Source of the DNA: an uncultured delta proteobacterium
GTDB taxonomy: Bacteria > Desulfobacterota > Binatia > UBA9968
NCBI GenBank assembly: GCA_963804165.1
Contig: CAWDPO010000006.1
Coordinates: 237,552-301,551 of the forward strand
Direction of reading: 5' to 3'
Length of the DNA stretch: 64,000 nt
Shown: in pieces, positions 1-64,000 of the stretch
How the letters are laid out: each line of letters starts with the position of its first letter
How positions within the stretch are numbered: position 1 is the stretch's first letter
Made by a program: the position numbers and the translations under genes
Notes under the pieces: model-generated
Told to the model about the DNA's origin: nothing
The model's database searches: none
The model's input: the letters and a program-made list of their open reading frames with translations, nothing else

Positions 1-1074
1 GACGACGCCGTCACTTTCATCGACAGCCTCCCCGAGGAGCGCCGCGAAAGGGTCTTGGCGTTGTTGGACCCGGAACGCCAGGCTGCCGTGCGTGAGATCA
101 TCAACTATCCCGAAGGCACGGTCGGCCGAATCATGACCACTGAATTCATGGCGCTCTCTCCCGATACCACCGCCCAGGGCGCCATCGATAAAATCCGTGA
201 ACGCGGCGAGCTCGAAGCATTCTTCTACCTCTATGTCGTCGATGAGGCGGGCAAATTGGTCGGCGTGGTGCCGATCCGCAACCTGGTGATCGCGCCGCCC
301 AACCGCAAGCTCTCCGACATGATGATCGCTGATCCGGTGAAGGCCAATGTCTTCACGGATCAGGAAGAGGCGGCGCGCTTGGTCTCCCGCTATGAACTAC
401 TGGCGCTGCCGATCGTCGACGAGGCGGGCCGCTTGGAAGGCATTATCACCGTCGACGACGTCATCGACATCATCAATGAAGAAAGCACCGAGGACATGTA
501 CAAAATGGCCGGCTTGGCCGAAGAAGATCGGGTATTCACACCAGTCTCCCGTTCGGTCAGAATGCGTCTGCCCTGGACGATTTTAAATTTGCTCACCGCC
601 AGCTTGGCGGCATCGGTGGTGGGACTTTTCGAAGGAACGCTGCACGAGATTATCGCTCTGGTCACTTTCATGCCGGTCATCGCCGGCGTCGGCGGCAACG
701 GCGCGACTCAAACCGCCACGGTGATCATCCGCGCGATCGCTTTGGGCGAATTGGAATTTGCCTCGGCGTGGAAAGCGATCGTCAAACAGGTTTCGGTCAA
801 TATTTGTATCGCGCTGGCGGCGGGCGGGATGATTGCCATTGCCGCCATTCTCTGGAAAGGAAGTCCGTTTCTCGGGCTGGTGCTCGCGGCGGCGATGATC
901 TTCAATCTCGGCTTGATGGCCGGGTTTGCCGGAGCGGTGATTCCCCTGTTGTTGAAAGCGCTCAAGTTCGACCCCGCCCTGGGCTCCGGCATTATTGTCA
1001 CCGGACTTACCGATGCCTTCGGATTCCTGTCGTTTCTTGGCCTCGCCACGTATTTTCGCCGCTACCTCACTTAA
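1..1074 (+). CDS. mgtE: Magnesium transporter MgtE (5' end outside window)
   Basis: Frame open from base 1 (DDAVTFIDSLPEE); CBS pair (GRIMTTEF, GIITVDDVID); MgtE membrane domain (GVGGNGATQT, DPALGSG, TDAFGF). Confidence 0.95.
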   Translation, partial: DDAVTFIDSLPEERRERVLALLDPERQAAVREIINYPEGTVGRIMTTEFMALSPDTTAQGAIDKIRERGELEAFFYLYVVDEAGKLVGVVPIRNLVIAPPNRKLSDMMIADPVKANVFTDQEEAARLVSRYELLALPIVDEAGRLEGIITVDDVIDIINEESTEDMYKMAGLAEEDRVFTPVSRSVRMRLPWTILNLLTASLAASVVGLFEGTLHEIIALVTFMPVIAGVGGNGATQTATVIIRAIALGELEFASAWKAIVKQVSVNICIALAAGGMIAIAAILWKGSPFLGLVLAAAMIFNLGLMAGFAGAVIPLLLKALKFDPALGSGIIVTGLTDAFGFLSFLGLATYFRRYLT

Positions 1075-2045
1075 CTTGCTCCTTCGGGCATCGCACGGTC
1101 CGGCTTGGGACTTTGCTGCAATAGAAACACCAGCCCGCCGATCAAGCTATCCAGCACGACGACCAAGAAAAGCAACAATCCAAAGGCGATGCCCTTTTCA
1201 GTGCCGATGCCGATCACCGCGAGCAGAAAAATATAGCCGCCCTCGCGCAGTCCGAGGCCATTCAGGCTAATGGGAATGGCGGAGAATGTTCCGACCAATG
1301 GATAAACGATGACGGCAAAAGAGAACGGCACGTTGAGATCGAGCGCTCGTCCCATCACCACGTGCATCCAGGCTTGCACCAAATGAATCACAACCGAAAG
1401 CAGGGTCGCTACCAGCAAAGCGCGCCAGTGGGTTCGATAGCTCCTAAAGGCCAGGCGCAACTTGACCACGAGCCGACTGCCGTCTAGGGGCAGAAATCGC
1501 CGCAGCAAAGGAATGAGTGAGCCCGCAACGAGCAAGCCAAGAGCCAGCGAGAAAGTCGCCAGGCGGGCCGTGCGCGGGACAGCGTAGTCGGGAAACAGCA
1601 GCAGCCCCGCCGCGCCGAGCCAAACAAGCACGACCATGCCAATCGCGCGATCCATTAGCACCGACATGGTGGCATGTACCGTCGTTACCGAACTTCCTTT
1701 CGTGCGCGGGTCTTCGTCCCGGACAAGATAGTAAACGCGGCTCACATCGCCACCCACGGTGCCCGGCGCGAAAAGATTAAAAAACATGCCGATCAGGTAA
1801 TAGCGTAGCATGTCTTTCAACGGCGTCCTGATTCCGAGCGGCCGAGCCAGAGTCGTCCAGCGCAGCGTGCTGACGACTTGCGTGCCCAGATAGACGAGCA
1901 GCGCCAGAGCGATATAGGAAAACTTCGCGGATGCGAAAGTTTGCACAAACCTTTCGGGGTGGACACGCGAGATAAAATACGCGAGCAACCCGCCGCTGAC
2001 GACGACCTTGAGGAGAAGAATGATAACGGGTTTGGCCTTGTTCAT
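1071..2045 (-). CDS. Lysylphosphatidylglycerol synthase TM-domain (UPF0104) membrane protein
   Basis: FFNLFAPGTVGGD and IPISLNGLGLRE motifs; multiple TM helices. Confidence 0.85.
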   Translation of the reverse strand: MNKAKPVIILLLKVVVSGGLLAYFISRVHPERFVQTFASAKFSYIALALLVYLGTQVVSTLRWTTLARPLGIRTPLKDMLRYYLIGMFFNLFAPGTVGGDVSRVYYLVRDEDPRTKGSSVTTVHATMSVLMDRAIGMVVLVWLGAAGLLLFPDYAVPRTARLATFSLALGLLVAGSLIPLLRRFLPLDGSRLVVKLRLAFRSYRTHWRALLVATLLSVVIHLVQAWMHVVMGRALDLNVPFSFAVIVYPLVGTFSAIPISLNGLGLREGGYIFLLAVIGIGTEKGIAFGLLLFLVVVLDSLIGGLVFLLQQSPKPDRAMPEGAS

Positions 2046-2704
2046 TCTTCTAACGGTGGTAGGACCAGCGTCGGGGAACCGTCTTTGTTCAGACCATCGA
2101 CCAAAACTCTACGTCCAACGACATGCAGACGCCCTTCGGCATACAGCTGAATGGCGCGTGGATAGATTCTGTGTTCTTGTTCGAGAATCCTGGTTGCCAG
2201 CGCTTCCTCGGTATCGTCGGGAAAAACCGGTACGACGGCTTGAATAATGATCGGACCCTCGTCGCACTCTTCGTTGACAAAATGCACCGTGCAGCCGGCG
2301 AATCGCACGCCATGCTCCAGAGCTTTCTTTTGCACGTGCAGACCGGGGAAAGCCGGCAACAACGCCGGGTGAATATTCATGATGCGGTTCGAGTAGGCCT
2401 TGACGAACACCGGTGAAAGTAAACGCATGAAGCCGGCCAGGATCACGAGCTCGACGCCGCGCCCGCGCAGTATATCGATGACGGCTTGGTCGTAAACTTC
2501 GCGGCTGGCAAACGCTTTGTGATCTAGAACTTCAGTGTGAATGCCGTGATTCTGCGCGCGCGCCAAACCATAAGCGTCTGCCTTGTTGCTCAGCACGACC
2601 GCGATGTGAGCATCGAGCTTCTTGGCTTCGATGGCGTCGATGATCGCTTGCAGATTTGTGCCGCTCCCCGAGATCAGCACGCCGATGGGAAGTTGCCTTG
2701 CCAT
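2042..2704 (-). CDS. purN: Phosphoribosylglycinamide formyltransferase
   Basis: LISGSGTNLQA, LAGFMRLL, NIHPALLPAFPG motifs; downstream of purM. Confidence 0.97.
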   Translation of the reverse strand: MARQLPIGVLISGSGTNLQAIIDAIEAKKLDAHIAVVLSNKADAYGLARAQNHGIHTEVLDHKAFASREVYDQAVIDILRGRGVELVILAGFMRLLSPVFVKAYSNRIMNIHPALLPAFPGLHVQKKALEHGVRFAGCTVHFVNEECDEGPIIIQAVVPVFPDDTEEALATRILEQEHRIYPRAIQLYAEGRLHVVGRRVLVDGLNKDGSPTLVLPPLEE

Positions 2705-2713
2705 AAGTTTCTC

Positions 2714-3754
2714 TTACGAGCGGATCGTCGCCGCCCTCGTGCCATTGCGGATCTCGCCGACGATATAGAATTTTTCGCCCATTTCCTTGAGTGTCCGTGC
2801 GACCCCATCCACCTGCTTCTTGCCGACCACTAAAATCATGCCCAGACCGTTATTAAACGTCCTGTCCATCTCGTCCTGCGCGATGGCGCCGGTTTTTTGA
2901 ATGAGCGTAAAGACCGGCGGCACCGGCCAGCTGCCACGCTCGACAATCGCCGCTCGTCCCTTCGGCAACACCCGGGGCAGATTTCCGGTAATGCCACCGC
3001 CGGTAATATGCGCAGCGCCTTTGATCCGGTATTGCGCGAATAACTTGCGCGTAATCTTTGCATAGATCCGTGTCGGCTCGAGTAACTCTTCGGCTAACGT
3101 ACAGCCGAGCTCGGCAACACGCTGGTGAATTCTAAATCGCCCTTTCTCAAACAGCGCTTTGCGCGCCAGCGAGTAGCCGTTGCTGTGCAGACCGCTGGAA
3201 GGAAGACCGATTAAAAAATCGCCCGCCGCGATCGCCTCGGGATCGATGATTTTCTTCTTTTCCAAAGCTCCGACGATGAAGCCCGCGAGATCGTATTCGC
3301 CATTGGGAAAATCACCCGGATGCTCCGCGGTTTCGCCGCCGATCAACGCGCAACCCGCTTCGCGGCAACCGGCAGCGACACCCCTCACCACCGCTTCGGC
3401 GATTTTGACATCGAGTTTGCCGCAGACGAAATAATCCAAGAAAAAAAGCGGCGCCGCGCCTTGCGTCAAGATATCGTTCACACCCATGGCGACGAGATCG
3501 ATGCCGATGGTGTCGTGAACGCCCGTCATTGCAGCAATCTTGAGCTTCGTGCCGACACCATCGGTGGACGAAACCAAGATGGGATGTCGATAACCCAAGC
3601 TCTTCAGATCGAACAAAGCACTGAACCCGCCGACGCCGGCCAAGACACCCGGCAGTTTGGTCTTCTGGGCAATAGGCCCGATACGACGGACGAGCTCGTC
3701 GCCGGCTTCTATGCTTACGCCGGCTTGCGCGTAGGTCAGTCCTCGGGTGGCCAT
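2714..3754 (-). CDS. purM: Phosphoribosylformylglycinamidine cyclo-ligase
   Basis: TYAQAGV, TDGVGTKLKIA, GGETAEHPG, GLHSNGYSL motifs. Confidence 0.97.
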   Translation of the reverse strand: MATRGLTYAQAGVSIEAGDELVRRIGPIAQKTKLPGVLAGVGGFSALFDLKSLGYRHPILVSSTDGVGTKLKIAAMTGVHDTIGIDLVAMGVNDILTQGAAPLFFLDYFVCGKLDVKIAEAVVRGVAAGCREAGCALIGGETAEHPGDFPNGEYDLAGFIVGALEKKKIIDPEAIAAGDFLIGLPSSGLHSNGYSLARKALFEKGRFRIHQRVAELGCTLAEELLEPTRIYAKITRKLFAQYRIKGAAHITGGGITGNLPRVLPKGRAAIVERGSWPVPPVFTLIQKTGAIAQDEMDRTFNNGLGMILVVGKKQVDGVARTLKEMGEKFYIVGEIRNGTRAATIRS

Positions 3755-3828
3755 GGGTGGGTCTTGGAAAAACTTTCGGCAAGCAAATTTCTATTTCAGG
3801 CTCATGATAGCGCAGACTTTTAAGAAAT

Positions 3829-4623
3829 TCACATGGTCGAGCCCGCGGTGACGCCCGATGTGCCGCCAGCCGCAGCGAGCAAGGCGCGAATTTTCAAAGT
3901 ATATTCACCGAATTTCGGAGTGCTCATGATCTCCATCGTGCGGGGACGCGGTAAATCGACGGCAATTTTTTCCAGCAACCGCCCCGGCCGTGCCGACATG
4001 ACAAAAACGATATCCGAAAGAAATACCGCCTCTTGAATGCTGTGGGTAACGAACAACACGGTCTTCTTTCGTTCCTCCCAGATACGCAGAAGCTCCATGT
4101 CCAGCTCGTCGCGCGTCATCGCGTCGAGCGCGCCGAACGGTTCGTCCATTAGCAGAAGCTGTGGATCGGTCACTAAGGCGCGGCACAGCGAGGCCCGCTG
4201 TTGCATGCCGCCTGAAAGCTCGTGCGGATACATCTCCTCGAATCCCTCCAATCCCACTAGGTTGATGAGCGCGCGGGCTTTGTCGACATAGCTTGGCACA
4301 TCCAATTTAGCGAATTCCACCGGCAAGAGAATATTGCCGAGCACGGTGCGCCACTTGAGCAGCACGGGCGCTTGAAACACCATGCCGACGTTCTCGAGTG
4401 GCCCGGTGACGGATTTGCCGCTTACGGAGATTTTCCCCGATGACGCCGGCAGCAGCCCGGAAATGATTTTGAGCAGCGTGCTCTTACCGCAGCCGCTTGG
4501 GCCGACGATGGAGACAAAGTTGCCGGATTGAATCTCGAACGAAACCCGATCCAGCGCTGTAACGATCCTCGCGCCGCCGGTAAAAACTCGGGAGACTTCT
4601 TCTACCGTGATCAGCGGCGGCAC
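3829..4623 (-). CDS. NitT/TauT-family ABC transporter ATP-binding protein
   Basis: Walker A GPSGCGKST, LSGGMQQR, LLMDEPFGALD. Confidence 0.93.
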   Translation of the reverse strand: MPPLITVEEVSRVFTGGARIVTALDRVSFEIQSGNFVSIVGPSGCGKSTLLKIISGLLPASSGKISVSGKSVTGPLENVGMVFQAPVLLKWRTVLGNILLPVEFAKLDVPSYVDKARALINLVGLEGFEEMYPHELSGGMQQRASLCRALVTDPQLLLMDEPFGALDAMTRDELDMELLRIWEERKKTVLFVTHSIQEAVFLSDIVFVMSARPGRLLEKIAVDLPRPRTMEIMSTPKFGEYTLKIRALLAAAGGTSGVTAGSTM

Positions 4624-4653
4624 TTCGGAACCTGAGCAAACGAATAATATTGT

Positions 4654-5664
4654 TTATCGCCTGATAAACTGATTGATGAAGGCTTCTTTCGCCGTCACTT
4701 TCCGGCCGATATCGAAAAACTCGTTGACGATTTTTACGGTTTTTTCCGTGATGTCCGGCTTCATGTAACCTAAACCCGACTGAACAGATTCCGGCGGCAG
4801 AAAGACCTCGGTGAGAGCGTTCTTCAATTGCACAGTCGCCAAGTACTGGTCCAGTTCCGGCTTGTGTTTGAGCAAAATTTTGAGCGCCGCTTCTTGATTA
4901 TCGCGCGCATAGCGCAACCCTTCCAAAGTCGCCTCGACGTAGGCGCGCACGAATTCCGGGCGCTTCTTGACATCATCCTCCTTCACGACAAGGCCGGTAC
5001 CGTAGATGTCGAGGCCGGTGTCCTTCATGAAAATTCGATTGAGCTTGACTCCAACCTTGCTTGCCGCCAATTCCGCGATCTCATCGTTCGAGCCCCGGTA
5101 CATAACGATAAAGTCCGCCTTCTTCGTTGCCAGCGCCGCGGGCTGAAGCGGCGCCGCCGTCTCCTGAATGCGAATGGCTTTGTAGTCGACCTTATTGATC
5201 CGGCAATACGCCGGCATCAAATACCATTGGGCCTGCCCGGGACTGATCGCATAGGTTTTGCCTTCCAGGTCCTTTAATTGTTTTATGTTCGTATCTTCGC
5301 GCCACATAATGGTCGCGGGAACGTAGCCGAACTGCGCCACCGTCTGAATCGGTGTTCCCCGCGAGCGTGCGACGATCGTGGTCGAGATATCGGCAAAACC
5401 GAAGTCGGCTCCGCCGGCGCCGATCGTTCGCACCGTGTCCGCGGAGCCCGTGCTCGATTGGATCGTCACGTTTAAACCGCGCTTGGCATAGAAGCCCTTA
5501 TCCAACGCCACAAACCAGGGCGCGTGCTTGCCGCCGATGATGAAGTCCATGCGCACGTTCGCCGGCGTGAGCTCGGCCGCCTGCGCAGCGACGCCAAAGC
5601 CAAGAATGACGAGTGCCAACGCGACTCCGCCAATTCGTGCCATTTGCTTAATCGGAAACATCAT
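4654..5664 (-). CDS. NMT1/THI5-like ABC substrate-binding protein
   Basis: Signal peptide; HAPWFVALDKGFY..GLNVTI motif; GGAGG RBS upstream of ATG 5664/5661. Confidence 0.88.
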   Translation of the reverse strand: MMFPIKQMARIGGVALALVILGFGVAAQAAELTPANVRMDFIIGGKHAPWFVALDKGFYAKRGLNVTIQSSTGSADTVRTIGAGGADFGFADISTTIVARSRGTPIQTVAQFGYVPATIMWREDTNIKQLKDLEGKTYAISPGQAQWYLMPAYCRINKVDYKAIRIQETAAPLQPAALATKKADFIVMYRGSNDEIAELAASKVGVKLNRIFMKDTGLDIYGTGLVVKEDDVKKRPEFVRAYVEATLEGLRYARDNQEAALKILLKHKPELDQYLATVQLKNALTEVFLPPESVQSGLGYMKPDITEKTVKIVNEFFDIGRKVTAKEAFINQFIRR

Positions 5665-5685
5665 GCAACCTCCGCGAACCAAGAA

Positions 5686-6462
5686 TCAAAACGAACCTTC
5701 GACCTCACGTACCGCAGCGCTCCACGGCGCGAGTTTTCTTTGTAAAAGCTCCGCAAGCCAAAACAACCCTAAGGACAAGACCGCCAAAATGAGCAAAATC
5801 ACGAGGGCGAAGGCGGTGTCCAAACTATAATTCGCTTGCAACACCAAATAGCCGAGCCCTTCGTTCGCGGCGACGAACTCGGCGACGATGGCGCCGGTCA
5901 CCGACAGCACGATCGCGACTTTGATACCGGCGAACATATACGGCAGCGAGTTCGGTAAGCGAATCTTCTTGAAAACGTCGCTCTCCGAGGCGCGGTTTAC
6001 GCGCGCCAGTTCGAGCAGCTCCGGCTCGACCTCTTTTAAACCGACGACCGTATTGACCACGATTGGGAAAAATGCGACGAGAAAAGCAATGGCGATCTTC
6101 GAGAACAAGCCATAACCAACCCAGATCACCATCAAGGGCGCGAAGGCGCTCTTGGGCATGGCGTAGAGAATGACGATCAAGGGATAGATCGTATTCTGCA
6201 GATGACGCGAGTAAACCACCGCGATCGCAAAGCCAACGCCAAGGACTAAAGACAAAACGAAACCGCCAAAGGCTTCAATAAAAGTGATCAACGCGTGATT
6301 GCCGAGAATCGGCAGCTTCTTGATAAACGCCGTCACAAGATCGCCCGGCGGCGGCAGGATAAAGGCGGGAACCTTGATCACTTCGACGAGGATCTCCCAC
6401 AGCACCAAGAGCGCGACGAAAAATAGAATGGGCTCGGCGACGTTCTTCCAGGAAGATTTCAC
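5686..6462 (-). CDS. NitT/TauT-family ABC transporter permease
   Basis: LPPPGD, AFAPLMVIWVGYG, GAIVAEFVAANEGLG motifs. Confidence 0.92.
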   Translation of the reverse strand: MKSSWKNVAEPILFFVALLVLWEILVEVIKVPAFILPPPGDLVTAFIKKLPILGNHALITFIEAFGGFVLSLVLGVGFAIAVVYSRHLQNTIYPLIVILYAMPKSAFAPLMVIWVGYGLFSKIAIAFLVAFFPIVVNTVVGLKEVEPELLELARVNRASESDVFKKIRLPNSLPYMFAGIKVAIVLSVTGAIVAEFVAANEGLGYLVLQANYSLDTAFALVILLILAVLSLGLFWLAELLQRKLAPWSAAVREVEGSF

Positions 6463-6758
6463 AATTTCGCTCCGCGCCGACGTTAATGCAAAGACCCTAC
6501 CCTGTCAAGAAAGCCAGCGACTCTGTTCCTCAGCATTTCAATTCTTTGAGCCTCATCAAAAAGGTCCAGATGCGAGGCGCGCGCAGAGTCCGCGAGCGAG
6601 GGCGTACTCTTACAGTACGTTTGAGCGAGCGGACCCAGCGCAACGACAGACTGTGTGAAAACTCTTTCGGAGCCCTTCGACGGTGCTGCTATGTGGATGT
6701 CAAGTCAATAACTCGCAAAGGCTCTTAAATTCTCCTATGACTTTTTCTCCCTACCCAC

Positions 6759-6920
6759 CCAAGAGAGACTCGCTGCTATACGTGGCACGGCACTGGGCCG
6801 TCACACTGACTTGCGATGCGCCCTCTTTGGCACTAAGCCCCGGGATCTCTGTCTCAAGGGTCGAACCTTCAGGAGTCTTGTTCTCCTGGTACTGGCCGTC
6901 GTCGAGTCGTTCCCTGGGGC
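6759..6920 (-). ncRNA. Putative IS110 bridge/seek RNA (two stem/internal-loop/hairpin modules)
   Basis: Loop strands 6773-6779 and 6808-6813 match opposite strands of the IS circle junction; second module 6837-6920 has the same architecture; ends not defined. Confidence 0.65.
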
Positions 6921-8026
6921 ACAGTCTCCTCTTGGGTCAAAGGAGCCGATTGAACTTTTTCTCTCACTTCGTAAGGTCTTTGTTGCATCAACACCACCGC
7001 GGCCCGCACACACAGTTTATGGGCCACCGCCACAATGGCCACTCGAGGACCGAGATGACGCGGATGTTTTTTCGCCACGGTGCGGAAGAACTCTCTCAAC
7101 TCGCCGTCCTGGCGGATCGCCGACCAAGAGGCTTGAATGAGTTTGCTGCGCAGTCTTGGATCTCCGCTGTGAGTAATCGAGCCGCGAGTGGTTCTCTCTC
7201 CGGTGGAGCTCTCGGTGGGTACCAACCCCACAAAGGCCGGCAGCTCACGAATGTTATTGATCTGGCGCCAGTCCCCAATACGGGCCATCATCTGGCTGGC
7301 CACGATCCAGCCGATCCCAGGAAGCGTTTTCAGATACTCGATACACCGAGACAGTTCCGGGTCGTTGTGGCAAAAGCGGCGAATCTCACGGGTGACCTTA
7401 AGGACTTGCTTCTCCCCAAACTCCAGATTGTCCAGCAACTGATCGAGCTTAAAGCGCACCACCGAAGAGCAGGGAAGCTTTCTCAGCTTGGCTTTGACCA
7501 AAAACGACCACTGGCTGCCGGCCGGAGCCGGGGGAAACTCCAGCCCTTCCATCAGCAACAGCGATTTGATGCGTTGCTTCATCGCCACCACCTCGCTGAC
7601 CAGAGCGTCGCGCAGTTGAGTCAAGTGACGCAGCTCTCGATACAAGGTTGTGGGCACATGAATGCTCTTGAGCTGTCCGGCGCGCAGATTCTCTGCCAAT
7701 CCCACGCTGTCGAGCCGATTGGTCTTCACTCGCTGTCCTGGCGCTTTGGGGATCATCGATGGAGAGGCGATCAAGCAAGGGTACCGTTGAGCGACCAACC
7801 CGTCATACAGTCCATAGCCCGTCGGTCCCGCCTCATAGGCAAAGGCTACTTTCTTATCGCCATAGTGCTTACGAACATGGTTTACAAGATACTCGACATT
7901 GTACGGCATGCGCATCGACTTCACAGATCCCTGATGATCGGTAAAGGTCACCGAAATGCTTTTCTTGTCCACATCGAGTCCGCCAAACACATCGTAATCG
8001 CGAGCGATGAAAGTTTCGATTCCCAT
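6869..8026 (-). CDS. IS110-family DEDD recombinase/transposase
   Basis: GLDVDKK, AYEAGPTG, KTNRLDS, LPGIGW, GLVPTESSTGE, AIVAVAHKL; AGGGAGG RBS before ATG 8026. Confidence 0.95.
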   Translation of the reverse strand: MGIETFIARDYDVFGGLDVDKKSISVTFTDHQGSVKSMRMPYNVEYLVNHVRKHYGDKKVAFAYEAGPTGYGLYDGLVAQRYPCLIASPSMIPKAPGQRVKTNRLDSVGLAENLRAGQLKSIHVPTTLYRELRHLTQLRDALVSEVVAMKQRIKSLLLMEGLEFPPAPAGSQWSFLVKAKLRKLPCSSVVRFKLDQLLDNLEFGEKQVLKVTREIRRFCHNDPELSRCIEYLKTLPGIGWIVASQMMARIGDWRQINNIRELPAFVGLVPTESSTGERTTRGSITHSGDPRLRSKLIQASWSAIRQDGELREFFRTVAKKHPRHLGPRVAIVAVAHKLCVRAAVVLMQQRPYEVREKVQSAPLTQEETVPQGTTRRRPVPGEQDS

Positions 8027-8172
8027 CGTAGTGCCTCCCTGGTCCAACGGCCGATAAGTTTCGGCCACTGTACTATCACGGAGCACTCGCGGTATAGCTC
8101 GACATCCCTCATACAAGTCTTAGGGCGAACGGATAAGTACTCAATTTCTAATGAGACCACACGTCGTGAGCA

Positions 8173-8197
8173 GCTTGTCCTGAGCGAAGCCGAAGGA
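8173..8197. repeat. REP-like unit GCTTGTCCTGAGCGAAGCCGAAGGA
   Basis: Inverse-oriented relative of the CCTTCGAC...GCT.AGG unit hit by the IS; lies inside the inner MITE. Confidence 0.6.
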
Positions 8198-8254
8198 AAC
8201 CATGAACGTGTCTTCACACAGTCTGACGAAGCAGGTGGGCCTTTTTCATCAGGC

Positions 8255-9433
8255 TCAAGGCTCTTGCTGTTCGCGTTTCAGCTGGCTGTGATCGAGCAGC
8301 ATCTCCCGCTTGCGCCGAATCATCTCGCGCTCTTGATTGAGAAAGCGCTCCACGGCCCGGCGGAATTTGCCGTCGACGAAATAGTGAACGCTGGTCGTGT
8401 GCTCGGGCTCCAAACCGCGCAGTTGTTTGAAGCTCCCCCCTGCGCCGGCTTCGAAACGCGCTAATCCTGCGCGAATCGAATGCTCGATTGCCGAGTAGTA
8501 ACAGACGTTGAAATGGAGAAACGGATGCTCTTCGAAGCAGCCCCAGTAGCGCCCGTACATGGCGGTATCGTCACGGATGTTAAAGGTGCCAGCGATGATC
8601 TTGCCGTTGCGCTCGGCGAGCATCAGACATAAGTGTGCGGCGAACCGCCGATGCAGCTCATCGAAAAATTCCTGCGTGAGATACTGTCGGCCGTAATAGT
8701 GACGGTCGACGTGGCCTTTGTACAGGCGAAACATGGTGCGCACGTGATGCGTCGTGAGGTCGGCGCCTTCATAGGCGCGAATCGTGATGCCGCGCTCCGC
8801 CACCTCGCGCCGCTCGCGTTTGACTTTATTGCGCCGATCGCTGCGAAAGCTGCCGAGGTAGTCGTCGAAGGAGTTGAAATTGCGGTTTTGCCAGTGGAAC
8901 TGAATGCCGGCGCGCGGAAAGAAACCCACTTGTTCCAGCGACTCCCGTTCGTCGGCGAGACAGAAATTTACGTGAACCGACGAGATTTTATTGTCGGCGG
9001 CGATCTTGGCCAACGCCTGCCCCATGAAACGGATCAACTGGCCGCGATCTTCGTTCGGCGCGGTTAAAAAACGATGACCGGTTACCGGCGTGAACGGCAC
9101 GCCGACGAGCATTTTCGGGTAATATTGAATTCCCGCGTGCTGCGCCGCCTCGGCCCATTCATAGTCGAAGACAAACTCGCCCATGCTGTGGAGCTTTAAA
9201 TACATCGGGCATGCGCCGATGAGTTCGCCCGCTTTCTCGACGATGATGTGGTGCGGCAACCAGCCGGTTTGCTCATTGACGCAGTCCGATTGCTCCAAAC
9301 TGTCGAGCCAATCCCATTTCAAAAAGGGTGTCGCGCCGCCGGTCAATGTGTCCCAGCGCTCGCGCGGCACTTCCGCGACCTTTTGCACGACTCTTAGAGT
9401 GCTCGTGTCCGACATCACCGCCGATCTTAGCAT
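8255..9433 (-). CDS. GNAT-family / FemAB-like N-acetyltransferase (DUF482-type)
   Basis: YLKLHSMGEFVFDYEWA, VPFTPVTG, YGRYWGC, LHFNVCYY, FEAGAGG. Confidence 0.9.
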   Translation of the reverse strand: MLRSAVMSDTSTLRVVQKVAEVPRERWDTLTGGATPFLKWDWLDSLEQSDCVNEQTGWLPHHIIVEKAGELIGACPMYLKLHSMGEFVFDYEWAEAAQHAGIQYYPKMLVGVPFTPVTGHRFLTAPNEDRGQLIRFMGQALAKIAADNKISSVHVNFCLADERESLEQVGFFPRAGIQFHWQNRNFNSFDDYLGSFRSDRRNKVKRERREVAERGITIRAYEGADLTTHHVRTMFRLYKGHVDRHYYGRQYLTQEFFDELHRRFAAHLCLMLAERNGKIIAGTFNIRDDTAMYGRYWGCFEEHPFLHFNVCYYSAIEHSIRAGLARFEAGAGGSFKQLRGLEPEHTTSVHYFVDGKFRRAVERFLNQEREMIRRKREMLLDHSQLKREQQEP

Positions 9434-9585
9434 GAGCGTCTATTCGATCAAACTTTAGTGGAAATTTCGGCAGTTTGGCTCGCCAGCCTACCGAAAGGTC
9501 TTTTTTGGAGGCGGCGCTGCGAACCGGGCACGCTCTTGACAAGTCTACCGGGCAACCTTATTGATTATCTACGCGCGAGCGACTT

Positions 9586-10032
9586 ATGGTCATCTACAAC
9601 CTCCTCTGCAAAAAGAAACACAGCTTCGAAGGCTGGTTTCCCAGTTTTGAGGATTTTCAGAAACAAGCGGACAAGAAGCTGATCTCTTGCCCGACCTGCG
9701 GCACGACCAAGGTCGAGAAGGTTCCGCACGCTTGCGCCGTGCACGTGAAAAAAGACCGACCCGCGCCGCCGGCTATAAAGCCCGAGCAGACGCCGCCGCC
9801 GGCGCCGCCGAGCGCTGCGGAATTCAAGGAAATGCTGCTTAAAGTGCATCACTACGTCAAAGAGAATTTCGAAGACGTCGGTTCCCGCTTTGCCGAAGAA
9901 GCCCGCGAGATTCACAAAGGTGCGGCAGAGGAACGCCCCATTCATGGCACGGCGACGCGGGATGAAGCCAAAGACCTTGCCGAAGAAGGCGTGCCGTTCG
10001 TCGCTTTGCCGAAGCCCGAGCTCGACAGCTAG
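9586..10032 (+). CDS. DUF1178-family protein
   Basis: MVIYNLLC..HSFEGWF, CPTCG, FEDVGSRFAEEAREIH. Confidence 0.9.
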   Translation: MVIYNLLCKKKHSFEGWFPSFEDFQKQADKKLISCPTCGTTKVEKVPHACAVHVKKDRPAPPAIKPEQTPPPAPPSAAEFKEMLLKVHHYVKENFEDVGSRFAEEAREIHKGAAEERPIHGTATRDEAKDLAEEGVPFVALPKPELDS

Positions 10033-10068
10033 CTCGCTGTTCGTTCGAATCGATTGAGTGATTTTACG

Positions 10069-10098
10069 AACGCCGCCGCCAGGCGGCGTTTTTGTTTT
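10069..10098 (+). terminator. Intrinsic terminator
   Basis: AACGCCGCC-GCCA-GGCGGCGTT followed by T-rich tail. Confidence 0.7.
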
Positions 10099-10165
10099 CC
10101 CGCCTGTTGCAATCGCCGCGCTCCTGCGAAATAGATGCGTGAACAAATCCGCACGCGGAGGCCGC

Positions 10166-11248
10166 ATGCTACTGATCAACAACCAAGTGGTCGAAAAAAT
10201 TCTCGATATCCGGGGCTGCATGGAAGCTCTGGAAACCGGCTACCGCGATCTGATCAACGAGCGCGCGAACTATCGAGGTCGCTACGATTTCTTCGTGCCC
10301 AGCGACGATCCCAAGCTGATGTACCGCTGGGGCACCATGGAAGGAGCGTCGCGTTCCTTTGAAACCTTCGCGATCAGAATGAAGTCCGACATGCTCGAAT
10401 GGCCCGAAGGAAAAACCGTAGAAAAGTATTGTGTCGAGCCCGGGACTTTTTGCGGTTTCGTTATGGTTTTTTCAACTCGTAACGGCGAACCGCTGGCGAT
10501 TATCAACGACGGTATCATTCAGCACATGCGCGTCGGCGCCTGCGCCGGTCTCGGCGCGAAGTATTTATCGCGCGAAGATTCGGGCGTCGCCGGCATTTAC
10601 GGCTCAGGTGGCATGGCGCGCACCTATTTGCTTGCCTTCACCCAGGTGCGCAAGCTGCACGAAGTCAAAGTCTTCAGTCCGACCAAAAAAAATCGCGAAG
10701 CTTACGCCAAAGAGATGGGCGAAAAGCTCGGCATTAAAATCACTCCAGTCGAACGCGCCGAAGACGCCTTGCGCGGCTCGGACATCGTCGCCACCTGCAC
10801 CGATTCGATTCAAGTCGTGGTCGATGATCCCGCGCTGATCGAAGCGGGCATGCATCTCACCTGCGTGAAATCGAATGAGTGGAATCCGGAAATCGTCAAG
10901 CGGTCAGATCTAGTCGTCAAAATGGGGCGCGCGACGATGAACTTGGACGTAGGGCAGATGCGCATCGGCGGCGAAGCCGCGGTGGTCGCGGGCAATGCGG
11001 AGGAGATCAAAAGAATCGCCAATCCCAAGGTCGATATTTTCTCCGCCGACTTGCCGCTGCTTACCGACATCATGTCCGGCAAGCTCAAAGGTCGCACCGA
11101 TAGAAATCAAGTGACCTTTTTCGCCAACAGCGGCACTCAGGGGCTCCAATTCGCCTCCACCGCCGGCTACGTCGTGCGCGAAGCCAAACGCCGCGGTTTG
11201 GGACAGCAGATTCCGACCGACTGGTTTTTGCAGGACATCAGGGATTAG
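10166..11248 (+). CDS. Ornithine cyclodeaminase / mu-crystallin family protein
   Basis: MRVGACAGLGAKYLSR, GIYGSGGMAR, DIVATCT; GGAGG RBS before ATG 10166. Confidence 0.88.
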   Translation: MLLINNQVVEKILDIRGCMEALETGYRDLINERANYRGRYDFFVPSDDPKLMYRWGTMEGASRSFETFAIRMKSDMLEWPEGKTVEKYCVEPGTFCGFVMVFSTRNGEPLAIINDGIIQHMRVGACAGLGAKYLSREDSGVAGIYGSGGMARTYLLAFTQVRKLHEVKVFSPTKKNREAYAKEMGEKLGIKITPVERAEDALRGSDIVATCTDSIQVVVDDPALIEAGMHLTCVKSNEWNPEIVKRSDLVVKMGRATMNLDVGQMRIGGEAAVVAGNAEEIKRIANPKVDIFSADLPLLTDIMSGKLKGRTDRNQVTFFANSGTQGLQFASTAGYVVREAKRRGLGQQIPTDWFLQDIRD

Positions 11249-11259
11249 CTGCTAACGCG

Positions 11260-11426
11260 CCAGGTCGGCGAAATCGGTTTCGATTTGCGGCGAAAGACCC
11301 TCCCAACCGACGGCAAAACCGACGGTTAAGGGGATGCAACTGGTGCTGGACGCGGCGGCCGAAGACGACCCAAAGGCTAAGACGCTCAGTCCACAGCAGC
11401 TGATCGATCTGAGTTTTCTGCCGTAG
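11260..11426 (+). pseudogene. C-terminal remnant of an NMT1/SsuA-like substrate-binding protein
   Basis: Reads EIGFDLRRKTLPTDGK/PTVKGMQLVLDAAAEDDPKAKTLSPQQLIDLSFLP*, resembling the PYPTLEGMKTIL tail of the SBP at 55254; no start codon. Confidence 0.6.
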
Positions 11427-11436
11427 AGGAGATTGT

Positions 11437-12438
11437 ATGACTGAGTCAACGAGAATCCCCCGATTTAGCACCGACGAAGCGATGCATCGCCTGCGCCAGA
11501 CGGTTCACACGAAGGCAAACAACTTCTACGCGATGTATTCGAGCATCCTCGGCGGCATCGTCACCGACCCCGCCATTATGGTGCTGCCGCTCGACGATCA
11601 CATGGTGCATCGCGGTCACGCCGTCTTTGATACAGCGGCACTGACCCATGGGATGCTCTATCAACTCGATCCGCACTTGGATCGCTTGATCAAATCGGCC
11701 GACGCCGCGCGCATCCCGTTACCGTTTCCGCGAGAACGGTTGCGTCAGATCATTTTGGAAACCGCGGCGGCGAGCCACCAACGCGATGGATCGGTGCGTT
11801 ACTGGCTATCCGCCGGGCCCGGCGGCTACGGCCTTGGTCCGGCGGAGTGCGTCGGCAGCAGTTTCTACGTGATCGTCTTCAAACAGGAAGCTTACCCCGA
11901 GAGTTACTATCGACAGGGCATCAAGATCATCACCAGCCAGGTGCCGATCAAGCCGCCGCTCTTCGCGCGCATCAAGTCGACCAATTATTTGCCGAACGTG
12001 CTCGTCGTGCTGGAAGCCAAGGATCGCGGCGCCGACAACGGTGTTTTCATCGACCAGCGCGGCATGGTGGCGGAAAGCTCCAACATGAACGTGGCATTCG
12101 TCACCAAGGATCGCGTGTTTCGCCATCCGCCTTTCGATGCGATCTTGTCAGGCATCACGATCCAGCGAGTTCTCAATTTCGCCCAGCGTCTCGTACAAGA
12201 AGGCCTGCTTAACGCTGTCCAAGTCGCCGATATTCCGGCGCAGGACGGGCACCACGCGGTGGAAATGATGCTCATCGGCAGCTCGATCAAAGTCGCGCCC
12301 GTGGTCGAATGGGACGAACAAAAGATCGGCGACGGCAAACCAGGACCGATCACCAAAAAACTTCTGGAAATGTGGAACGAGGACGCGACATCGGCGACGG
12401 ATCAGCTCGTGCCAGTGCCCTACGACGAAGAAACCTAG
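11437..12438 (+). CDS. Class IV PLP aminotransferase (D-amino-acid transaminase / ADC-lyase-like)
   Basis: DDHMVHRGHAVFDT, HLDRL, IKSTNYLPN (PLP Lys), ILSGIT. Confidence 0.9.
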   Translation: MTESTRIPRFSTDEAMHRLRQTVHTKANNFYAMYSSILGGIVTDPAIMVLPLDDHMVHRGHAVFDTAALTHGMLYQLDPHLDRLIKSADAARIPLPFPRERLRQIILETAAASHQRDGSVRYWLSAGPGGYGLGPAECVGSSFYVIVFKQEAYPESYYRQGIKIITSQVPIKPPLFARIKSTNYLPNVLVVLEAKDRGADNGVFIDQRGMVAESSNMNVAFVTKDRVFRHPPFDAILSGITIQRVLNFAQRLVQEGLLNAVQVADIPAQDGHHAVEMMLIGSSIKVAPVVEWDEQKIGDGKPGPITKKLLEMWNEDATSATDQLVPVPYDEET

Positions 12439-12678
12439 CGACAAAGACACACTCGAAGGTTTTGTTTCTTGAGCCCGCAATGCTTGTCCCCCGGACTCTC
12501 GGCGGGCGAACAAAACTAGTATTTTTGATCCAATCTTCAAGCTGATCGAGAGTCCAAATAAACTCGCAGAAGATGTCCCGAGCGCACTTCTCGTTCGTCG
12601 TATTAATGAAACGAAATAAAGCCGCCGGCACGATCACGGCACGTCACGCGCGATCATAGGCCTAAAAGGAGGTTCGAG

Positions 12679-12794
12679 ATGCAAGGTCACAAGGTGGTTT
12701 CCAGAGATGAATGGCTCGCTGCGCGCAGCAACACTTGATTAAGGAGAAAGAAGTCACCCAGCTGCGCGATCAATTGAGCGCCGAGCGGCGCTAA
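12679..12794 (+). pseudogene. N-terminal remnant of a DUF899 (thioredoxin-like) gene
   Basis: AGGAGG RBS; MQGHKVVSRDEWLAAR/QHLIKEKEVTQLRDQLSAERR* with a frameshift and early stop. Confidence 0.75.
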
Positions 12795-12903
12795 AAACAG
12801 TGCGCATTACGTGGCCGAAGAGCAACCGGAGATCGTGGCTGAACTCATCGGACGTTACGCTTCGCTATAGAAGGGTGAAACCTCGACAAACAGGAGGATG
12901 GAA

Positions 12904-13683
12904 ATGCTACTTGAGAACAAGAACGCAGTGGTCTACGGAGCGGGAGGAGCGATCGGCGGTGCGGTTGCTCGTGCCTTCGCCCGCGAGGGAGCGAAGGTCT
13001 TCCTGGCGGGTCGCACGGTGGCAAAACTTGACGCGGTGGCCAGCGAGATCTCCGCCGCAGGAGGAGAGGCCGAATTAGCTCAAGTCGATGCCCTCGATGA
13101 ACCGGCCGTTGAGAAGTACATCGGCGAAGTCGTTAAGAAAGCGGGGTGCATTGACGTCTCATTCAACGCCATCGGAATGGAAGACGTTCAAGGAACGCAG
13201 CTCATCGAGATGACGCTTGAAAACTTCGTGCACCCGATCACGACGGCGATGAGGACGCAATTCTTGACTGTGAGGGCGGCAGCGCGACACATGGTCAAGA
13301 AGGGATCAGGCGTGATTTTGGCAATCACCGCGACGCCGGCGCGCATGGCTTTTCCTTTGGTCGGAGGCTTCGGACCGGCAGGCGCGGCGGTCGAAGGTCT
13401 TTGCCGCGGTTTTGCGGCGGAACTTGGATCGCAGGGTGTCCGTGTCGTTTGCCTACGGTCGGCAGGATCTCCGGAATCGATCGCAGACAGCCTGGATGAT
13501 CACGCCAAGGCTGCCGGTATGACGCGCGAGGAGTTCCAGGCCTCCATCGAAAACATGACTCTGCTTCGACGACTTCCGACGTTGGCCGAGGTGGCGAACG
13601 TGGCGGCCTTCATGGCTTCCGATCAGGCTAGCGCGATGACGGGGACCGTGGCCAACATGACTTGCGGCTCAATCGTCGATTAG
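12904..13683 (+). CDS. SDR-family oxidoreductase
   Basis: YGAGGAIG Rossmann motif; C-terminal EVANVAAFMASDQASAMTG. Confidence 0.9.
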   Translation: MLLENKNAVVYGAGGAIGGAVARAFAREGAKVFLAGRTVAKLDAVASEISAAGGEAELAQVDALDEPAVEKYIGEVVKKAGCIDVSFNAIGMEDVQGTQLIEMTLENFVHPITTAMRTQFLTVRAAARHMVKKGSGVILAITATPARMAFPLVGGFGPAGAAVEGLCRGFAAELGSQGVRVVCLRSAGSPESIADSLDDHAKAAGMTREEFQASIENMTLLRRLPTLAEVANVAAFMASDQASAMTGTVANMTCGSIVD

Positions 13684-13726
13684 CTGCTCCCAAAAATCCT
13701 GGCCGGTTTAGCTTGGAGGAAAAATT

Positions 13727-14311
13727 ATGACAATGCCGATAGTCAAGACCGTTACGACATCGGATGAAGCTCCAGTCATTGATGTCGTGGTACTGGCGTT
13801 TAGCGCGGACCCTGGTGCGCGTTGGACGTGGCCCGATCCGCAGCAGTATCTCATGCATTTCCCTAGTTTCGTCCAGGCATTCGGGGGCAAGGCGTTTACA
13901 CACGGGAGCGCCTACTACGTTAACGGCTATGTCGGTGCAGCACTGTGGCTTCCACCAGATGTGCACCCTGATGAAGACGTGCTCATCACCCTATTGCAAC
14001 ACACCGCGCCCGAGCAGATTCAAAAGGACATCTTTGCGGTATTCGAACAAATGGGTCGCTATCATCCGAGCCAACCGCATTGGTATTTGCCGGTCATTGG
14101 TGTCGACCCGTTCCAACAGGGCAAAGGATTTGGTTCGGCGTTAATGCAGCACGCCCTTCTTCAGTGCGACCGAGACCACGCGCCCGCGTACCTCGAGTCG
14201 ACCAATTCGGCCAACATCCCGCTGTATGAGCGACATGGCTTTAAAGTGCTGGATATAATTCAAGTGGGATCATCGCCGCCTATCTTCCCGATGCTCCGAG
14301 CGGCCCGCTGA
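13727..14311 (+). CDS. GNAT N-acetyltransferase (puromycin acetyltransferase-like)
   Basis: HWYLPVIGVDPFQQGKGFGSALM, AYLEST, LYERHGF. Confidence 0.9.
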   Translation: MTMPIVKTVTTSDEAPVIDVVVLAFSADPGARWTWPDPQQYLMHFPSFVQAFGGKAFTHGSAYYVNGYVGAALWLPPDVHPDEDVLITLLQHTAPEQIQKDIFAVFEQMGRYHPSQPHWYLPVIGVDPFQQGKGFGSALMQHALLQCDRDHAPAYLESTNSANIPLYERHGFKVLDIIQVGSSPPIFPMLRAAR

Positions 14312-14370
14312 AGGAATGCCATTGGCGGGCGAGTCGAGGGCGGCGGCAGCGATCACGCTTGACTAGAGCG

Positions 14371-14392
14371 GAATTCGCCCCTAGGGCGAATT
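14371..14392. repeat. Short palindrome / hairpin
   Basis: AATTCGCCC-CTA-GGGCGAATT between two genes. Confidence 0.4.
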
Positions 14393-14431
14393 GGCGCCTA
14401 CAAAATCCGCATGAAGAGAAAGGAGAAAGAA

Positions 14432-14885
14432 ATGACCACCGCAAATACCAAAGCAACTGAAGAAGCCCAGATCCGCACGTTGATCGACAATTGGGCGAAC
14501 GCGCTACGGGCCAAGAACGCCAATGGCGTGGTGTCTCAATATGCGCCGGACAGCATTAAGTTTATCCTCGCGCCTCCCCTCCGATACACGCGGGACAATC
14601 CGTTCGGCAAGAAGGACCCTGGAGGAGTGGTTCTCCTCGTTCCGAGGCCCGATTGGCTACGAGGTTCACGAAATGAACCTCACGACGGGCGACGACGTAG
14701 CCTTCTGCCACAGCCTCAACCGGATGATGGCGATAACGATAGGCGGAGAGAAAGTCGACTTATGGTTTCGCGAGACCCTCGGCTTCCGCAAAATCGACGG
14801 CAGGTGGACGATCACACATGAGCATAGCTCCGTGCCCTTCTACATGGACGGTAGTTACAAAGCGGCGATCGACCTCAAACCCTAG
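14432..14885 (+). CDS. SnoaL/NTF2-like (DUF4440/YybH) protein, frameshifted near 14617
   Basis: EAQIRTLIDNWANALRAK in one frame; GDDVAFCHSLNR...WTITHEHSSVPF in the other. Confidence 0.8.
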
Positions 14886-15149
14886 TGCTTTGCCGAGAGC
14901 AGATAGGTTTGAGGAAAACGCCTGCGTTGATCAAACGACTGTCCGTTCGTCGTTTTCCATGTGAGAAACTTTTGAACCGATAGTCAAATCGCTAGACCCG
15001 ATCCTCTGGACGGACCGTGTGGTTGCTTTCGAAATCCAAAGCCACGGAAAAGCTCGAAGAGAGATTGTCAAGAAAGTAGTCCTGATGGTAGACACCCGAC
15101 TTTTAGTCAAGGCACCGTGAAGGTAAAATACCCGCCGACATCTTCAGAA

Positions 15150-15458
15150 TCAGGGAACATTGAGGCTGCCGATTTCCGCGATTGGCCGGCCGAGATGATT
15201 TCGGAAAAGTATGACGATTTCTCGCATAGCGTCTTCCGCATCGAAGTGCAAAGAACCAACATATTCTTGTTGGTTCCATTGGATAACGACAAAGCAATGA
15301 GGACTATTCAAGATGCTGGGGGCAGAGTCCAGCACTCGAATCAGAACGCCGACTTCGCCGCGAGGCAAGGGATTGCTCGGGCCGAACGGTCCCGTCCACG
15401 CGGGAGGCCAGTTGGAGCGGCCCAGAAACGTCATGCACGGATGCTTTCTCAGCTCCAT
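15150..15458 (-). CDS. Hypothetical protein
   Basis: 102 aa, globular-looking (SNWPPAWTG, PRGEVGVL, YVGSLHFD, IAEIGSL); co-oriented directly after the Crp/Fnr gene. Confidence 0.6.
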   Translation of the reverse strand: MELRKHPCMTFLGRSNWPPAWTGPFGPSNPLPRGEVGVLIRVLDSAPSILNSPHCFVVIQWNQQEYVGSLHFDAEDAMREIVILFRNHLGRPIAEIGSLNVP

Positions 15459-15493
15459 AGCGAGGGCTCCATGCTCTTTTTCATACGTTAGCG

Positions 15494-16228
15494 CTAGTTC
15501 GCTCCGAAAGACGAATCGTTAGGGCTGCTCTCGATGACCTTACGAAGGTTCCTCGGGTTGACGATAATGCGTCGCCCTTCCCTCAAAATAACCTTCTCGC
15601 GGTCGAATTCATTCAGATATTCGGTGACCTGCTGGCGCGAGGCGCCGACGATGCTGGCGAGCGTCTCATGACTGATGGCCAACGTGATCAAGGTTCCACG
15701 CGAGTCGGCTGATCCAAAATGATCAGCCAAACTCGAAAGCTCAAGCGCGATCCGTCGTCGCACGTCAAGGCCGATGCCACGGATGCAGTGGATGTACGAT
15801 TGTCTATTCAGATGCAAGGTCGTGGCAAACCCTGGCAGAAAAGTTTCATACGAGGCGCCCAGAAGCGTTTCGACAAATGCCTGTGGTTTGATCGAGCCTA
15901 TTATAGAGGATTCAAAGGCGTCGCACCTGAAAGCATGGCGCATTTCGGGCACGAGCGAGTCGAGGCCGAAAAATACTCCCGATGGAATCAGACTGACGAT
16001 CGTCTGTCGGTCGTAAGCATTGTAGGTGAGCCTGACGACTCCTGAGATGGCCAGGTAAATGAGCTTGGCGTGGTCGCCCTGATCATAAACAGTTTCGCCT
16101 TTTTTGAAAATCTTGACGGTCAGACTTCTGGCGAGTCTGTCTAGTTGAGCCGTCGATAGGCGGTAGAGATTTTTGAGCTGCTTAAGATCTTTCGTATCGA
16201 CGTTTGTCAAAGAAGTGTTTTTGGCCAT
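15494..16228 (-). CDS. Crp/Fnr-family transcriptional regulator
   Basis: cNMP-binding domain (IYLAISGVVRL, GVFFG); HTH ISHETLASIVGASRQQVTEYL. Confidence 0.9.
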   Translation of the reverse strand: MAKNTSLTNVDTKDLKQLKNLYRLSTAQLDRLARSLTVKIFKKGETVYDQGDHAKLIYLAISGVVRLTYNAYDRQTIVSLIPSGVFFGLDSLVPEMRHAFRCDAFESSIIGSIKPQAFVETLLGASYETFLPGFATTLHLNRQSYIHCIRGIGLDVRRRIALELSSLADHFGSADSRGTLITLAISHETLASIVGASRQQVTEYLNEFDREKVILREGRRIIVNPRNLRKVIESSPNDSSFGAN

Positions 16229-17087
16229 AACCACGGTTCGCTCCAACGACGGAATCGGCTGTTAAACGTATTTTCTCCCCGCGATTAAATGATCGATTAT
16301 TGTCATCCCAAGCAACCACTTTCGGTCCCGGAAAATCCGTAGGTTTGATCGAAAACAGCCGAAACATATAACGAAATTAACGACGATTCTGTCAGATACC
16401 TGACATCCCGTTAACAAAAATCCAGTTCGACGCCCGACGAACACCGAGGTCTCCGATGACCGGAGAGCTAGGGGGTTTCGACTAGCTTCGTACGCGGCCT
16501 TAGTCGGCTCGTTCTCCAGCTTCACGTGCGCTCTTGCAAACGTCCCCGTAAAAAACGCGACCCAACGCGAGAAGTCCGACTGTTTGGTATATTGCGCAAT
16601 CGTCGGACCACTCGGAAAAATCAAATTTACAGCGTCCTTCGGTCGTTTTTTAAGAAAAAATATATCGGGACGAGTTGATTGCGTAGGGAAAATCTCTGAC
16701 AGCTCGATAGTCGTTTTCATACCATCGGCAATCTCAGACCGATCAGATCCTGCACGGCGCCGTAACCGGCGTGACGAGAGTTGATTCGAGAGGAGTCAAG
16801 AGAAGGCTCCGGCCGGAGTTTGGACGCCATTGATAATCTTTCTTATAGCTGAACCCGAACCTTGGGCCTGTGCTGGACACCCTGGTTGACATTCAGCTGA
16901 TCGGTGACATGCTTTTTTGAGGGGACATCAGACCGATGAACGCGAGATCTCCTCCCACCGCTTAGAACCCAGCACCAAACTTGGCTGTTAGCCGTACGCA
17001 ACTTTACTCCTCAGCCTGAGCCTCATCTAACTTCTGAGTTTATAAGGTTTTTGAGTCTTTCTTCTACTCAAACGAAAGGAGAGGCCG

Positions 17088-18008
17088 ATGGAAGAGAAAA
17101 GAGGAATTTTTGAATCGGTAAAGGACGGTGTTGTCGGAACGATCAGAGGAACCGGTGACGTAGCGAAAGCGGTGGTGGATACTGTGAGCGGGACCTTGTC
17201 TCATACAATCAAGGGAACGGGCGCGGTGGGGACCGCGTTGATCGAAACTGTTTCGGACGTCGGACGCGCGGCGATCCGTGGAGTGTCCGATGTCGGCGGC
17301 GACGTAGGATCGGCTGCGAAGAGCGCCGTGGTAGGAACGCTGCGCGGGACCAAGGAAACCAGCATAGAAGCGGCGGATGCGATAAAGGCAGCCACCAGCA
17401 GCGTGATCAAAGAAACATCGGCGGTTGCCGGCGACCTTGGCAACGCGGCAAAAGGCGCCATGCAAGGAGCGATTACCGGCGCCAAAGAAATCGGCCTGAA
17501 TGCGACAGAGGCAACCGCGGCGGCGGCAAATGGCATCCTCAAGTCAACCAGCGAAGTTCTTTCCGGCACCGGCAAGGCCGGAGCGTCATTGTTTGCGGCC
17601 TCCTCCGGGGTGATTCGCTCCGCCATTCAAGCGGTCGTCGACGTTGGTGGTGACGTCGGTTCGGGTGCCAAGGGCGCCGTTCTCGGAGTCTTGCAAGGAA
17701 CCAAAGCCAGCGGCAAAGAGGCATTGGAGGCGATCAGCGAGACGAGCAGCAATCTCGTTAAAGGTACGTCGGACGTTGCCGGTGATATCGCGAAAGCCGC
17801 CAAAGGCGCGGTGCAGGGAGCGATCGAGGGAGCAAAAGAAATCAGTTTGGATACCACGGAAGCGGCATCAGCGGCGGCCACCGGCGCGCTGAAGGCAGCT
17901 GAACAGATCAGCTCGAAAGCCGCGCAACAAGTGCGCAAGGCGGTGACCGGCACCATCGCCGGTGTGAAAGTCGTACTGAAGGAACCTTTCAAATCAAATA
18001 AATCCTGA
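17088..18008 (+). CDS. Ala/Gly/Thr/Val-rich amphipathic repeat protein (22-aa period, 117-aa internal duplication)
   Basis: AGGAGAGG RBS; DVGGDVGS at aa 68 and 185; GAKEI at aa 131 and 248. Confidence 0.8.
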   Translation: MEEKRGIFESVKDGVVGTIRGTGDVAKAVVDTVSGTLSHTIKGTGAVGTALIETVSDVGRAAIRGVSDVGGDVGSAAKSAVVGTLRGTKETSIEAADAIKAATSSVIKETSAVAGDLGNAAKGAMQGAITGAKEIGLNATEATAAAANGILKSTSEVLSGTGKAGASLFAASSGVIRSAIQAVVDVGGDVGSGAKGAVLGVLQGTKASGKEALEAISETSSNLVKGTSDVAGDIAKAAKGAVQGAIEGAKEISLDTTEAASAAATGALKAAEQISSKAAQQVRKAVTGTIAGVKVVLKEPFKSNKS

Positions 18009-18040
18009 GCCGGTTAAGTTGGCGCGAAAAAACCCTGTGT

Positions 18041-18105
18041 GTAGTGGGCTCATTTTGCCAGTTGCGATCGGTCGCGGCCGACACTCTGACAAAATGACCC
18101 ACTAC
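18041..18105. repeat. Inverted-repeat element between convergent genes (MITE/REP-like; possible terminator)
   Basis: GTAGTGGGCTCATTTTGCCA ... TGACAAAATGACCCACTAC. Confidence 0.65.
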
Positions 18106-18124
18106 TGAAATGCATGACTGGTTC

Positions 18125-19411
18125 TTAACGCGCCGCAGGGCTCGATCCAGACTGGGGAAATCTGACGATCGTTGCCGAATTTTCCTCGGTCAAGGATCTT
18201 AGACTTTTCCCCTCCAGCGCTTTTCGTACGGCGTGATCACGTTGCAGCAGGACTTGGTTAGCGGGGCCGGCATGATCGATCGTTAGCGCAGCGGAAGCGT
18301 CCACAATATCGAGAATATCTTTGACATCGACGGTTTCAGGCGGTCGTGCCAACGCGACGCCTTCAGGCTCAGCGGATCTAAGCAAAATTCCCGCTCTAAC
18401 ATATTCGTCGAAGAGATTGTCCAGACTCGGCACACCAAGATAAGCGGCAAGCTCGGTGGCTTGCCAGGGTGGCGCTTGAGAAAGATGGCGGCGGGCAATC
18501 TCGACCAGCGCCGAAAGGGCGAGCCATTCCTGGAATCGATGACCCTTGCCACCGGGCAGCGCTTCACGGATGAAGGCGGAAGGGTGTTGGTGAAAATAAG
18601 CGACTTCAGCGCCGACCAGGAAAATGAGCCAGCCGACGTAAACCCAGATAAGAAAGACAACGATGATCGCGAAGCTCGAGTAAATGGCAGCGTAGCGGGC
18701 AGAGTTCGCAACGAAGACGGCAAATGCCGTGCCGACGAGCTGCCACAGAATACCCGCGGCGGCTCCGCCGATCAGCGCCGAACTAAGCCGCACGCGGGTG
18801 TAGGGAATCAATTTGTAGAGAAAAGCGAACGTGGCGCAAAAGAGCACAAAAGGCATGACGTTGGTCGTCAGTGTAAAAATGTAACTCACGAAGCCAATTC
18901 GAACGAGGCGCTCCACCAACCAGTAACTTTGCGCCGAGGCGATGAGAGTTAAAGCGGTAAAAACCATAACCGGCCCTACCAACACCACACTCAGATAAGC
19001 CGTGATCCTCTGGCCCCATGTGCGGGAGCGCGGCAAGCGCCAGATCCGATTGAGCGCGTCCTCGATCTTGGCCACCAGTGTGACCACGGTATAAAACAAC
19101 ATGGCCATGCCCGCTGCGCCGAGGATGCCGACGCGGAGATTGTCAACGAAGGTCATGATCTTGATAGTCACCGCCGATGCTTCTTCGCCGAGCGGTTGCA
19201 GCAGCTGCGCCAGAAAGGGCTCCAGAGCATTTTGCACGCCGAAGGACTTAAGCACGGAGAACATCACGGCAAGGAAAGGGACTAACGATAGCAACGTGGA
19301 GTAGGTCAAGCTCATCGCCTGGAGACTGAGCACGTCATCGCGATACCGTGAGTTGACAATGATGGTCGCCCGGTAGAGCGCCCGTTGAACTTTGGCGAGA
19401 ATCGAACTCAT
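18125..19411 (-). CDS. YihY/BrkB-family membrane protein with C-terminal Rrf2-like wHTH
   Basis: LTYSTLLSLVP, IEDALNRIW, AIYSSFA, IFLVGAE; LARPPETV tail. Confidence 0.9.
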   Translation of the reverse strand: MSSILAKVQRALYRATIIVNSRYRDDVLSLQAMSLTYSTLLSLVPFLAVMFSVLKSFGVQNALEPFLAQLLQPLGEEASAVTIKIMTFVDNLRVGILGAAGMAMLFYTVVTLVAKIEDALNRIWRLPRSRTWGQRITAYLSVVLVGPVMVFTALTLIASAQSYWLVERLVRIGFVSYIFTLTTNVMPFVLFCATFAFLYKLIPYTRVRLSSALIGGAAAGILWQLVGTAFAVFVANSARYAAIYSSFAIIVVFLIWVYVGWLIFLVGAEVAYFHQHPSAFIREALPGGKGHRFQEWLALSALVEIARRHLSQAPPWQATELAAYLGVPSLDNLFDEYVRAGILLRSAEPEGVALARPPETVDVKDILDIVDASAALTIDHAGPANQVLLQRDHAVRKALEGKSLRSLTEENSATIVRFPQSGSSPAAR

Positions 19412-19665
19412 AAGTCAACCTCGCTTCCAACTAATATTTTAGTTCTTTATACGGAGAACTCTAGTGGGAAGGGCGAGGTCGCATCGGGAGAATTTTTCAA
19501 ACAGGGGAAGCAGGAAAATAGTCTCACGCACGACCGTCAGGCAATATCTCTCGTAGAGTTTCGCATGCCTCGTTCACCGCGCTGAGGACACGGTGCGGGG
19601 AGCACAAAAGCAAAAGTCCAATGGCAGCGAATTGACATTCGCTGCGAAAGAGTTACCAAGATCCC

Positions 19666-20409
19666 ATGGCAGCGCATCTTGCCATGAGGTCAGGCAATCC
19701 GGTTTTAGCCGGAGACACTTTCCGAAGAGAGCGGGCTCTCGTCGGCAACGACGCCATGACCGTAGCCGGGACAGTCAACAAGACCGCCCTAGTCTTGGCG
19801 ATCTTGTTCGTCACGGCGACGTTTACCTGGGGACAGGGTCCGGCCGCCACGGGCTATGTGCTAGTGGGCGTACTGGGCGGGATGGTCGTCGCGCTGGTTA
19901 CGGTTTTCAAGAAAACCTGGGCACCGGTGACCGCGCCGATTTACGGGGCGTTCGAGGGTCTTGCCCTCGGCGGGATTTCCGCGATGATCGAAAGCCGTTA
20001 TCCGGGTATTGTCAGCCAGGCCATTTTCCTCACCTTCGGCACGCTCGCCGCCTTGCTGATCGCCTATCGGTCTGGATGGATTCAAGCAACGGAAAATTTC
20101 AAGTTGGGCGTCGCGGCCGCCACCGGCGGAATTTTTTTCGTCTATCTCATCGGTTTCGTGCTCAGTTTTTTCGGCATGAGCATCCCGCTGATTCACGGCA
20201 GCGGAACCTTCGGCATTCTTTTCAGTCTGTTCGTCGTGGTCATCGCCGCGCTGAATCTGGTACTGGACTTTGACTTCATCGAGCAAGGCGCCGAACAAGG
20301 CGCGCCAAAATACATGGAATGGTACGGCGCCTTTGCCCTCTTGGTCACGTTAGTCTGGCTCTATCTTGAAATTCTCCGCCTCCTCACCAAGCTGCAGGAA
20401 CGGCGCTAG
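19666..20409 (+). CDS. Bax inhibitor-1/YccA-family membrane protein
   Basis: MRSGNPVL, LVLDFDFIE, EWYGAFALLVTLVWLYLEILRLL. Confidence 0.92.
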   Translation: MAAHLAMRSGNPVLAGDTFRRERALVGNDAMTVAGTVNKTALVLAILFVTATFTWGQGPAATGYVLVGVLGGMVVALVTVFKKTWAPVTAPIYGAFEGLALGGISAMIESRYPGIVSQAIFLTFGTLAALLIAYRSGWIQATENFKLGVAAATGGIFFVYLIGFVLSFFGMSIPLIHGSGTFGILFSLFVVVIAALNLVLDFDFIEQGAEQGAPKYMEWYGAFALLVTLVWLYLEILRLLTKLQERR

Positions 20410-20878
20410 ACAATAAGTTTGCGAAACCCTCTGCCGCGTCGATTGGCGCGGCGATGCGCCGTCGCGAACTCAACTCCAATCACGCCGCCGCAAAAAGAGG
20501 AAACAGCTCTGAAAAATGATCTGTGATCGATCATCGGAACCCTGCCGTCGAGCAAATCGCAATTGGAGAGCACGTTACCGATCTAGACATCGGAATCGGA
20601 TCGGGTATACCTTTGGACGATGGCAGCCTCCAAAAACGACCGACTGACAGGCCGGCAGTTCACGGAATTACGGCGTCCGGCGGCTTGCGGTAAGACCGCG
20701 CGATACAGGCCGCCCGTCGCCGACGATCACGCAGAGGGCGGATCCCTTGGCTCCTTACCCGGAGATATCAGCTTGACCCGTCTCAGTCGATGAAATACGC
20801 TTCTGACCGCATTGACGCTTATCAGTATCTGAATCTAAACGTCCGCCAGATGTCGGCTTACAATTCACCGGAGGAACT

Positions 20879-21364
20879 ATGAGTTTTGTCCTAATTCCGA
20901 GTTTGCAGAAAACCGCGCGAGTTGCCCCGTTCGTTTTCATCGCACTGATATTGACTTCACCTGTAATGGCTACAGCCGGTGCGGCAGAAGACGCGATTGC
21001 GGCGATGGATCGTTGGTCGGCAGCATACAGCGCAAACGATCCAGAGGCGGTGGTTAAAAATTATCGGCCGGACGCAATTCTGCTCGGAACGGTAAGTCCG
21101 GTTTTATCGCAGGGCACGGACGCGATCCGGGTTTATTTCTCAGGTCTAAAAGGAAGTGGAAACAAGAACGTCATTGGTGAACGGCATACAATGGTACTCA
21201 GTGACAACGCCGTAATAGTCACTGGCTTTTACCAGTTTATCCGCATGAAGGATGGCCAGGCTGTACCCGACCCTGCGCGGTTCACTATCCTCCTTATTAA
21301 GGATGGCGGCGAATGGCTTATTGCTCATCACCATTCCTCGCCGCGCGCGCAACCAGCTAAGTAA
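20879..21364 (+). CDS. Secreted SgcJ/EcaC/DUF4440 NTF2-like protein
   Basis: Signal peptide; YRPDAILLGTVS; WLIAHHHSS. Confidence 0.85.
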   Translation: MSFVLIPSLQKTARVAPFVFIALILTSPVMATAGAAEDAIAAMDRWSAAYSANDPEAVVKNYRPDAILLGTVSPVLSQGTDAIRVYFSGLKGSGNKNVIGERHTMVLSDNAVIVTGFYQFIRMKDGQAVPDPARFTILLIKDGGEWLIAHHHSSPRAQPAK

Positions 21365-21820
21365 GACTAGCCCGGTCGGGTGATGCTGTGCGTTGGCTCG
21401 TACACGTAATCTGTGATCCCTGTCACCTTCACCGAACACGTCAGAAGAAGAACACAGCCTAAAGCTTAAGTTAGCGCAGGCTGCGGCCAGCCGAATTGGC
21501 TGAATCCACTCTGCGCAGTCGTTTACCAAAGTGCAAACGTCGTGAGCTTCCATCGCCTCTGAGGGAAACGACTGCAGGATCGTTCAACTATCATCGACGA
21601 ATCAACAGCGCATTTCGAACCTTCAATCGCGCCACTGCTGTCCCATTTCTTGGGTTCAGCGGGAGGGGTCGGGATGTGTGATCGCAACGGAGAAAAAGTA
21701 GCCTATTTCCTTTAATTTCCCCTGCCGGTGTACGGTCCTGTCCAAATCGGGTAGGTTCAAACGTCATTAGATTGAAGCATCGCGATCGGCCGTAATGCGC
21801 GGCCGAAGAAGGCGCTATCG

Positions 21821-22426
21821 ATGACGATAAAGGCTATACGAGTTCGCCCCACCCGATCGATCCGCGTGCGCTGGACGCTCCAAGAGCTGGGCGTGGATTT
21901 CGAACCCATCCGTGTCGACCTCCTGGCCGGCGAGCACCGCCGCCCCGAGTTCCTCAAGATCAATCCCGCCGGGAAGATTCCCGTGCTCGTCGACGCCGAC
22001 CTAGTGCTCACCGAGTCTGTGGCCATCGTGCTCTACTTGGCCGACAAGTATTCCGACAAGGACCTGATCCCCACCGACCTCAAGGAGCGAGTCCAGGTCA
22101 ACCGCTGGCTCCTCTACGCGGCGACGGAGTTGGAGCAGCCGCTGTGGCGCATCTCTCGCCATACGGTGCTGTATCCGGAAGAGCAGCGCTTGCCTGGAGA
22201 TGTGATTCTCGCGAGCCAGGAGTTCAAGGAAATGGCATCCGTGCTGGAGGAGCACATGCAACGGCGGCAGTTCGTCGTGGGCGATAGTGTGACGGTTGCC
22301 GATTTTGTGATGGCATACACGCTCGACTGGGGCAACGGACCAGTTGCTGGACGGCTGCCCGCACCTGCTGGACTACATGAAGCGGATGTACGCCCGCCCG
22401 AATGCGCCGGCGCCATCAAGCCTTGA
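21821..22426 (+). pseudogene. Glutathione S-transferase, disrupted by frameshifts
   Basis: RSIRVRWTLQEL, INPAGKIPVL, LTESVAIVLYL; C-terminal LLDGCPHLLDYMKRMYARP in another frame after about 22340; N-terminal LYEFAP also out of frame. Confidence 0.75.
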
Positions 22427-22521
22427 GCGGCAGGGTTATGAAGTACTAAGCCCGAACGCATTTAGCTCGGATAGCTCCAGTAACTGCTGCGGGAAGAGAG
22501 CAAGCGGATCTAACTTTTTGA

Positions 22522-23019
22522 CTAGACCCGCGTTTGATTCGACTGGACACGCTTTCGGCAAAGGTCAAGAAATAGTGGATGGAAGGATGAAACGGTACGG
22601 TCTTCTCCTTGTTCCTGACCCGCATTGTCTCTATACCGGATTGTGATCGAAATTCGCCTTTTCTGCAGCTCGAGCAGCTTGACCGCTCTGGAATCGAGGT
22701 CGGCGCCTATGGTGCGCAGGATACTCGAAACACTCTGGAAATTCGGGAGGCGTCCAGAATCAGAACGTTTCGCTCGCCCGGCTTGAGATAATCGTTCAAT
22801 GTCAGCCAGGCCGAGCGCTAGAGACGCCGTGCCGGAACCCATGTGTAATTGCCGGAGCCACTGCCGTGCCTTCGACCGGAGTGAGCCAGTCTGATCAGGC
22901 GCACCATCAATGATATAGTTATCTTCAGTTTGCTTTAGGTCAAAGACGCTAATGTCTCTAGCTTCGAGCGCCTGGCCAATAGCTCTGAGCTCTTCATCGT
23001 AACGTCTCGTAGCCGCCAT
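22522..23019 (-). CDS. Hypothetical protein with two LRxIGxxLxxR repeats
   Basis: GGAGG RBS; ELRAIGQALEAR and ILRTIGADLDSR. Confidence 0.7.
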   Translation of the reverse strand: MAATRRYDEELRAIGQALEARDISVFDLKQTEDNYIIDGAPDQTGSLRSKARQWLRQLHMGSGTASLALGLADIERLSQAGRAKRSDSGRLPNFQSVSSILRTIGADLDSRAVKLLELQKRRISITIRYRDNAGQEQGEDRTVSSFHPLFLDLCRKRVQSNQTRV

Positions 23020-23253
23020 AGCACACCTCCGGTTAAGGTAAATTAAAATTAGCGCGGACGGCGAGGCTTCCTCATAAATCAGGTGTAGGCTAGAAGCAAG
23101 GGATAGGCTGACCCTCCCGCTGACTCGACGCAACGATATGAAAATATATCGTCGCCGTCTGTAAAGATCACAGGTTTGCGGCTATAGAGTGCTCAGGAGT
23201 AGCGTTCGGAACCCCGCATCGGGTATAGAGATCTTCCGGGATGGTGGTGCAAT

Positions 23254-23514
23254 ATGAAACTGTCTCTCAAAGCCATGGTCATCGCTGGCGCCCTGTTCAA
23301 AGCCGTCGCCTTTCTATTTATCTCGCTGCTGAATCTCATCCTGCGGCCCTACGGCGGCGCTTACCTCGCGATGCTAAGCTCGCTCTACCCCGGCTATGAC
23401 CCAGTCACCGTACCGATTGGCATGATCGTCGGCACACTCTATTCTTTACTCGCCGGAGCGCTCGCGGGCCTTCTTTTCGGCTGCCTTTACAATTTTTTTG
23501 CAGACCGTACTTAG
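23254..23514 (+). CDS. Small two-TM membrane protein
   Basis: Two hydrophobic helices around SSLYPGYD; LFGCLYN tail. Confidence 0.7.
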   Translation: MKLSLKAMVIAGALFKAVAFLFISLLNLILRPYGGAYLAMLSSLYPGYDPVTVPIGMIVGTLYSLLAGALAGLLFGCLYNFFADRT

Positions 23515-23753
23515 CAACAAGGGAAAAACGGGCCTCCGAGGTACTCGCTCTGACGCTCAGCGACGCCCTCAGCGTTTCCGCGGTGAGATGTTCAAAATCG
23601 GCTTGGCGTAACTCGCGGTGTATGAACGCATTCGCTTGGCGTTTGTTATGTCGTGATAAAATACAATGAGATGAAAGCTCATCGGAAAGAACTCCTGTCG
23701 GCTTGTCGCATCCGCCGGCCCGCGACACCGGTCAGGCGGTAGGCAAACACTTC

Positions 23754-24404
23754 ATGACAACCGTAACGAACCGACGAATTCCGATGTGGGTGAAGGTGGC
23801 GTACTCCGCCTTCGTGGCTGTCGTTGTGCCGTCCTATTGGGTCACTTACAGTCCGTGGAACTTTCTCTACTTTTGTGACATCGCGCTGCTGGTCACCGCG
23901 CTGGCGATCTGGATCGAAAGCCCACTCCTCGTCAGCATGCAAGCGGTCGCCATCACGTTGCCGCAGATGTTGTGGGTGGTCGATTTTCTGTGCCGGCTGA
24001 TTGCGGGCGTAAACATAACCGGCGTGACCAGCTACATGCTCGATTCGAGCATCCCACTGTTTTTGCGCGCACTCTCGTTATTTCATGGTTGGCTACCATT
24101 TGTCCTGTTGTGGTTGGTCTCGCGCTTGGGCTACGACTGGCGCGCGCTTGGCATGCAATCCGTGATCGCGATCGTGGTCTTGCTCGTTTCGTATCTGTTC
24201 GCTCCGGCCCCGCCACCCTCTGCCAGCCATCCCACCTGGGCAGTCAACATCAATTACGTTTACGGACTCGACGACAAGCAGCCCCAGACGGTGATGGCGC
24301 CTTGGTTGTGGTTGCTTTTGTTGATGGCCGTCAATGTAATTGCGGTCTACGTACCAACTCACTTCGTGCTGCGACGTTTCTTCAAAGCGCCCTCCTCGCG
24401 TTGA
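23754..24404 (+). CDS. Conserved multi-pass membrane protein
   Basis: NFLYFCDIAL, LSLFHGWLP, NINYVYG, YVPTH. Confidence 0.75.
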   Translation: MTTVTNRRIPMWVKVAYSAFVAVVVPSYWVTYSPWNFLYFCDIALLVTALAIWIESPLLVSMQAVAITLPQMLWVVDFLCRLIAGVNITGVTSYMLDSSIPLFLRALSLFHGWLPFVLLWLVSRLGYDWRALGMQSVIAIVVLLVSYLFAPAPPPSASHPTWAVNINYVYGLDDKQPQTVMAPWLWLLLLMAVNVIAVYVPTHFVLRRFFKAPSSR

Positions 24405-24627
24405 GGACACTCAGGAAATCGCGCTACGCGAAGGTTACTTCAGGTACAGTGACCTAAACCGATTGTAAGATCAGCTGAACGTTACCCTACCGCGCAACAC
24501 CTAGCACGTTCGATGGCACCGGCGGGTGGAGAGAACAGAACTGCACGCCCGGAAAAACATTGAAGGAACGTAAGGGATTCCGCCGCTGACTGGGCCTAGG
24601 AACCAGCCAGCGGCGGAAGTTTCTTTC

Positions 24628-24900
24628 TTAGTCGGCCTGCCGCGAAGTACCGCTGCCGCTGTCACTGGAGCTGCCGCTACCGCTAGTCGTACTACCGCTG
24701 CCCGACCTTCTCGTTGCACTGCGCTCGGAATCACTGCTCGTTCCGCTCCCGCTGGAATCAGTAGAGCCTTGACCAGAGCCACGAACCGAAGTCGAATCTC
24801 CTCGGGTACGCACATCAACATCTTTAGCCGCGCATCCGCCGGCCACCAGAGCGAGTGCGAAGAGCCCGGCGATGAAATATCGATCCATCTTGTTCTTCAC
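24628..24900 (-). CDS. Small lipoprotein with Ser/Gly-rich disordered tail
   Basis: Signal peptide with lipobox AGGC; SGSG-rich low-complexity C-terminus. Confidence 0.65.
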   Translation of the reverse strand: MKNKMDRYFIAGLFALALVAGGCAAKDVDVRTRGDSTSVRGSGQGSTDSSGSGTSSDSERSATRRSGSGSTTSGSGSSSDSGSGTSRQAD

Positions 24901-24920
24901 TTTTCTTTAGGTGAGTGGGA

Positions 24921-24935
24921 GCATATCTGATACCA
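24921..24935 (-). promoter_or_regulatory. Candidate sigma54 promoter
   Basis: TGGTATCAGATATGC (GG-N10-GC) just upstream of the lipoprotein. Confidence 0.4.
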
Positions 24936-25156
24936 AAAATGAGGTGTCCCACACGCATGACAAGGCAGCAAAAAAGCAAAAACAATTTCGATTTATCTGT
25001 CTCGGAAATGAGATTACTGTTAGTGCGTCTGGAGAATTTCACTTAAATCAGCAGGAAAAATTCTGACGGATGCTCGCGGCTGAGAATGCCACATGCCAGC
25101 AGAATGTAGGACAGATAAATGGGACGGGCCTTGGTTGTAGTAGATTCTGTTGGGTT

Positions 25157-25651
25157 TTAGAGATATGCCAAGAGCCGGCCGCAAGTGATCACGCCAGCCC
25201 ATAAACAAAGCGAAAGAACCGCTGAGACCTTGGCGGCCGCCGGCATCGCGGATTGTAGATCCCAAATAGCGACCGTCCGAAAGATGCCAGCATGGAAGAC
25301 CGCTGCATTAAGACCCGCGAGGCATAACAGCACAAGCTTCAGTTGAAAAGCGGGGTTGGCCGCCATTTCAGTGGCGTGTGCTGCAAACATCATGGCGCCG
25401 GTGGGCACAATCACGAGCAGACTGCGCCGCGCCCACGGCAGCAGGTGCCTGGCGAGATCGGCGACAGAGATAAAGCGCGAGATGCCGAGCAACCTCAGAT
25501 CGAAGAGCGCAGCGCCGCCCACCAGCACGGAAAATCCGAGAATGTGGAGAATTTCAACGATCGGGTACAGCCACAACCACTCGCGCATGGCCGCCGCGAA
25601 CCCCGTGGTTTCGATCCAGACAAGCCAGGCCGGTCCGCTAGGTGGATGCAT
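25157..25651 (-). CDS. DUF6644-like four-TM membrane protein
   Basis: LYPIVEILHILG, DLRLLG, NPAFQLKL, GRLLAY. Confidence 0.8.
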   Translation of the reverse strand: MHPPSGPAWLVWIETTGFAAAMREWLWLYPIVEILHILGFSVLVGGAALFDLRLLGISRFISVADLARHLLPWARRSLLVIVPTGAMMFAAHATEMAANPAFQLKLVLLCLAGLNAAVFHAGIFRTVAIWDLQSAMPAAAKVSAVLSLCLWAGVITCGRLLAYL

Positions 25652-25681
25652 CGATCGGGGAGTCGAGCTTTAACAAGCTGT

Positions 25682-26038
25682 TTAACGAAGCTCCGTGGTA
25701 CGTCCGCCGATGGTGATGCGCTCCGCGCGCAACTCTTCCGGATCGGTTCGGCTCGGATATCCGAAGACAGCCGCTTCGGTACCGGCGGCGAGATTCTTGC
25801 GCGGCAACTGTCTGCCCTCCATGCGCGACGGCGGCGCGAGAACAACTACCCAGGTCTTGTCCGCAGCCTTGAGCCGCACGAATCCATGGGGATGCTCGTA
25901 ACCCGACTCGACGATGGTTCCTTTCAGCTCCAGCGCTTTGCCCGAGTCGTAACCGCTCCAGCCATGATGGGCGAAAGCCGGCATACTGAACAAGGCGATG
26001 CAGGCTCCGAGACTCGCCGTTCGCCAGATTGGGCTCAT
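25682..26038 (-). CDS. DUF6152-like periplasmic protein
   Basis: Signal peptide then AHHGWSGYD, YEHPHG, ELRAERI; GGAGGAGG RBS. Confidence 0.8.
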   Translation of the reverse strand: MSPIWRTASLGACIALFSMPAFAHHGWSGYDSGKALELKGTIVESGYEHPHGFVRLKAADKTWVVVLAPPSRMEGRQLPRKNLAAGTEAAVFGYPSRTDPEELRAERITIGGRTTELR

Positions 26039-26495
26039 GATCATGCCTCCTCCCGAACCGTGCATTAAGAATGTCACAGGTCAAAAGTCAGCATAGATCG
26101 GCCGTTCACGCGACTCAAGATAGAGTTCAAAGCGAAGAACCGCAGCACCGATCACGCGTAGCCCCTCAAGCGGTGGGAACGGGCGTATCACTTGAACCAA
26201 TCGCATGAAGCCAAATCGCCAATAGGGTCATAGCCAATACTTCAGGAAAGATGGTCAAGATTGTAGATTGTTGCGTCCCTCTTTGGAGGAACGCCATTCG
26301 CAGCTCGTCTATCCGTAAATGCTGGCGCTGATCCATAGGACACGCCGTAGATGCCACTTCACTGATCCAAAGAGACTCTAGCTCATGCGGCTTGACAAGC
26401 AGATCGGCGGGTTGAGTAGCGTCCGTTTACCTGAGGGATCGAGTTGCCGCGCCAGTCTTAAGTTTGTGTCGTCCTACAGGAGGTGGGTTTAAACA

Positions 26496-27217
26496 TGCTG
26501 ATACTCCCACTTGAGCTGTTTCTGATGTTCGGGCTTCCCATTCGCGCTTGCGGCGCCGCTCGACGATTTGGTGGCAGCGGCGAAGAAAGAGGGAGTCATC
26601 GCGTAGGCAACCAGTTCGTCCTTCCCGCCTACAATAGAAACCTCTTACCCGCACAAGATGTGCCGAAGCGCTGGGAAGATCTTCTCGACGCGAAATGGAA
26701 GGGACAGAAGCTCGGCGTATCGACCGCCACCCACCACTTGTCCCGCTTGGCCGTCGGGCCCTGGGGTGAGGCTACAGCTTCGGAATTTGTCAGAGCCATC
26801 GCAAAACAGGATCCCATTCTCGGAACCCTCGCGAATCTGTACACCCGCCTTCAGGTCGGTGAAATTTTATTGGCCGTGACTCTTGTCGATAGTTTTATCT
26901 CTCAAGGGAAGAAAGATGGGGTTCCCATTGTATTTGCCGAAGGTTTGGATCCGGTGATCTCGCCGACTTACAATGCCGGCGTGCCTAAAGGGGCAAGCCA
27001 TCCCAACGTGGGACATCTCTTTGCAGTTTTTCTTACATCGTTGGAAGCGCAAGAGTTGTGGAAAAAGTTCAACGGCCAAACATCGGCGCTTATTCCCGGC
27101 ACCACCGCTTACAAGCATGCCCAGGGCAAACCCCTCTTTCAGATGAATCAGAATCAAGCCCAAACGGTGGAACGGCTGGCTCGACAGTACGGAAAGATTA
27201 TAGGTTTCGAAAGATAG
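26496..27217 (+). pseudogene. Fe/thiamine-type ABC substrate-binding protein with internal deletion
   Basis: Paralog of 61498-62532; DLVAAAKKEGVI joins directly to VGNQFVLPAYN, so about 100 codons are missing. Confidence 0.75.
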
Positions 27218-27605
27218 TGCGATCGCTCGCCATTCGGTCGGATGCAAAATCCTGGCTTTGAACGCCTTGAACCGTTTGCGACCAGATGAACGTCAACTGA
27301 TTAGTTGTAGCTGATGAATTCGCTCCGTCGCCCTTCAGTGACAGGGTGTTTAAAGTCCTCAATGGCCGCTATGCACCCCTGGACAAAACGCAAAGATAAA
27401 GACCCGACCTTAGGAATGTGCTGGGAATGTGTAACCCCGGGGATCTGACTCGTTGGATTCGATGTGTCGTTGCGAAATGGACCAGCGTGCGGGACTGATG
27501 CCGATGCTATGGGTATGCCACGTGTATGACCCTCTGCGTAAGCTCACTCATCGTGGGCGGGCAGGATAATCGATCTTATTCTGCAGCTCTCTCGATGAGA
27601 TCGAA

Positions 27606-27728
27606 TCATTTGATAACGAGCGAAAAAGATTGGTTCTCTCTCTTAGCCCTTTTCGCGGCTCTTTTTTCCATCAAGGTCTTCAGTGGTTTCTTCTTCTCTT
27701 GTTTCTTACTGTCCTTGCCTTTGCTCAT
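27606..27728 (-). CDS. 40-aa Lys-rich basic small protein (absent from the ORF track)
   Basis: AAGGAG RBS at 27737-27742; MSKGKDSKKQEKKKPLKTLMEKRAAKRAKRENQSFSLVIK*. Confidence 0.65.
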   Translation of the reverse strand: MSKGKDSKKQEKKKPLKTLMEKRAAKRAKRENQSFSLVIK

Positions 27729-27831
27729 GATTGTTACTCCTTATATCCGAGTTTGTACCTGACCCATTCCATCTCTGCTCATCCCGTTGGCATCAATTAA
27801 CGATTGACCGGCGATCGCTGCCCGCGGCTGA

Positions 27832-28179
27832 TTACGGTTTCGCCGCAAGCAGCTTGGCGCAGGAATCGGCAACTTTACTATCGGCTTTATCTTCACCCGG
27901 CATGATCGACCAACTCTGCTTTTCAATATAGCGGGCTGTGTCCCACGAGTCTTTTCCTTTCATTTCTTTGAGATTCTCACCCTTACCCGAGTCGCGGTTA
28001 AACTGTGCAACACAGATCGATCCCAAGCGCTGGGCAACGGCATCTGCAGCGGTCTCCTTAGCCATTGCCGCTGCCGCGCCGCCTGTAACCCATCCGCCAT
28101 AGTTGAATCCGAAGAAGGCCAATACTATCGCGCCGCCGAGAGCACTCCACGAACCCAGCTTTATGTTATCCCAATCCAT
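27832..28179 (-). CDS. Conserved hypothetical membrane-anchored protein
   Basis: GGAGG RBS; N-terminal TM, GFNYGGWVTGG, ICVAQF, second Cys in ADSCA. Confidence 0.75.
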   Translation of the reverse strand: MDWDNIKLGSWSALGGAIVLAFFGFNYGGWVTGGAAAAMAKETAADAVAQRLGSICVAQFNRDSGKGENLKEMKGKDSWDTARYIEKQSWSIMPGEDKADSKVADSCAKLLAAKP

Positions 28180-28408
28180 GAGACACCTCCCTTTAAATAC
28201 AAGTTCGGAACACCCAGGTTTAATGCCCTGTGAACTTCATGCTGCGCCGGCTCAGCGACCGATGCTGTCTAATATTGAACAATACCGAAAATAATTATTA
28301 TGTCTAAGTCGGCCATGGGCGTCCAGCGGCGAAGCTCTCTAACGGTCGCAATCAATCACCTCCACATCTTGAGCGCGCTATTCTCCAGTGGTTGAATGAT
28401 GGCTAACA

Positions 28409-28423
28409 GGGCATCGCTGTTGC
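28409..28423 (+). promoter_or_regulatory. Candidate sigma54 promoter
   Basis: GGGCATCGCTGTTGC upstream of dodecin. Confidence 0.4.
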
Positions 28424-28469
28424 GGAAACTAAGAATTGGAACCGAAAATGACGCATAAAGGAGGCTCTA

Positions 28470-28679
28470 GTGAACGATCATATTTATAAGCAGGTCGAAT
28501 TGACGGGTTCGTCCCGAACTACCGTCGAAGACGCCGTTCAAAACGCCATCACGAAGGCAGGCAAGACACTCCACAATGTTCACTGGTTCCAGGTGGTCGA
28601 TACGCGCGGTTACATCGTCGACAATAAAATCGACTACTGGCAGGTAACGATCAAGCTCGGCTTTCGGCTCGACGATTAG
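28470..28679 (+). CDS. Dodecin (flavin-binding protein)
   Basis: HIYKQVELTGSS, WFQV, WQVTIKLGFRLD. Confidence 0.93.
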   Translation: MNDHIYKQVELTGSSRTTVEDAVQNAITKAGKTLHNVHWFQVVDTRGYIVDNKIDYWQVTIKLGFRLDD

Positions 28680-28988
28680 CTAAGTTGTCAAGCTGTCGGG
28701 CCCGGCCAATCCCCGAATTTCTCCCGGAACCCGACGGCGCCGTTTTTGGCCAGTAGCACAAAATCGCCGCCGGCGCCGCTATCTCTGAAAGCCAAAAATC
28801 GAACTGTCGGGCCAGCCGGACGACGGTCGACCTCCGTCAAGGCTGGTTTTGAGGCGTGGCGACCATTCAACGGCCAACTGATGTTCGATCGACGCTTTGA
28901 AGTTGCGACCGGGACTGTCCGCCGTGGGCAAGAAGCTTTTCTAATGTCCTGATCTCCCAAGAATACCGGCTGACGTTTCGCTTCGCCT

Positions 28989-29654
28989 CTAAGGTTTTTC
29001 TCTCTTGACGGAAACGAGCAAGCCACCGATGCCCCGGCTACGGAGCACAGGAACGATGACTGAGACCAAATTGGGATGCGCAGCCGCTGCCTGGTTATAG
29101 CGGGTGATGCCGTTGTCGGTCTGTGGATCAAGCACCGCCGGTGACAATGCGTTGTCGGCGAGAATTAGGCCGCCGTCCCGGGTCAACGGCAGCGACAATT
29201 GCAAGTATTGCGGATAACCGTCCTTGTCAGCGTCAATGAAAACCAAATCAAACGGCGACTCATCCGAATCATTCAAGCGTTTCAGTGTTTCCACCGCCGG
29301 GCCGACGACGACCTCGACTTTCCCCGACAAAGCGGCTCGCTCCAGATTGCGGCGCGCAACGGCTGCGTGATGCGCATTGATTTCAAGTGAGATCAGCTTG
29401 CCGTCGCTGGGCAACGCGCGTGCCAGCCAGATCGCGCTGTAGCCTCCCAGCGTCCCGATTTCCAGTATGCGCTTGGCTTTCGCCTGTACCGCCAGGAGAT
29501 GCAGCGTCTTCCCTTCGCTCGGCGAAACATGTATCTGCGGCATGTTTTCTCGCTTTATCTCTTCCCGTGCCGCCCGCAGAACATCGTCTTCCTGAGCGAA
29601 CAGCCGGCTGATGTAGTCATCGAAATTCTGCGACGTGGGTTGTTGGTCTGTCAT
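28989..29654 (-). CDS. O-methyltransferase (caffeoyl-CoA OMT-like)
   Basis: ILEIGTLGGYS, FDLVFIDADK, LADN. Confidence 0.92.
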   Translation of the reverse strand: MTDQQPTSQNFDDYISRLFAQEDDVLRAAREEIKRENMPQIHVSPSEGKTLHLLAVQAKAKRILEIGTLGGYSAIWLARALPSDGKLISLEINAHHAAVARRNLERAALSGKVEVVVGPAVETLKRLNDSDESPFDLVFIDADKDGYPQYLQLSLPLTRDGGLILADNALSPAVLDPQTDNGITRYNQAAAAHPNLVSVIVPVLRSRGIGGLLVSVKREKP

Positions 29655-30340
29655 TTTTTTTCTCCTCGCAATTGCGTTGCTTTGCTGGCGCTGGGTTGAG
29701 TAATGATCTCGCGAATCTCGTTCTGGCAGCGCTCCACTGCCTGGCGCACCCGGCGGATCACCTGCTGATCGCCGCGCTCGATGGCCTCACGAAGGCCGCC
29801 CCAGGCCGTGCGGGCGAGATCGTCGAGCTGATCTTGAAGAAAACCAACCTCGTGCCGGCTCGTATGAACAGTGCTTCTGGACGCAAACCTTGCCCAGAAG
29901 GCGTCCACATCCTCGGCGTGGGCATCCAGATCAGTCCGCCCATGCTCGGTGAGACTGTATACACGCCGCTCCGCTTGCTGCTCAGAACGCACCTGCCCCA
30001 GTTCCTCCAGATATTGCATCGTCGGATAAACCGTACCCGGGCTGGACACATAACGACCGGCGGAGCGTTCTTCGAGGGTCTTAATTATTTCGTAGCCATG
30101 CTTGGGTCCATCGCGCAGCGCATCTAACAGCACATAGCGTGCCTCACCACGCTTGGCCCGCCCATGCAGGCCGCCATAATGTCGTCTCCCGTGATGACCT
30201 CTGCCGCGGTGGCCGCTTTGATATGCGGAGTTGTCATCGGAGAATTTGCTCTCAATCTCTGTCTGCAGATGGCGTCGGCTTCTACGGCTATGATCACGAC
30301 TGCTTAAATTGGTGTTGTCGCCTCTAGCTCGTTGTTTCAT
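29651..30340 (-). CDS. PadR-family regulator with His/Gly/Arg-rich N-terminus
   Basis: HGYEIIK, SPGTVYPT, RRVYSLTEHG. Confidence 0.9.
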   Translation of the reverse strand: MKQRARGDNTNLSSRDHSRRSRRHLQTEIESKFSDDNSAYQSGHRGRGHHGRRHYGGLHGRAKRGEARYVLLDALRDGPKHGYEIIKTLEERSAGRYVSSPGTVYPTMQYLEELGQVRSEQQAERRVYSLTEHGRTDLDAHAEDVDAFWARFASRSTVHTSRHEVGFLQDQLDDLARTAWGGLREAIERGDQQVIRRVRQAVERCQNEIREIITQPSASKATQLRGEKK

Positions 30341-30350
30341 CGAGTCCTCC

Positions 30351-30378
30351 TATATCGCGATGCATCACGATATATCGT
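30351..30378. promoter_or_regulatory. Candidate PadR autoregulatory operator
   Basis: TATATCGCGATGCATCACGATATA (22/24 palindrome) overlapping perfect ACGATATATCGT, next to the padR RBS. Confidence 0.55.
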
Positions 30379-30726
30379 TATCTGAATCTTTTTCCAGTAT
30401 CAAGACCCATCAGGACTCTCTGTTAGCCGGTCAACGCAATTACGGTATCGTTAGACGTCAGCGGCCAGAAAGAAAATTGTCGACAAGAATCTTTGCTCGT
30501 TCAATCCTGTGATCGCGCAATCGCTTGACGTTCGCGAAAATAGCCCAGCATCTCGCTGTTGTATTTGTTGGGACTTAATGGGGTCAGGGACTTAATATGC
30601 ACAACCCGGGTCAGATCTTTTGATGTCTCGGATCTCACTTATACAATTCGGTTGTGTTTCTGCAGCTTATGACGCGCGTAGAGTAACTGTACGTTTTCTT
30701 CCGTTATGGATGCCTCCCTCGACCAC

Positions 30727-30816
30727 GGAGTTCCGAGCAATGTTTTCTATGCTCAGGATTTCTATGCGGGGAAAACGATCCGAATTGTGGTGGGTTTCCG
30801 GCTGACGGTGGGTTCA
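30727..30816 (+). pseudogene. Degenerate fragment of a Bug/TctC gene
   Basis: YAQDFYAGKTIRIVVG; aligns at DNA level with about 34523-34612. Confidence 0.7.
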
Positions 30817-30862
30817 ACTCGGTTATTGAAAAGAGAGATAGGCGCAGTTCTCTGCCCGACGC

Positions 30863-31483
30863 TTACGAGTCGTTGTTCAGAAAACTCAGCATTTCAAAGC
30901 GATCGCGCGCGGTGAATTTACCCTCGATTCTGACATGGTTGCCAGCCCGCAAAGTTCGGAAACGATCCCTATCGGAATCTCGCACGTACTCGGAAAGAAG
31001 CACCGAGACCGGCGGGCCGGATTGATCATCGAGCTCGAACGAATTGTCTCGCCGATTTACACTCGCCACTCTCCCGGCCAGAGTCTCAATCTGCTGCGCT
31101 GAGCTCGGAACGTCGCTGCGACTTTGGCTCGTAGGGTTTTCTTGAACGCGAATCAAATCCGCGTACGAATCACCGCGCAAATCCTTCTTTACTTGCATGG
31201 CCACGACATCGCCGGACTTTAATCGCGCCACAGGATATTCGCGGCCGCGATAGAGCACCTGCGCATCCGCGCTCAATGCGACGGCTCGCCGATCGCTTTT
31301 GTTTGGACGCAAGTAGATCCGCCGCGCAGAAAGATCCACGCGTTCGACTTCGCCGACGACGTCATCCTGACCTTCTTCGATCGTCGGTCGACCGATCAGC
31401 GCGATATTTTCCATGCAGCCAGGGACGCCGATCAAGAGCATCCCCAGCGCCAGAAGCGAGGCCACGCGATCGATGAGGTTCAC
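30863..31483 (-). CDS. Putative lipoprotein with two OB-fold-like (DUF5666-like) repeats
   Basis: GTG start, lipobox VPGC; GEVERVD...LKSGDVV and GRVASVN...LRAGNHV. Confidence 0.65.
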   Translation of the reverse strand: MNLIDRVASLLALGMLLIGVPGCMENIALIGRPTIEEGQDDVVGEVERVDLSARRIYLRPNKSDRRAVALSADAQVLYRGREYPVARLKSGDVVAMQVKKDLRGDSYADLIRVQENPTSQSRSDVPSSAQQIETLAGRVASVNRRDNSFELDDQSGPPVSVLLSEYVRDSDRDRFRTLRAGNHVRIEGKFTARDRFEMLSFLNNDS

Positions 31484-31493
31484 CCGGCAGCTG

Positions 31494-31721
31494 CTAGTAG
31501 AGAATCGAGCCTTTCTCGATCTGCGCTTTACGAGACTCATATTCTCTACGAGATATTCTTTCGTTCCTGTAGTCGGCTTCCAATTTTTCCAATTGGTTAT
31601 GAGCGTTGATCTCATAGCCTGCTCCGGTCGCCAAACCTCCCACCGCCGCTCCACCGAGGAATGCGCAACCACTTTGGGTGAGACCGATCAAAAGTGCTAC
31701 TGCCAAAAAAATTTTCTTCAT
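31494..31721 (-). CDS. Small lipoprotein with glycine-zipper-like segment
   Basis: MKK signal, QSGC lipobox, GGAAVGGLATGAG; GGAGG RBS. Confidence 0.75.
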   Translation of the reverse strand: MKKIFLAVALLIGLTQSGCAFLGGAAVGGLATGAGYEINAHNQLEKLEADYRNERISRREYESRKAQIEKGSILY

Positions 31722-31751
31722 GTTAAACCTCCAAGCTGATTAGGCCGTAGC

Positions 31752-31766
31752 GCAAAGCTCATGCCA
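31752..31766 (-). promoter_or_regulatory. Sigma54 (-24/-12) promoter candidate
   Basis: TGGCATGAGCTTTGC, near consensus, about 30 bp before the ATG. Confidence 0.6.
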
Positions 31767-32121
31767 TTGCCGACAGAACAAAATCTTCTTTAGTTAGTGG
31801 GGACTCTTACTCGGCTTTGGCCGATTCCACCGGAGGAAGGCAGGAAATTTCCTACAATCTGTCAGGATTTACGCCGAAATGATGGGCTCCCCAACGTGTG
31901 GAAACATCACGCAGAATTAATCTTCTGACGGGGTTTCTACTTAGTTTGATTTGTCTCAACGGAGGCGCGGATCTCCGTTCTTAAATACAGACTCAGGCTC
32001 GCCCCCGTTAGACCGCGTTATCGCCAATTTAGCGACATTCAGAACCTTTTGAATGATTAGTCCCCTTAGATCTTGATTGCTCATCAAACTCATAGAATTT
32101 GCGCCCGTCGTTGTGATTCTT

Positions 32122-32976
32122 CTAAACTCTCGACTTTTTCTCGTTGAGATAATGGTGCTCGATAGCGTCCAGGCGGCGCAGAGCGCGAAGCGCCTTCGGT
32201 TTATTGCGCGCTGCGACGGCTATAGCTAAAGCATTCAGCAATGACATCGAAGCCGCCAGGGACTGAGTTCTGTGTGGCCGCCGACAACCCAGTAGGTAAA
32301 GCGTCGATGTCCGCGCAATTTCCGAAGTCGGAGTGTGGCTAATCCCGAGCACCGGAATTCGATGCTTTACGGCATAATCGATAGTCATCCTGGTTTCTCT
32401 CGGGGTTTCGTCAAAACCCAGGGCAATTACAAGATCGCCTCTTTCCAGGAGTGCGAGCTGCTCAACGAGAGAGGTGCCGCCGGTTACGGTGATCAGCCGC
32501 GCATCCATCCGAAGCCGCACAAAACGAAAATACAGGAAATAAGCCAGCGAAAAAGCCGCGCGGAACCCGACGATAAAAATTTTGTTTGCGCCGACGACCA
32601 TACCCACTGCCTCGGTAAAGGCAGCTTCTGTCAACTTAGATCGCGTCTCCTCGATCAGTTCAATATCGTTTTGGAAGAGCGACTGCGGAAAGCTTTCGTC
32701 CCAAATGCTCGTGACCGCATGTCGAAATCTAGATGCGTTTCCGGTTGCTTTTCTGAATTCGGCTTGAAGTTCCTTACGAAAGCTCGGATAGCCTTTATAG
32801 CCAAGTTGTTTGGCGAACCTAACGAGCGACGCTTCACTGACACCGATTTTCGGAGCAAGCTCCGTAATGGAATCAAACGATGCTGTAATTCCATTGCTTG
32901 CAAGATAGTCGGCAATCTTCCGTTGGTTTTTACTTAGCGTGGCATAGTGGTTCTGAACTTGCTTGAGGAATTCCAT
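32122..32976 (-). CDS. MurR/RpiR-family transcriptional regulator
   Basis: SITELA..GVSEASLVRFAKQLGYKGY; C-terminal SIS domain. Confidence 0.92.
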   Translation of the reverse strand: MEFLKQVQNHYATLSKNQRKIADYLASNGITASFDSITELAPKIGVSEASLVRFAKQLGYKGYPSFRKELQAEFRKATGNASRFRHAVTSIWDESFPQSLFQNDIELIEETRSKLTEAAFTEAVGMVVGANKIFIVGFRAAFSLAYFLYFRFVRLRMDARLITVTGGTSLVEQLALLERGDLVIALGFDETPRETRMTIDYAVKHRIPVLGISHTPTSEIARTSTLYLLGCRRPHRTQSLAASMSLLNALAIAVAARNKPKALRALRRLDAIEHHYLNEKKSRV

Positions 32977-33130
32977 GACGGTGCTCTTTTGATTCGCTCC
33001 TTATTCTCCCTGTTTCTTGCTTGACAGTAATTTTTCATTTTGATAGCGCTCTGAAAGAATCTTTGCAAGTGCTCGACGCGAGACTCCGATAGAACGTCCG
33101 CGAAAGCAGTGCAACTCAAGGAGGCATGCC

Positions 33131-34276
33131 ATGGACCAGGCCACATATTTTTCAGCAGATTCACACGTCAACGAACCGCCGGCAGCATGGGAGCGTATAC
33201 CTAAACAGCTGCGAACGCACGGACCCCATTTCGTTCAAGATCCCGGCGGTCGTAAAGGACTATTCATGGTGTTCGACGGCCATGAGCCTGACCCCGTAGG
33301 CATGACGTTTACAGCAGGAGTTCAGAAGGAGTCCGGCGGCGTTCGCAAGATGATTGAGAATTTTAAATGGGAGGACTGGCGGGGACCCTGGGATCCGTTG
33401 GCGCGATTGAGCGATATGGATCTCGACGGCGTCAGAATGGAGGTGCTTTATCCAAGCATGGCGCGCAATTTTTACAGCTTGAAAGGGGAAGAGATTCCGC
33501 TCCAGCAGGCCGGACTTAGGTCCTATAACGACTGGTTGCGCGACTACTATGAGGCGGCGCCGGATCGGCTTCTCGGTCTTGGTCTTTTGTCTGCTCTCGA
33601 TATCGAATGGTCGATTGACGAAATGAAACGTTGCGCGAAGCTCGGGCACAAGGGCGTGGTGTTACCGTCGGGCCTTCCGGACGGCATGAGCTACGCGGAT
33701 CCGGAATTTGATCGGCTGTGGGCAGCCGCCCACGACTTAGACTATCCCATCCATTTTCATGTGAATATATTGCAGGGCAGAGATCGAATGGCTGCCCGTC
33801 TAAAAGTCATCACTCAGTTACAGCAGGGCCGCAATGCCGTGCGGCGAGGAATCCTGGAGCCTCTGGCCTTGATCACGGATCTTGTTTTTGGTGGTGTGCT
33901 GAATCGATTTCCGAACCTTCGATTCGTTTTTGCCGAGTACGAATTGTCCTGGCTGTACCCGTTTTTTACGAAAATGGATGGGTCCGTCAGCCGAGCACGT
34001 TCAGAGGCGCCCGAATCACCGACCCTGGAAGCGCTGCCGAGCGAGTGTATCAGGCGGCAGGTTTACATCACATTTCAGGACGATCGCGTAGGCGTTCTCG
34101 GTTCACAGGCTCTCAATCTTGTAGATAACGTCATGTGGGCAAGCGACTACCCGCACGGCGGCGCGACTTGGCCACACTCCAAAGATATCATTGAAGCTCA
34201 GTTCCAGGGCGTGTCCGATGAGATCAAGAGAAACTTGACCTGGAAGAACGCGGCAAAGTTTTACGGCGTTGAATGA
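33131..34276 (+). CDS. Amidohydrolase family protein (Amidohydro_2)
   Basis: SADSHVNEP, MDLDGV..EVLYPS, WASDYPH. Confidence 0.9.
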   Translation: MDQATYFSADSHVNEPPAAWERIPKQLRTHGPHFVQDPGGRKGLFMVFDGHEPDPVGMTFTAGVQKESGGVRKMIENFKWEDWRGPWDPLARLSDMDLDGVRMEVLYPSMARNFYSLKGEEIPLQQAGLRSYNDWLRDYYEAAPDRLLGLGLLSALDIEWSIDEMKRCAKLGHKGVVLPSGLPDGMSYADPEFDRLWAAAHDLDYPIHFHVNILQGRDRMAARLKVITQLQQGRNAVRRGILEPLALITDLVFGGVLNRFPNLRFVFAEYELSWLYPFFTKMDGSVSRARSEAPESPTLEALPSECIRRQVYITFQDDRVGVLGSQALNLVDNVMWASDYPHGGATWPHSKDIIEAQFQGVSDEIKRNLTWKNAAKFYGVE

Positions 34277-34467
34277 GTGCGAAAGTATCTTTGCTAGCCG
34301 ATCGCAGTCTGATCAACTTTCACCTTCCTCGTAGTGGCGAAACTCTCTGGTGGTCGAATTATCCTTGACAGGCTCTATGCCGGTGGAGGATATTTTCGCG
34401 CAGCTTGCATTCCCGGGCACTGAACACCGAGTTCATACTCACTTCGAATTTTATCGGAGGCTCATCG

Positions 34468-35496
34468 ATGTCAAAAGTAATTTTTTACGTCAGCCTGATC
34501 GGACTTGTTCTGACTTCGATGTGGAGTTCGGAGCATGGTTCCTATGCGCAGGATTTCTACGCGGGGAAAACGATCCGTATCGTCGTGGGATTTCCGGCTG
34601 GCGGCGGCTTTGATACCTATTCGCGGGTCATGGGGCGTCACATCAACAAATACATTCCCGGCAACCCGGCGGTTGTTGTGGATAACGTCACCGGGGCGGG
34701 TAGTCTCATTGCCGCCAACTCGATTTACAAAGCAACCAAGCCTGACGGTCTGACCATCGGGAATTTTATCGGCAACCTGATCTCGCAACAACTTTTCGGA
34801 GGATCCGGAATCGAGTTCGATGCGAGAAAGTTCGAATGGATCGGCGTGCCGGTCAAGGATCATGTCGTCTGCGCCCTGACAAAAGCCAGCGGGATTACCA
34901 GCGTCGATGCATGGATGGCGGCGAAGGCGCCGGTGAAATTGGGTGGCAGCGCTCCGGGTACGACGAATGACGACGTTGCTAAATTACTCAAGGCGGCCCT
35001 CGGGCTACCCATTCAGCTGGTGACGGGTTACAAAGGTACGGCGCCGATTAAATTGGCTGCGGAGAGCGGGGAGATCGACGGCGGGTGCTGGGCGTGGGAG
35101 TCGATCAAAGTGATGTGGCGTCAAAGCCTGGATGCGGGCGAGGCTAATATCGTGCTGCAGGCCGTACCTAAAGCGGTCCCGGACCTCCCCAAGGTTCCCA
35201 TGGCCATCGAGCTCGCAAAGACAGAAGAGGCGCGCAAGCTGATTCAGGTCGGCATCCACGACACCGCGGCGATTACCCGTCCCTATGCGTTGCCTCCGGG
35301 CACGCCCAAGGATCGCGTTCAAACGTTGCGCAGGGCCTTTAGAGAAACCTTGAGGGATAAAGATTTTTTGGCCGAGGCAATTAAATCTAAGCTCGATGTC
35401 GATCCGATGAGCGGTGAGGAAGTCGAAAAGATCGTCGCCGGCCTGTTTAAACTTGATGCCGCCACGGTCGCGAAAATGTCGGAGATTCTTAAATGA
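34468..35496 (+). CDS. Bug/TctC tripartite tricarboxylate transporter substrate-binding protein
   Basis: FYAGKTIRIVVGFPAGGGFD, KPDGLT, PPGTPKDR. Confidence 0.92.
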   Translation: MSKVIFYVSLIGLVLTSMWSSEHGSYAQDFYAGKTIRIVVGFPAGGGFDTYSRVMGRHINKYIPGNPAVVVDNVTGAGSLIAANSIYKATKPDGLTIGNFIGNLISQQLFGGSGIEFDARKFEWIGVPVKDHVVCALTKASGITSVDAWMAAKAPVKLGGSAPGTTNDDVAKLLKAALGLPIQLVTGYKGTAPIKLAAESGEIDGGCWAWESIKVMWRQSLDAGEANIVLQAVPKAVPDLPKVPMAIELAKTEEARKLIQVGIHDTAAITRPYALPPGTPKDRVQTLRRAFRETLRDKDFLAEAIKSKLDVDPMSGEEVEKIVAGLFKLDAATVAKMSEILK

Positions 35497-35575
35497 TCCG
35501 AGACCAGTCCTGCGTTTGTGAATAATTCCCGTGGCCCGTCAGGTCAGAATTTCTATTCTCCTCTTGGAGGAAAAC

Positions 35576-36142
35576 ATGCTTGTCCGATCCATCTGCGCAA
35601 TCGTCTTCGCCGCGCTCGCGGTAGTCACCATGCCGGCGCCAAGCATCACAGCGGAGTCTCCTTGTCCCGCTATCCTCGATCACAAATTCGCCAATCTGAT
35701 GGATGAGCCGGTTTCGCTCTGTCAGTTCAGCGGCAAAATACTGCTGATCGTCAACACGGCGAGCGAGTGCGGCTACACGCCGCAATACGACGGCTTGGAA
35801 AAGTTATATCGCCGCTATCGCGACAAAGGCTTCACGGTGCTGGGGTTTCCCGCGAACGATTTCGGCGGCCAGGAGCCTGGGTCGAACAAAGAGATCGCGC
35901 AATTCTGCCGGGTGAACTATGGCATCACGTTTCCCGTGTTCGCAAAGACCCCCGTTGTCGGCGCAAAAGCCAACCCGCTCTTTAGAGAACTGGCCGCGAA
36001 GACCGGTAAGCCGCCGCGCTGGAATTTTCACAAATATCTCCTCGACCGGACGGCACAGCCGGTCGCCGTATTCGAAAGCGCCGTCGAGCCCGGGGATCGC
36101 CAGGTGACCGCCCAGATCGAGAAGCTGCTTGGAGGTCACTGA
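35576..36142 (+). CDS. Glutathione peroxidase (Cys type, signal peptide)
   Basis: VNTASECGYTPQY, LGFPANDFGGQEPG, WNFHKYL. Confidence 0.93.
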   Translation: MLVRSICAIVFAALAVVTMPAPSITAESPCPAILDHKFANLMDEPVSLCQFSGKILLIVNTASECGYTPQYDGLEKLYRRYRDKGFTVLGFPANDFGGQEPGSNKEIAQFCRVNYGITFPVFAKTPVVGAKANPLFRELAAKTGKPPRWNFHKYLLDRTAQPVAVFESAVEPGDRQVTAQIEKLLGGH

Positions 36143-36152
36143 GACAATGAGA

Positions 36153-36248
36153 GTTCAAATCGTTTAAGAGAGTAGCTCAAAGTTCAACGTTCCAGGTTCA
36201 AGGTCCAAGGAACGAACAACTTTCCAGCGGTTCAAGTGGCTTCAAACC
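36153..36248. repeat. Degenerate 7-/9-bp GTTCAA tandem repeats
   Basis: GCTCAAA-GTTCAAC-GTTCCAG-GTTCAAG-GTCCAAG at 36175-36209 with 9-mer units on both sides. Confidence 0.6.
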
Positions 36249-36368
36249 TCGCGCGTCGACTCACCACCTGTACTGTTTTGGTTATTCAGTAATTGTTGCT
36301 GCTAGTTGACATTCAAACTAGTAAAATGCAGCCTTGATACAAAATGATCGGAAGGTTGGTTCTTTTAC

Positions 36369-37157
36369 GTGACGGCTACAGCCTATAGCGGCGTCCGATA
36401 TTTCAGGCGCAAGAGTCGAAGATTTGCCACGCTCCACTGGCAAGGAGCCATTCTTAGGTGGTGCGTTGTTGGAATCGCTGGCTTCTTCGCTCTCAACTTG
36501 ATCTATCAGGTTATACGCAAGCCCGGCGAGCTCTTCGCCCCGATCAGCAGTTCTTTATCAAAAAGTCCCGACTTGACCTGGCAGAGTTACGGGGCGCTTT
36601 TCGAGGAACATTCTACAAGCATCATTTCACCTGAATTGCTCGCCGCGCTCGCTCAAGTCGAGAGCGACGGCAACCCCATCGCCCGCACCTATTGGCGCTG
36701 GCAATGGTCGTGGAACCCTTTTGAAATCTATCGTCCGGCCTCGAGTGCGCTAGGCATGTTTCAACTTACCGACGGAACATTCGTTGAGGCCCGCAGATAT
36801 TGCATCCGTGACCACATCGTTGTGAGCGAGGGTCCATGGCACGATCTCAGTTCCTGCTGGTTCAATGCCCTCTATACTCGAACGCTGCCTAGCCATGCGG
36901 TCGAAATGACCGCCGCGTATCTGCACCAGAGCGTGGCCGATACACTGGCGGCTCGTCGCGCGGTCAAGGCCAGCCCGGCGCAAAAGCAGAAACTGGCCGC
37001 CGTGATTCACCTGTGCGGATTGAAAAGAGGTGAGACTTTCGCCGCACGCGGCTTTCGCCTAGCGCAGGGCGAGCGTTGCGGGACTCACAGCCTGCAGCGC
37101 TATCTCACTCAAATCGACGTATTGAAAAAACGCTTTGCTCGATTGGCAGGGAATTGA
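36369..37157 (+). CDS. Lytic transglycosylase (SLT) domain protein
   Basis: LAALAQVESDGNP and SSALGMFQL; N-terminal TM. Confidence 0.8.
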   Translation: MTATAYSGVRYFRRKSRRFATLHWQGAILRWCVVGIAGFFALNLIYQVIRKPGELFAPISSSLSKSPDLTWQSYGALFEEHSTSIISPELLAALAQVESDGNPIARTYWRWQWSWNPFEIYRPASSALGMFQLTDGTFVEARRYCIRDHIVVSEGPWHDLSSCWFNALYTRTLPSHAVEMTAAYLHQSVADTLAARRAVKASPAQKQKLAAVIHLCGLKRGETFAARGFRLAQGERCGTHSLQRYLTQIDVLKKRFARLAGN

Positions 37158-37274
37158 GCCAGCGCTCGATGCTACGGCTTCCGCCGGCCATCGCGAGTTT
37201 CTTTCGTACGCCGGCCGATGAATCCGAGCACGGCAGCCTGGCTGAGTGAAGAGAACGATGATTGACACAAACCG

Positions 37275-40200
37275 CTATTTTTTTGCCGGATCGTAACCGA
37301 GTACCGGCGATAGCCAGCGCTCGACTTCGGCGACTTTCATGCCCTTGCGCGCAGCGTAAGACTCGACTTGATCTTTGCCGATCGAGTTGACGGCGAAGTA
37401 ATGTGCCTCGGAATGGGCGAAGTAAAGACCGCAAACCGCTGCTGCAGGAAACATGGCGAAGCTTTCCGTGAGCGTAATTCCAGTCGCTTCGCCGACGTGA
37501 AGCAAATCGAAAATGACCGGCTTCTCGGTATGATCGGGCTGGGCGGGATAACCCGGGGCCGGCCGGATGCCGCGATATTTCTCGGCGATCAGATCTTCAA
37601 TGCTGAATTTCTCGTCTTTGCCGTAGCCCCAGTCCGCGCGCACCCGCTTGTGCAACCACTCGGCGAAAGCCTCGGCTAACCGGTCCGCCAGCGCCTTCGC
37701 CATGATGGAATTGTATTGGTCGTGGTCCTTTTCGAAGCGCTCGGCCAGCTCCTGACAACCATGGCCCGTCGTAACGGCGAAGGCGCCGATGTAGTCAACC
37801 CGTCCGCTCTCGCGCGGCGCGATAAAGTCGGCGAGAGCGAGCTGCGGCTTGCCGCGCTGGTTGTCCTTCTGTTGACGCAGCGTGTGCAGCCGCGCGGCTT
37901 CCTGGGTGCGCGTGACGTCGGTAAAGACCACGATATCGTCGCTGTCGCTATTCGCCGGGAAAAAACCGTAGACGCCGTGGGCGGTGAATAATTTCTTATC
38001 AACGATCTCTTTGAGAAGTTCTTGCGCATTGGCGAACAACTCGCGGGCAGCCGGTCCGCGGGCCGGATCGTTCAGCAAATCCGGATAGCGCCCGCGGATT
38101 TCCCAGGTGTGAAAAAACGGCGACCAGTCGATAAACGGCACCAGCTCATGCAACGGGAACTCTTTCAACACCCGCTCCCCGGTAAACTCCGGCACCGCGA
38201 TATGATGACCGTCCCACTCGGTGTGCAGTTTGTGCCGCGCCGCTTCCTCATAAGTCAGCAACTGCGTGCTGACGCGGTTCTCGAATTGTTCGCGGATCTC
38301 TTCCTGATCTTTGCGGTTTTGCGAATCCAGCGCCCTGCGTGTGTCCGGCTTCATCAAGGCGCCAACCACCGGCACGGCCCGCGACGCGTCGATCACGTGA
38401 ATCGTTTCGTGCTTGTACGACGGCGCGATCTTGACCGCGGTATGGCGCTTGCTCGTCGTCGCGCCGCCGATGAGCAGCGGAACATTCAGACCGCGCCGGG
38501 TCATCTCAGCGGCGACGTGGGTCATTTCGTCGAGCGACGGCGTGATCAGCCCGCTTAAACCGATGATATCCGCTTTCTCTTGAATCGCGGTGTCGATGAT
38601 TTTGTCCGCGGGCACCATGACGCCGAGGTCGATGACGTCGTAATTATTGCAGCTCAACACCACGCCGACGATATTTTTACCGATGTCATGCACGTCGCCT
38701 TTGACCGTAGCGAAAACCAACTTGGTCCGCCGATCGACGTTTTGCGTCGCCTTTTTCTCGGCCTCGAGAAACGGCGTCAGAAAAGCTACGGCTTTTTTCA
38801 TCACGCGCGCCGACTTTACCACTTGCGGCAGAAACATTTTCCCCGAACCGAAAAGATCGCCGACGACGTTCATGCCGTCCATCAGCGGCCCTTCGATCAC
38901 CGATAGCGGCTTACCGTACTTGACCCGCGCCTCCTCGACGTCTTGATCGATAAAATCCGTGATGCCCTTGACGAGCGCGTGAGACAAGCGCTCTTCAACC
39001 GGGCCGTCGCGCCAGCTGTCGTCCTTGGTGACGGTTTTGTCGGTCTTTTTGACCGTTTCGGCGAACGTGACCAGCCGTTCCGTCGCATCGGGCCGACGGT
39101 TGAGCAGCACGTCTTCCACGAGTTCGAGCAAGTCTTTGGGGACCTCTTCATACACCGCGAGCATGCCGGGATTGACGATGCCCATGTCCATGCCGGCTTT
39201 GATCGCGTGATATAGAAACGCCGAGTGCATCGCCTCGCGCACCGGATTGTTGCCGCGAAAGGAGAACGAAATGTTGCTCACGCCGCCGCTCACTTTCGCC
39301 AGCGGGAGGTTTTGCTTGATCCAGCGTGTCGCTTCGATGAAATTGACCGCGTAGCTGTTGTGCTCTTCGATGCCCGTGCCAACGGTGAGAATGTTCGGAT
39401 CGAAGATAATTTCCTGAGGCGGAAAGCCGATGTGCTCGGTCAAAATCTTGTACGCTCGCGCGCAAACCTCGATTTTTCTTTCGTAGGTGTCCGCCTGGCC
39501 GCGCTCATCGAAAGCCATGACGATCACCGCCGCGCCGTAACGGCGAATCAACTTGGCCTGAGCGATGAATTTCTCTTCGCCTTCCTTGAGACTGATTGAG
39601 TTGACGATGCCCTTACCTTGTACGCACTTGAGCCCGGCTTCGATCACTTCCCACTTCGAGCTGTCGACCATCACCGGAACGCGGGCGATATCCGATTCAC
39701 CGGCGATGAGCCGGAGAAATTTCTCCATCGCGGCTTTGGAATCGAGCATGCCCTCGTCCATGTTGACGTCGATGATCTGCGCGCCGCCTTCGACCTGCTG
39801 GCGCGCCACGCTCACGGCTTTCTCAAAATCTCCCGCGAGCACGAGTTTGGCAAACACCGGCGAGCCGGTCACGTTGGTGCGCTCGCCGATATTGACGAAG
39901 TTCGACTCAGGCAGCAGGGTCACGCTTTCCAGGCCGCTTAGCCGCAAGTAGGGATCGACATTCGGCAGAACTGCGTGGAGGCTTTGTCTTCTCACCGCGT
40001 CGGCGATCGCTTTAATATGCGCCGGCGTCGTGCCACAGCAGCCGCCGACGATATTGAGCCAGCCATTTTCCACCCATTCGGTCAGCTGCGGCGCCAGTGA
40101 CTCCGGCGTTTCGGGAAAACCCGTGGGCAAAAGCGGATCGGGCAAGCCGGCGTTGGGATGACTGCTCACGTAAATCGGCGCGATGCTCGACAGCTCTTCG

Positions 40201-40978
40201 ATCAGCGGGCGCATCTCTTTCGGCCCGAGCGCGCAATTCATGCCGACGCTCAACAGCGGCACGTGGGAAATGGAGTTCCAGAACGCTTCGACCGTTTGCC
40301 CCGTCACGCCGCGATTGCTGCCCGGCTGAATGAAAGTGACGGAAGCCATGAGCGGAACGTGGATTTTCCGCTCGTCGAATAATTTGGCGATGGCGAAAAA
40401 AGCGGCTTTGGAGTTGAGCGTGTCGAAAATCGTCTCGACCAAAAGAAGATCGGCGCCGCCATCGATCAGGCCGCGCGCTTGTTCGTAGTAGGCGTCGACC
40501 AACTCTTCATACGTGACGCCGCGCGTCGCCGCGCTGTTCACGTCGGTGGAGATCGAGCAGGTGCGATTGGTCGGCCCGATAGCGCCGGCGACGAAACGCC
40601 GCCGCGAAGGGTCCTTCGCCATGACCCGTTCCGCCGCCCTTTTCGCGGCCCGTGCACCGGCAAGATTCAACTCGTAGACAAACGACTCCAAATGGTAATC
40701 GGCCATCGAGATCGATGTCGAGTTGAAGGTGTTGGTCTCTACAATATCGGCGCCGGCTTCTAGATACTGAACGTGAATGTCCGTGATCAAGTCCGGCTGC
40801 GTGATGCACAACAAATCGTTGCAGCCCTTCAGGTCTTTGGCATGATTCGCGAATCGCTCGCCGCGAAACGCTTGTTCGTCGAGCTTGTGCGACTTGAATC
40901 ATCGTGCCCATGGCGCCGTCGAGGATCGCAATGCGCCCGGCCAAGATATTTCGAAGTTGTTTTTCGCTCTCCGTTCAT
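37275..40978 (-). CDS. metH: B12-dependent methionine synthase (frameshifts near 40960 and 40895, probably sequence errors)
   Basis: [46 protein letters not shown]. Confidence 0.95.
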
Positions 40979-40991
40979 TTGCTCGCCTTTT

Positions 40992-41974
40992 TCATTTTTT
41001 AGCTTTGGGCATCATCGGCAACGTGGCCCGGGCGACGAAAATTTCCACCGGACGATTGCCGTTGCGCGCCAATTTTTCTCCGGCGAATGAGCCCGTCAAG
41101 TCGTAGTCGATGGATTCCGCACCGGCATCGCGGAACCATCCTTCAATTGCCGGTCGGTCGAAGCCAAGCCATTCGTGTGCCATCTGTTCGCGCATCCATT
41201 CTTGTTTATGCTGCACCAGGTCGACCACAATCACCGACCCGCCGGGACGCGTGATGCGGCAAAGCGCCGCGATCGCCCGCTCGGGCTCGGGAAGAAAATG
41301 CAGGACCATCACACAAAACGCCGCATCGACGCTGCCGGAAGCCAACGGCAGTTTGAAAATATCGCCCTGGCGGAACTCGACGTTGTGAGTCGCGCGTTCT
41401 TTTGCAACGCCGCGCGCCCGGCGCAACATTTCACTCGATAGATCGACACCGACCACTTTACGGGCAAACCGCGCCAACTCAAACGTTAAATTTCCTGTGC
41501 CGCAACCGATATCGGCGAGCGTGAGATCGCGCGGCAGCAACTTCTCGATCGCGAGAGAGGTCACGCGATCGTCAAAGTAACTTTTCCGGATGCGCTCCCA
41601 GTCTCCCGCCACCGATTCGAAGTAGCCCGCGATTGCCGGATACGTCGCCGCCGGCACGCTTCCAAGCGCGCCTGATCCTGCTTCACTTCAGGGATTTCGG
41701 CGAGGCGCGCCTGCAGAGACTTGAAAAGCGCGCGCGATGCATCCGGCATGTTCTCGCACAGGGAGAAATAAACGTTGGTTCCTTCCTTGCGGTCCTGGAC
41801 GAATCCCGCCTGGCGCAGTATGGCGAGATTGCGCGAGACCGAGGATTGCACCGAGTCCACCACTTCCTGCACTTCCCCGACCGTCAGCTCCTGCTCGGCG
41901 ACGGACGCGAGAATGCGCAGACGTAAAGGGTCGGCCAATGCTTTAAGGGTGCGAACAAACTCCATGGATGCCAT
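40992..41974 (-). CDS. ArsR-HTH / SAM-methyltransferase fusion regulator (SahR-like), frameshift near 41640
   Basis: KALADPLRLRIL..QSSVSRNLAILRQAG plus ADIGCGTG..MVLHF; directly upstream of metH. Confidence 0.85.
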
Positions 41975-41986
41975 CCAGCTTTCATC

Positions 41987-42015
41987 ATTATATATAAATA
42001 TTGTGATGTTTACAA
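41987..42015 (-). promoter_or_regulatory. Sigma70 promoter with overlapping AT-rich operator candidate
   Basis: TTGTAA (42015-42010), 17 bp, TATAAT (41992-41987); imperfect palindrome ACATCACAATATTTATATAT across the spacer. Confidence 0.55.
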
Positions 42016-42154
42016 CTACGCTTTGGATCGCTTTGAACGGCTCAAGTATCGGCGCGACCGATGACCGTTCTAGCGCGAGTAGGCGAGCTGCCGATCAATG
42101 ACTGAATTGAACACGGTGCGGAGATTGTCATGGGGCCGGCGAGATACAGAACCC

Positions 42155-42781
42155 TCATTGCCACCGCGATGTGAACAAATCGACAACGTGGTGGATGGCT
42201 TCGATCGTCGAATAACAGTGTAATTTCGGCTGGCGGCGGATCCGATAGGTCGACGGCGACGGCGGTTCGAAGCAGATTGCTGGAAGGCTCGCCAAGTTAG
42301 AATTCAAGCGGAGCATTTTTCGCACACTCTTCCACGTGCCGTCCAGGACGAATACGACCAACTTCCTCCCAGCCGGCACCAGCGCCGCGCGCGCGGCGGG
42401 CGATTGCCGTGAAAGATTGATCGAGTCGTTGCTTGGATAAAGCAGTACGGGAAAACTCGCCGCGTTTTGAAGCTCGCGATGGACTCGAACATCTTGGGAA
42501 AAATCCACCCCTTCGAGGAGGACGGAGTTGCGCAAACAGAGATGGGCCATCCGGCCGGTGCCAAGACGGTGCTTGGCTTCGCGCGGCTGTATCAGGATAA
42601 TAAAGCGCGGCTCCGATTCGAACGGCTCGATGAGCGAACAATAACAAACCGCGCGCGGTCGCCGGCAAGAAAGGCACGCGGCCCGATACTCGGCGCGATC
42701 GACAAGCCTGCTGGCCCGAAGGCGAATGGGTATCCGCGGAATATCATCATCGGCAAAAACAATCCGGCGGGCACGATTCAA
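42155..42781 (-). CDS. DTW-domain tRNA-uridine aminocarboxypropyltransferase (TapT-like)
   Basis: CLSC..CYC, GTGRMA, LDGTWK, STIEAI. Confidence 0.88.
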   Translation of the reverse strand: MNRARRIVFADDDIPRIPIRLRASRLVDRAEYRAACLSCRRPRAVCYCSLIEPFESEPRFIILIQPREAKHRLGTGRMAHLCLRNSVLLEGVDFSQDVRVHRELQNAASFPVLLYPSNDSINLSRQSPAARAALVPAGRKLVVFVLDGTWKSVRKMLRLNSNLASLPAICFEPPSPSTYRIRRQPKLHCYSTIEAIHHVVDLFTSRWQ

Positions 42782-43365
42782 CTGGTTTTTTGCACCAATA
42801 TTCCCGCGCGAAAGGACGGATCGTCGCCGTCAGCGACATTTTCCTTCGCGGTAGCAAAGCACCCGGAACTCGCGAAAGTGATCCAGCAACTCGTTATGCT
42901 GAAGCAGGTACTCAGGATTTTTCGGATGACCGATTTCTCTCTGATCGATTAAATAGGTTTCGAAGACGATATGCCCGCCGACTCTGAGGGCTGATTTCAT
43001 TTTAGGAATCAGCGACCGCTCAAGATAGTTGAAATTAATGATGAGATCGAAGGCGGCCTCGAGGCAACTGGATCTGCTCGAGATCTGCGCGCTGCCACGA
43101 TGAAAGCTCACGATTTTCCTGCGTCCGCGACCGACCTTCTTCTAATGCGACAGCAGAGATGTCCATCGCGACGACCTCAAACCCGAGTTCCGGCAAGAAC
43201 AGAGCATTGCGCCCCTTGCCGCAAGCGACATCCAGCGCTCGGCCCGCGCGGGAATGCCCAAGCGCCCGCTTGCACAGAACTTCCCTCAAGAAACTCGACG
43301 GCTGTGCCGGTCCCTGGGTTTGCCATGTTGCCGATCCCATCTTACTTGATCATCTTGAGCGACAT
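42778..43365 (-). CDS. Class I SAM methyltransferase (TehB-like), multiple frameshifts
   Basis: ALDVACGKGRNALFL and FDLIINFNYLERSL..NPEYLL in different frames. Confidence 0.75.
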
Positions 43366-43394
43366 AAGCGATCATCGTCAAAAAAGTCGTATCC

Positions 43395-44164
43395 TCAGGA
43401 CACGGCCCGCGCCAGCGTCACCACGAAAACTTCGTTTCGCGCCGTTTCGCTTCAATATCCGGCTGCATTCATTTACTGTCGCGCCCGAAGTGTAAACATC
43501 GTCGACGAGCAAGACCGATTTTGTCCTTCGACGGATCGATCCGGATGAGCTACAAACGCGCCGCGGACATTGCGCCGCCGTTCGTCTTCGGCGAGTTGGG
43601 TTTGCGCCGCCGTTTCCTTGCGCCGCCGCAGCACAAAGGGATCCATCGGGATGTTGTAAGCTCGGCTGATTTGTCGTGCGAGCAGCACGGATTGATTGAA
43701 ACCGCGCCAGCGCAGCCTTTGCGATGCAGCGGAACGGGAATGATCAAATCAGCGGGCATGCGCTGAGAAACTCCTGCACAACCGCGCGCCATCAACCGTC
43801 CGAGCGGCTTGCCGAGTGCGACCCTTCTGCCGTATTTGAATTTTTGCACCACCTGGCGCAGTGGATGTTCTGTCGACTTCCTCGCGCGGATAACAGGCCC
43901 AGGCGCGCGCCGAAACAAACTGCGGCGCCCGGGAAAGACACACGCCGCAGGTGTGATCGTCGCCGCTGGCATCGGGAAACGGCCGTCCGCAAAGATGACA
44001 GAGGGATGGGAAATCAGTTGGATATGTTGCCAGCAGCCCGAGCAAAAATATTCCGCATCCCGGCCGTGGATCCGGCCGCCGCAGGCGCGGCAACGCGGTG
44101 GATAGAGCCAGTCCACCAGCCAATCGAAACGATCCGCCAGAGAAGTTTCCGAACGTATTTCCAC
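43395..44164 (-). CDS. comF: ComF-family amidophosphoribosyltransferase-like protein, multiple frameshifts
   Basis: LYPPRCRACG zinc finger, IIPVPLH, VLLVDDVYTSGAT, VTLARA; start approximate. Confidence 0.8.
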
Positions 44165-44293
44165 AGATCGTTTCGCACTGTAGCAAATTGAATGAAGCGG
44201 GCGAAGAAAAAAATCGCACGCCGGTAAGAAGGGGCACCCATCTTGGAGAATCGAAGGAAAAGTTGAATGTCTCAATGCTACGCGTGTCGGGGA

Positions 44294-45837
44294 TTATGTT
44301 TCGACGATCAAGGACTGGCCGGTCATCTCTTTCGGCTGCGGTATTTTGAGAAGCTGTAGGAGGGTTGGCGCGATGTCGATGCCGGTGCCCGCGTTGAGCC
44401 GGCATTTTTTCCGCTCTTCATCGATCAGAATTATCGGCACGAGATTAGTCGTATGGGCCGTGTGCGGCATGCCGGTGTCGTAGTCGATCAGTTGCTCGAT
44501 ATTGCCATGATCGGCGGTGATGATCACTTTCCCCTTCTTGCTCAGCGCCGCGTCGACGACTTGGCCGAGGCAATCATCGATCACTTCGACGGCTTTTACC
44601 GAAGCTTCGAAATTACCCGTGTGGCCAACCATGTCGGCGTTGGCGTAATTGGCGATGACCAGCCCGATGTCCCGTTCGCGCAAGTACTTGGTCAGTGCTT
44701 CGGTCACTGGCCGCGCGCTCATTTCGGGCTTCAGGTCATAGGTCGCGACGTCCTTCGGCGAAGGAATCAAAATCCGCTCTTCGCCGGGGAACTCTTTTTC
44801 TTCCCCACCATTGAAAAAGTAGGTCACATGGGCGTACTTCTCCGTCTCCGCGATGCGCAGCTGGCGAACGCCCGCCTGGCTCGCTATTTCGCCGACGATT
44901 TTTCGAATCTCCCGTGGTGCATAGGCGGCTGGTACTTTGAACGTCTCGTCGTACTGCGTCATGGTCGCGTAGGTGGCGAGACGCAATGTCGCTTGCGCGG
45001 AAATTCTTTAAAATCTTCTTGGGTCAGGGCGCGAGTCAATTCGCGCGCCCGATCGGCGCGAAAATTAAAAAAGATCACGCCGTCACCGTCGCGGATCAAG
45101 CCTTCGGGAACCGCACCCTCGATCACCGTCGGCAAAACAAATTCGTCGGTTACCTTTTCCTTGTAACTGTGGCGAATCGCTTCCAGAGGCGAGGGCGCCT
45201 TGTTGCCGACTCCTTCGGTCAGGCAATTGTAAGCTTTCTCGACTCGATCCCAGCGTTTGTCCCGGTCCATGGCGTAATATCGCCCGCTGACCGTAGCGAT
45301 TTTGACATTGGGGTAAGCTTTCAGTTTCTCGTTAAGATCGAGCATGAACTGCTCGGCGCTGTTCGGCGGCGTGTCGCGCCCGTCCAAAAACAAGTGGAGA
45401 TAAACGTTGCCCAGCTTTTCCTGGCGCGCCATCTCGATCAGCGCCTCCATGTGGCGCTGGTGGCTATGCACACCGCCGTCACCGAGAAGACCCATGAAAT
45501 GTAATCGATCGCTTCTTTCCTTAGTCTTGCGCAGGGCTTCCAGGAGAACGGAATTCTTGAAAAACTTGCCCCCGTCGATGTCTTTGTGAATCAGCGTCAG
45601 ATCCTGATAAACGATCCGGCCGGCGCCGAGGATCATGTGGCCGACTTCCGAGTTCCCCATCTGTCCCGCCGGCAAGCCGACATCGACCCCGGACATGGAC
45701 ATGCGCGAATTGGGATAATCACGCAGGAGCGCGTCTAGATTGGTCGTCGACGCATGGGCGATGGCATTGCCTTCTTTTCGCGGATTGATGCCGAACCCGT
45801 CCAAAATCACGAGGATCACGGGCTGCGTTGTGGTCAA
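44294..45837 (-). CDS. gpmI: 2,3-BPG-independent phosphoglycerate mutase (frameshift near 44985)
   Basis: [47 protein letters not shown]. Confidence 0.95.
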
Positions 45838-45921
45838 AGTGGATTCCTTTCTTCGGCGCTGGTTCAGCAGATTGGGCGAGTCCAGATGGAGATAATCGAA
45901 CTATGGAATTACCGCCGCCCG

Positions 45922-46335
45922 CTAAGACATCTGCTCATCGGCAAGCTGAAACTGGTCGACAAGCTTCGCGTAAGCTTCCGGCAATGTCGCTCTCGGCGCG
46001 TGACCCCATAGTCCGTCGAGATCGTAAAACTCGCGTACCGGCTCGTAAAAGACGTGAGCGATGACATCGGAAAAATCGATCAACACCCAGTGACCGCGCT
46101 GCATCCCCTCGACGGCGAAGGGCTTGAACCCTTCTTCGCGGCCATTTTCGTCAAGCCCCTGGGCGATGCTTTGCACTTGGCGGTCCGAACGGCCCGAGCA
46201 CAAGATGAAATAGTCCGCGATCGACGTGAGCTCGCGAACATCCAGCACCACTAAATCATAGGCTTTCTTCTCTAGCGCGAAGCGCGTCAAGAACAGGGCT
46301 TTTTCCCATGAGCTGATCGCCGCCAATGTCGTCAT
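45922..46335 (-). CDS. rsfS: Ribosome silencing factor (Iojap)
   Basis: IADYFILCSGRSDRQV, WVLIDF.DV, REFYDLDGLW; follows nadD. Confidence 0.93.
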   Translation of the reverse strand: MTTLAAISSWEKALFLTRFALEKKAYDLVVLDVRELTSIADYFILCSGRSDRQVQSIAQGLDENGREEGFKPFAVEGMQRGHWVLIDFSDVIAHVFYEPVREFYDLDGLWGHAPRATLPEAYAKLVDQFQLADEQMS

Positions 46336-46994
46336 CTCTCCCCGCGTCGGCCGCGATACAGCCCGCGCCGCTTGATATATTTTGCCACCTCGGATGGGAG
46401 TAAATAACGGATGGATTTCTCCTGTTTCACCAATGCGCGAATTTCCGACGCCGAGATGGCGATATCTGTCAGTTCGATAAAGTAAATGCGCGTGCCGCTC
46501 TGATGACAATAATGCTTATGCTTTGAATCATAACAAAAGAGCTTTTTTACAGCAACGCCGGTGCCCTTAAGTGGATCGTTGTCCTTGCTGCCCGGCCGAG
46601 ACGTGACGATAAAATTGCACAGCGGAAAAATCTCGCGAAAATCCTTCCACGTGCCAATCTCGCGAAAAGCATCCAGCCCGATGATAAAATAGAGGGAATC
46701 CTTGGGCCGTTTGCCTCTGGCAAACGCGCGGATCGTGTCGATCGAGTAAGAAACGCCGGCGCGCGATAGTTCCTCGGTGGACACGTTGAATCGAGGATTT
46801 CGCGCCACCGCCAGGCGCACCATCCGCAAACGATCGCGCGCCGGCGTTGCGGTCTTTCCACGTTTGTGCGGCGGAATTGACGCCGGGATGAAATGCACGC
46901 GATCGAGCCCGTACGTTTCGCTGACTTCCTCAGCGCTGCGCAGATGCCCCCAATGGATCGGGTCGAAGGTGCCGCCGAAAAGACCGATTTTCAT
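46332..46994 (-). CDS. nadD: Nicotinate-nucleotide adenylyltransferase
   Basis: GGTFDPIHWGH, ISASEIR. Confidence 0.95.
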   Translation of the reverse strand: MKIGLFGGTFDPIHWGHLRSAEEVSETYGLDRVHFIPASIPPHKRGKTATPARDRLRMVRLAVARNPRFNVSTEELSRAGVSYSIDTIRAFARGKRPKDSLYFIIGLDAFREIGTWKDFREIFPLCNFIVTSRPGSKDNDPLKGTGVAVKKLFCYDSKHKHYCHQSGTRIYFIELTDIAISASEIRALVKQEKSIRYLLPSEVAKYIKRRGLYRGRRGER

Positions 46995-47163
46995 GAGGCG
47001 GCAAGGAACCCTGTAGCGAATCCGGTCAAGAGATCCGTAACGGAACGGCAGGAGTCAGAGAAGCATTCGGGGTAAAGGATAAGGGATATGATTATTTTGT
47101 GCGGCAAATCGTGTTGCATCCTGCTTCCGCCCTCCACCTTCATCCATCCGCCTTTGGCGTAAC

Positions 47164-48435
47164 TTACTCGCGAATCTGTCCGTCGCCGAAAACAATGAAT
47201 TTGGTTGTCGTCAACTCCTCCAACCCCATCGGGCCAAAGGCATGAATTTTACTCGTGCTGATGCCGATCTCGGCGCCCAAGCCCAGCTCGCCGCCGTCGT
47301 TGAACCGCGTCGACGCATTGACCATCACGGCCGACGAGTTGACCCGCTCGATGAACTCCCGCGATTTTTGATAATTGGTCGTGACGATGGTTTCGGTATG
47401 TTCCGAGCCGTAGCGCTCGATGTGATCGATCGCTTGGTCGATGTCTTTCACGATGCGCACGGCGAGAATCAGATCGAGGTACTCTTCAGTCCAATCCGCG
47501 TCGGTGGCCGATTTGATCCCCGCCACCAGCGCGCGAGTATTCTCACAGCCGCGAACTTCGACGCCCGCGGCCTGAAACTTAGTGATCATCGGCGGTAAAA
47601 ATTTTGCCGCGATCGCTTCGTGCACGAGTAAAGTTTCCATGGCGTTACAAACCGATGGCCGCTGCACTTTGGCGTTAAAACAGATCTGTTCGGCCATCGC
47701 CAGGGACGCATCGGCTTCGACATACACGTGACAGACGCCTTTGTAGTGTTTGATCACCGGGACTTTGGAATTCGCCACCACGGCGCGAATGAGATCCTCG
47801 CCGCCGCGCGGGATGATGAGATCGATATACTGTTCCAGTTGCAGTAGCTCGTTGACCAGGGTGCGATCTTTGTGCTGCACAACTTGCACGGCGTCCTGCG
47901 GCACGCGGGTCTCGGCACAGGCTTGGCGCAGCACGGCGCCGATCGCCTGGTTGGAATGGTGCGCTTCGCTGCCGCCGCGCAAGATCACCGCGTTGCCGGA
48001 TTTCAAACACAGCGCCGCAGCGTCCGCCGTGACGTTGGGCCGCGCTTCGTAAATCATTCCGATCACTCCGAGGGGAATACGCATACGCCCGACCTGCAAA
48101 CCGTTCGGGCGGCGCCACATTTTCGTCACTTCGCGCACCGGATCGGGCAACGCGACAACCTCGCGCAACCCATTCGCCATCGCCTTTATACGTACAGGAT
48201 CAAGCGCGATACGATCGAGCAGCGCGCTCGATACACCATCCTCCTTGGCGAACTCGATATCCTTGTTGTTTTCTTCCACGAGGAAGGTGGATTGCGCTTC
48301 AAGCTTTTCGGCCATCAGCAGCAAAGCTCGATTCTTTTCCGCCGACGACAGCGGCGCCAGTAGGCGAGCGGCGATCTTGGCCTGCTTGCCGAGACGAAGC
48401 GCTTCCTGTTTTAGTTTATCGCTTGTACCTGACAT
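47164..48435 (-). CDS. proA: Gamma-glutamyl phosphate reductase
   Basis: [34 protein letters not shown]. Confidence 0.96.
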
Positions 48436-48442
48436 CCGCTTC

Positions 48443-49594
48443 TCACAACACGACCAGATCGTCGCGGTGAATAATTTCTTCGTACGCCTTATAACCCAGC
48501 ATTTTTTCAATCCTGCTTGTATGCAATCCTTTGATCTGATTCAACTCCTGAGCGCTATAGTTGACCAAGCCGCGCGCGAATTCCCGTCCGTCCAAGTCCA
48601 GGCAGCGCACACACTCGCCAACGCCGAACGCGCCGCGGACTTCTTTCAAGCCCGACGGCAAAAGACTCTTACCCTTTTGTACGACGGCATCGTGGGCGCC
48701 TTGATCGACGACTATCTCGCCGGCAGGTTTCAAGTTGTAGGCAATCCAATGCTTGCGGCTGGTGAGTCGAGTGGCTTCCGCCAAGATCAACGTGCCTACC
48801 GCATGCTTCTCCTCAAATACTTTGCCGAGGATATCACCGTGCAAGCCGCTGGCGATCACAGTCGGAATACCCGCCGCCGCTGCCTCCTCCGCCGCGCCCA
48901 GCTTGGTCGCGATTCCTCCCGTCCCGACGATGCTGAGACTCTGCCCTTCGATAGTTTGTCTCAACCCCTTGGCCGCGGTGATCAAGGGAATGAGTTGAGC
49001 GTCCGCATGGGCCCGTGGATCCTTATCGTAAACTCCCTCGACGTCGCTGAGAACGACCAGCAGATCCGCTTCGAGCAGGGTTGCCACCAGCGCCGACAAA
49101 TGATCGTTGTCGCCGAATTTCATTTCTTCGACGGCCACCGTGTCATTCTCATTAACGATGGGAATGATCGCCGACTCCAATAACACCTGAAAAGTATGCT
49201 TGGCGTTGATATAGCGCTGGCGGTTGGCCAAGTCTTCATGTGTCAACAGCACCTGCGCCACGCTCTTGTCAAACTTCGAAAACGCGCGTTCGTAGAGCGC
49301 CATGAGCTTGATCTGACCGACGGCGGCCAGCGCCTGCTTTTCCGGAATCGTCTTCGGCCGTTCCTTTCGTCCCAAGCGCGTCATCCCCGCCGCCACTGCG
49401 CCTGAGCTCACAACAATGATCTCCTTCTTCTGGTCGTGCAACTCCGCAAGCTCGCGCACCAATCCACGCAGCCGGGCTTCCTCGATACCGTCGCTCGATG
49501 AAAGGATCTGGCTGCCGATCTTGACCACCACACGGCGCGCACGCCGCAGGATCTCCTTCTTATAGTCCAGCTGCGTCACGAGTTGTTTCGACAT
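48443..49594 (-). CDS. proB: Glutamate 5-kinase
   Basis: [26 protein letters not shown]; PUA domain; start approximate. Confidence 0.96.
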
Positions 49595-50600
49595 CCCGTC
49601 TAAGCTCTTCCAGTTTTCGTCCGACCAGTAATACCAACGCACGTACGCCTTCCGTGGTCGCGCCAGAAATGACGTGCAACGGGCGATACTCTTTGGGCAG
49701 CTTGTTGGCCAATAGCTTTGCCTTCGCTCTTCCCTCCGGCAGGTCGATCTTGTTGGCGGCGACGATCTGTGGTTTTCGAGCGAGCTCCGGATCGAACAGC
49801 TCGAGTTCACGGTTGATCGTCCGCCACTCCGCCAACGGATCGTTTTCATCGATCTGCGCGGCGTCGACGAGATGAATCAGCAAGTTTGTCCGCATCACGT
49901 GGCGCAAAAACTTATGCCCCAATCCGTGGCCATCGTGAGCGCCCTCGATGAGACCTGGGATGTCCGCAACGACAAAACTTTTCCCTTCGTCATAACCGAC
50001 TACGCCCAGGTTCGGCACTAGCGTCGTGAATGGATAGTCGGCAATCTTTGGTCGTACCGCGGAGATCGTCGCGATCAATGTCGATTTGCCGGCGTTGGGT
50101 AAGCCGATGATACCCACGTCCGCCAACAGCCTGAGCTCGATTTCAAGTTCGCGTTCCTGCCCCGCTTCGCCGGGCTGGGCATAACGCGGGCTTCTGTTGG
50201 TCGACGAGGCAAAATGAGCGTTACCTTTGCCGCCGCGGCCGCCGGCGGCGATAACCTCTCGTTCGCCGGTCTTTTTCAGGTCAGCCAGAAGCTCGCCGGT
50301 TTCATGGTCTCGAATGATCGTCCCGACGGGGACTTTGATCACGCGTTCCTCTCCGCGCCGCCCGTGGCAGTCGCTGCTCATGCCATTACCGCCGCGGCCG
50401 CCCTTCACTAACTTTTGATAACGTAGATCTAGAAGTGTCGTCAGCTGGGAATCGGCCTCAGCCACGATATCGCCGCCAGCACCGCCGTTGCCACCATCCG
50501 GCGGGCCGCGCCGGACAAACTTCTCCCGACGAAAGCTGACACAACCGCGCCCACCGTCGCCGGCGATGACATGGATCTTGGTTTCGTCGATGAATTTCAT
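49560..50600 (-). CDS. obgE: GTPase ObgE
   Basis: Gly-rich Obg fold; GLPNAGKST, DIPGLIEGA, NKID. Confidence 0.97.
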   Translation of the reverse strand: MKFIDETKIHVIAGDGGRGCVSFRREKFVRRGPPDGGNGGAGGDIVAEADSQLTTLLDLRYQKLVKGGRGGNGMSSDCHGRRGEERVIKVPVGTIIRDHETGELLADLKKTGEREVIAAGGRGGKGNAHFASSTNRSPRYAQPGEAGQERELEIELRLLADVGIIGLPNAGKSTLIATISAVRPKIADYPFTTLVPNLGVVGYDEGKSFVVADIPGLIEGAHDGHGLGHKFLRHVMRTNLLIHLVDAAQIDENDPLAEWRTINRELELFDPELARKPQIVAANKIDLPEGRAKAKLLANKLPKEYRPLHVISGATTEGVRALVLLVGRKLEELRRDVETTRDAAGL

Positions 50601-50647
50601 GTTTCAATAGGTTTTAGTGTCAACCGCAGACTCGTTTTTCAATCCGA

Positions 50648-50682
50648 CTTTTGCCCTTTGCCTTTTTACTTTTATCTTTTTC
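50648..50682. repeat. Degenerate heptamer tandem repeat
   Basis: CTTTTGC-CCTTTGC-CTTTTTA-CTTTTAT-CTTTTTC. Confidence 0.5.
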
Positions 50683-50706
50683 CCTCATCATCCCCTTCTC
50701 CCGGGC

Positions 50707-50733
50707 AAAAAAAAAGCCCCGAAAGGGGCTTTT
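50707..50733 (-). terminator. Intrinsic terminator after rpmA
   Basis: AAAAGCCCC-GAAA-GGGGCTTTT with an A8 run on + (U tail on -). Confidence 0.85.
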
Positions 50734-50750
50734 CCGTTGCAAGCGCTCAT

Positions 50751-51008
50751 CTACCAAGCCGGAAGTACAACGACCCGCTTCCGCAATTTGTCTTTTCGTT
50801 CATAGCGGACAATGCCGTCAATCAGCGCGAAAAGAGTAAAGTCGCGGCCCATTCCAACATTCTTTCCCGGGTGAATGCGAGTGCCCAGTTGGCGCACTAA
50901 GATATTTCCGGCACGCACGCTTTCGCCGCCGAAAACCTTCACGCCGCGCCGTTGTCCTTGGCTGTCGCGCCCGTTGCGTGAGCTTCCGCCCGCCTTTTTA
51001 TGTGCCAT
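50751..51008 (-). CDS. rpmA: 50S ribosomal protein L27
   Basis: [16 protein letters not shown]. Confidence 0.98.
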
Positions 51009-51025
51009 CGCTCTACTCCCTTAAG

Positions 51026-51340
51026 TTACGCTTCAATCGCCGTAATCTTCAGTGCGGTCTGGTACTGCCTGTGGCCCTGTTGCCGGCTGTAACTTTTTCG
51101 TCTCTTTTTCTTGAAGACACGGATCTTTTTGGCGCGGATCTGGCCGACGATCTCGCCACTCACCTTCGCGTTGGCCACCAGCGGAGCGCCGATTTTTGCC
51201 TCGCCGTCTCCGCCGACAAATAGGATATCCGCCAGGGTCACTTTTTCGCCCACTTCGCCGGTAAGCTTTTCAATCTTGACGACATCGCCTTCGGAAACGC
51301 GATACTGCTTGCCGCCCGTTCTAATCACTGCATACTTCAT
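51026..51340 (-). CDS. rplU: 50S ribosomal protein L21
   Basis: YAVIRTGGKQY, GHRQ. Confidence 0.98.
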   Translation of the reverse strand: MKYAVIRTGGKQYRVSEGDVVKIEKLTGEVGEKVTLADILFVGGDGEAKIGAPLVANAKVSGEIVGQIRAKKIRVFKKKRRKSYSRQQGHRQYQTALKITAIEA

Positions 51341-51546
51341 AGATTTTCTCGGAATGAGGATTTTTAAAGGAAAACCGGGCCAAAGTCAACCTGAGTACCT
51401 CGTTTTAGGTGGCGAAACGCACGAAATTGACTATCAGTCGGCGATTTCTGCGTCAGCAACTCACCCGCTCGCCGCACCCTCGAAGGGAAAACAGTGACAC
51501 CCATAAATTTTTCTCAGGATGGTCTTGACAGCACGCTCCGGAAAAT

Positions 51547-51580
51547 ATATCGGTGTACGATATGATCGTAGTCCGATATA
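51547..51580. promoter_or_regulatory. Tandem ATCG-N5-CGAT operator candidates upstream of MarR gene
   Basis: ATATCGGTGTACGATAT (51547-51563) and ATCGTAGTCCGAT (51565-51577); TTGACA at 51525-51530. Confidence 0.55.
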
Positions 51581-51584
51581 AATT

Positions 51585-52085
51585 ATGACCAAAAAGACGG
51601 ATTCCCCCGATTTCAAAGCGATGTCGGAATTGCGCTATCAGATTCGCCGTTTTCTGCGTTTCAGCGAAAACGCCGCGCGCCAAGCCGGCATCGAGCCGCA
51701 ACAACACCAGCTCTTGCTTGCCATTCGCGGACTTCCGGAAAATCTCAAGCCAACTATCGGGGTGCTGGCGGAACGAATGCAGCTGCAACATCACAGCACC
51801 GTTGAACTCGTCGATCGCCTTGTCGAAAGGGGATTCCTTTGTCGCCTACGAGCCACCGACGATCGGCGACAGGTCCTGGTCAAGCTGACCCATGAAGGCG
51901 AGAAATTTTTGAAAACCCTTTCGCTACATCACCTCCAGGAGCTGCAATCCGCCGGACCGAAGTTCGTAAAAATCCTGCAGAGCTTAATCGACAGCGCCGA
52001 AATGCAGAATTCGACGTCGGAAGAATCGGAAAAAACTGAGCCAGAAATCCACCAAAAACAAAGAAAGGACACCCGCCATGGCTAA
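51585..52085 (+). CDS. MarR-family transcriptional regulator
   Basis: RYQIRRFLRFSE, HHSTVELVDRL, DRRQVLVKLT. Confidence 0.9.
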   Translation: MTKKTDSPDFKAMSELRYQIRRFLRFSENAARQAGIEPQQHQLLLAIRGLPENLKPTIGVLAERMQLQHHSTVELVDRLVERGFLCRLRATDDRRQVLVKLTHEGEKFLKTLSLHHLQELQSAGPKFVKILQSLIDSAEMQNSTSEESEKTEPEIHQKQRKDTRHG

Positions 52086-52929
52086 TCAAAACGAATCCAC
52101 TCAAGACCTGCTTTTGGATGTTAGGGTCGCCGAGGCCTCGCGTCTCTACAAATTTTATTTAAACCAGGAGAAAAAAATCATCGGGACAGCGGCGATCATC
52201 ATCTTCCTGACCCTTTGGGAGCTGGTCGGCAACGTCTTCCAGTTGATCAATCCGATGTTCATGAGCGCGCCTTCGCTCATCGGGAAAGCTGCTGTTCAGT
52301 TGTTTGGTTCGGGTGAAATCTATAACGACCTATACGTCAGCGGCATCGAACTTTTCTGGGGCTATTTCCTTTCGGCTGTTGTTGCAGTCCCCTTTGGCAT
52401 CGCGCTTGGCTGGTACAAAAGATTGGCCTACCTATTTGACCCCTTCGTCAACGCGATGAACGCGACCCCTCGCGTGGCGCTTCTGCCCCTGGTGATCATC
52501 TGGCTGGGAATCGGCATACTCTCGAAGGTCGGTATAATCTTTCTCGGCGCAGTTTTCCCTGTATTGATCAATACGCGCGACGGGGTAAAGACAACTCCGA
52601 TACATCTTCTGACTGCCGCCAAGAGCTTTGGCGCTTCCGAGTGGATGCTCTTTAAGACCGTCGTACTTCCTTCGACTATTCCTTTTATCCTGACTGGTTT
52701 AAGGCTTGGGCTTGGCCGGGCGATTGTCGGTGTCATGGTCGGAGAGCTTTACGCTGCTACTGCCGGGATCGGTTTTATGATCACGGTTGCCGGCGCCACC
52801 TTCCAGACCGACAAGGTGTTTGTCGGGGTCCTGATTTTCGCCCTGACCGGGATGATCTGTACGGAGTTGCTCACCCGGGTGGAAAAGCGCTTTGATAAGT
52901 GGCGCCCCCAAGTCGGAGCGATGGATTAA
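52078..52929 (+). CDS. NitT/TauT-family ABC permease
   Basis: PRVALLPLVIIWLGIG, GLRLGLGRAIVGVMVGE. Confidence 0.9.
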   Translation: MANQNESTQDLLLDVRVAEASRLYKFYLNQEKKIIGTAAIIIFLTLWELVGNVFQLINPMFMSAPSLIGKAAVQLFGSGEIYNDLYVSGIELFWGYFLSAVVAVPFGIALGWYKRLAYLFDPFVNAMNATPRVALLPLVIIWLGIGILSKVGIIFLGAVFPVLINTRDGVKTTPIHLLTAAKSFGASEWMLFKTVVLPSTIPFILTGLRLGLGRAIVGVMVGELYAATAGIGFMITVAGATFQTDKVFVGVLIFALTGMICTELLTRVEKRFDKWRPQVGAMD

Positions 52930-52958
52930 ACGGGAACAACTTCCCCCTCACAGTTTGT

Positions 52959-53000
52959 GAAACACAAAGGGCCCGATCGAATTCGGGCCCTTTGTGTTTC
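52959..53000. terminator. Strong hairpin terminator
   Basis: GAAACACAAAGGGCCCGA-TCGAAT-TCGGGCCCTTTGTGTTTC (18-bp stem). Confidence 0.8.
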
Positions 53001-53118
53001 TAGACAGGCCAAACCGCGCCACTCGGGATTTCTGCTAAATTTTCAAACCGGTGTACTGCCCCCTTGCCCTTTGGTGATCCCCGACTTACATTTGAACGAA
53101 ATTATTCAGGAGAAGTTA

Positions 53119-53718
53119 ATGGCGATATCTTTCCGTAGGCTACATCTCGCGTTTATCCCAGGCTTGGCGTTATTGTTTATTATTTCCGGCTGCGGGTACA
53201 ACAAACTTCAGGGGTTGGACGAAGAAGTGAAAGGCGCCTGGGGCGAAGTACAGAATCAATATCAAAGACGCGCGGATCTGATACCCAATCTTGTGGCTAC
53301 AGTAAAAGGAGCTGCCAGTTTCGAGCAGGAAACGCTCCAGAGAGTAGTTGAGGCTCGCGCCGCCGCGACCTCCATGAAGGTCGATGCAAACGCATTGAAC
53401 AATCCGGAGACTTTTAAAAAATTCGAGCAGGTTCAAAGCCAACTCTCCAGCGCGCTCTCGCGTCTCTTGGTCGTCGTCGAAAAGTACCCCGACCTAAAAG
53501 CCACCCAAGGTTTTCAGACCTTACAGGCGCAACTCGAAGGCGTCGAGAATCGCATCGCCGTAGCGCGCAAACGGTACATCGAAAGCGTCACCACCTATAA
53601 CACCGCGGTGCGTTCGTTTCCGCAAAACCTGACCGCGAAATTTCTTCTCGGTCTCGAAGTACGACCCACCTTCACTGCCGACGAAGCGGCACAGAAGCCG
53701 CCACAGGTGAAGTTCTAA
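53119..53718 (+). CDS. lemA: LemA-family lipoprotein
   Basis: SGCGYN, YQRRADLIPNLV, YPDLKA, ENRIAVAR. Confidence 0.93.
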   Translation: MAISFRRLHLAFIPGLALLFIISGCGYNKLQGLDEEVKGAWGEVQNQYQRRADLIPNLVATVKGAASFEQETLQRVVEARAAATSMKVDANALNNPETFKKFEQVQSQLSSALSRLLVVVEKYPDLKATQGFQTLQAQLEGVENRIAVARKRYIESVTTYNTAVRSFPQNLTAKFLLGLEVRPTFTADEAAQKPPQVKF

Positions 53719-53767
53719 GGTCGTAGAGAAATTGCCGTTTTTGCTTATACTTTTGGGGCGATGCACC

Positions 53768-54559
53768 ATGAAACGGCAGCTTCGTCAGCCTTTTCTCGCC
53801 ACCATTGTTTTTTTCTTCTTGGCGGCGGGACTGGCCTCGGCTCTCGACGTGCCACCATTACGCGGCCGAGTGAATGACTACGCCGGAGTCATGAGCCAGG
53901 AGCAAGCGCGGACAATGGAATCTCAGCTTGCTCAATTCGAACAAGACACCAGTCACCAGGTCGCTGTTCTCACGATCCCGACGCTTGATGGCGAAGACAT
54001 CGAGGGCTTCAGCATCCGCGTCGCCGAGAATTGGAAGATCGGCAAGAAAGGTTTCGACAACGGCGTCATCCTTGTCGTCGCGGTCAAGGACCGACGCTTG
54101 CGTTTAGAAGTGGGGTATGGCCTGGAAGGCGTGCTACCTGACGCGATTGCGAAGACGATCACGAGCGAATACATCGTGCCGCGTTTTCGCTCCCAGGATT
54201 ATGCCGGCGGCATCATCGCCGGAATCGACGCGGTTCTCAAAGTCATCAAGAAAGAACCGTTGCCCGAATCCGCTCGCAAAAAAAGCGGAGATCCGGGATC
54301 CGGGCTGAACTCCATCGCCATGTTTGCCATAACCTTGGCGGTGTTTGGCTTGATGGCATTTGCGTCCACCGCTAATCGCCGCAGAAACAATATGTGGGCG
54401 ACTCGCGGCAGACATCATGGGCCGATCATATTCGGTCCCGGTGGTTTCGGAGGTGGCGGTTATTCCGGAGGAGGCGGTTTTGGCGGCGGGTCCGATGGCG
54501 GTGGCTTTAGCGGAGGCGGAGGGAGCTTCGGCGGCGGCGGCGCGTCCGATAGTTGGTAG
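53768..54559 (+). CDS. TPM-domain (YgcG-like) protein with Gly-rich tail
   Basis: RLEVGYGLEGVLPD; FSGGGGSFGGGGASDSW. Confidence 0.9.
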   Translation: MKRQLRQPFLATIVFFFLAAGLASALDVPPLRGRVNDYAGVMSQEQARTMESQLAQFEQDTSHQVAVLTIPTLDGEDIEGFSIRVAENWKIGKKGFDNGVILVVAVKDRRLRLEVGYGLEGVLPDAIAKTITSEYIVPRFRSQDYAGGIIAGIDAVLKVIKKEPLPESARKKSGDPGSGLNSIAMFAITLAVFGLMAFASTANRRRNNMWATRGRHHGPIIFGPGGFGGGGYSGGGGFGGGSDGGGFSGGGGSFGGGGASDSW

Positions 54560-54560
54560 T

Positions 54561-55187
54561 ATGAATGCCGATAAGTTTTTCACCGACGAGGAAAAAGAAC
54601 GCATTCATCAAGCCATCATCGCGGCGGAGTCGAAGACCGCCGGGGAGATCGTGCCTATCATCGTTACTTCATCAGCACGCTATACGGAAATTGAGCTGCT
54701 CGGCTTAGTCGTCGGGTTGTTCGGCGGGCTAATCGTTGAATGGTTCTGGAGCGATCCGTGGGGATCGGAATATTTGAATCTCTGGCCGGTCATCGGCGCC
54801 TTCGTTGGTTTTCTTGCCGGCCGACTATCGATCATCAAGCGCCTGGTCGCGTCGAAGGATCGCATCACTGAAGCCGTTCATACCCTCGCCCTCGCATCTT
54901 TCAGCGAACACGGGCTTCACTACACGCGCGATCACACGGGAATCTTGATCCTTGTTTCCCTCTTGGAACATCGAGTCGAAGTGCTCGCCGACCGCGGCAT
55001 CAATGCCAAAGTCGAAACCGGCACATGGCAAGAGATCGTTCACGGATTGACCCAAGGGTTGAAGTCGGACCAGGCATGCGAGGCGTTTTGTAAAGCTATA
55101 GCGCGCTGCGGCGATATCCTCGCCACCCATTTTCCCCGCCAAGCCGACGATAAAGACGAATTGCCCAATCGCCTCGTCACCAAGTAG
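54561..55187 (+). CDS. TPM-domain membrane protein
   Basis: AESKTAGEIV, TGILILVSLLEHRVEVLADRGI, DELPN. Confidence 0.88.
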   Translation: MNADKFFTDEEKERIHQAIIAAESKTAGEIVPIIVTSSARYTEIELLGLVVGLFGGLIVEWFWSDPWGSEYLNLWPVIGAFVGFLAGRLSIIKRLVASKDRITEAVHTLALASFSEHGLHYTRDHTGILILVSLLEHRVEVLADRGINAKVETGTWQEIVHGLTQGLKSDQACEAFCKAIARCGDILATHFPRQADDKDELPNRLVTK

Positions 55188-55253
55188 CAACAGTGTCCGA
55201 TTTCCGCTATTTTCTGCAAGCCGATAACTTGCAGGGAAAGGAAATCCAACGCC

Positions 55254-56237
55254 ATGCATCTTGCCAAAGTTATTTCATTGCTTGGTTTCATGTTCATTGC
55301 GATTCTTAGCCGACACTCCTTCGCCCAGGAACGGCTAAACTTCGCCTACATTTCACCCAACGCTGGTTCAGCCTCGGTGCTGTGGATCGCCAAGGACGCG
55401 GGAATTTTCAAGAAGCACGGCCTCGACGTCAACGTCATCTACATCGAGGGCACACCGAAGGCGTTGATGTCGCTGTTCGCCGGCGATCTCCAAGTCATCT
55501 CGGACACCGGACCGGCCGTTGCAAGCGCCAAAGTACGCGCCGCCGATGTTTCGATGATCATGGGCTTCGAAGTTTTTTGCCGTACTATCTCATCGCCACT
55601 CCGGCCGTGAAAAGTATCGAAGATCTCAAGGGCAAAGTCGGCGCTAATCACTCGGCCGCTACTTCCGCCGACTTCGCCATGCGCTTGGGCCTGCGGCATA
55701 TCGGCCTCGATCCCGACCGCGACGTCAATCTGCGCGTGGTCGGCGCGACCAACTTGCGCATGATCATGATGCAGCAAGGTCAGGCGCAGTTCTCTGTTTT
55801 CAGCAACACCGAAAAGGAAGAGGCGGAAAAGCTGGGGTTCAAAGTCCTCGCCGATCTCGCCGGCAAAAGGATCCCCTACGCTCACAGCGGCGTCATCACC
55901 AGCCAGAAGATGCTGCGTGAAAAGCGCGACACCATGACGCGCTTCGGCCGGGCCTCCGTGGAAGCGATTCATTATTTTAAAAACAACAAAGCGCAGACCG
56001 TTGCGATTCTGAAAAAATACGCCAAGAGTGATCTCACCACGCTCGACAGCGCGCACACCTACCTGAAGAACGCGATTCCAGACATGCCCTATCCCACGCT
56101 GGAAGGAATGAAGACTATCCTCGCCGAAATGGGCCAGGACTCGGCCCGAAGTATCGAAGGTCGACGCCGCGACCATGGTCGATACGAGCATCATCAAAGC
56201 GATCGACGAGGAAGGATTTCTGAAGAAGCTGAAATAG
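55254..56237 (+). CDS. NMT1/SsuA-like ABC substrate-binding protein (frameshifts near 55575 and 56140)
   Basis: LWIAKDAGIFKKHGLDV in one frame; SIEDLKGK...PYPTLEGM in another. Confidence 0.8.
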
Positions 56238-56304
56238 TCAGTGAGAGGGCGAACAGCCGGTCGCCCCTACGTCGATGGTGCTCTTGCTTCTTTGCGGTTC
56301 GAAA

Positions 56305-58363
56305 CTATTTCCGCACGAGCCGCACATCCACCGCCGCCGCGCCTTTGCCTTGTTCCCGCACCATGATCGGGTTGATTTCCATATCCGAAAGATGGTTGCG
56401 GTGTGCGGCGAAAATGTCGGACAAACCGACCATCGCTTTCACCAGCGCGTCGATATCGCGCGGCTTTTGGCCGCGCACGCCTTCGAGCACTTTGTAGCCG
56501 CGCAGCTCTTTGAGCATCTCGCGCGCTTCGCGTTCGTCGATCGGCAGCAAGCGGATGGACACGTCTTTCAATACTTCGACGAAAATGCCGCCGAGGCCGA
56601 CCATCAGAAACGGGCCATACTGCGGATCGGTGCGCGCGCCGATCAGCACTTCGGTGCCTTGCACCATTTCCTGAATCAGCAGATGGCCTCGGCCCAGCGT
56701 TTTCGTCAAAAGCTTCTGTCCTTCCGCTTGAACTTCTTCCGCGTTCTTCAATCCGAGCACCACCGCGCCGGACTCGGTTTTATGCACGACTTCGGCGGCG
56801 ATAAGTTTGATCGCTACCGGAAAACCTATTTCCTTTGCTCTAACTGCTGCATCGGCAGCCGTGCCGGCCATCGCTTGCTTCGGCAAGCCGATGCCGTGCC
56901 GCTGCAAGCAGCGCATTCAATTTCTCGCCTTCGAGATCGGCCGCATTGCCGGTTGCCGCAGCTAATTTCGGCACGCCGAGCTGTCTACGCTCGCCATACA
57001 AGCCCAAACCCGCCAGCGCGCGCAGCGTCGGCTTGATCGCCTGCAAGAACGGGAGGCCGGCTTCTTCTTGAAAAGCGCGGCTTTCATCCAAGCAACTATA
57101 AGTCGATCGACCGAAGGCGAGCACGGGTTTATCCGTCGCGGCCGTGACGCTCTTGAACAGCTCGGCGCTGCGCTTCTGGCCGCGCGGCAATTCGCCGTGG
57201 ATCGCGAGCAGATCAACGCCCGGATCTTCGGCGTGGAGTTTGACGATATTGATGAAACCAGCCTCATCGCCGAAGCCGGCGACGCCGCATTCAAGCGGAT
57301 TTTCCACCGCGAGCTCGGGAGGAATCAATGGCCGCACTGCTTCTTTGGTTTTGTCGCCGAGCTGCGCCAGATTGGTTTTAAGCTCGTCGCAATGATCGCA
57401 GATGAGCCCCTTCATGCCGCCGGAGTTGACCACGATCGCCGCGCGGCTGCCCTTGGGAAATCTTCCCGGCATGAACGCGAGCGTGAGTTCGGTCATGTCT
57501 TCCAGCGTCGGACAGCGGATCAAACCGAGGCGGTGACAGACCGCATCGAACACTTCGTCCGCGCCGGCGAGCGAACCGGTATGCGAGATCGCCTGGCGTT
57601 TGCCCATCTCCGAGCGGCCAAGTTTGACGGCGAGAATCGGTTTCCCTTTGTTGAGCGCCTGTTCGGCCACCGTCATGAATTCATCGGGGCGGCGAATGCC
57701 TTCGACCATCAGCGTGATAACCTTGGTGTCGGGATCGTCGACGAGAAACGACAGGTAATCGACGAGATCGAGGCTCACTTCGTTGCCGCTGGAAATCGCG
57801 TAGCTGAAACCGATGCCGCGTTCGGTGGCGCCTTTGATCCAGTTGCCCAGCGAGCCGCCGCTCTGAAAAATTAACCCCACCGGTCCCTTTTTAAGTAGCG
57901 GCGTCACTGTGGGAAAAGTCCACAATCCCTCGCCGACCGAATACGAGCCCATGCAATTCGGCCCGCAGATCACCATGCCGGTTTTGTCGCACAGATCGCG
58001 CATCGCCCCTGCGCGCTCTTTGCCTTTTTCATCGTCGCCTTCACCGAACCCGGCGGTATAAATCGTCGCAGACCTCGTGCCGAGCTTGGCCGCTTCTTCC
58101 AATACGCCGAGCACGGCGCGCGTCGGAATGAGAACCAGCAATTCATCCGGCACTTCCGGCAGCGCCGCGAGATTCGGATAACACTTGTCGCCGTAGAGCT
58201 CTTGATAGTTCGGGTTGATGAGATAAACTCCGCCGGGAAATTTGGCATTCTTCAGGTTTCGGTAGATGCCTTGCGGCCACGCGCCCTTTTGCGACGCGCC
58301 GATGATCGCCACTGACTTCGCGCGCAGAAGATTTTCGGCAGGTCTCGGTGTGAAATTCGCCAT
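56305..58363 (-). CDS. Acetate--CoA ligase (ADP-forming) family protein (frameshift near 56905)
   Basis: SVAIIGAS, GPNCMG, SHTGSLAG; ATP-grasp HKTESGAV, FLMVGLGG, EINPI. Confidence 0.9.
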
Positions 58364-58434
58364 GGGATTTCCTTCTAGCTTAAGATTGTTTTTCCTATGT
58401 CATAGACACACGACGACTGCAAGGTGGAATGACC

Positions 58435-58542
58435 GTGGGCAGTGGTCAGTAGTCAGTGGTCAGTGATTAGAAGAAGGCCGCTGAGATTCTATTCTGACTG
58501 GCAACAGACAACTGGCAACCGCCACATGACCACGGGCAACTG
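58435..58542. repeat. Inverted pair of heptamer tandem arrays
   Basis: GTGGGCA-GTGGTCA-GTAGTCA-GTGGTCA-GTGATTA and a complementary degenerate array (ACAACTG/GCAACTG-like) at 58494-58542. Confidence 0.6.
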
Positions 58543-58546
58543 CGTT

Positions 58547-59627
58547 TCAGGGAAACACATGCCAGCGCTGGGCGGGGCACTCGACTGATGCGTTTTGACC
58601 CACGATGAAATCCGTATCACCGGCCAGCTTTGCCAAGAGGGTTACACCATTAACCTCGACTTCGAGCAACGCGGCATCGCCGAGGTAATTTTTGCTCGTC
58701 ACTTTACCGACGGTGACGGGAGTTCCATAGCTGGGCAAGGCTGAAACTTGCACATGCTCGGGCCGGATCGCCATGGTGATCGTTGCACCGACATTGACCC
58801 CGTTCGGCAATGCCGTTGTGATTGCACCGAGTGGCGAATCGACGTGGTCTTTTGCTTTCACTGTGCCTTTGACGAAATTCATCTCGCCGACGAATTGCGC
58901 GACAAACAGATTTGCCGGCCGCGCATAAACTTCCTGCGGCGACGCGATCTGGAGAATCTCGCCGTGGTTCATGACGCACACTTTATCGCCCAGACTCAGA
59001 GCTTCCGCTTGATCATGGGTAACATAGAGCGTTGTCACTCCGATGGATTTCGTGATCTTGCGTAATTCCACGCGCATCTGCTCGCGCAAGCGCGCGTCCA
59101 AATTGCTGAGCGGCTCGTCCATCAACAACACCTTCGCATCGGTGACCATGGCTCGCGCCATGGCGACGCGTTGTTGTTGTCCGCCGCTCAAGTCCGTAGC
59201 AGGCCGATCTTCAAGTCCATCCAGCTGTACTCGTTTCAACGCGGTCCGTACTTTTCCGTCACCAGAGATTTCGCTACCCGCTTCTGTCCTTGAGTCAGAG
59301 GAAAAGCCACGTTCTGGAAAACGTTCATGTGCGGCCAAATCGCATAGGATTGGAAAACCATGCCAATATCGCGCTTCTCGGCTGGAACGAAGATCCGGGA
59401 ACCGGGAGAGTTGACCAAGCGTCCGCTGATTTCGATTTCTCCTCCGTCAGGCCTCTCCAAACCGGCAACGCATCGTAGAGTGGTTGTCTTGCCGCAGCCG
59501 CTGGGCCCAAGCAGCACGCAGAAATCGCCCTCGGCGACTTCCAGATCGATTTCCTTCAGCGCGTTGACGACGCCCTGCTGCGCATGAAAAGTCTTGCGGA
59601 GCTTCTAATGCTGATCAAGGTAAGCAT
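58547..59627 (-). CDS. PotA/FbpC-type ABC ATP-binding protein (frameshifts)
   Basis: GPSGCGKTT, FQSYAIWPHM, LSGGQQQR, LMDEPLSNLD; TOBE-like tail. Confidence 0.88.
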
Positions 59628-59699
59628 CCTCGGAGTTCGAAAGGAACTGGAATGTTGGAGTATTGTCGAGCACTACAGTCCCATCTAATCTCCAATTTT

Positions 59700-61462
59700 C
59701 TAGCTTGCCGAACCAATCTCGCCGATGCGCGACAGCGCAAAGCGGACCGTTCCCACAACGATGGTCGCGAAAAGAATCAAGATCACGCCCAACGCCGCCA
59801 CTTGCGGCACCCAGCCACTGCCCCAGAACTGCCAGACCACGGTGGAGATCACGACGTTGCTGCGCGTGAGCAGCGTCAACGACATGGTGACTTCGCGATA
59901 GGACAACATGCCGATCCAAATCCAGCTATTGAGCACTCCCGCGGCGACCAGCGGCAGAATGATCTTACCCAAAACCCGCGGCGCCGACGCGCCGGCAACC
60001 CGGCCCGCCTCTTCGAGCTCGCGATGCACCTGGATCATGACGCTGTTGGTGGTGCGCGTGCCGTAGGCAATCCAATTGATCGTGTGCGCGAGGATGATGA
60101 TCGCCACCGTGCCGTACAATGGAAAAAAATCCCGATAGGCCAATCCCAGATAGGCAAGTCCCACCGCCATCAATATTCCCGGCACGGCGTGGGGAATAAA
60201 AACCAGAGTGTCCAAAAAGCCGCGAAAGGAAACCTGGGTTCGGATCACGATCCATGACACTAGCACGCTCAAAATCATCGTGATCGTCGGCACCGCAGAA
60301 CATCAGGATGAGCGTGTTGATGAACGGCCTCAGGCCGACGTGAGTAGGGATCTCGATGTAATGTTTCAGCGTCAAGGATGAAAGAGCTTCCGCCGACGGC
60401 AACTGTAGATACGGCAACAGCGAGGCCCATAAGAGCACGGCGAAGGGGATAAAGACCTCGATGCATAGATAAAAGAAAACAAAGGCGAGGGCGGCCCACT
60501 TCCAGCGGCCGAGTGCGATCTCCCGCGGGCGATATCCCCTGCCCGTGATCACCGTGTACTTTTTTCCTTGCTTGACCAGCCGGACATACATGCAGGCGAG
60601 TGTAAGCCCGAGCAAGAGCATGATCGCGCCATAGGCACCCGCCATGCCGTATTCTGGCAAGCCGGTGGAAGGCGTCGTCGAGGTAAAAATGAGCGAGCTA
60701 AGCACGTGAATACGCGCCGGCAGGCCGATAATCGCCGGCACTTCGAAGACCGCAATGGCGGTCATGATCAAATACACCATCACGGCAGCAATCGCCGGCC
60801 AGGTAATGGGAATATTGATTTTCAAAAAGGTCTTAAGCTTGCCGACCCCCGAGGTGTAGGCCGCCTCCTCCAACGACGGGTCCATGGATTGGTAGGCGGC
60901 GGCGAGCATAAAAAAAGCGCCGGGCACAAAAGATACGCCTTGAACAAATGCCATGCCGGTCAGGCTGTATAAATTAAACGGCGGCTCGCTGAGAGCGAAT
61001 AATTCTTGCAGCCATTTGTTGACCAGACCGATCCTCGGACTGAGCAGCAAGATCCAGGCGATGGTGCGCAGAAAGACCGGGATCAGGATGCCGATGGTCA
61101 GCAAAACGTAAATGGTTTTCTTGAACGGCACATCCGTCCGCATGAGGATCCAAACCAGCGGGACGGTGATCAGAAGCGTGATGGCGACGCTGGATATCGC
61201 GAAGAAAATGGTGTTCAGCAAAACTTCATAAGTTCTCGGCGTCAAGTAAACGGTGGTGAAGTTCTCCAGCGTGAACGGTACGTTCTCGCCAGGGAAGCCG
61301 GTGCGAAGGCTCATGAGGATCACCATCAGCACCGGCAACCCGATCGAGTATCAACAACATCCCCGAAAGACCCGTCGCAAACAGCGTGACCCCCTGGGGC
61401 AGGAAACGGCTCAAGCCTTCCCACGCGCCCACGGTCGATTCGGTGCGGGATTCTACTTTCAT
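59700..61462 (-). CDS. FbpB-type fused ABC permease (frameshifts near 61350 and 60290)
   Basis: Two EAA loops (MDPSLEEAA, VHRELEEAG). Confidence 0.85.
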
Positions 61463-61497
61463 GTCCCTCTTCCTTTCGGGTCAGAGCTACAAAGTTT

Positions 61498-62532
61498 TCA
61501 ATCGAACCCGAGGATCTTACCGATTTGCCGCGATATTTTATCGACCTTCTCGGCTTGGTCCTGTTTCATGTAAATGACTTGCTTGCCTTGCACGAATTTG
61601 TAAGCCGTCGTTCCAGGCACGTACGCGGAGGTGTGACCGGTATATTTTTCCCACACCGGCTGAACTTCCGTGGAAGCCATGAACGCCACCATGAGATGGC
61701 CGACATTCGGGTGCGCCGAGTTTTTCAGCACACCGACGTGATATTCAGGCGAGACCACCGGCGAGACCTGGTCGGCGAAGGCCAACGGCGCGCCGGATTC
61801 CTTCGCTTCGTGCAACTGGCTGTCCTGCAAGGTCGCTGACACCAGTACTTCGCCCAATATCAGCCGCTGGGCCATTTCACCCGCGCGGGTCAGCAGCGGC
61901 TTTTGCGCGGACAGTTTTTTGATGAAGTCGAGGGTCTTCTCGTCGCCCCAAGTACCCGCAGCTAAGCGCCCCCAGTGATGAGTTGAATTGATGACACCAA
62001 TTTTGCCTTTCCATTTCGGATCGAGCAGGTCTTCCCATCTTTTCGGCACATCTTTGGCCGGAAGCAGTTTGGTGTTATAGGCCGGCAGCGCGAACTGGTT
62101 CGCGACCGAAACGGTCCCGTTATCGTATTCGATCCGCTGTTTGGCTACTCCGAGGGTGGTGTAATCGAAGGATTTTTGCAACTTGCGCAGCCATAGCGAG
62201 CCATGATGAGCATCCGTGACTAACATGATGTCCCATTCCGGGGGTTGCCCTGAAGCCGACAGTCCAATGACCTTCGCAGTGTCCCGGGTCATGTTGCCGG
62301 ACGGTGTAAAGTTCACTTTAACGTTTAAGCCGTATTTCTTATTGAATGCGGAAACAATCGCCTGCGCGCCTTCGGGGCCCAGCGTGGACGGACCATAGAA
62401 GTCGATGACACCCTCCTTTTTGGCCCCGGCGATCAAATCGTCGGCCGGCGCGGCAAATCCAACACTCGTCCAAGCCGGTATCGCCAAAAATCCCAGGCAA
62501 ATACCCGAAAGTATCGTTAATAAGCTTTTCAT
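61498..62532 (-). CDS. Fe/thiamine/polyamine-type ABC substrate-binding protein
   Basis: Signal peptide; AKKEG, PKRWEDLLDPKWKGK, AHPNVG. Confidence 0.9.
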   Translation of the reverse strand: MKSLLTILSGICLGFLAIPAWTSVGFAAPADDLIAGAKKEGVIDFYGPSTLGPEGAQAIVSAFNKKYGLNVKVNFTPSGNMTRDTAKVIGLSASGQPPEWDIMLVTDAHHGSLWLRKLQKSFDYTTLGVAKQRIEYDNGTVSVANQFALPAYNTKLLPAKDVPKRWEDLLDPKWKGKIGVINSTHHWGRLAAGTWGDEKTLDFIKKLSAQKPLLTRAGEMAQRLILGEVLVSATLQDSQLHEAKESGAPLAFADQVSPVVSPEYHVGVLKNSAHPNVGHLMVAFMASTEVQPVWEKYTGHTSAYVPGTTAYKFVQGKQVIYMKQDQAEKVDKISRQIGKILGFD

Positions 62533-62566
62533 TACATTCCTCCTTCGCTGACCTTCGGATCAGTCG

Positions 62567-63447
62567 TTAATTAGACGCAGCGTGGTACAAGTTCTCGTCA
62601 TAATACTTTGCCAAATCTTTCCCCATCGGTGGCGTAAGCTCGAATTGCACGCGCAAATCGAGCACGCTCTGGAGCCCGGGCAAATTCAATCGGCCATCTC
62701 GGGGTGACTGGCGCAGGCGATTGGCCGCCGCCTTTTCGTCGATCTGCTCGGCTTCGGCAAGCAGTCGAATCGCCTGGTCGCGATTTTTCCATCGTGGCAC
62801 CAGCGAAGCGCTTGATCCCACGCGCGCAGGAACCTGATCAGCAGTTCGCGATTCTCGCCGGCCCATTCGCGCCCCACCGCGTAAACACCGCCAGGATAGT
62901 CCGGCAGCACCTCGCGGTGATCGGCAAAGCGAACCATGCCGGCCGCGGCAGCTTTGCCGTCCCACGGCGGATTGAGCACTCCGGCATAGCATTCACCTTT
63001 GATCATCGCATCCAAACGATAACCCGTCGTGCCTTTCGCAAGCAGCGTGTAGTCGCCGCGATCCATGTCCAAGCCGTGAGCCAATAACACACGTCGCAAC
63101 ACGAGAGCGTAAGCGGTATCGACCGCGTCGACGGCCAATGCTTTACCGCGAAGATCGTCCCAGGATTTGATTTCCGGCCGGACGTAGACGGGAAAAATAT
63201 TGCCTTGCGAGACTTGCGCGATCGCCACGATTTCCGCGCCTTCACGTCCCGACCATCCCAGCACGTTGTCGAATGCCGTCGATACGATCTGCCACGAGCC
63301 GTTGCCGAGCCCGCGCATCTGATCCGTCGAGTTGGGTGTTACCATCACCTCGATGTCGAGCCCGGCAGCGGCGAACATACCCCGCGCCCGCCCGACAGCG
63401 AGCGCCGCGTCGATGTTGAAGACGTTGATGAGCAGATGATCAGCCAC
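62567..63447 (-). CDS. NMT1-like substrate-binding protein (frameshift near 62790)
   Basis: GMFAAAGLDIE, IKSWDDLRGKALAVDA, RFLRA; tail LNLPGLQSVLDLR..YYD in another frame. Confidence 0.8.
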
Positions 63448-63517
63448 TCTGTCGTTCCCTCAAGTTCCAGCTGTACCTGCCATTGGCAATGCCTCTCCGT
63501 TTTTTCACTTCTTCCGT

Positions 63518-63607
63518 CCTCCCCCTTGACGGGGGAGGAAAAAGGTAGGGGTGATGTTCGATCTGGATTCGCACCCCGATCTTAATCTTCCCCCGTCAAG
63601 GGGGAAG
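63518..63607. repeat. Inverted REP-like pair
   Basis: CCTCCCCCTTGACGGGGGAGG...GGGGTGA and CACCCC...CTTCCCCCGTCAAGGGGGAAG. Confidence 0.75.
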
Positions 63608-63691
63608 AAAAGACTAGAAACACCAAATTGAAAAAATGGTTGTGGTGCATTATTTGCGGTAAAATTTTCTCATTCGCGGTGAAACCATTCC

Positions 63692-64000
63692 CTACTGTAT
63701 CTTTGGCCCCGTGTACTCCAACACGTACAATCCGCCCTTGACCCGATCGGTGACGTAAATCAGTCCATCTGTATCGACATAAAGATCGTTGAACATCGGC
63801 GCTTTCTGTCCTTCCGGCGCCGGTGGAACAAAAAATCCCACTTCCTCCGGCCGGAATTTGTTTCTGATATCGAATACGCGCAGGCCCGCATTGTAATAAG
63901 TGATAAAAATGATGTTCTCGCTCTGAAATGAGCCGGGCCGCATCTCATGCACATTGTGCGGACCAAAGCGCAAACCACGCTTGCAGAAGTCGCCCTCCGG
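63692..64000 (-). CDS. LVIVD-repeat beta-propeller protein (C-terminal part; 5' end outside window)
   Basis: RFGPHN, YYNAGLRVFDI, NDLYVD.DGLIYVTDR..GLYVLEY. Confidence 0.85.
   Translation of the reverse strand, partial: PEGDFCKRGLRFGPHNVHEMRPGSFQSENIIFITYYNAGLRVFDIRNKFRPEEVGFFVPPAPEGQKAPMFNDLYVDTDGLIYVTDRVKGGLYVLEYTGPKIQ

What the first reader, a model, noticed from the sequence alone, without database searches (positions are those of the whole stretch)
6759..6830. Bridge-RNA-like donor-binding loop in the IS110 downstream non-coding end
Seen: joining the IS ends gives the junction ATACAAGT-CT-GCTATGTG. In the non-coding end, 6773-6779 (CTGCTAT) equals the core plus one arm, and 6808-6813 (GACTTG) is the reverse complement of the other arm plus the core C. 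These two segments are the two sides of an internal loop. It is closed by outer stems (TCGC/GCGA 6770-6773/6813-6816; AAGAG/CTCTT 6761-6765/6823-6827) and an inner hairpin (6782-6804). Known: IS110/IS1111 elements encode bridge/seek RNAs whose loops pair with both strands of donor and target DNA. Inference: this is a programmable RNA-guided recombinase with its RNA on the - strand 3' of the recombinase, probably from a poorly sampled lineage.
Basis: partly seen in the sequence, partly recalled or inferred. Interest (0 to 1): 0.85.

Follow-up and report, generated by a model that had tools for sequence, protein, structure and literature searches.

The report
Guide RNA of an IS1111-like element
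The flagged loop is real and is most likely the donor-binding half of a bridge/seek RNA that steers an IS110/IS1111-type insertion sequence into a repeated hairpin in a soil bacterium, a kind of system first described in 2024.

Summary
Observation confirmed; interpretation supported and extended. Window 6688-8118 is a 1431-bp IS110-family element, transposase on the - strand. It has 4 copies in its genome, uninterrupted target sites and a CT core at both ends. Its layout is IS1111-like: 7-bp subterminal inverted repeats, a 92-nt upstream end and a 181-nt downstream end.

The flagged loop folds as described. On the RNA strand, its 5' side complements core-G plus the first 5 bases of the left end. 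Its 3' side equals the last 5 bases of the right end plus the core. Both matches arise in 30 of 200,000 shuffles.

Across 106 loci the donor ends hardly vary, so arm-to-donor covariation is weak, and one position is never compensated. The base after the 3' arm does track the first target base (87 of 91 loci; 9 independent pairs, none opposite). This mirrors the IS621 handshake guide.

Its arms covary strongly with the flanking target (0 of 10,000 permutations).

Together they form a roughly 190-nt bridge RNA. It is a new member of a known kind. No direct evidence of the RNA or of activity.

The parts
6688..8118 (-). Insertion sequence, 1431 bp. One of the two flanking CT dinucleotides (6686-6687, 8119-8120) is the core and belongs to it.
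   Evidence: 4 copies in the window's genome and uninterrupted sites with a single CT.
6869..8026 (-). Transposase/recombinase gene, 385 aa, IS110 family.
   Evidence: ORF list. Pfam PF01548 and PF02371. NF033542, 202.5 bits. D18, E65, N103, D106 and S274-T275-G276 are conserved in 75-77 of 77 rows.
8101..8107 (-). Left subterminal inverted repeat (GGATGTC in gene sense), 11 nt inside the left end.
   Evidence: Read. Conserved in relatives.
6695..6701 (-). Right subterminal inverted repeat (GACATCC in gene sense), 7 nt inside the right end.
   Evidence: Read. Conserved in relatives.
6755..6945 (-). Proposed bridge/seek RNA, about 190 nt. The ends are approximate and are inferred from conservation only.
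   Evidence: Third-codon-position identity is 0.60-0.81 across the gene and 0.94 at codons 361-372 (window 6944-6911). 60 distinct relatives align at 88% mean column identity.
6838..6919 (-). Target-binding stem-loop. The outer stem is CCCC.GGG (6912-6919) with CCC.GGGG (6838-6844).
   Evidence: RNAalifold pairs 15-22/94-100, all invariant. Local fold z -2.01.
6894..6901 (-). 5' target guide (CGACGGCC), inside the transposase ORF. It complements the gene-sense strand right of the core.
   Evidence: 50 distinct guide/site pairs average 6.64 of 8 Watson-Crick pairs against 5.01 when permuted; 0 of 10,000 permutations reach the observed value. The window's own four sites pair only 6, 3, 5 and 6 of 8.
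6870..6889 (-). Inner hairpin of the target loop. It holds the stop codon (6869-6871).
   Evidence: RNAalifold pairs 47-51/63-67. One pair shows compensatory change, AU in 56 and GC in 4.
6851..6861 (-). 3' target guide: ACCC, a bulged U, then UGAG (left target flank plus core AG), followed by AC, the first two bases of the left end (handshake-like).
   Evidence: With one bulged base, identity is 6.46 of 10 against 6.14 permuted; 9 of 10,000 permutations reach it. AC follows in 75 of 83 loci.
6761..6827 (-). Outer stem 6821-6827 with 6761-6767.
   Evidence: Folds. Local closure is in the MFE of 40 of 60 relatives.
6808..6813 (-). 5' donor guide CAAGUC. It complements core-G plus left-end bases 1-5.
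   Evidence: Across 86 loci, 36 pair at 6 of 6 positions, 48 at 5 of 6 and 2 at 4 of 6.
6782..6806 (-). Inner hairpin of the donor loop.
   Evidence: RNAalifold pairs 135-137/158-160 and 140-143/152-155, all invariant or nearly so.
6772..6779 (-). 3' donor guide AUAGCAG (right-end bases -5 to -1 plus core), followed at 6772 by the handshake-like base.
   Evidence: The seven bases match the right end plus core in 90-91 of 91 loci at each position. The next base equals the first target base in 87 of 91 loci. 9 independent pairs on the tree, none opposite, p about 0.004.
6698..6703 (-). -35-like hexamer TTGACA. It would face the -10-like hexamer only in the circle.
   Evidence: Read. The spacer would be 17 nt: 10 nt of right end, 2 of core, 5 of left end. 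Inference only.
8108..8113 (-). -10-like hexamer TATGAG (TATGAT in most relatives).
   Evidence: Junction promoters are known in this family (PMC11187229 introduction).

Best explanation
Window 6688-8118 is an IS1111-like member of the IS110 family. Its - strand encodes a 385-aa DEDD-type recombinase. Overlapping the last ~75 nt of that gene and running ~115 nt beyond it is a ~190-nt bridge/seek RNA with two internal loops.

The first loop (6838-6919) reads the target, a hairpin loop of a REP-like genomic repeat. Its 5' arm pairs with the gene-sense strand right of the AG core. Its 3' arm pairs with the opposite strand left of the core.

The second loop (6761-6827), the finding, reads the joined IS ends in the same way. 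CAAGUC pairs with core-G plus the left end. AUAGCAG pairs with the complement of the right end plus core.

The base after each 3' arm matches the other DNA: A(C) matches the left end, and position 6772 matches the first target base. It would therefore pair only after strand exchange, like the IS621 handshake guides.

Read on the + strand, the core is CT and the whole arrangement equals that of IS621. Gene and RNA are simply transcribed the other way.

Shown here: the element, its copies and uninterrupted sites, target-guide covariation, handshake covariation and the donor match. Inferred: that the RNA is made (probably co-transcribed from a promoter formed at the circle junction, then processed), that it binds the recombinase, and that the donor loop is required.
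For: Boundaries, 4 copies and uninterrupted sites. Protein family.

Dataset: 106 loci, made of the window, 3 other copies in its genome, 22 genome-contig loci and 80 metagenome loci.

Target 5' arm against the right flank: 6.64 against 5.01 of 8; 0 of 10,000 permutations. With one site per distinct guide (n=22): 7.00 against 5.09, 0 of 10,000. Target 3' arm with one bulge: 9 of 10,000.

Donor loop: the exact 6-mer and 7-mer occur in the right order in 30 of 200,000 shuffles. The 3' arm is identical to the right end plus core in 90-91 of 91 loci. The 5' arm pairs at 5 or 6 of 6 positions in 84 of 86 loci. Left-end position 4 is C in 5 loci; the RNA has the matching G in 3.

Handshake-like base: equal to the first target base in 87 of 91 loci, with three states. 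It changes 11 times on a tree of the gene built without the RNA overlap. 9 independent pairs: 8.9 the same way, 0 opposite. Within the RNA, this base is complementary to the target-guide base that reads the same target position in 84 of 88 loci. That rule was set after seeing the data.

Synonymous sites become conserved exactly where the RNA would start. The local folds of both loops have z about -2.

The arm order matches that reported for IS1111 seekRNAs (PMC11187229 sections 9 and 14). Handshake logic as in IS621 (PMC11208158 section 'Handshake base pairing').
Against: There is no direct evidence of an RNA. The only expression data are Logan contigs of four RNA-library runs, 90-99% like the window. 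They cover parts of the element, and DNA carry-over cannot be excluded.

Rfam has no match at E up to 1. The 246-nt fold is no more stable than shuffles (z 0.10).

The stems are almost all invariant: 1 of 38 predicted pairs shows a compensatory change. The fold therefore rests on thermodynamics and analogy. An alternative long-range closure (6924-6933 with 6761-6769) is the RNAalifold consensus and the MFE in 11 of 60 relatives.

Donor arms: left-end position 3 is C in 21 of 86 loci with no compensating change. The base opposite core-G is mismatched in 20 of 86 and left-end position 1 in 9 of 86. Two loci with C at left-end position 4 keep A. One locus has a changed right end and one a changed loop base, neither compensated.

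The window's own target guide fits its four sites poorly (6, 3, 5 and 6 of 8). Its last base is the only case (4 of 88 loci, all from this genome) that does not agree with the handshake base.

Handshake and target guide could partly co-vary through en-bloc exchange of the RNA module between lineages. In the worst case there are only two independent origins.

For ISEc11, an 82-nt short seekRNA holding only the target matches sufficed for transposition. The role of the long form is stated to be open (PMC11187229 sections 11 and 14).
Confidence: 0.8

Rival explanations
1. The region does encode the guide RNA, but only the upstream target loop acts by base pairing. The flagged second stem-loop would be a protein-binding or processing scaffold (the 'long seekRNA' part). 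The IS ends would be recognised by the recombinase through the subterminal inverted repeats. The donor-like arms would be a by-product, for example an old duplication of the right end.
For: For ISEc11 the 82-nt short seekRNA was enough for transposition, and the role of the long RNA is stated to be open (PMC11187229 sections 11 and 14). Donor-arm mismatches are tolerated in many natural copies (21, 20 and 9 of 86 at three positions). The similarity between the loop's 3' strand and the right end extends beyond the guide (CCAC, two extra bases, then AUAGCAG), as a duplication would give.
Against: The base after the 3' arm tracks the first target base through 11 changes on the tree, which a mere scaffold does not predict. 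Both arms sit on the two sides of an internal loop in the same geometry as the target loop. The exact double match is rare by chance (30 of 200,000). Durrant et al. report predicted bridge RNAs in the right end of 93.0% of IS1111 elements. In manually inspected examples, loops were complementary to target and donor (PMC11208160 section 'Diverse IS110s encode bridge RNAs').
Confidence: 0.12
2. The internal copy of the right-end sequence at 6772-6779 is a DNA-level alternative IS end, used for modular excision as with the A'/B' boxes of ISPpu9. It would not be an RNA guide.
For: ISPpu9 forms several circles from repeated end-like boxes (PMC12288879 abstract and passages). The internal copy is followed by AG, like the true end.
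Against: All 4 copies in the window's genome and all loci with both ends recovered end at the outer site. No truncated form ending at 6773 was seen. The alternative-end idea does not explain the complementary 5' arm or the handshake covariation.
Confidence: 0.04
3. Chance resemblance within a conserved 3' untranslated region or terminator.
For: The long fold has z 0.10 and there is no Rfam match.
Against: 30 of 200,000 shuffles. No terminator-like site in 6600-7200. The arms are strictly conserved across 60 distinct relatives while neighbouring loop bases vary. Handshake covariation.
Confidence: 0.02

Closest known systems
IS1111-family seekRNAs (ISEc11, ISPa11, ISKpn4; Siddiquee et al. 2024, PMC11187229)
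   Same: The guide RNA is encoded 3' of the transposase on the same strand. There are subterminal inverted repeats. The arm complementary to the top strand lies 5' of the arm complementary to the bottom strand. The target is a REP-like hairpin, as for ISPa11. The likely junction promoter would co-transcribe gene and RNA. The sizes of the two proposed modules (about 85 nt and about 180-190 nt) resemble the reported short (70-100 nt) and long (145-170 nt) RNAs.
   Different: The recombinase has 385 aa, against 330-350 reported for IS1111 transposases. It is only 25% identical to IS5075. The RNA appears to start inside the ORF, with the 5' target guide in coding sequence. The searches I ran did not find this described. 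I could not see figures or supplements. Not tested here: RNA sizes and co-purification.
IS621 bridge RNA (Durrant et al. 2024, PMC11208160; Hiraizumi et al. 2024, PMC11208158)
   Same: Two internal loops, target loop first and donor loop second. Each loop reads both strands around a 2-nt core. Handshake bases after the arm that reads the 'right' side match the other DNA. Read on the + strand, the core is CT and the arm order is identical.
   Different: RNA and gene are transcribed antisense to the CT strand, and the RNA lies in the right end, not the left. The 3' target arm needs one bulged base. Only the first core base is paired by the 5' arms, and not in all relatives. Protein similarity is confined to the C-terminal domain (E 1e-6).
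ISPpu9 (IS110 group, Pseudomonas putida; PMC12288879)
   Same: AG dinucleotide at both junctions in gene sense. It inserts into REP/BIME repeats and forms circular intermediates.
   Different: ISPpu9 lacks subterminal repeats, has its bridge RNA upstream and forms no junction promoter. Its downstream Ssr9 RNA is dispensable.

Membership tests
IS110 family RNA-guided transposase | Match to the curated family model above its cut-off | tested here: met
   NF033542: 202.5 bits against a cut-off of 140, residues 15-350. Pfam PF01548 53.9 bits and PF02371 74 bits, both above cut-off.
IS110 family RNA-guided transposase | DEDD catalytic residues in the RuvC-like domain | tested here: inconclusive
   D18, E65 and D106 are present. 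By pairwise alignment with ISCro4 and IS5075, the third position is N103, which is invariant in 77 of 77 rows. The alignments are weak in this stretch.
IS110 family RNA-guided transposase | Conserved Ser/Thr-Gly in the C-terminal G(L)-P----S(t)G motif | tested here: met
   GLVPTESSTG is present. S274 and T275 are in 77 of 77 rows and G276 in 75 of 77. The motif is as given in PMC11187229 section 6.
IS1111 group | Subterminal inverted repeats of 7-17 bp with terminal extensions | tested here: met
   GGATGTC / GACATCC, 7 bp (9 of 10 if extended), 11 and 7 nt from the ends. Conserved in relatives. The criterion is from PMC11208160.
IS1111 group | The longer non-coding region lies downstream of the transposase gene | tested here: met
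   92 nt upstream against 181 nt downstream.
IS1111 group | Transposase related over its full length to IS1111-type transposases, 330-350 aa long | tested here: inconclusive
   Aligns with IS5075 over residues 16-353 at 25% identity, E 8e-18. Its length of 385 aa is outside the stated range. No tree with ISfinder references could be built because none were available.
Bridge RNA / seekRNA | Loop arms complementary to both strands of the target, covarying with it | tested here: met
   (0 and 9 of 10,000 permutations).
Bridge RNA / seekRNA | Loop arms complementary to both strands of the joined donor ends, covarying with them | tested here: inconclusive
   Complementarity is present. Covariation cannot be judged because the donor ends are nearly invariant: 3 compensated and 2 uncompensated changes at left-end position 4, and 21 uncompensated at position 3.
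Bridge RNA / seekRNA | Handshake bases matching the non-cognate DNA next to the core | tested here: met
   Donor-loop base equals the first target base in 87 of 91 loci. Target-loop AC equals left-end bases 1-2 in 75 of 83 loci.
Bridge RNA / seekRNA | The RNA is expressed and bound by the recombinase and is required for recombination | not testable with these tools
   Only contigs from RNA libraries were available, which do not prove transcription.
Bridge RNA / seekRNA | Match to a curated RNA family model | tested here: not met
   No Rfam 15 match at E up to 1 in 6400-8400. I did not establish whether Rfam holds a model for IS1111-type bridge RNAs.

The most novel reading that the evidence does not exclude
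In this IS1111-like lineage, the second half of the 'long seekRNA' is a true donor-binding loop. Its handshake base is retuned every time the target guide changes, in mirror image to IS621. The 5' target guide is written inside the recombinase ORF, so natural retargeting edits the RNA guide, the handshake base and the protein's C-terminal tail together. If so, this would settle the stated open question of what the long seekRNA is for. It would also offer a naturally diversified guide set (22 distinct guides seen) for one recombinase scaffold that has an Asn in place of the third catalytic Asp.
Probability: 0.4. Interest if true: 0.55.

Novelty: new member of a known kind. Interest (0 to 1): 0.35.

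Why it matters
RNA-guided IS110/IS1111 recombinases are being developed as programmable genome-rearrangement tools, and IS621 is the best understood. This element adds a well-populated natural family in which the target guide has been rewritten many times: 254 relatives in metagenome contigs, and 22 distinct target guides among the loci examined.

The family gives sequence-level support that the mirrored IS1111 arrangement uses the same two-loop, handshake logic as IS621. It also shows a guide embedded in coding sequence.

For the genome itself, it explains four identical insertions in a REP-like repeat. It is not a new kind of system.

Tried and rejected
The Rfam scan of 6400-8400 at E up to 1 found nothing.

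The promoter and terminator scan of 6600-7200 found nothing. There is therefore no evidence for an internal promoter or a terminator for the RNA.

Folding the 246-nt stretch gave z 0.10. Only the two local stem-loops are modestly better than shuffles.

RNAalifold on 60 distinct relatives gave mostly invariant stems (1 of 38 pairs compensatory) and preferred a long-range closure. I could not decide between local and long-range closure, because both partner strands are invariant.

My first idea for a target loop was in the stretch 3' of the flagged loop (UAGGG at about 6745, and GCUUAG at about 6833). I dropped it because these matches are not kept in relatives.

A no-bulge model of the 3' target arm is not better than permuted pairs (1,684 of 10,000).

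Expression: the run search listed 24 runs, and I laid four RNA-library runs (X5, X6, X9, X10). Only short Logan contigs at 90-99% likeness lie on parts of the element. These show neither ends, nor strand, nor that the sequence is transcribed.

A search of 401 genomes of the window's phylum found only relatives at 27-36% identity outside the window's genome. I did not analyse their RNAs, so the decisive donor-covariation test with divergent ends was not done. The single scans of genome contigs and metagenome contigs were already used.

Supplementary files and figures of the papers were not available. Supplementary Table 5 and Extended Data Fig. 10c of PMC11208160 and the supplementary figures of PMC11187229 may already show comparable IS1111 RNAs, including overlap with the ORF. 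ISfinder was not available, so I cannot say whether this IS already has a name. 'Not found in print' refers only.

Rows dropped or imperfect. For the 5' target-guide test, 14 of 106 loci had no regex match. These were truncated contigs or loci where my anchor hit the wrong place, such as L024, L046, L047, L050, L054 and L067. A further 11 lacked 8 flank bases, leaving 81 loci and 50 distinct pairs. In the 3' target-arm test, five mis-anchored rows (L024, L046/L047, L050, L054) were left in. The tree used 77 full-length rows of 106 loci.

Full report
**Observation.** The element's limits were fixed independently. The window's genome holds four full copies: the window, one on C15 and two on C34. 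Two of them differ from the window's copy by 2-3 substitutions. The fourth has two substitutions plus an apparent one-base indel (a frame shift in the ungapped comparison). Two uninterrupted sites show window 6660-6687 and 8119-8150 abutting with a 2-base overlap. The IS is therefore 6688-8118 (1431 bp), with a CT dinucleotide on both sides and one CT in the uninterrupted site. The - strand of 6757-6832 folds exactly as described: outer stem, internal loop of 6 and 8 nt, inner hairpin (-29.4 kcal/mol, z -1.96, 9 of 200 shuffles as stable). In 200,000 dinucleotide-preserving shuffles of the RNA-sense stretch 6712-6945, both arm sequences occurred in the right order in 30.

**Anatomy.** The - strand carries a 385-aa ORF (8026-6869), preceded by a GGAGG-like site. 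It matches the IS110 family (Pfam PF01548 and PF02371; NF033542 at 202.5 bits against a cut-off of 140). The upstream end is 92 nt and the downstream end 181 nt. A 7-bp inverted repeat lies 11 and 7 nt inside the ends. This is the IS1111-type layout described in PMC11208160 (passages) and PMC11187229 (sections 6 and 9). The protein aligns with the IS1111-group IS5075 transposase over residues 16-353 at 25% identity. It aligns with IS621 and ISCro4 only in the C-terminal domain. The best plasmid-borne relative is 36% identical.

**Relatives.** One scan of genome contigs gave 22 loci, from MAGs labelled Binatia, Deltaproteobacteria, Acidobacteriota, Nitrospira and others, at 51-93% identity. One scan of metagenome contigs found 254 relatives, of which the best 80 were kept, at 77-95% identity. 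With the four copies from the window's genome this makes 106 loci. For each I extracted the ends, the flanks and four RNA segments.

The 8 nt that precede a conserved AG(A/U)ACC, at window 6894-6901 inside the ORF, are the reverse complement of the right flank. They match either core-G plus 7 bases, or 8 bases when the target loop is one base longer. Among 50 distinct guide/site pairs, Watson-Crick pairing averaged 6.64 of 8 (13 pairs at 8, 20 at 7). Permuted pairs averaged 5.01, and 0 of 10,000 permutations reached the observed value. With one site per distinct guide (n=22) the figures were 7.00 against 5.09. On the other side of a hairpin that contains the stop codon, window 6853-6861 repeats the left flank plus the AG core, if one base is bulged out. 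Identity was 6.46 against 6.14 of 10, with 9 of 10,000 permutations reaching it. Without the bulge there is no signal. The window's own guide fits its four sites only moderately (6, 3, 5 and 6 of 8). Its closest relatives carry G where it has C at the last guide base, and they fit better.

**The flagged loop as donor-binding loop.** In RNA sense, its 5' arm CAAGUC complements core-G plus left-end bases 1-5. Its 3' arm AUAGCAG equals right-end bases -5 to -1 plus the core. This is the same geometry as the target loop. The 3' arm is identical to the right end plus core in 90-91 of 91 loci at every position. The 5' arm pairs at 6 of 6 positions in 36 loci, 5 of 6 in 48 and 4 of 6 in 2, out of 86.

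- Left-end position 4 is C in five loci. The RNA has the matching G in three (L011, L015, L090) and not in two (L039, L043).
- Left-end position 3 is C in 21 of 86 loci and is never compensated.
- The base opposite core-G is mismatched in 20 of 86 loci.

**Handshake-like bases.** The base after the donor loop's 3' arm (window 6772) equals the first target base right of the core in 87 of 91 loci. The states are C in 66, G in 17 and U in 4. I built a FastTree tree of 77 full-length elements from the gene without the RNA overlap. On it this base changes at least 11 times. Among 9 independent pairs that differ in it, the target base goes the same way in 8.9 and the opposite way in 0 (sign test about 0.004). 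Sister elements L069 and L070 share the inner-hairpin loop but differ in this base and in the target guide. This argues for local change rather than only en-bloc exchange. The two bases after the target loop's 3' arm are AC, the first two bases of the left end, in 75 of 83 loci. This reproduces, in mirror image, the IS621 handshake guides, which pair with the non-cognate DNA after strand exchange and covary at the position next to the core (PMC11208158, section 'Handshake base pairing' and the legend of Extended Data Fig. 7; PMC13626964, abstract and passages).

**Extent and fold of the RNA.** Majority-base identity at third codon positions is 0.60-0.81 across the gene. It jumps to 0.94 at codons 361-372 (window 6944-6911) and 0.86 at codons 373-384. 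The constrained RNA therefore seems to start near 6945. Conservation falls again after about 6755. Stems are nearly invariant: RNAalifold finds 38 pairs, of which one shows a compensatory change. Single-sequence MFE closes the donor stem-loop locally in 40 of 60 relatives. In 11 of 60 it uses a long-range pairing of 6924-6933 with 6761-6769. I could not decide between the two.

**Expression.** No promoter-like or terminator-like site lies in 6600-7200. When the ends are joined, TTGACA (6703-6698) and TATGAG (8113-8108; TATGAT in most relatives) would be 17 nt apart. This would form a junction promoter like those reported for this family (PMC11187229 introduction and discussion). This is inference. 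Contigs from four RNA-library runs lie on parts of the element, including 6685-6823 and 6797-7072, at 90-99% likeness. They do not show that the sequence is transcribed.

**Mechanism.** Read on the + strand, the core is CT. Each loop's 5' arm then has the sequence of the left side and each 3' arm complements the core plus the right side, followed by the handshake bases. [quoted passage not shown] The gene and RNA are simply transcribed from the other strand, which is the 'reversed order' noted for IS1111 seekRNAs (PMC11187229 abstract). The proposed cycle is as follows:
1. The element excises as a circle.
2. The junction promoter transcribes the gene and the RNA together.
3. The RNA, possibly processed to about 85-nt and about 190-nt forms, loads onto recombinase dimers.
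4. The target loop binds a repeat hairpin and the donor loop binds the joined ends.
5. Strands are exchanged at the core, and the handshake bases favour the inserted state.

Only the sequence relations are shown here.

**Target.** In gene sense the target is CCGTTCG(C/T)CCTG, then AG, then C, 2-5 variable bases, then TCGAAGG. This is the loop of a short hairpin inside a repeat of roughly 150 bp. The repeat often has terminal inverted repeats and a second, inverted hairpin of a related type. A strict pattern finds 29 copies in the window's genome and looser patterns find 58-101. Relatives with other guides sit in the variant loops or in the second hairpin type.

**Comparison and novelty.** The closest known systems are the IS1111-family seekRNAs and the IS621 bridge RNA. 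The features defining the IS110 family, the IS1111 layout and a target-binding loop are met. Donor-arm covariation is inconclusive. RNA expression and RNA dependence were not testable here. Unusual points are the 385-aa length, Asn at the third DEDD position (77 of 77 rows) and a target guide inside the ORF. I did not find the last point described in the texts I searched. A real caveat is that ISEc11 transposes with the short RNA alone (PMC11187229 sections 11 and 14), so whether the flagged loop is needed remains open.

**Verdict.** This is a new member of a known kind, of moderate interest.

Noticed in passing
window 7718-7720 (codon of N103; motif K101-D106 at about 7709-7726, - strand): The third acidic residue of the DEDD motif appears to be Asn (K-T-N-R-L-D). 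N103 is invariant in 77 of 77 aligned elements, yet the family is evidently mobile. The assignment rests on weak pairwise alignments with ISCro4 and IS5075.
   Followed up: partly
window 6646-6687 and 8119-8224; own-genome sites listed: The target is a REPIN/BIME-like repeat of roughly 150 bp. In the window it has 13-bp terminal inverted repeats (6646-6658 and 8212-8224) and a second, inverted target-like hairpin at about 8172-8195. Flanks resembling its target hairpin (the same 10-14-nt flank motifs) border relatives in MAGs labelled as several different phyla.
   Followed up: partly
window 8121 (+ strand T): The base next to the core on the left-end side is A in gene sense (CCCTA, then AG). 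All 29 uninterrupted repeats in the genome have G there. Two unrelated occupied sites (L035, L087) show the same change. This could be a mutation that weakens re-excision, or variation in the repeat.
   Followed up: no
window 6894 (+ strand G; last base of the 5' target guide): The window's element and its three sister copies are the only 4 of 88 loci in which the end of the target guide disagrees with the handshake base. Close relatives have G in the RNA at this place. The change also turns an Arg codon into Pro.
   Followed up: partly
L004 (own genome, C34:140327-141780): This copy has a one-base insertion in the hairpin loop just before the stop codon, which shifts the last codons (open frame 439 aa against 416). 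It also has a different bulged base in the 3' target arm.
   Followed up: no
L011, right junction: This locus has AA instead of AG at the right-end side while the left side keeps AG. This could be a trace of recombination at an imperfect core, or a later mutation.
   Followed up: no
window 6772-6785 compared with 6686-6698: The donor loop's 3' strand resembles the right end beyond the guide: CCAC, two extra bases, then AUAGCAG, against CCACAUAGCAG at the true end. This could reflect an old duplication of the end, or a bulged longer pairing like that of the target arm.
   Followed up: no
protein, residues 133-316: There is a weak sub-threshold match to the TIGR-Tas endonuclease model NF052498 (27.9 bits against a cut-off of 100).
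   Followed up: no
search of 401 genomes of the window's phylum: Outside the window's genome, no relative above 36% identity was found in the 400 other sampled genomes of the same phylum. Relatives at 67-95% occur in MAGs labelled as other groups. This suggests horizontal spread along with the shared repeat. The genomes searched were only a sample.
   Followed up: no
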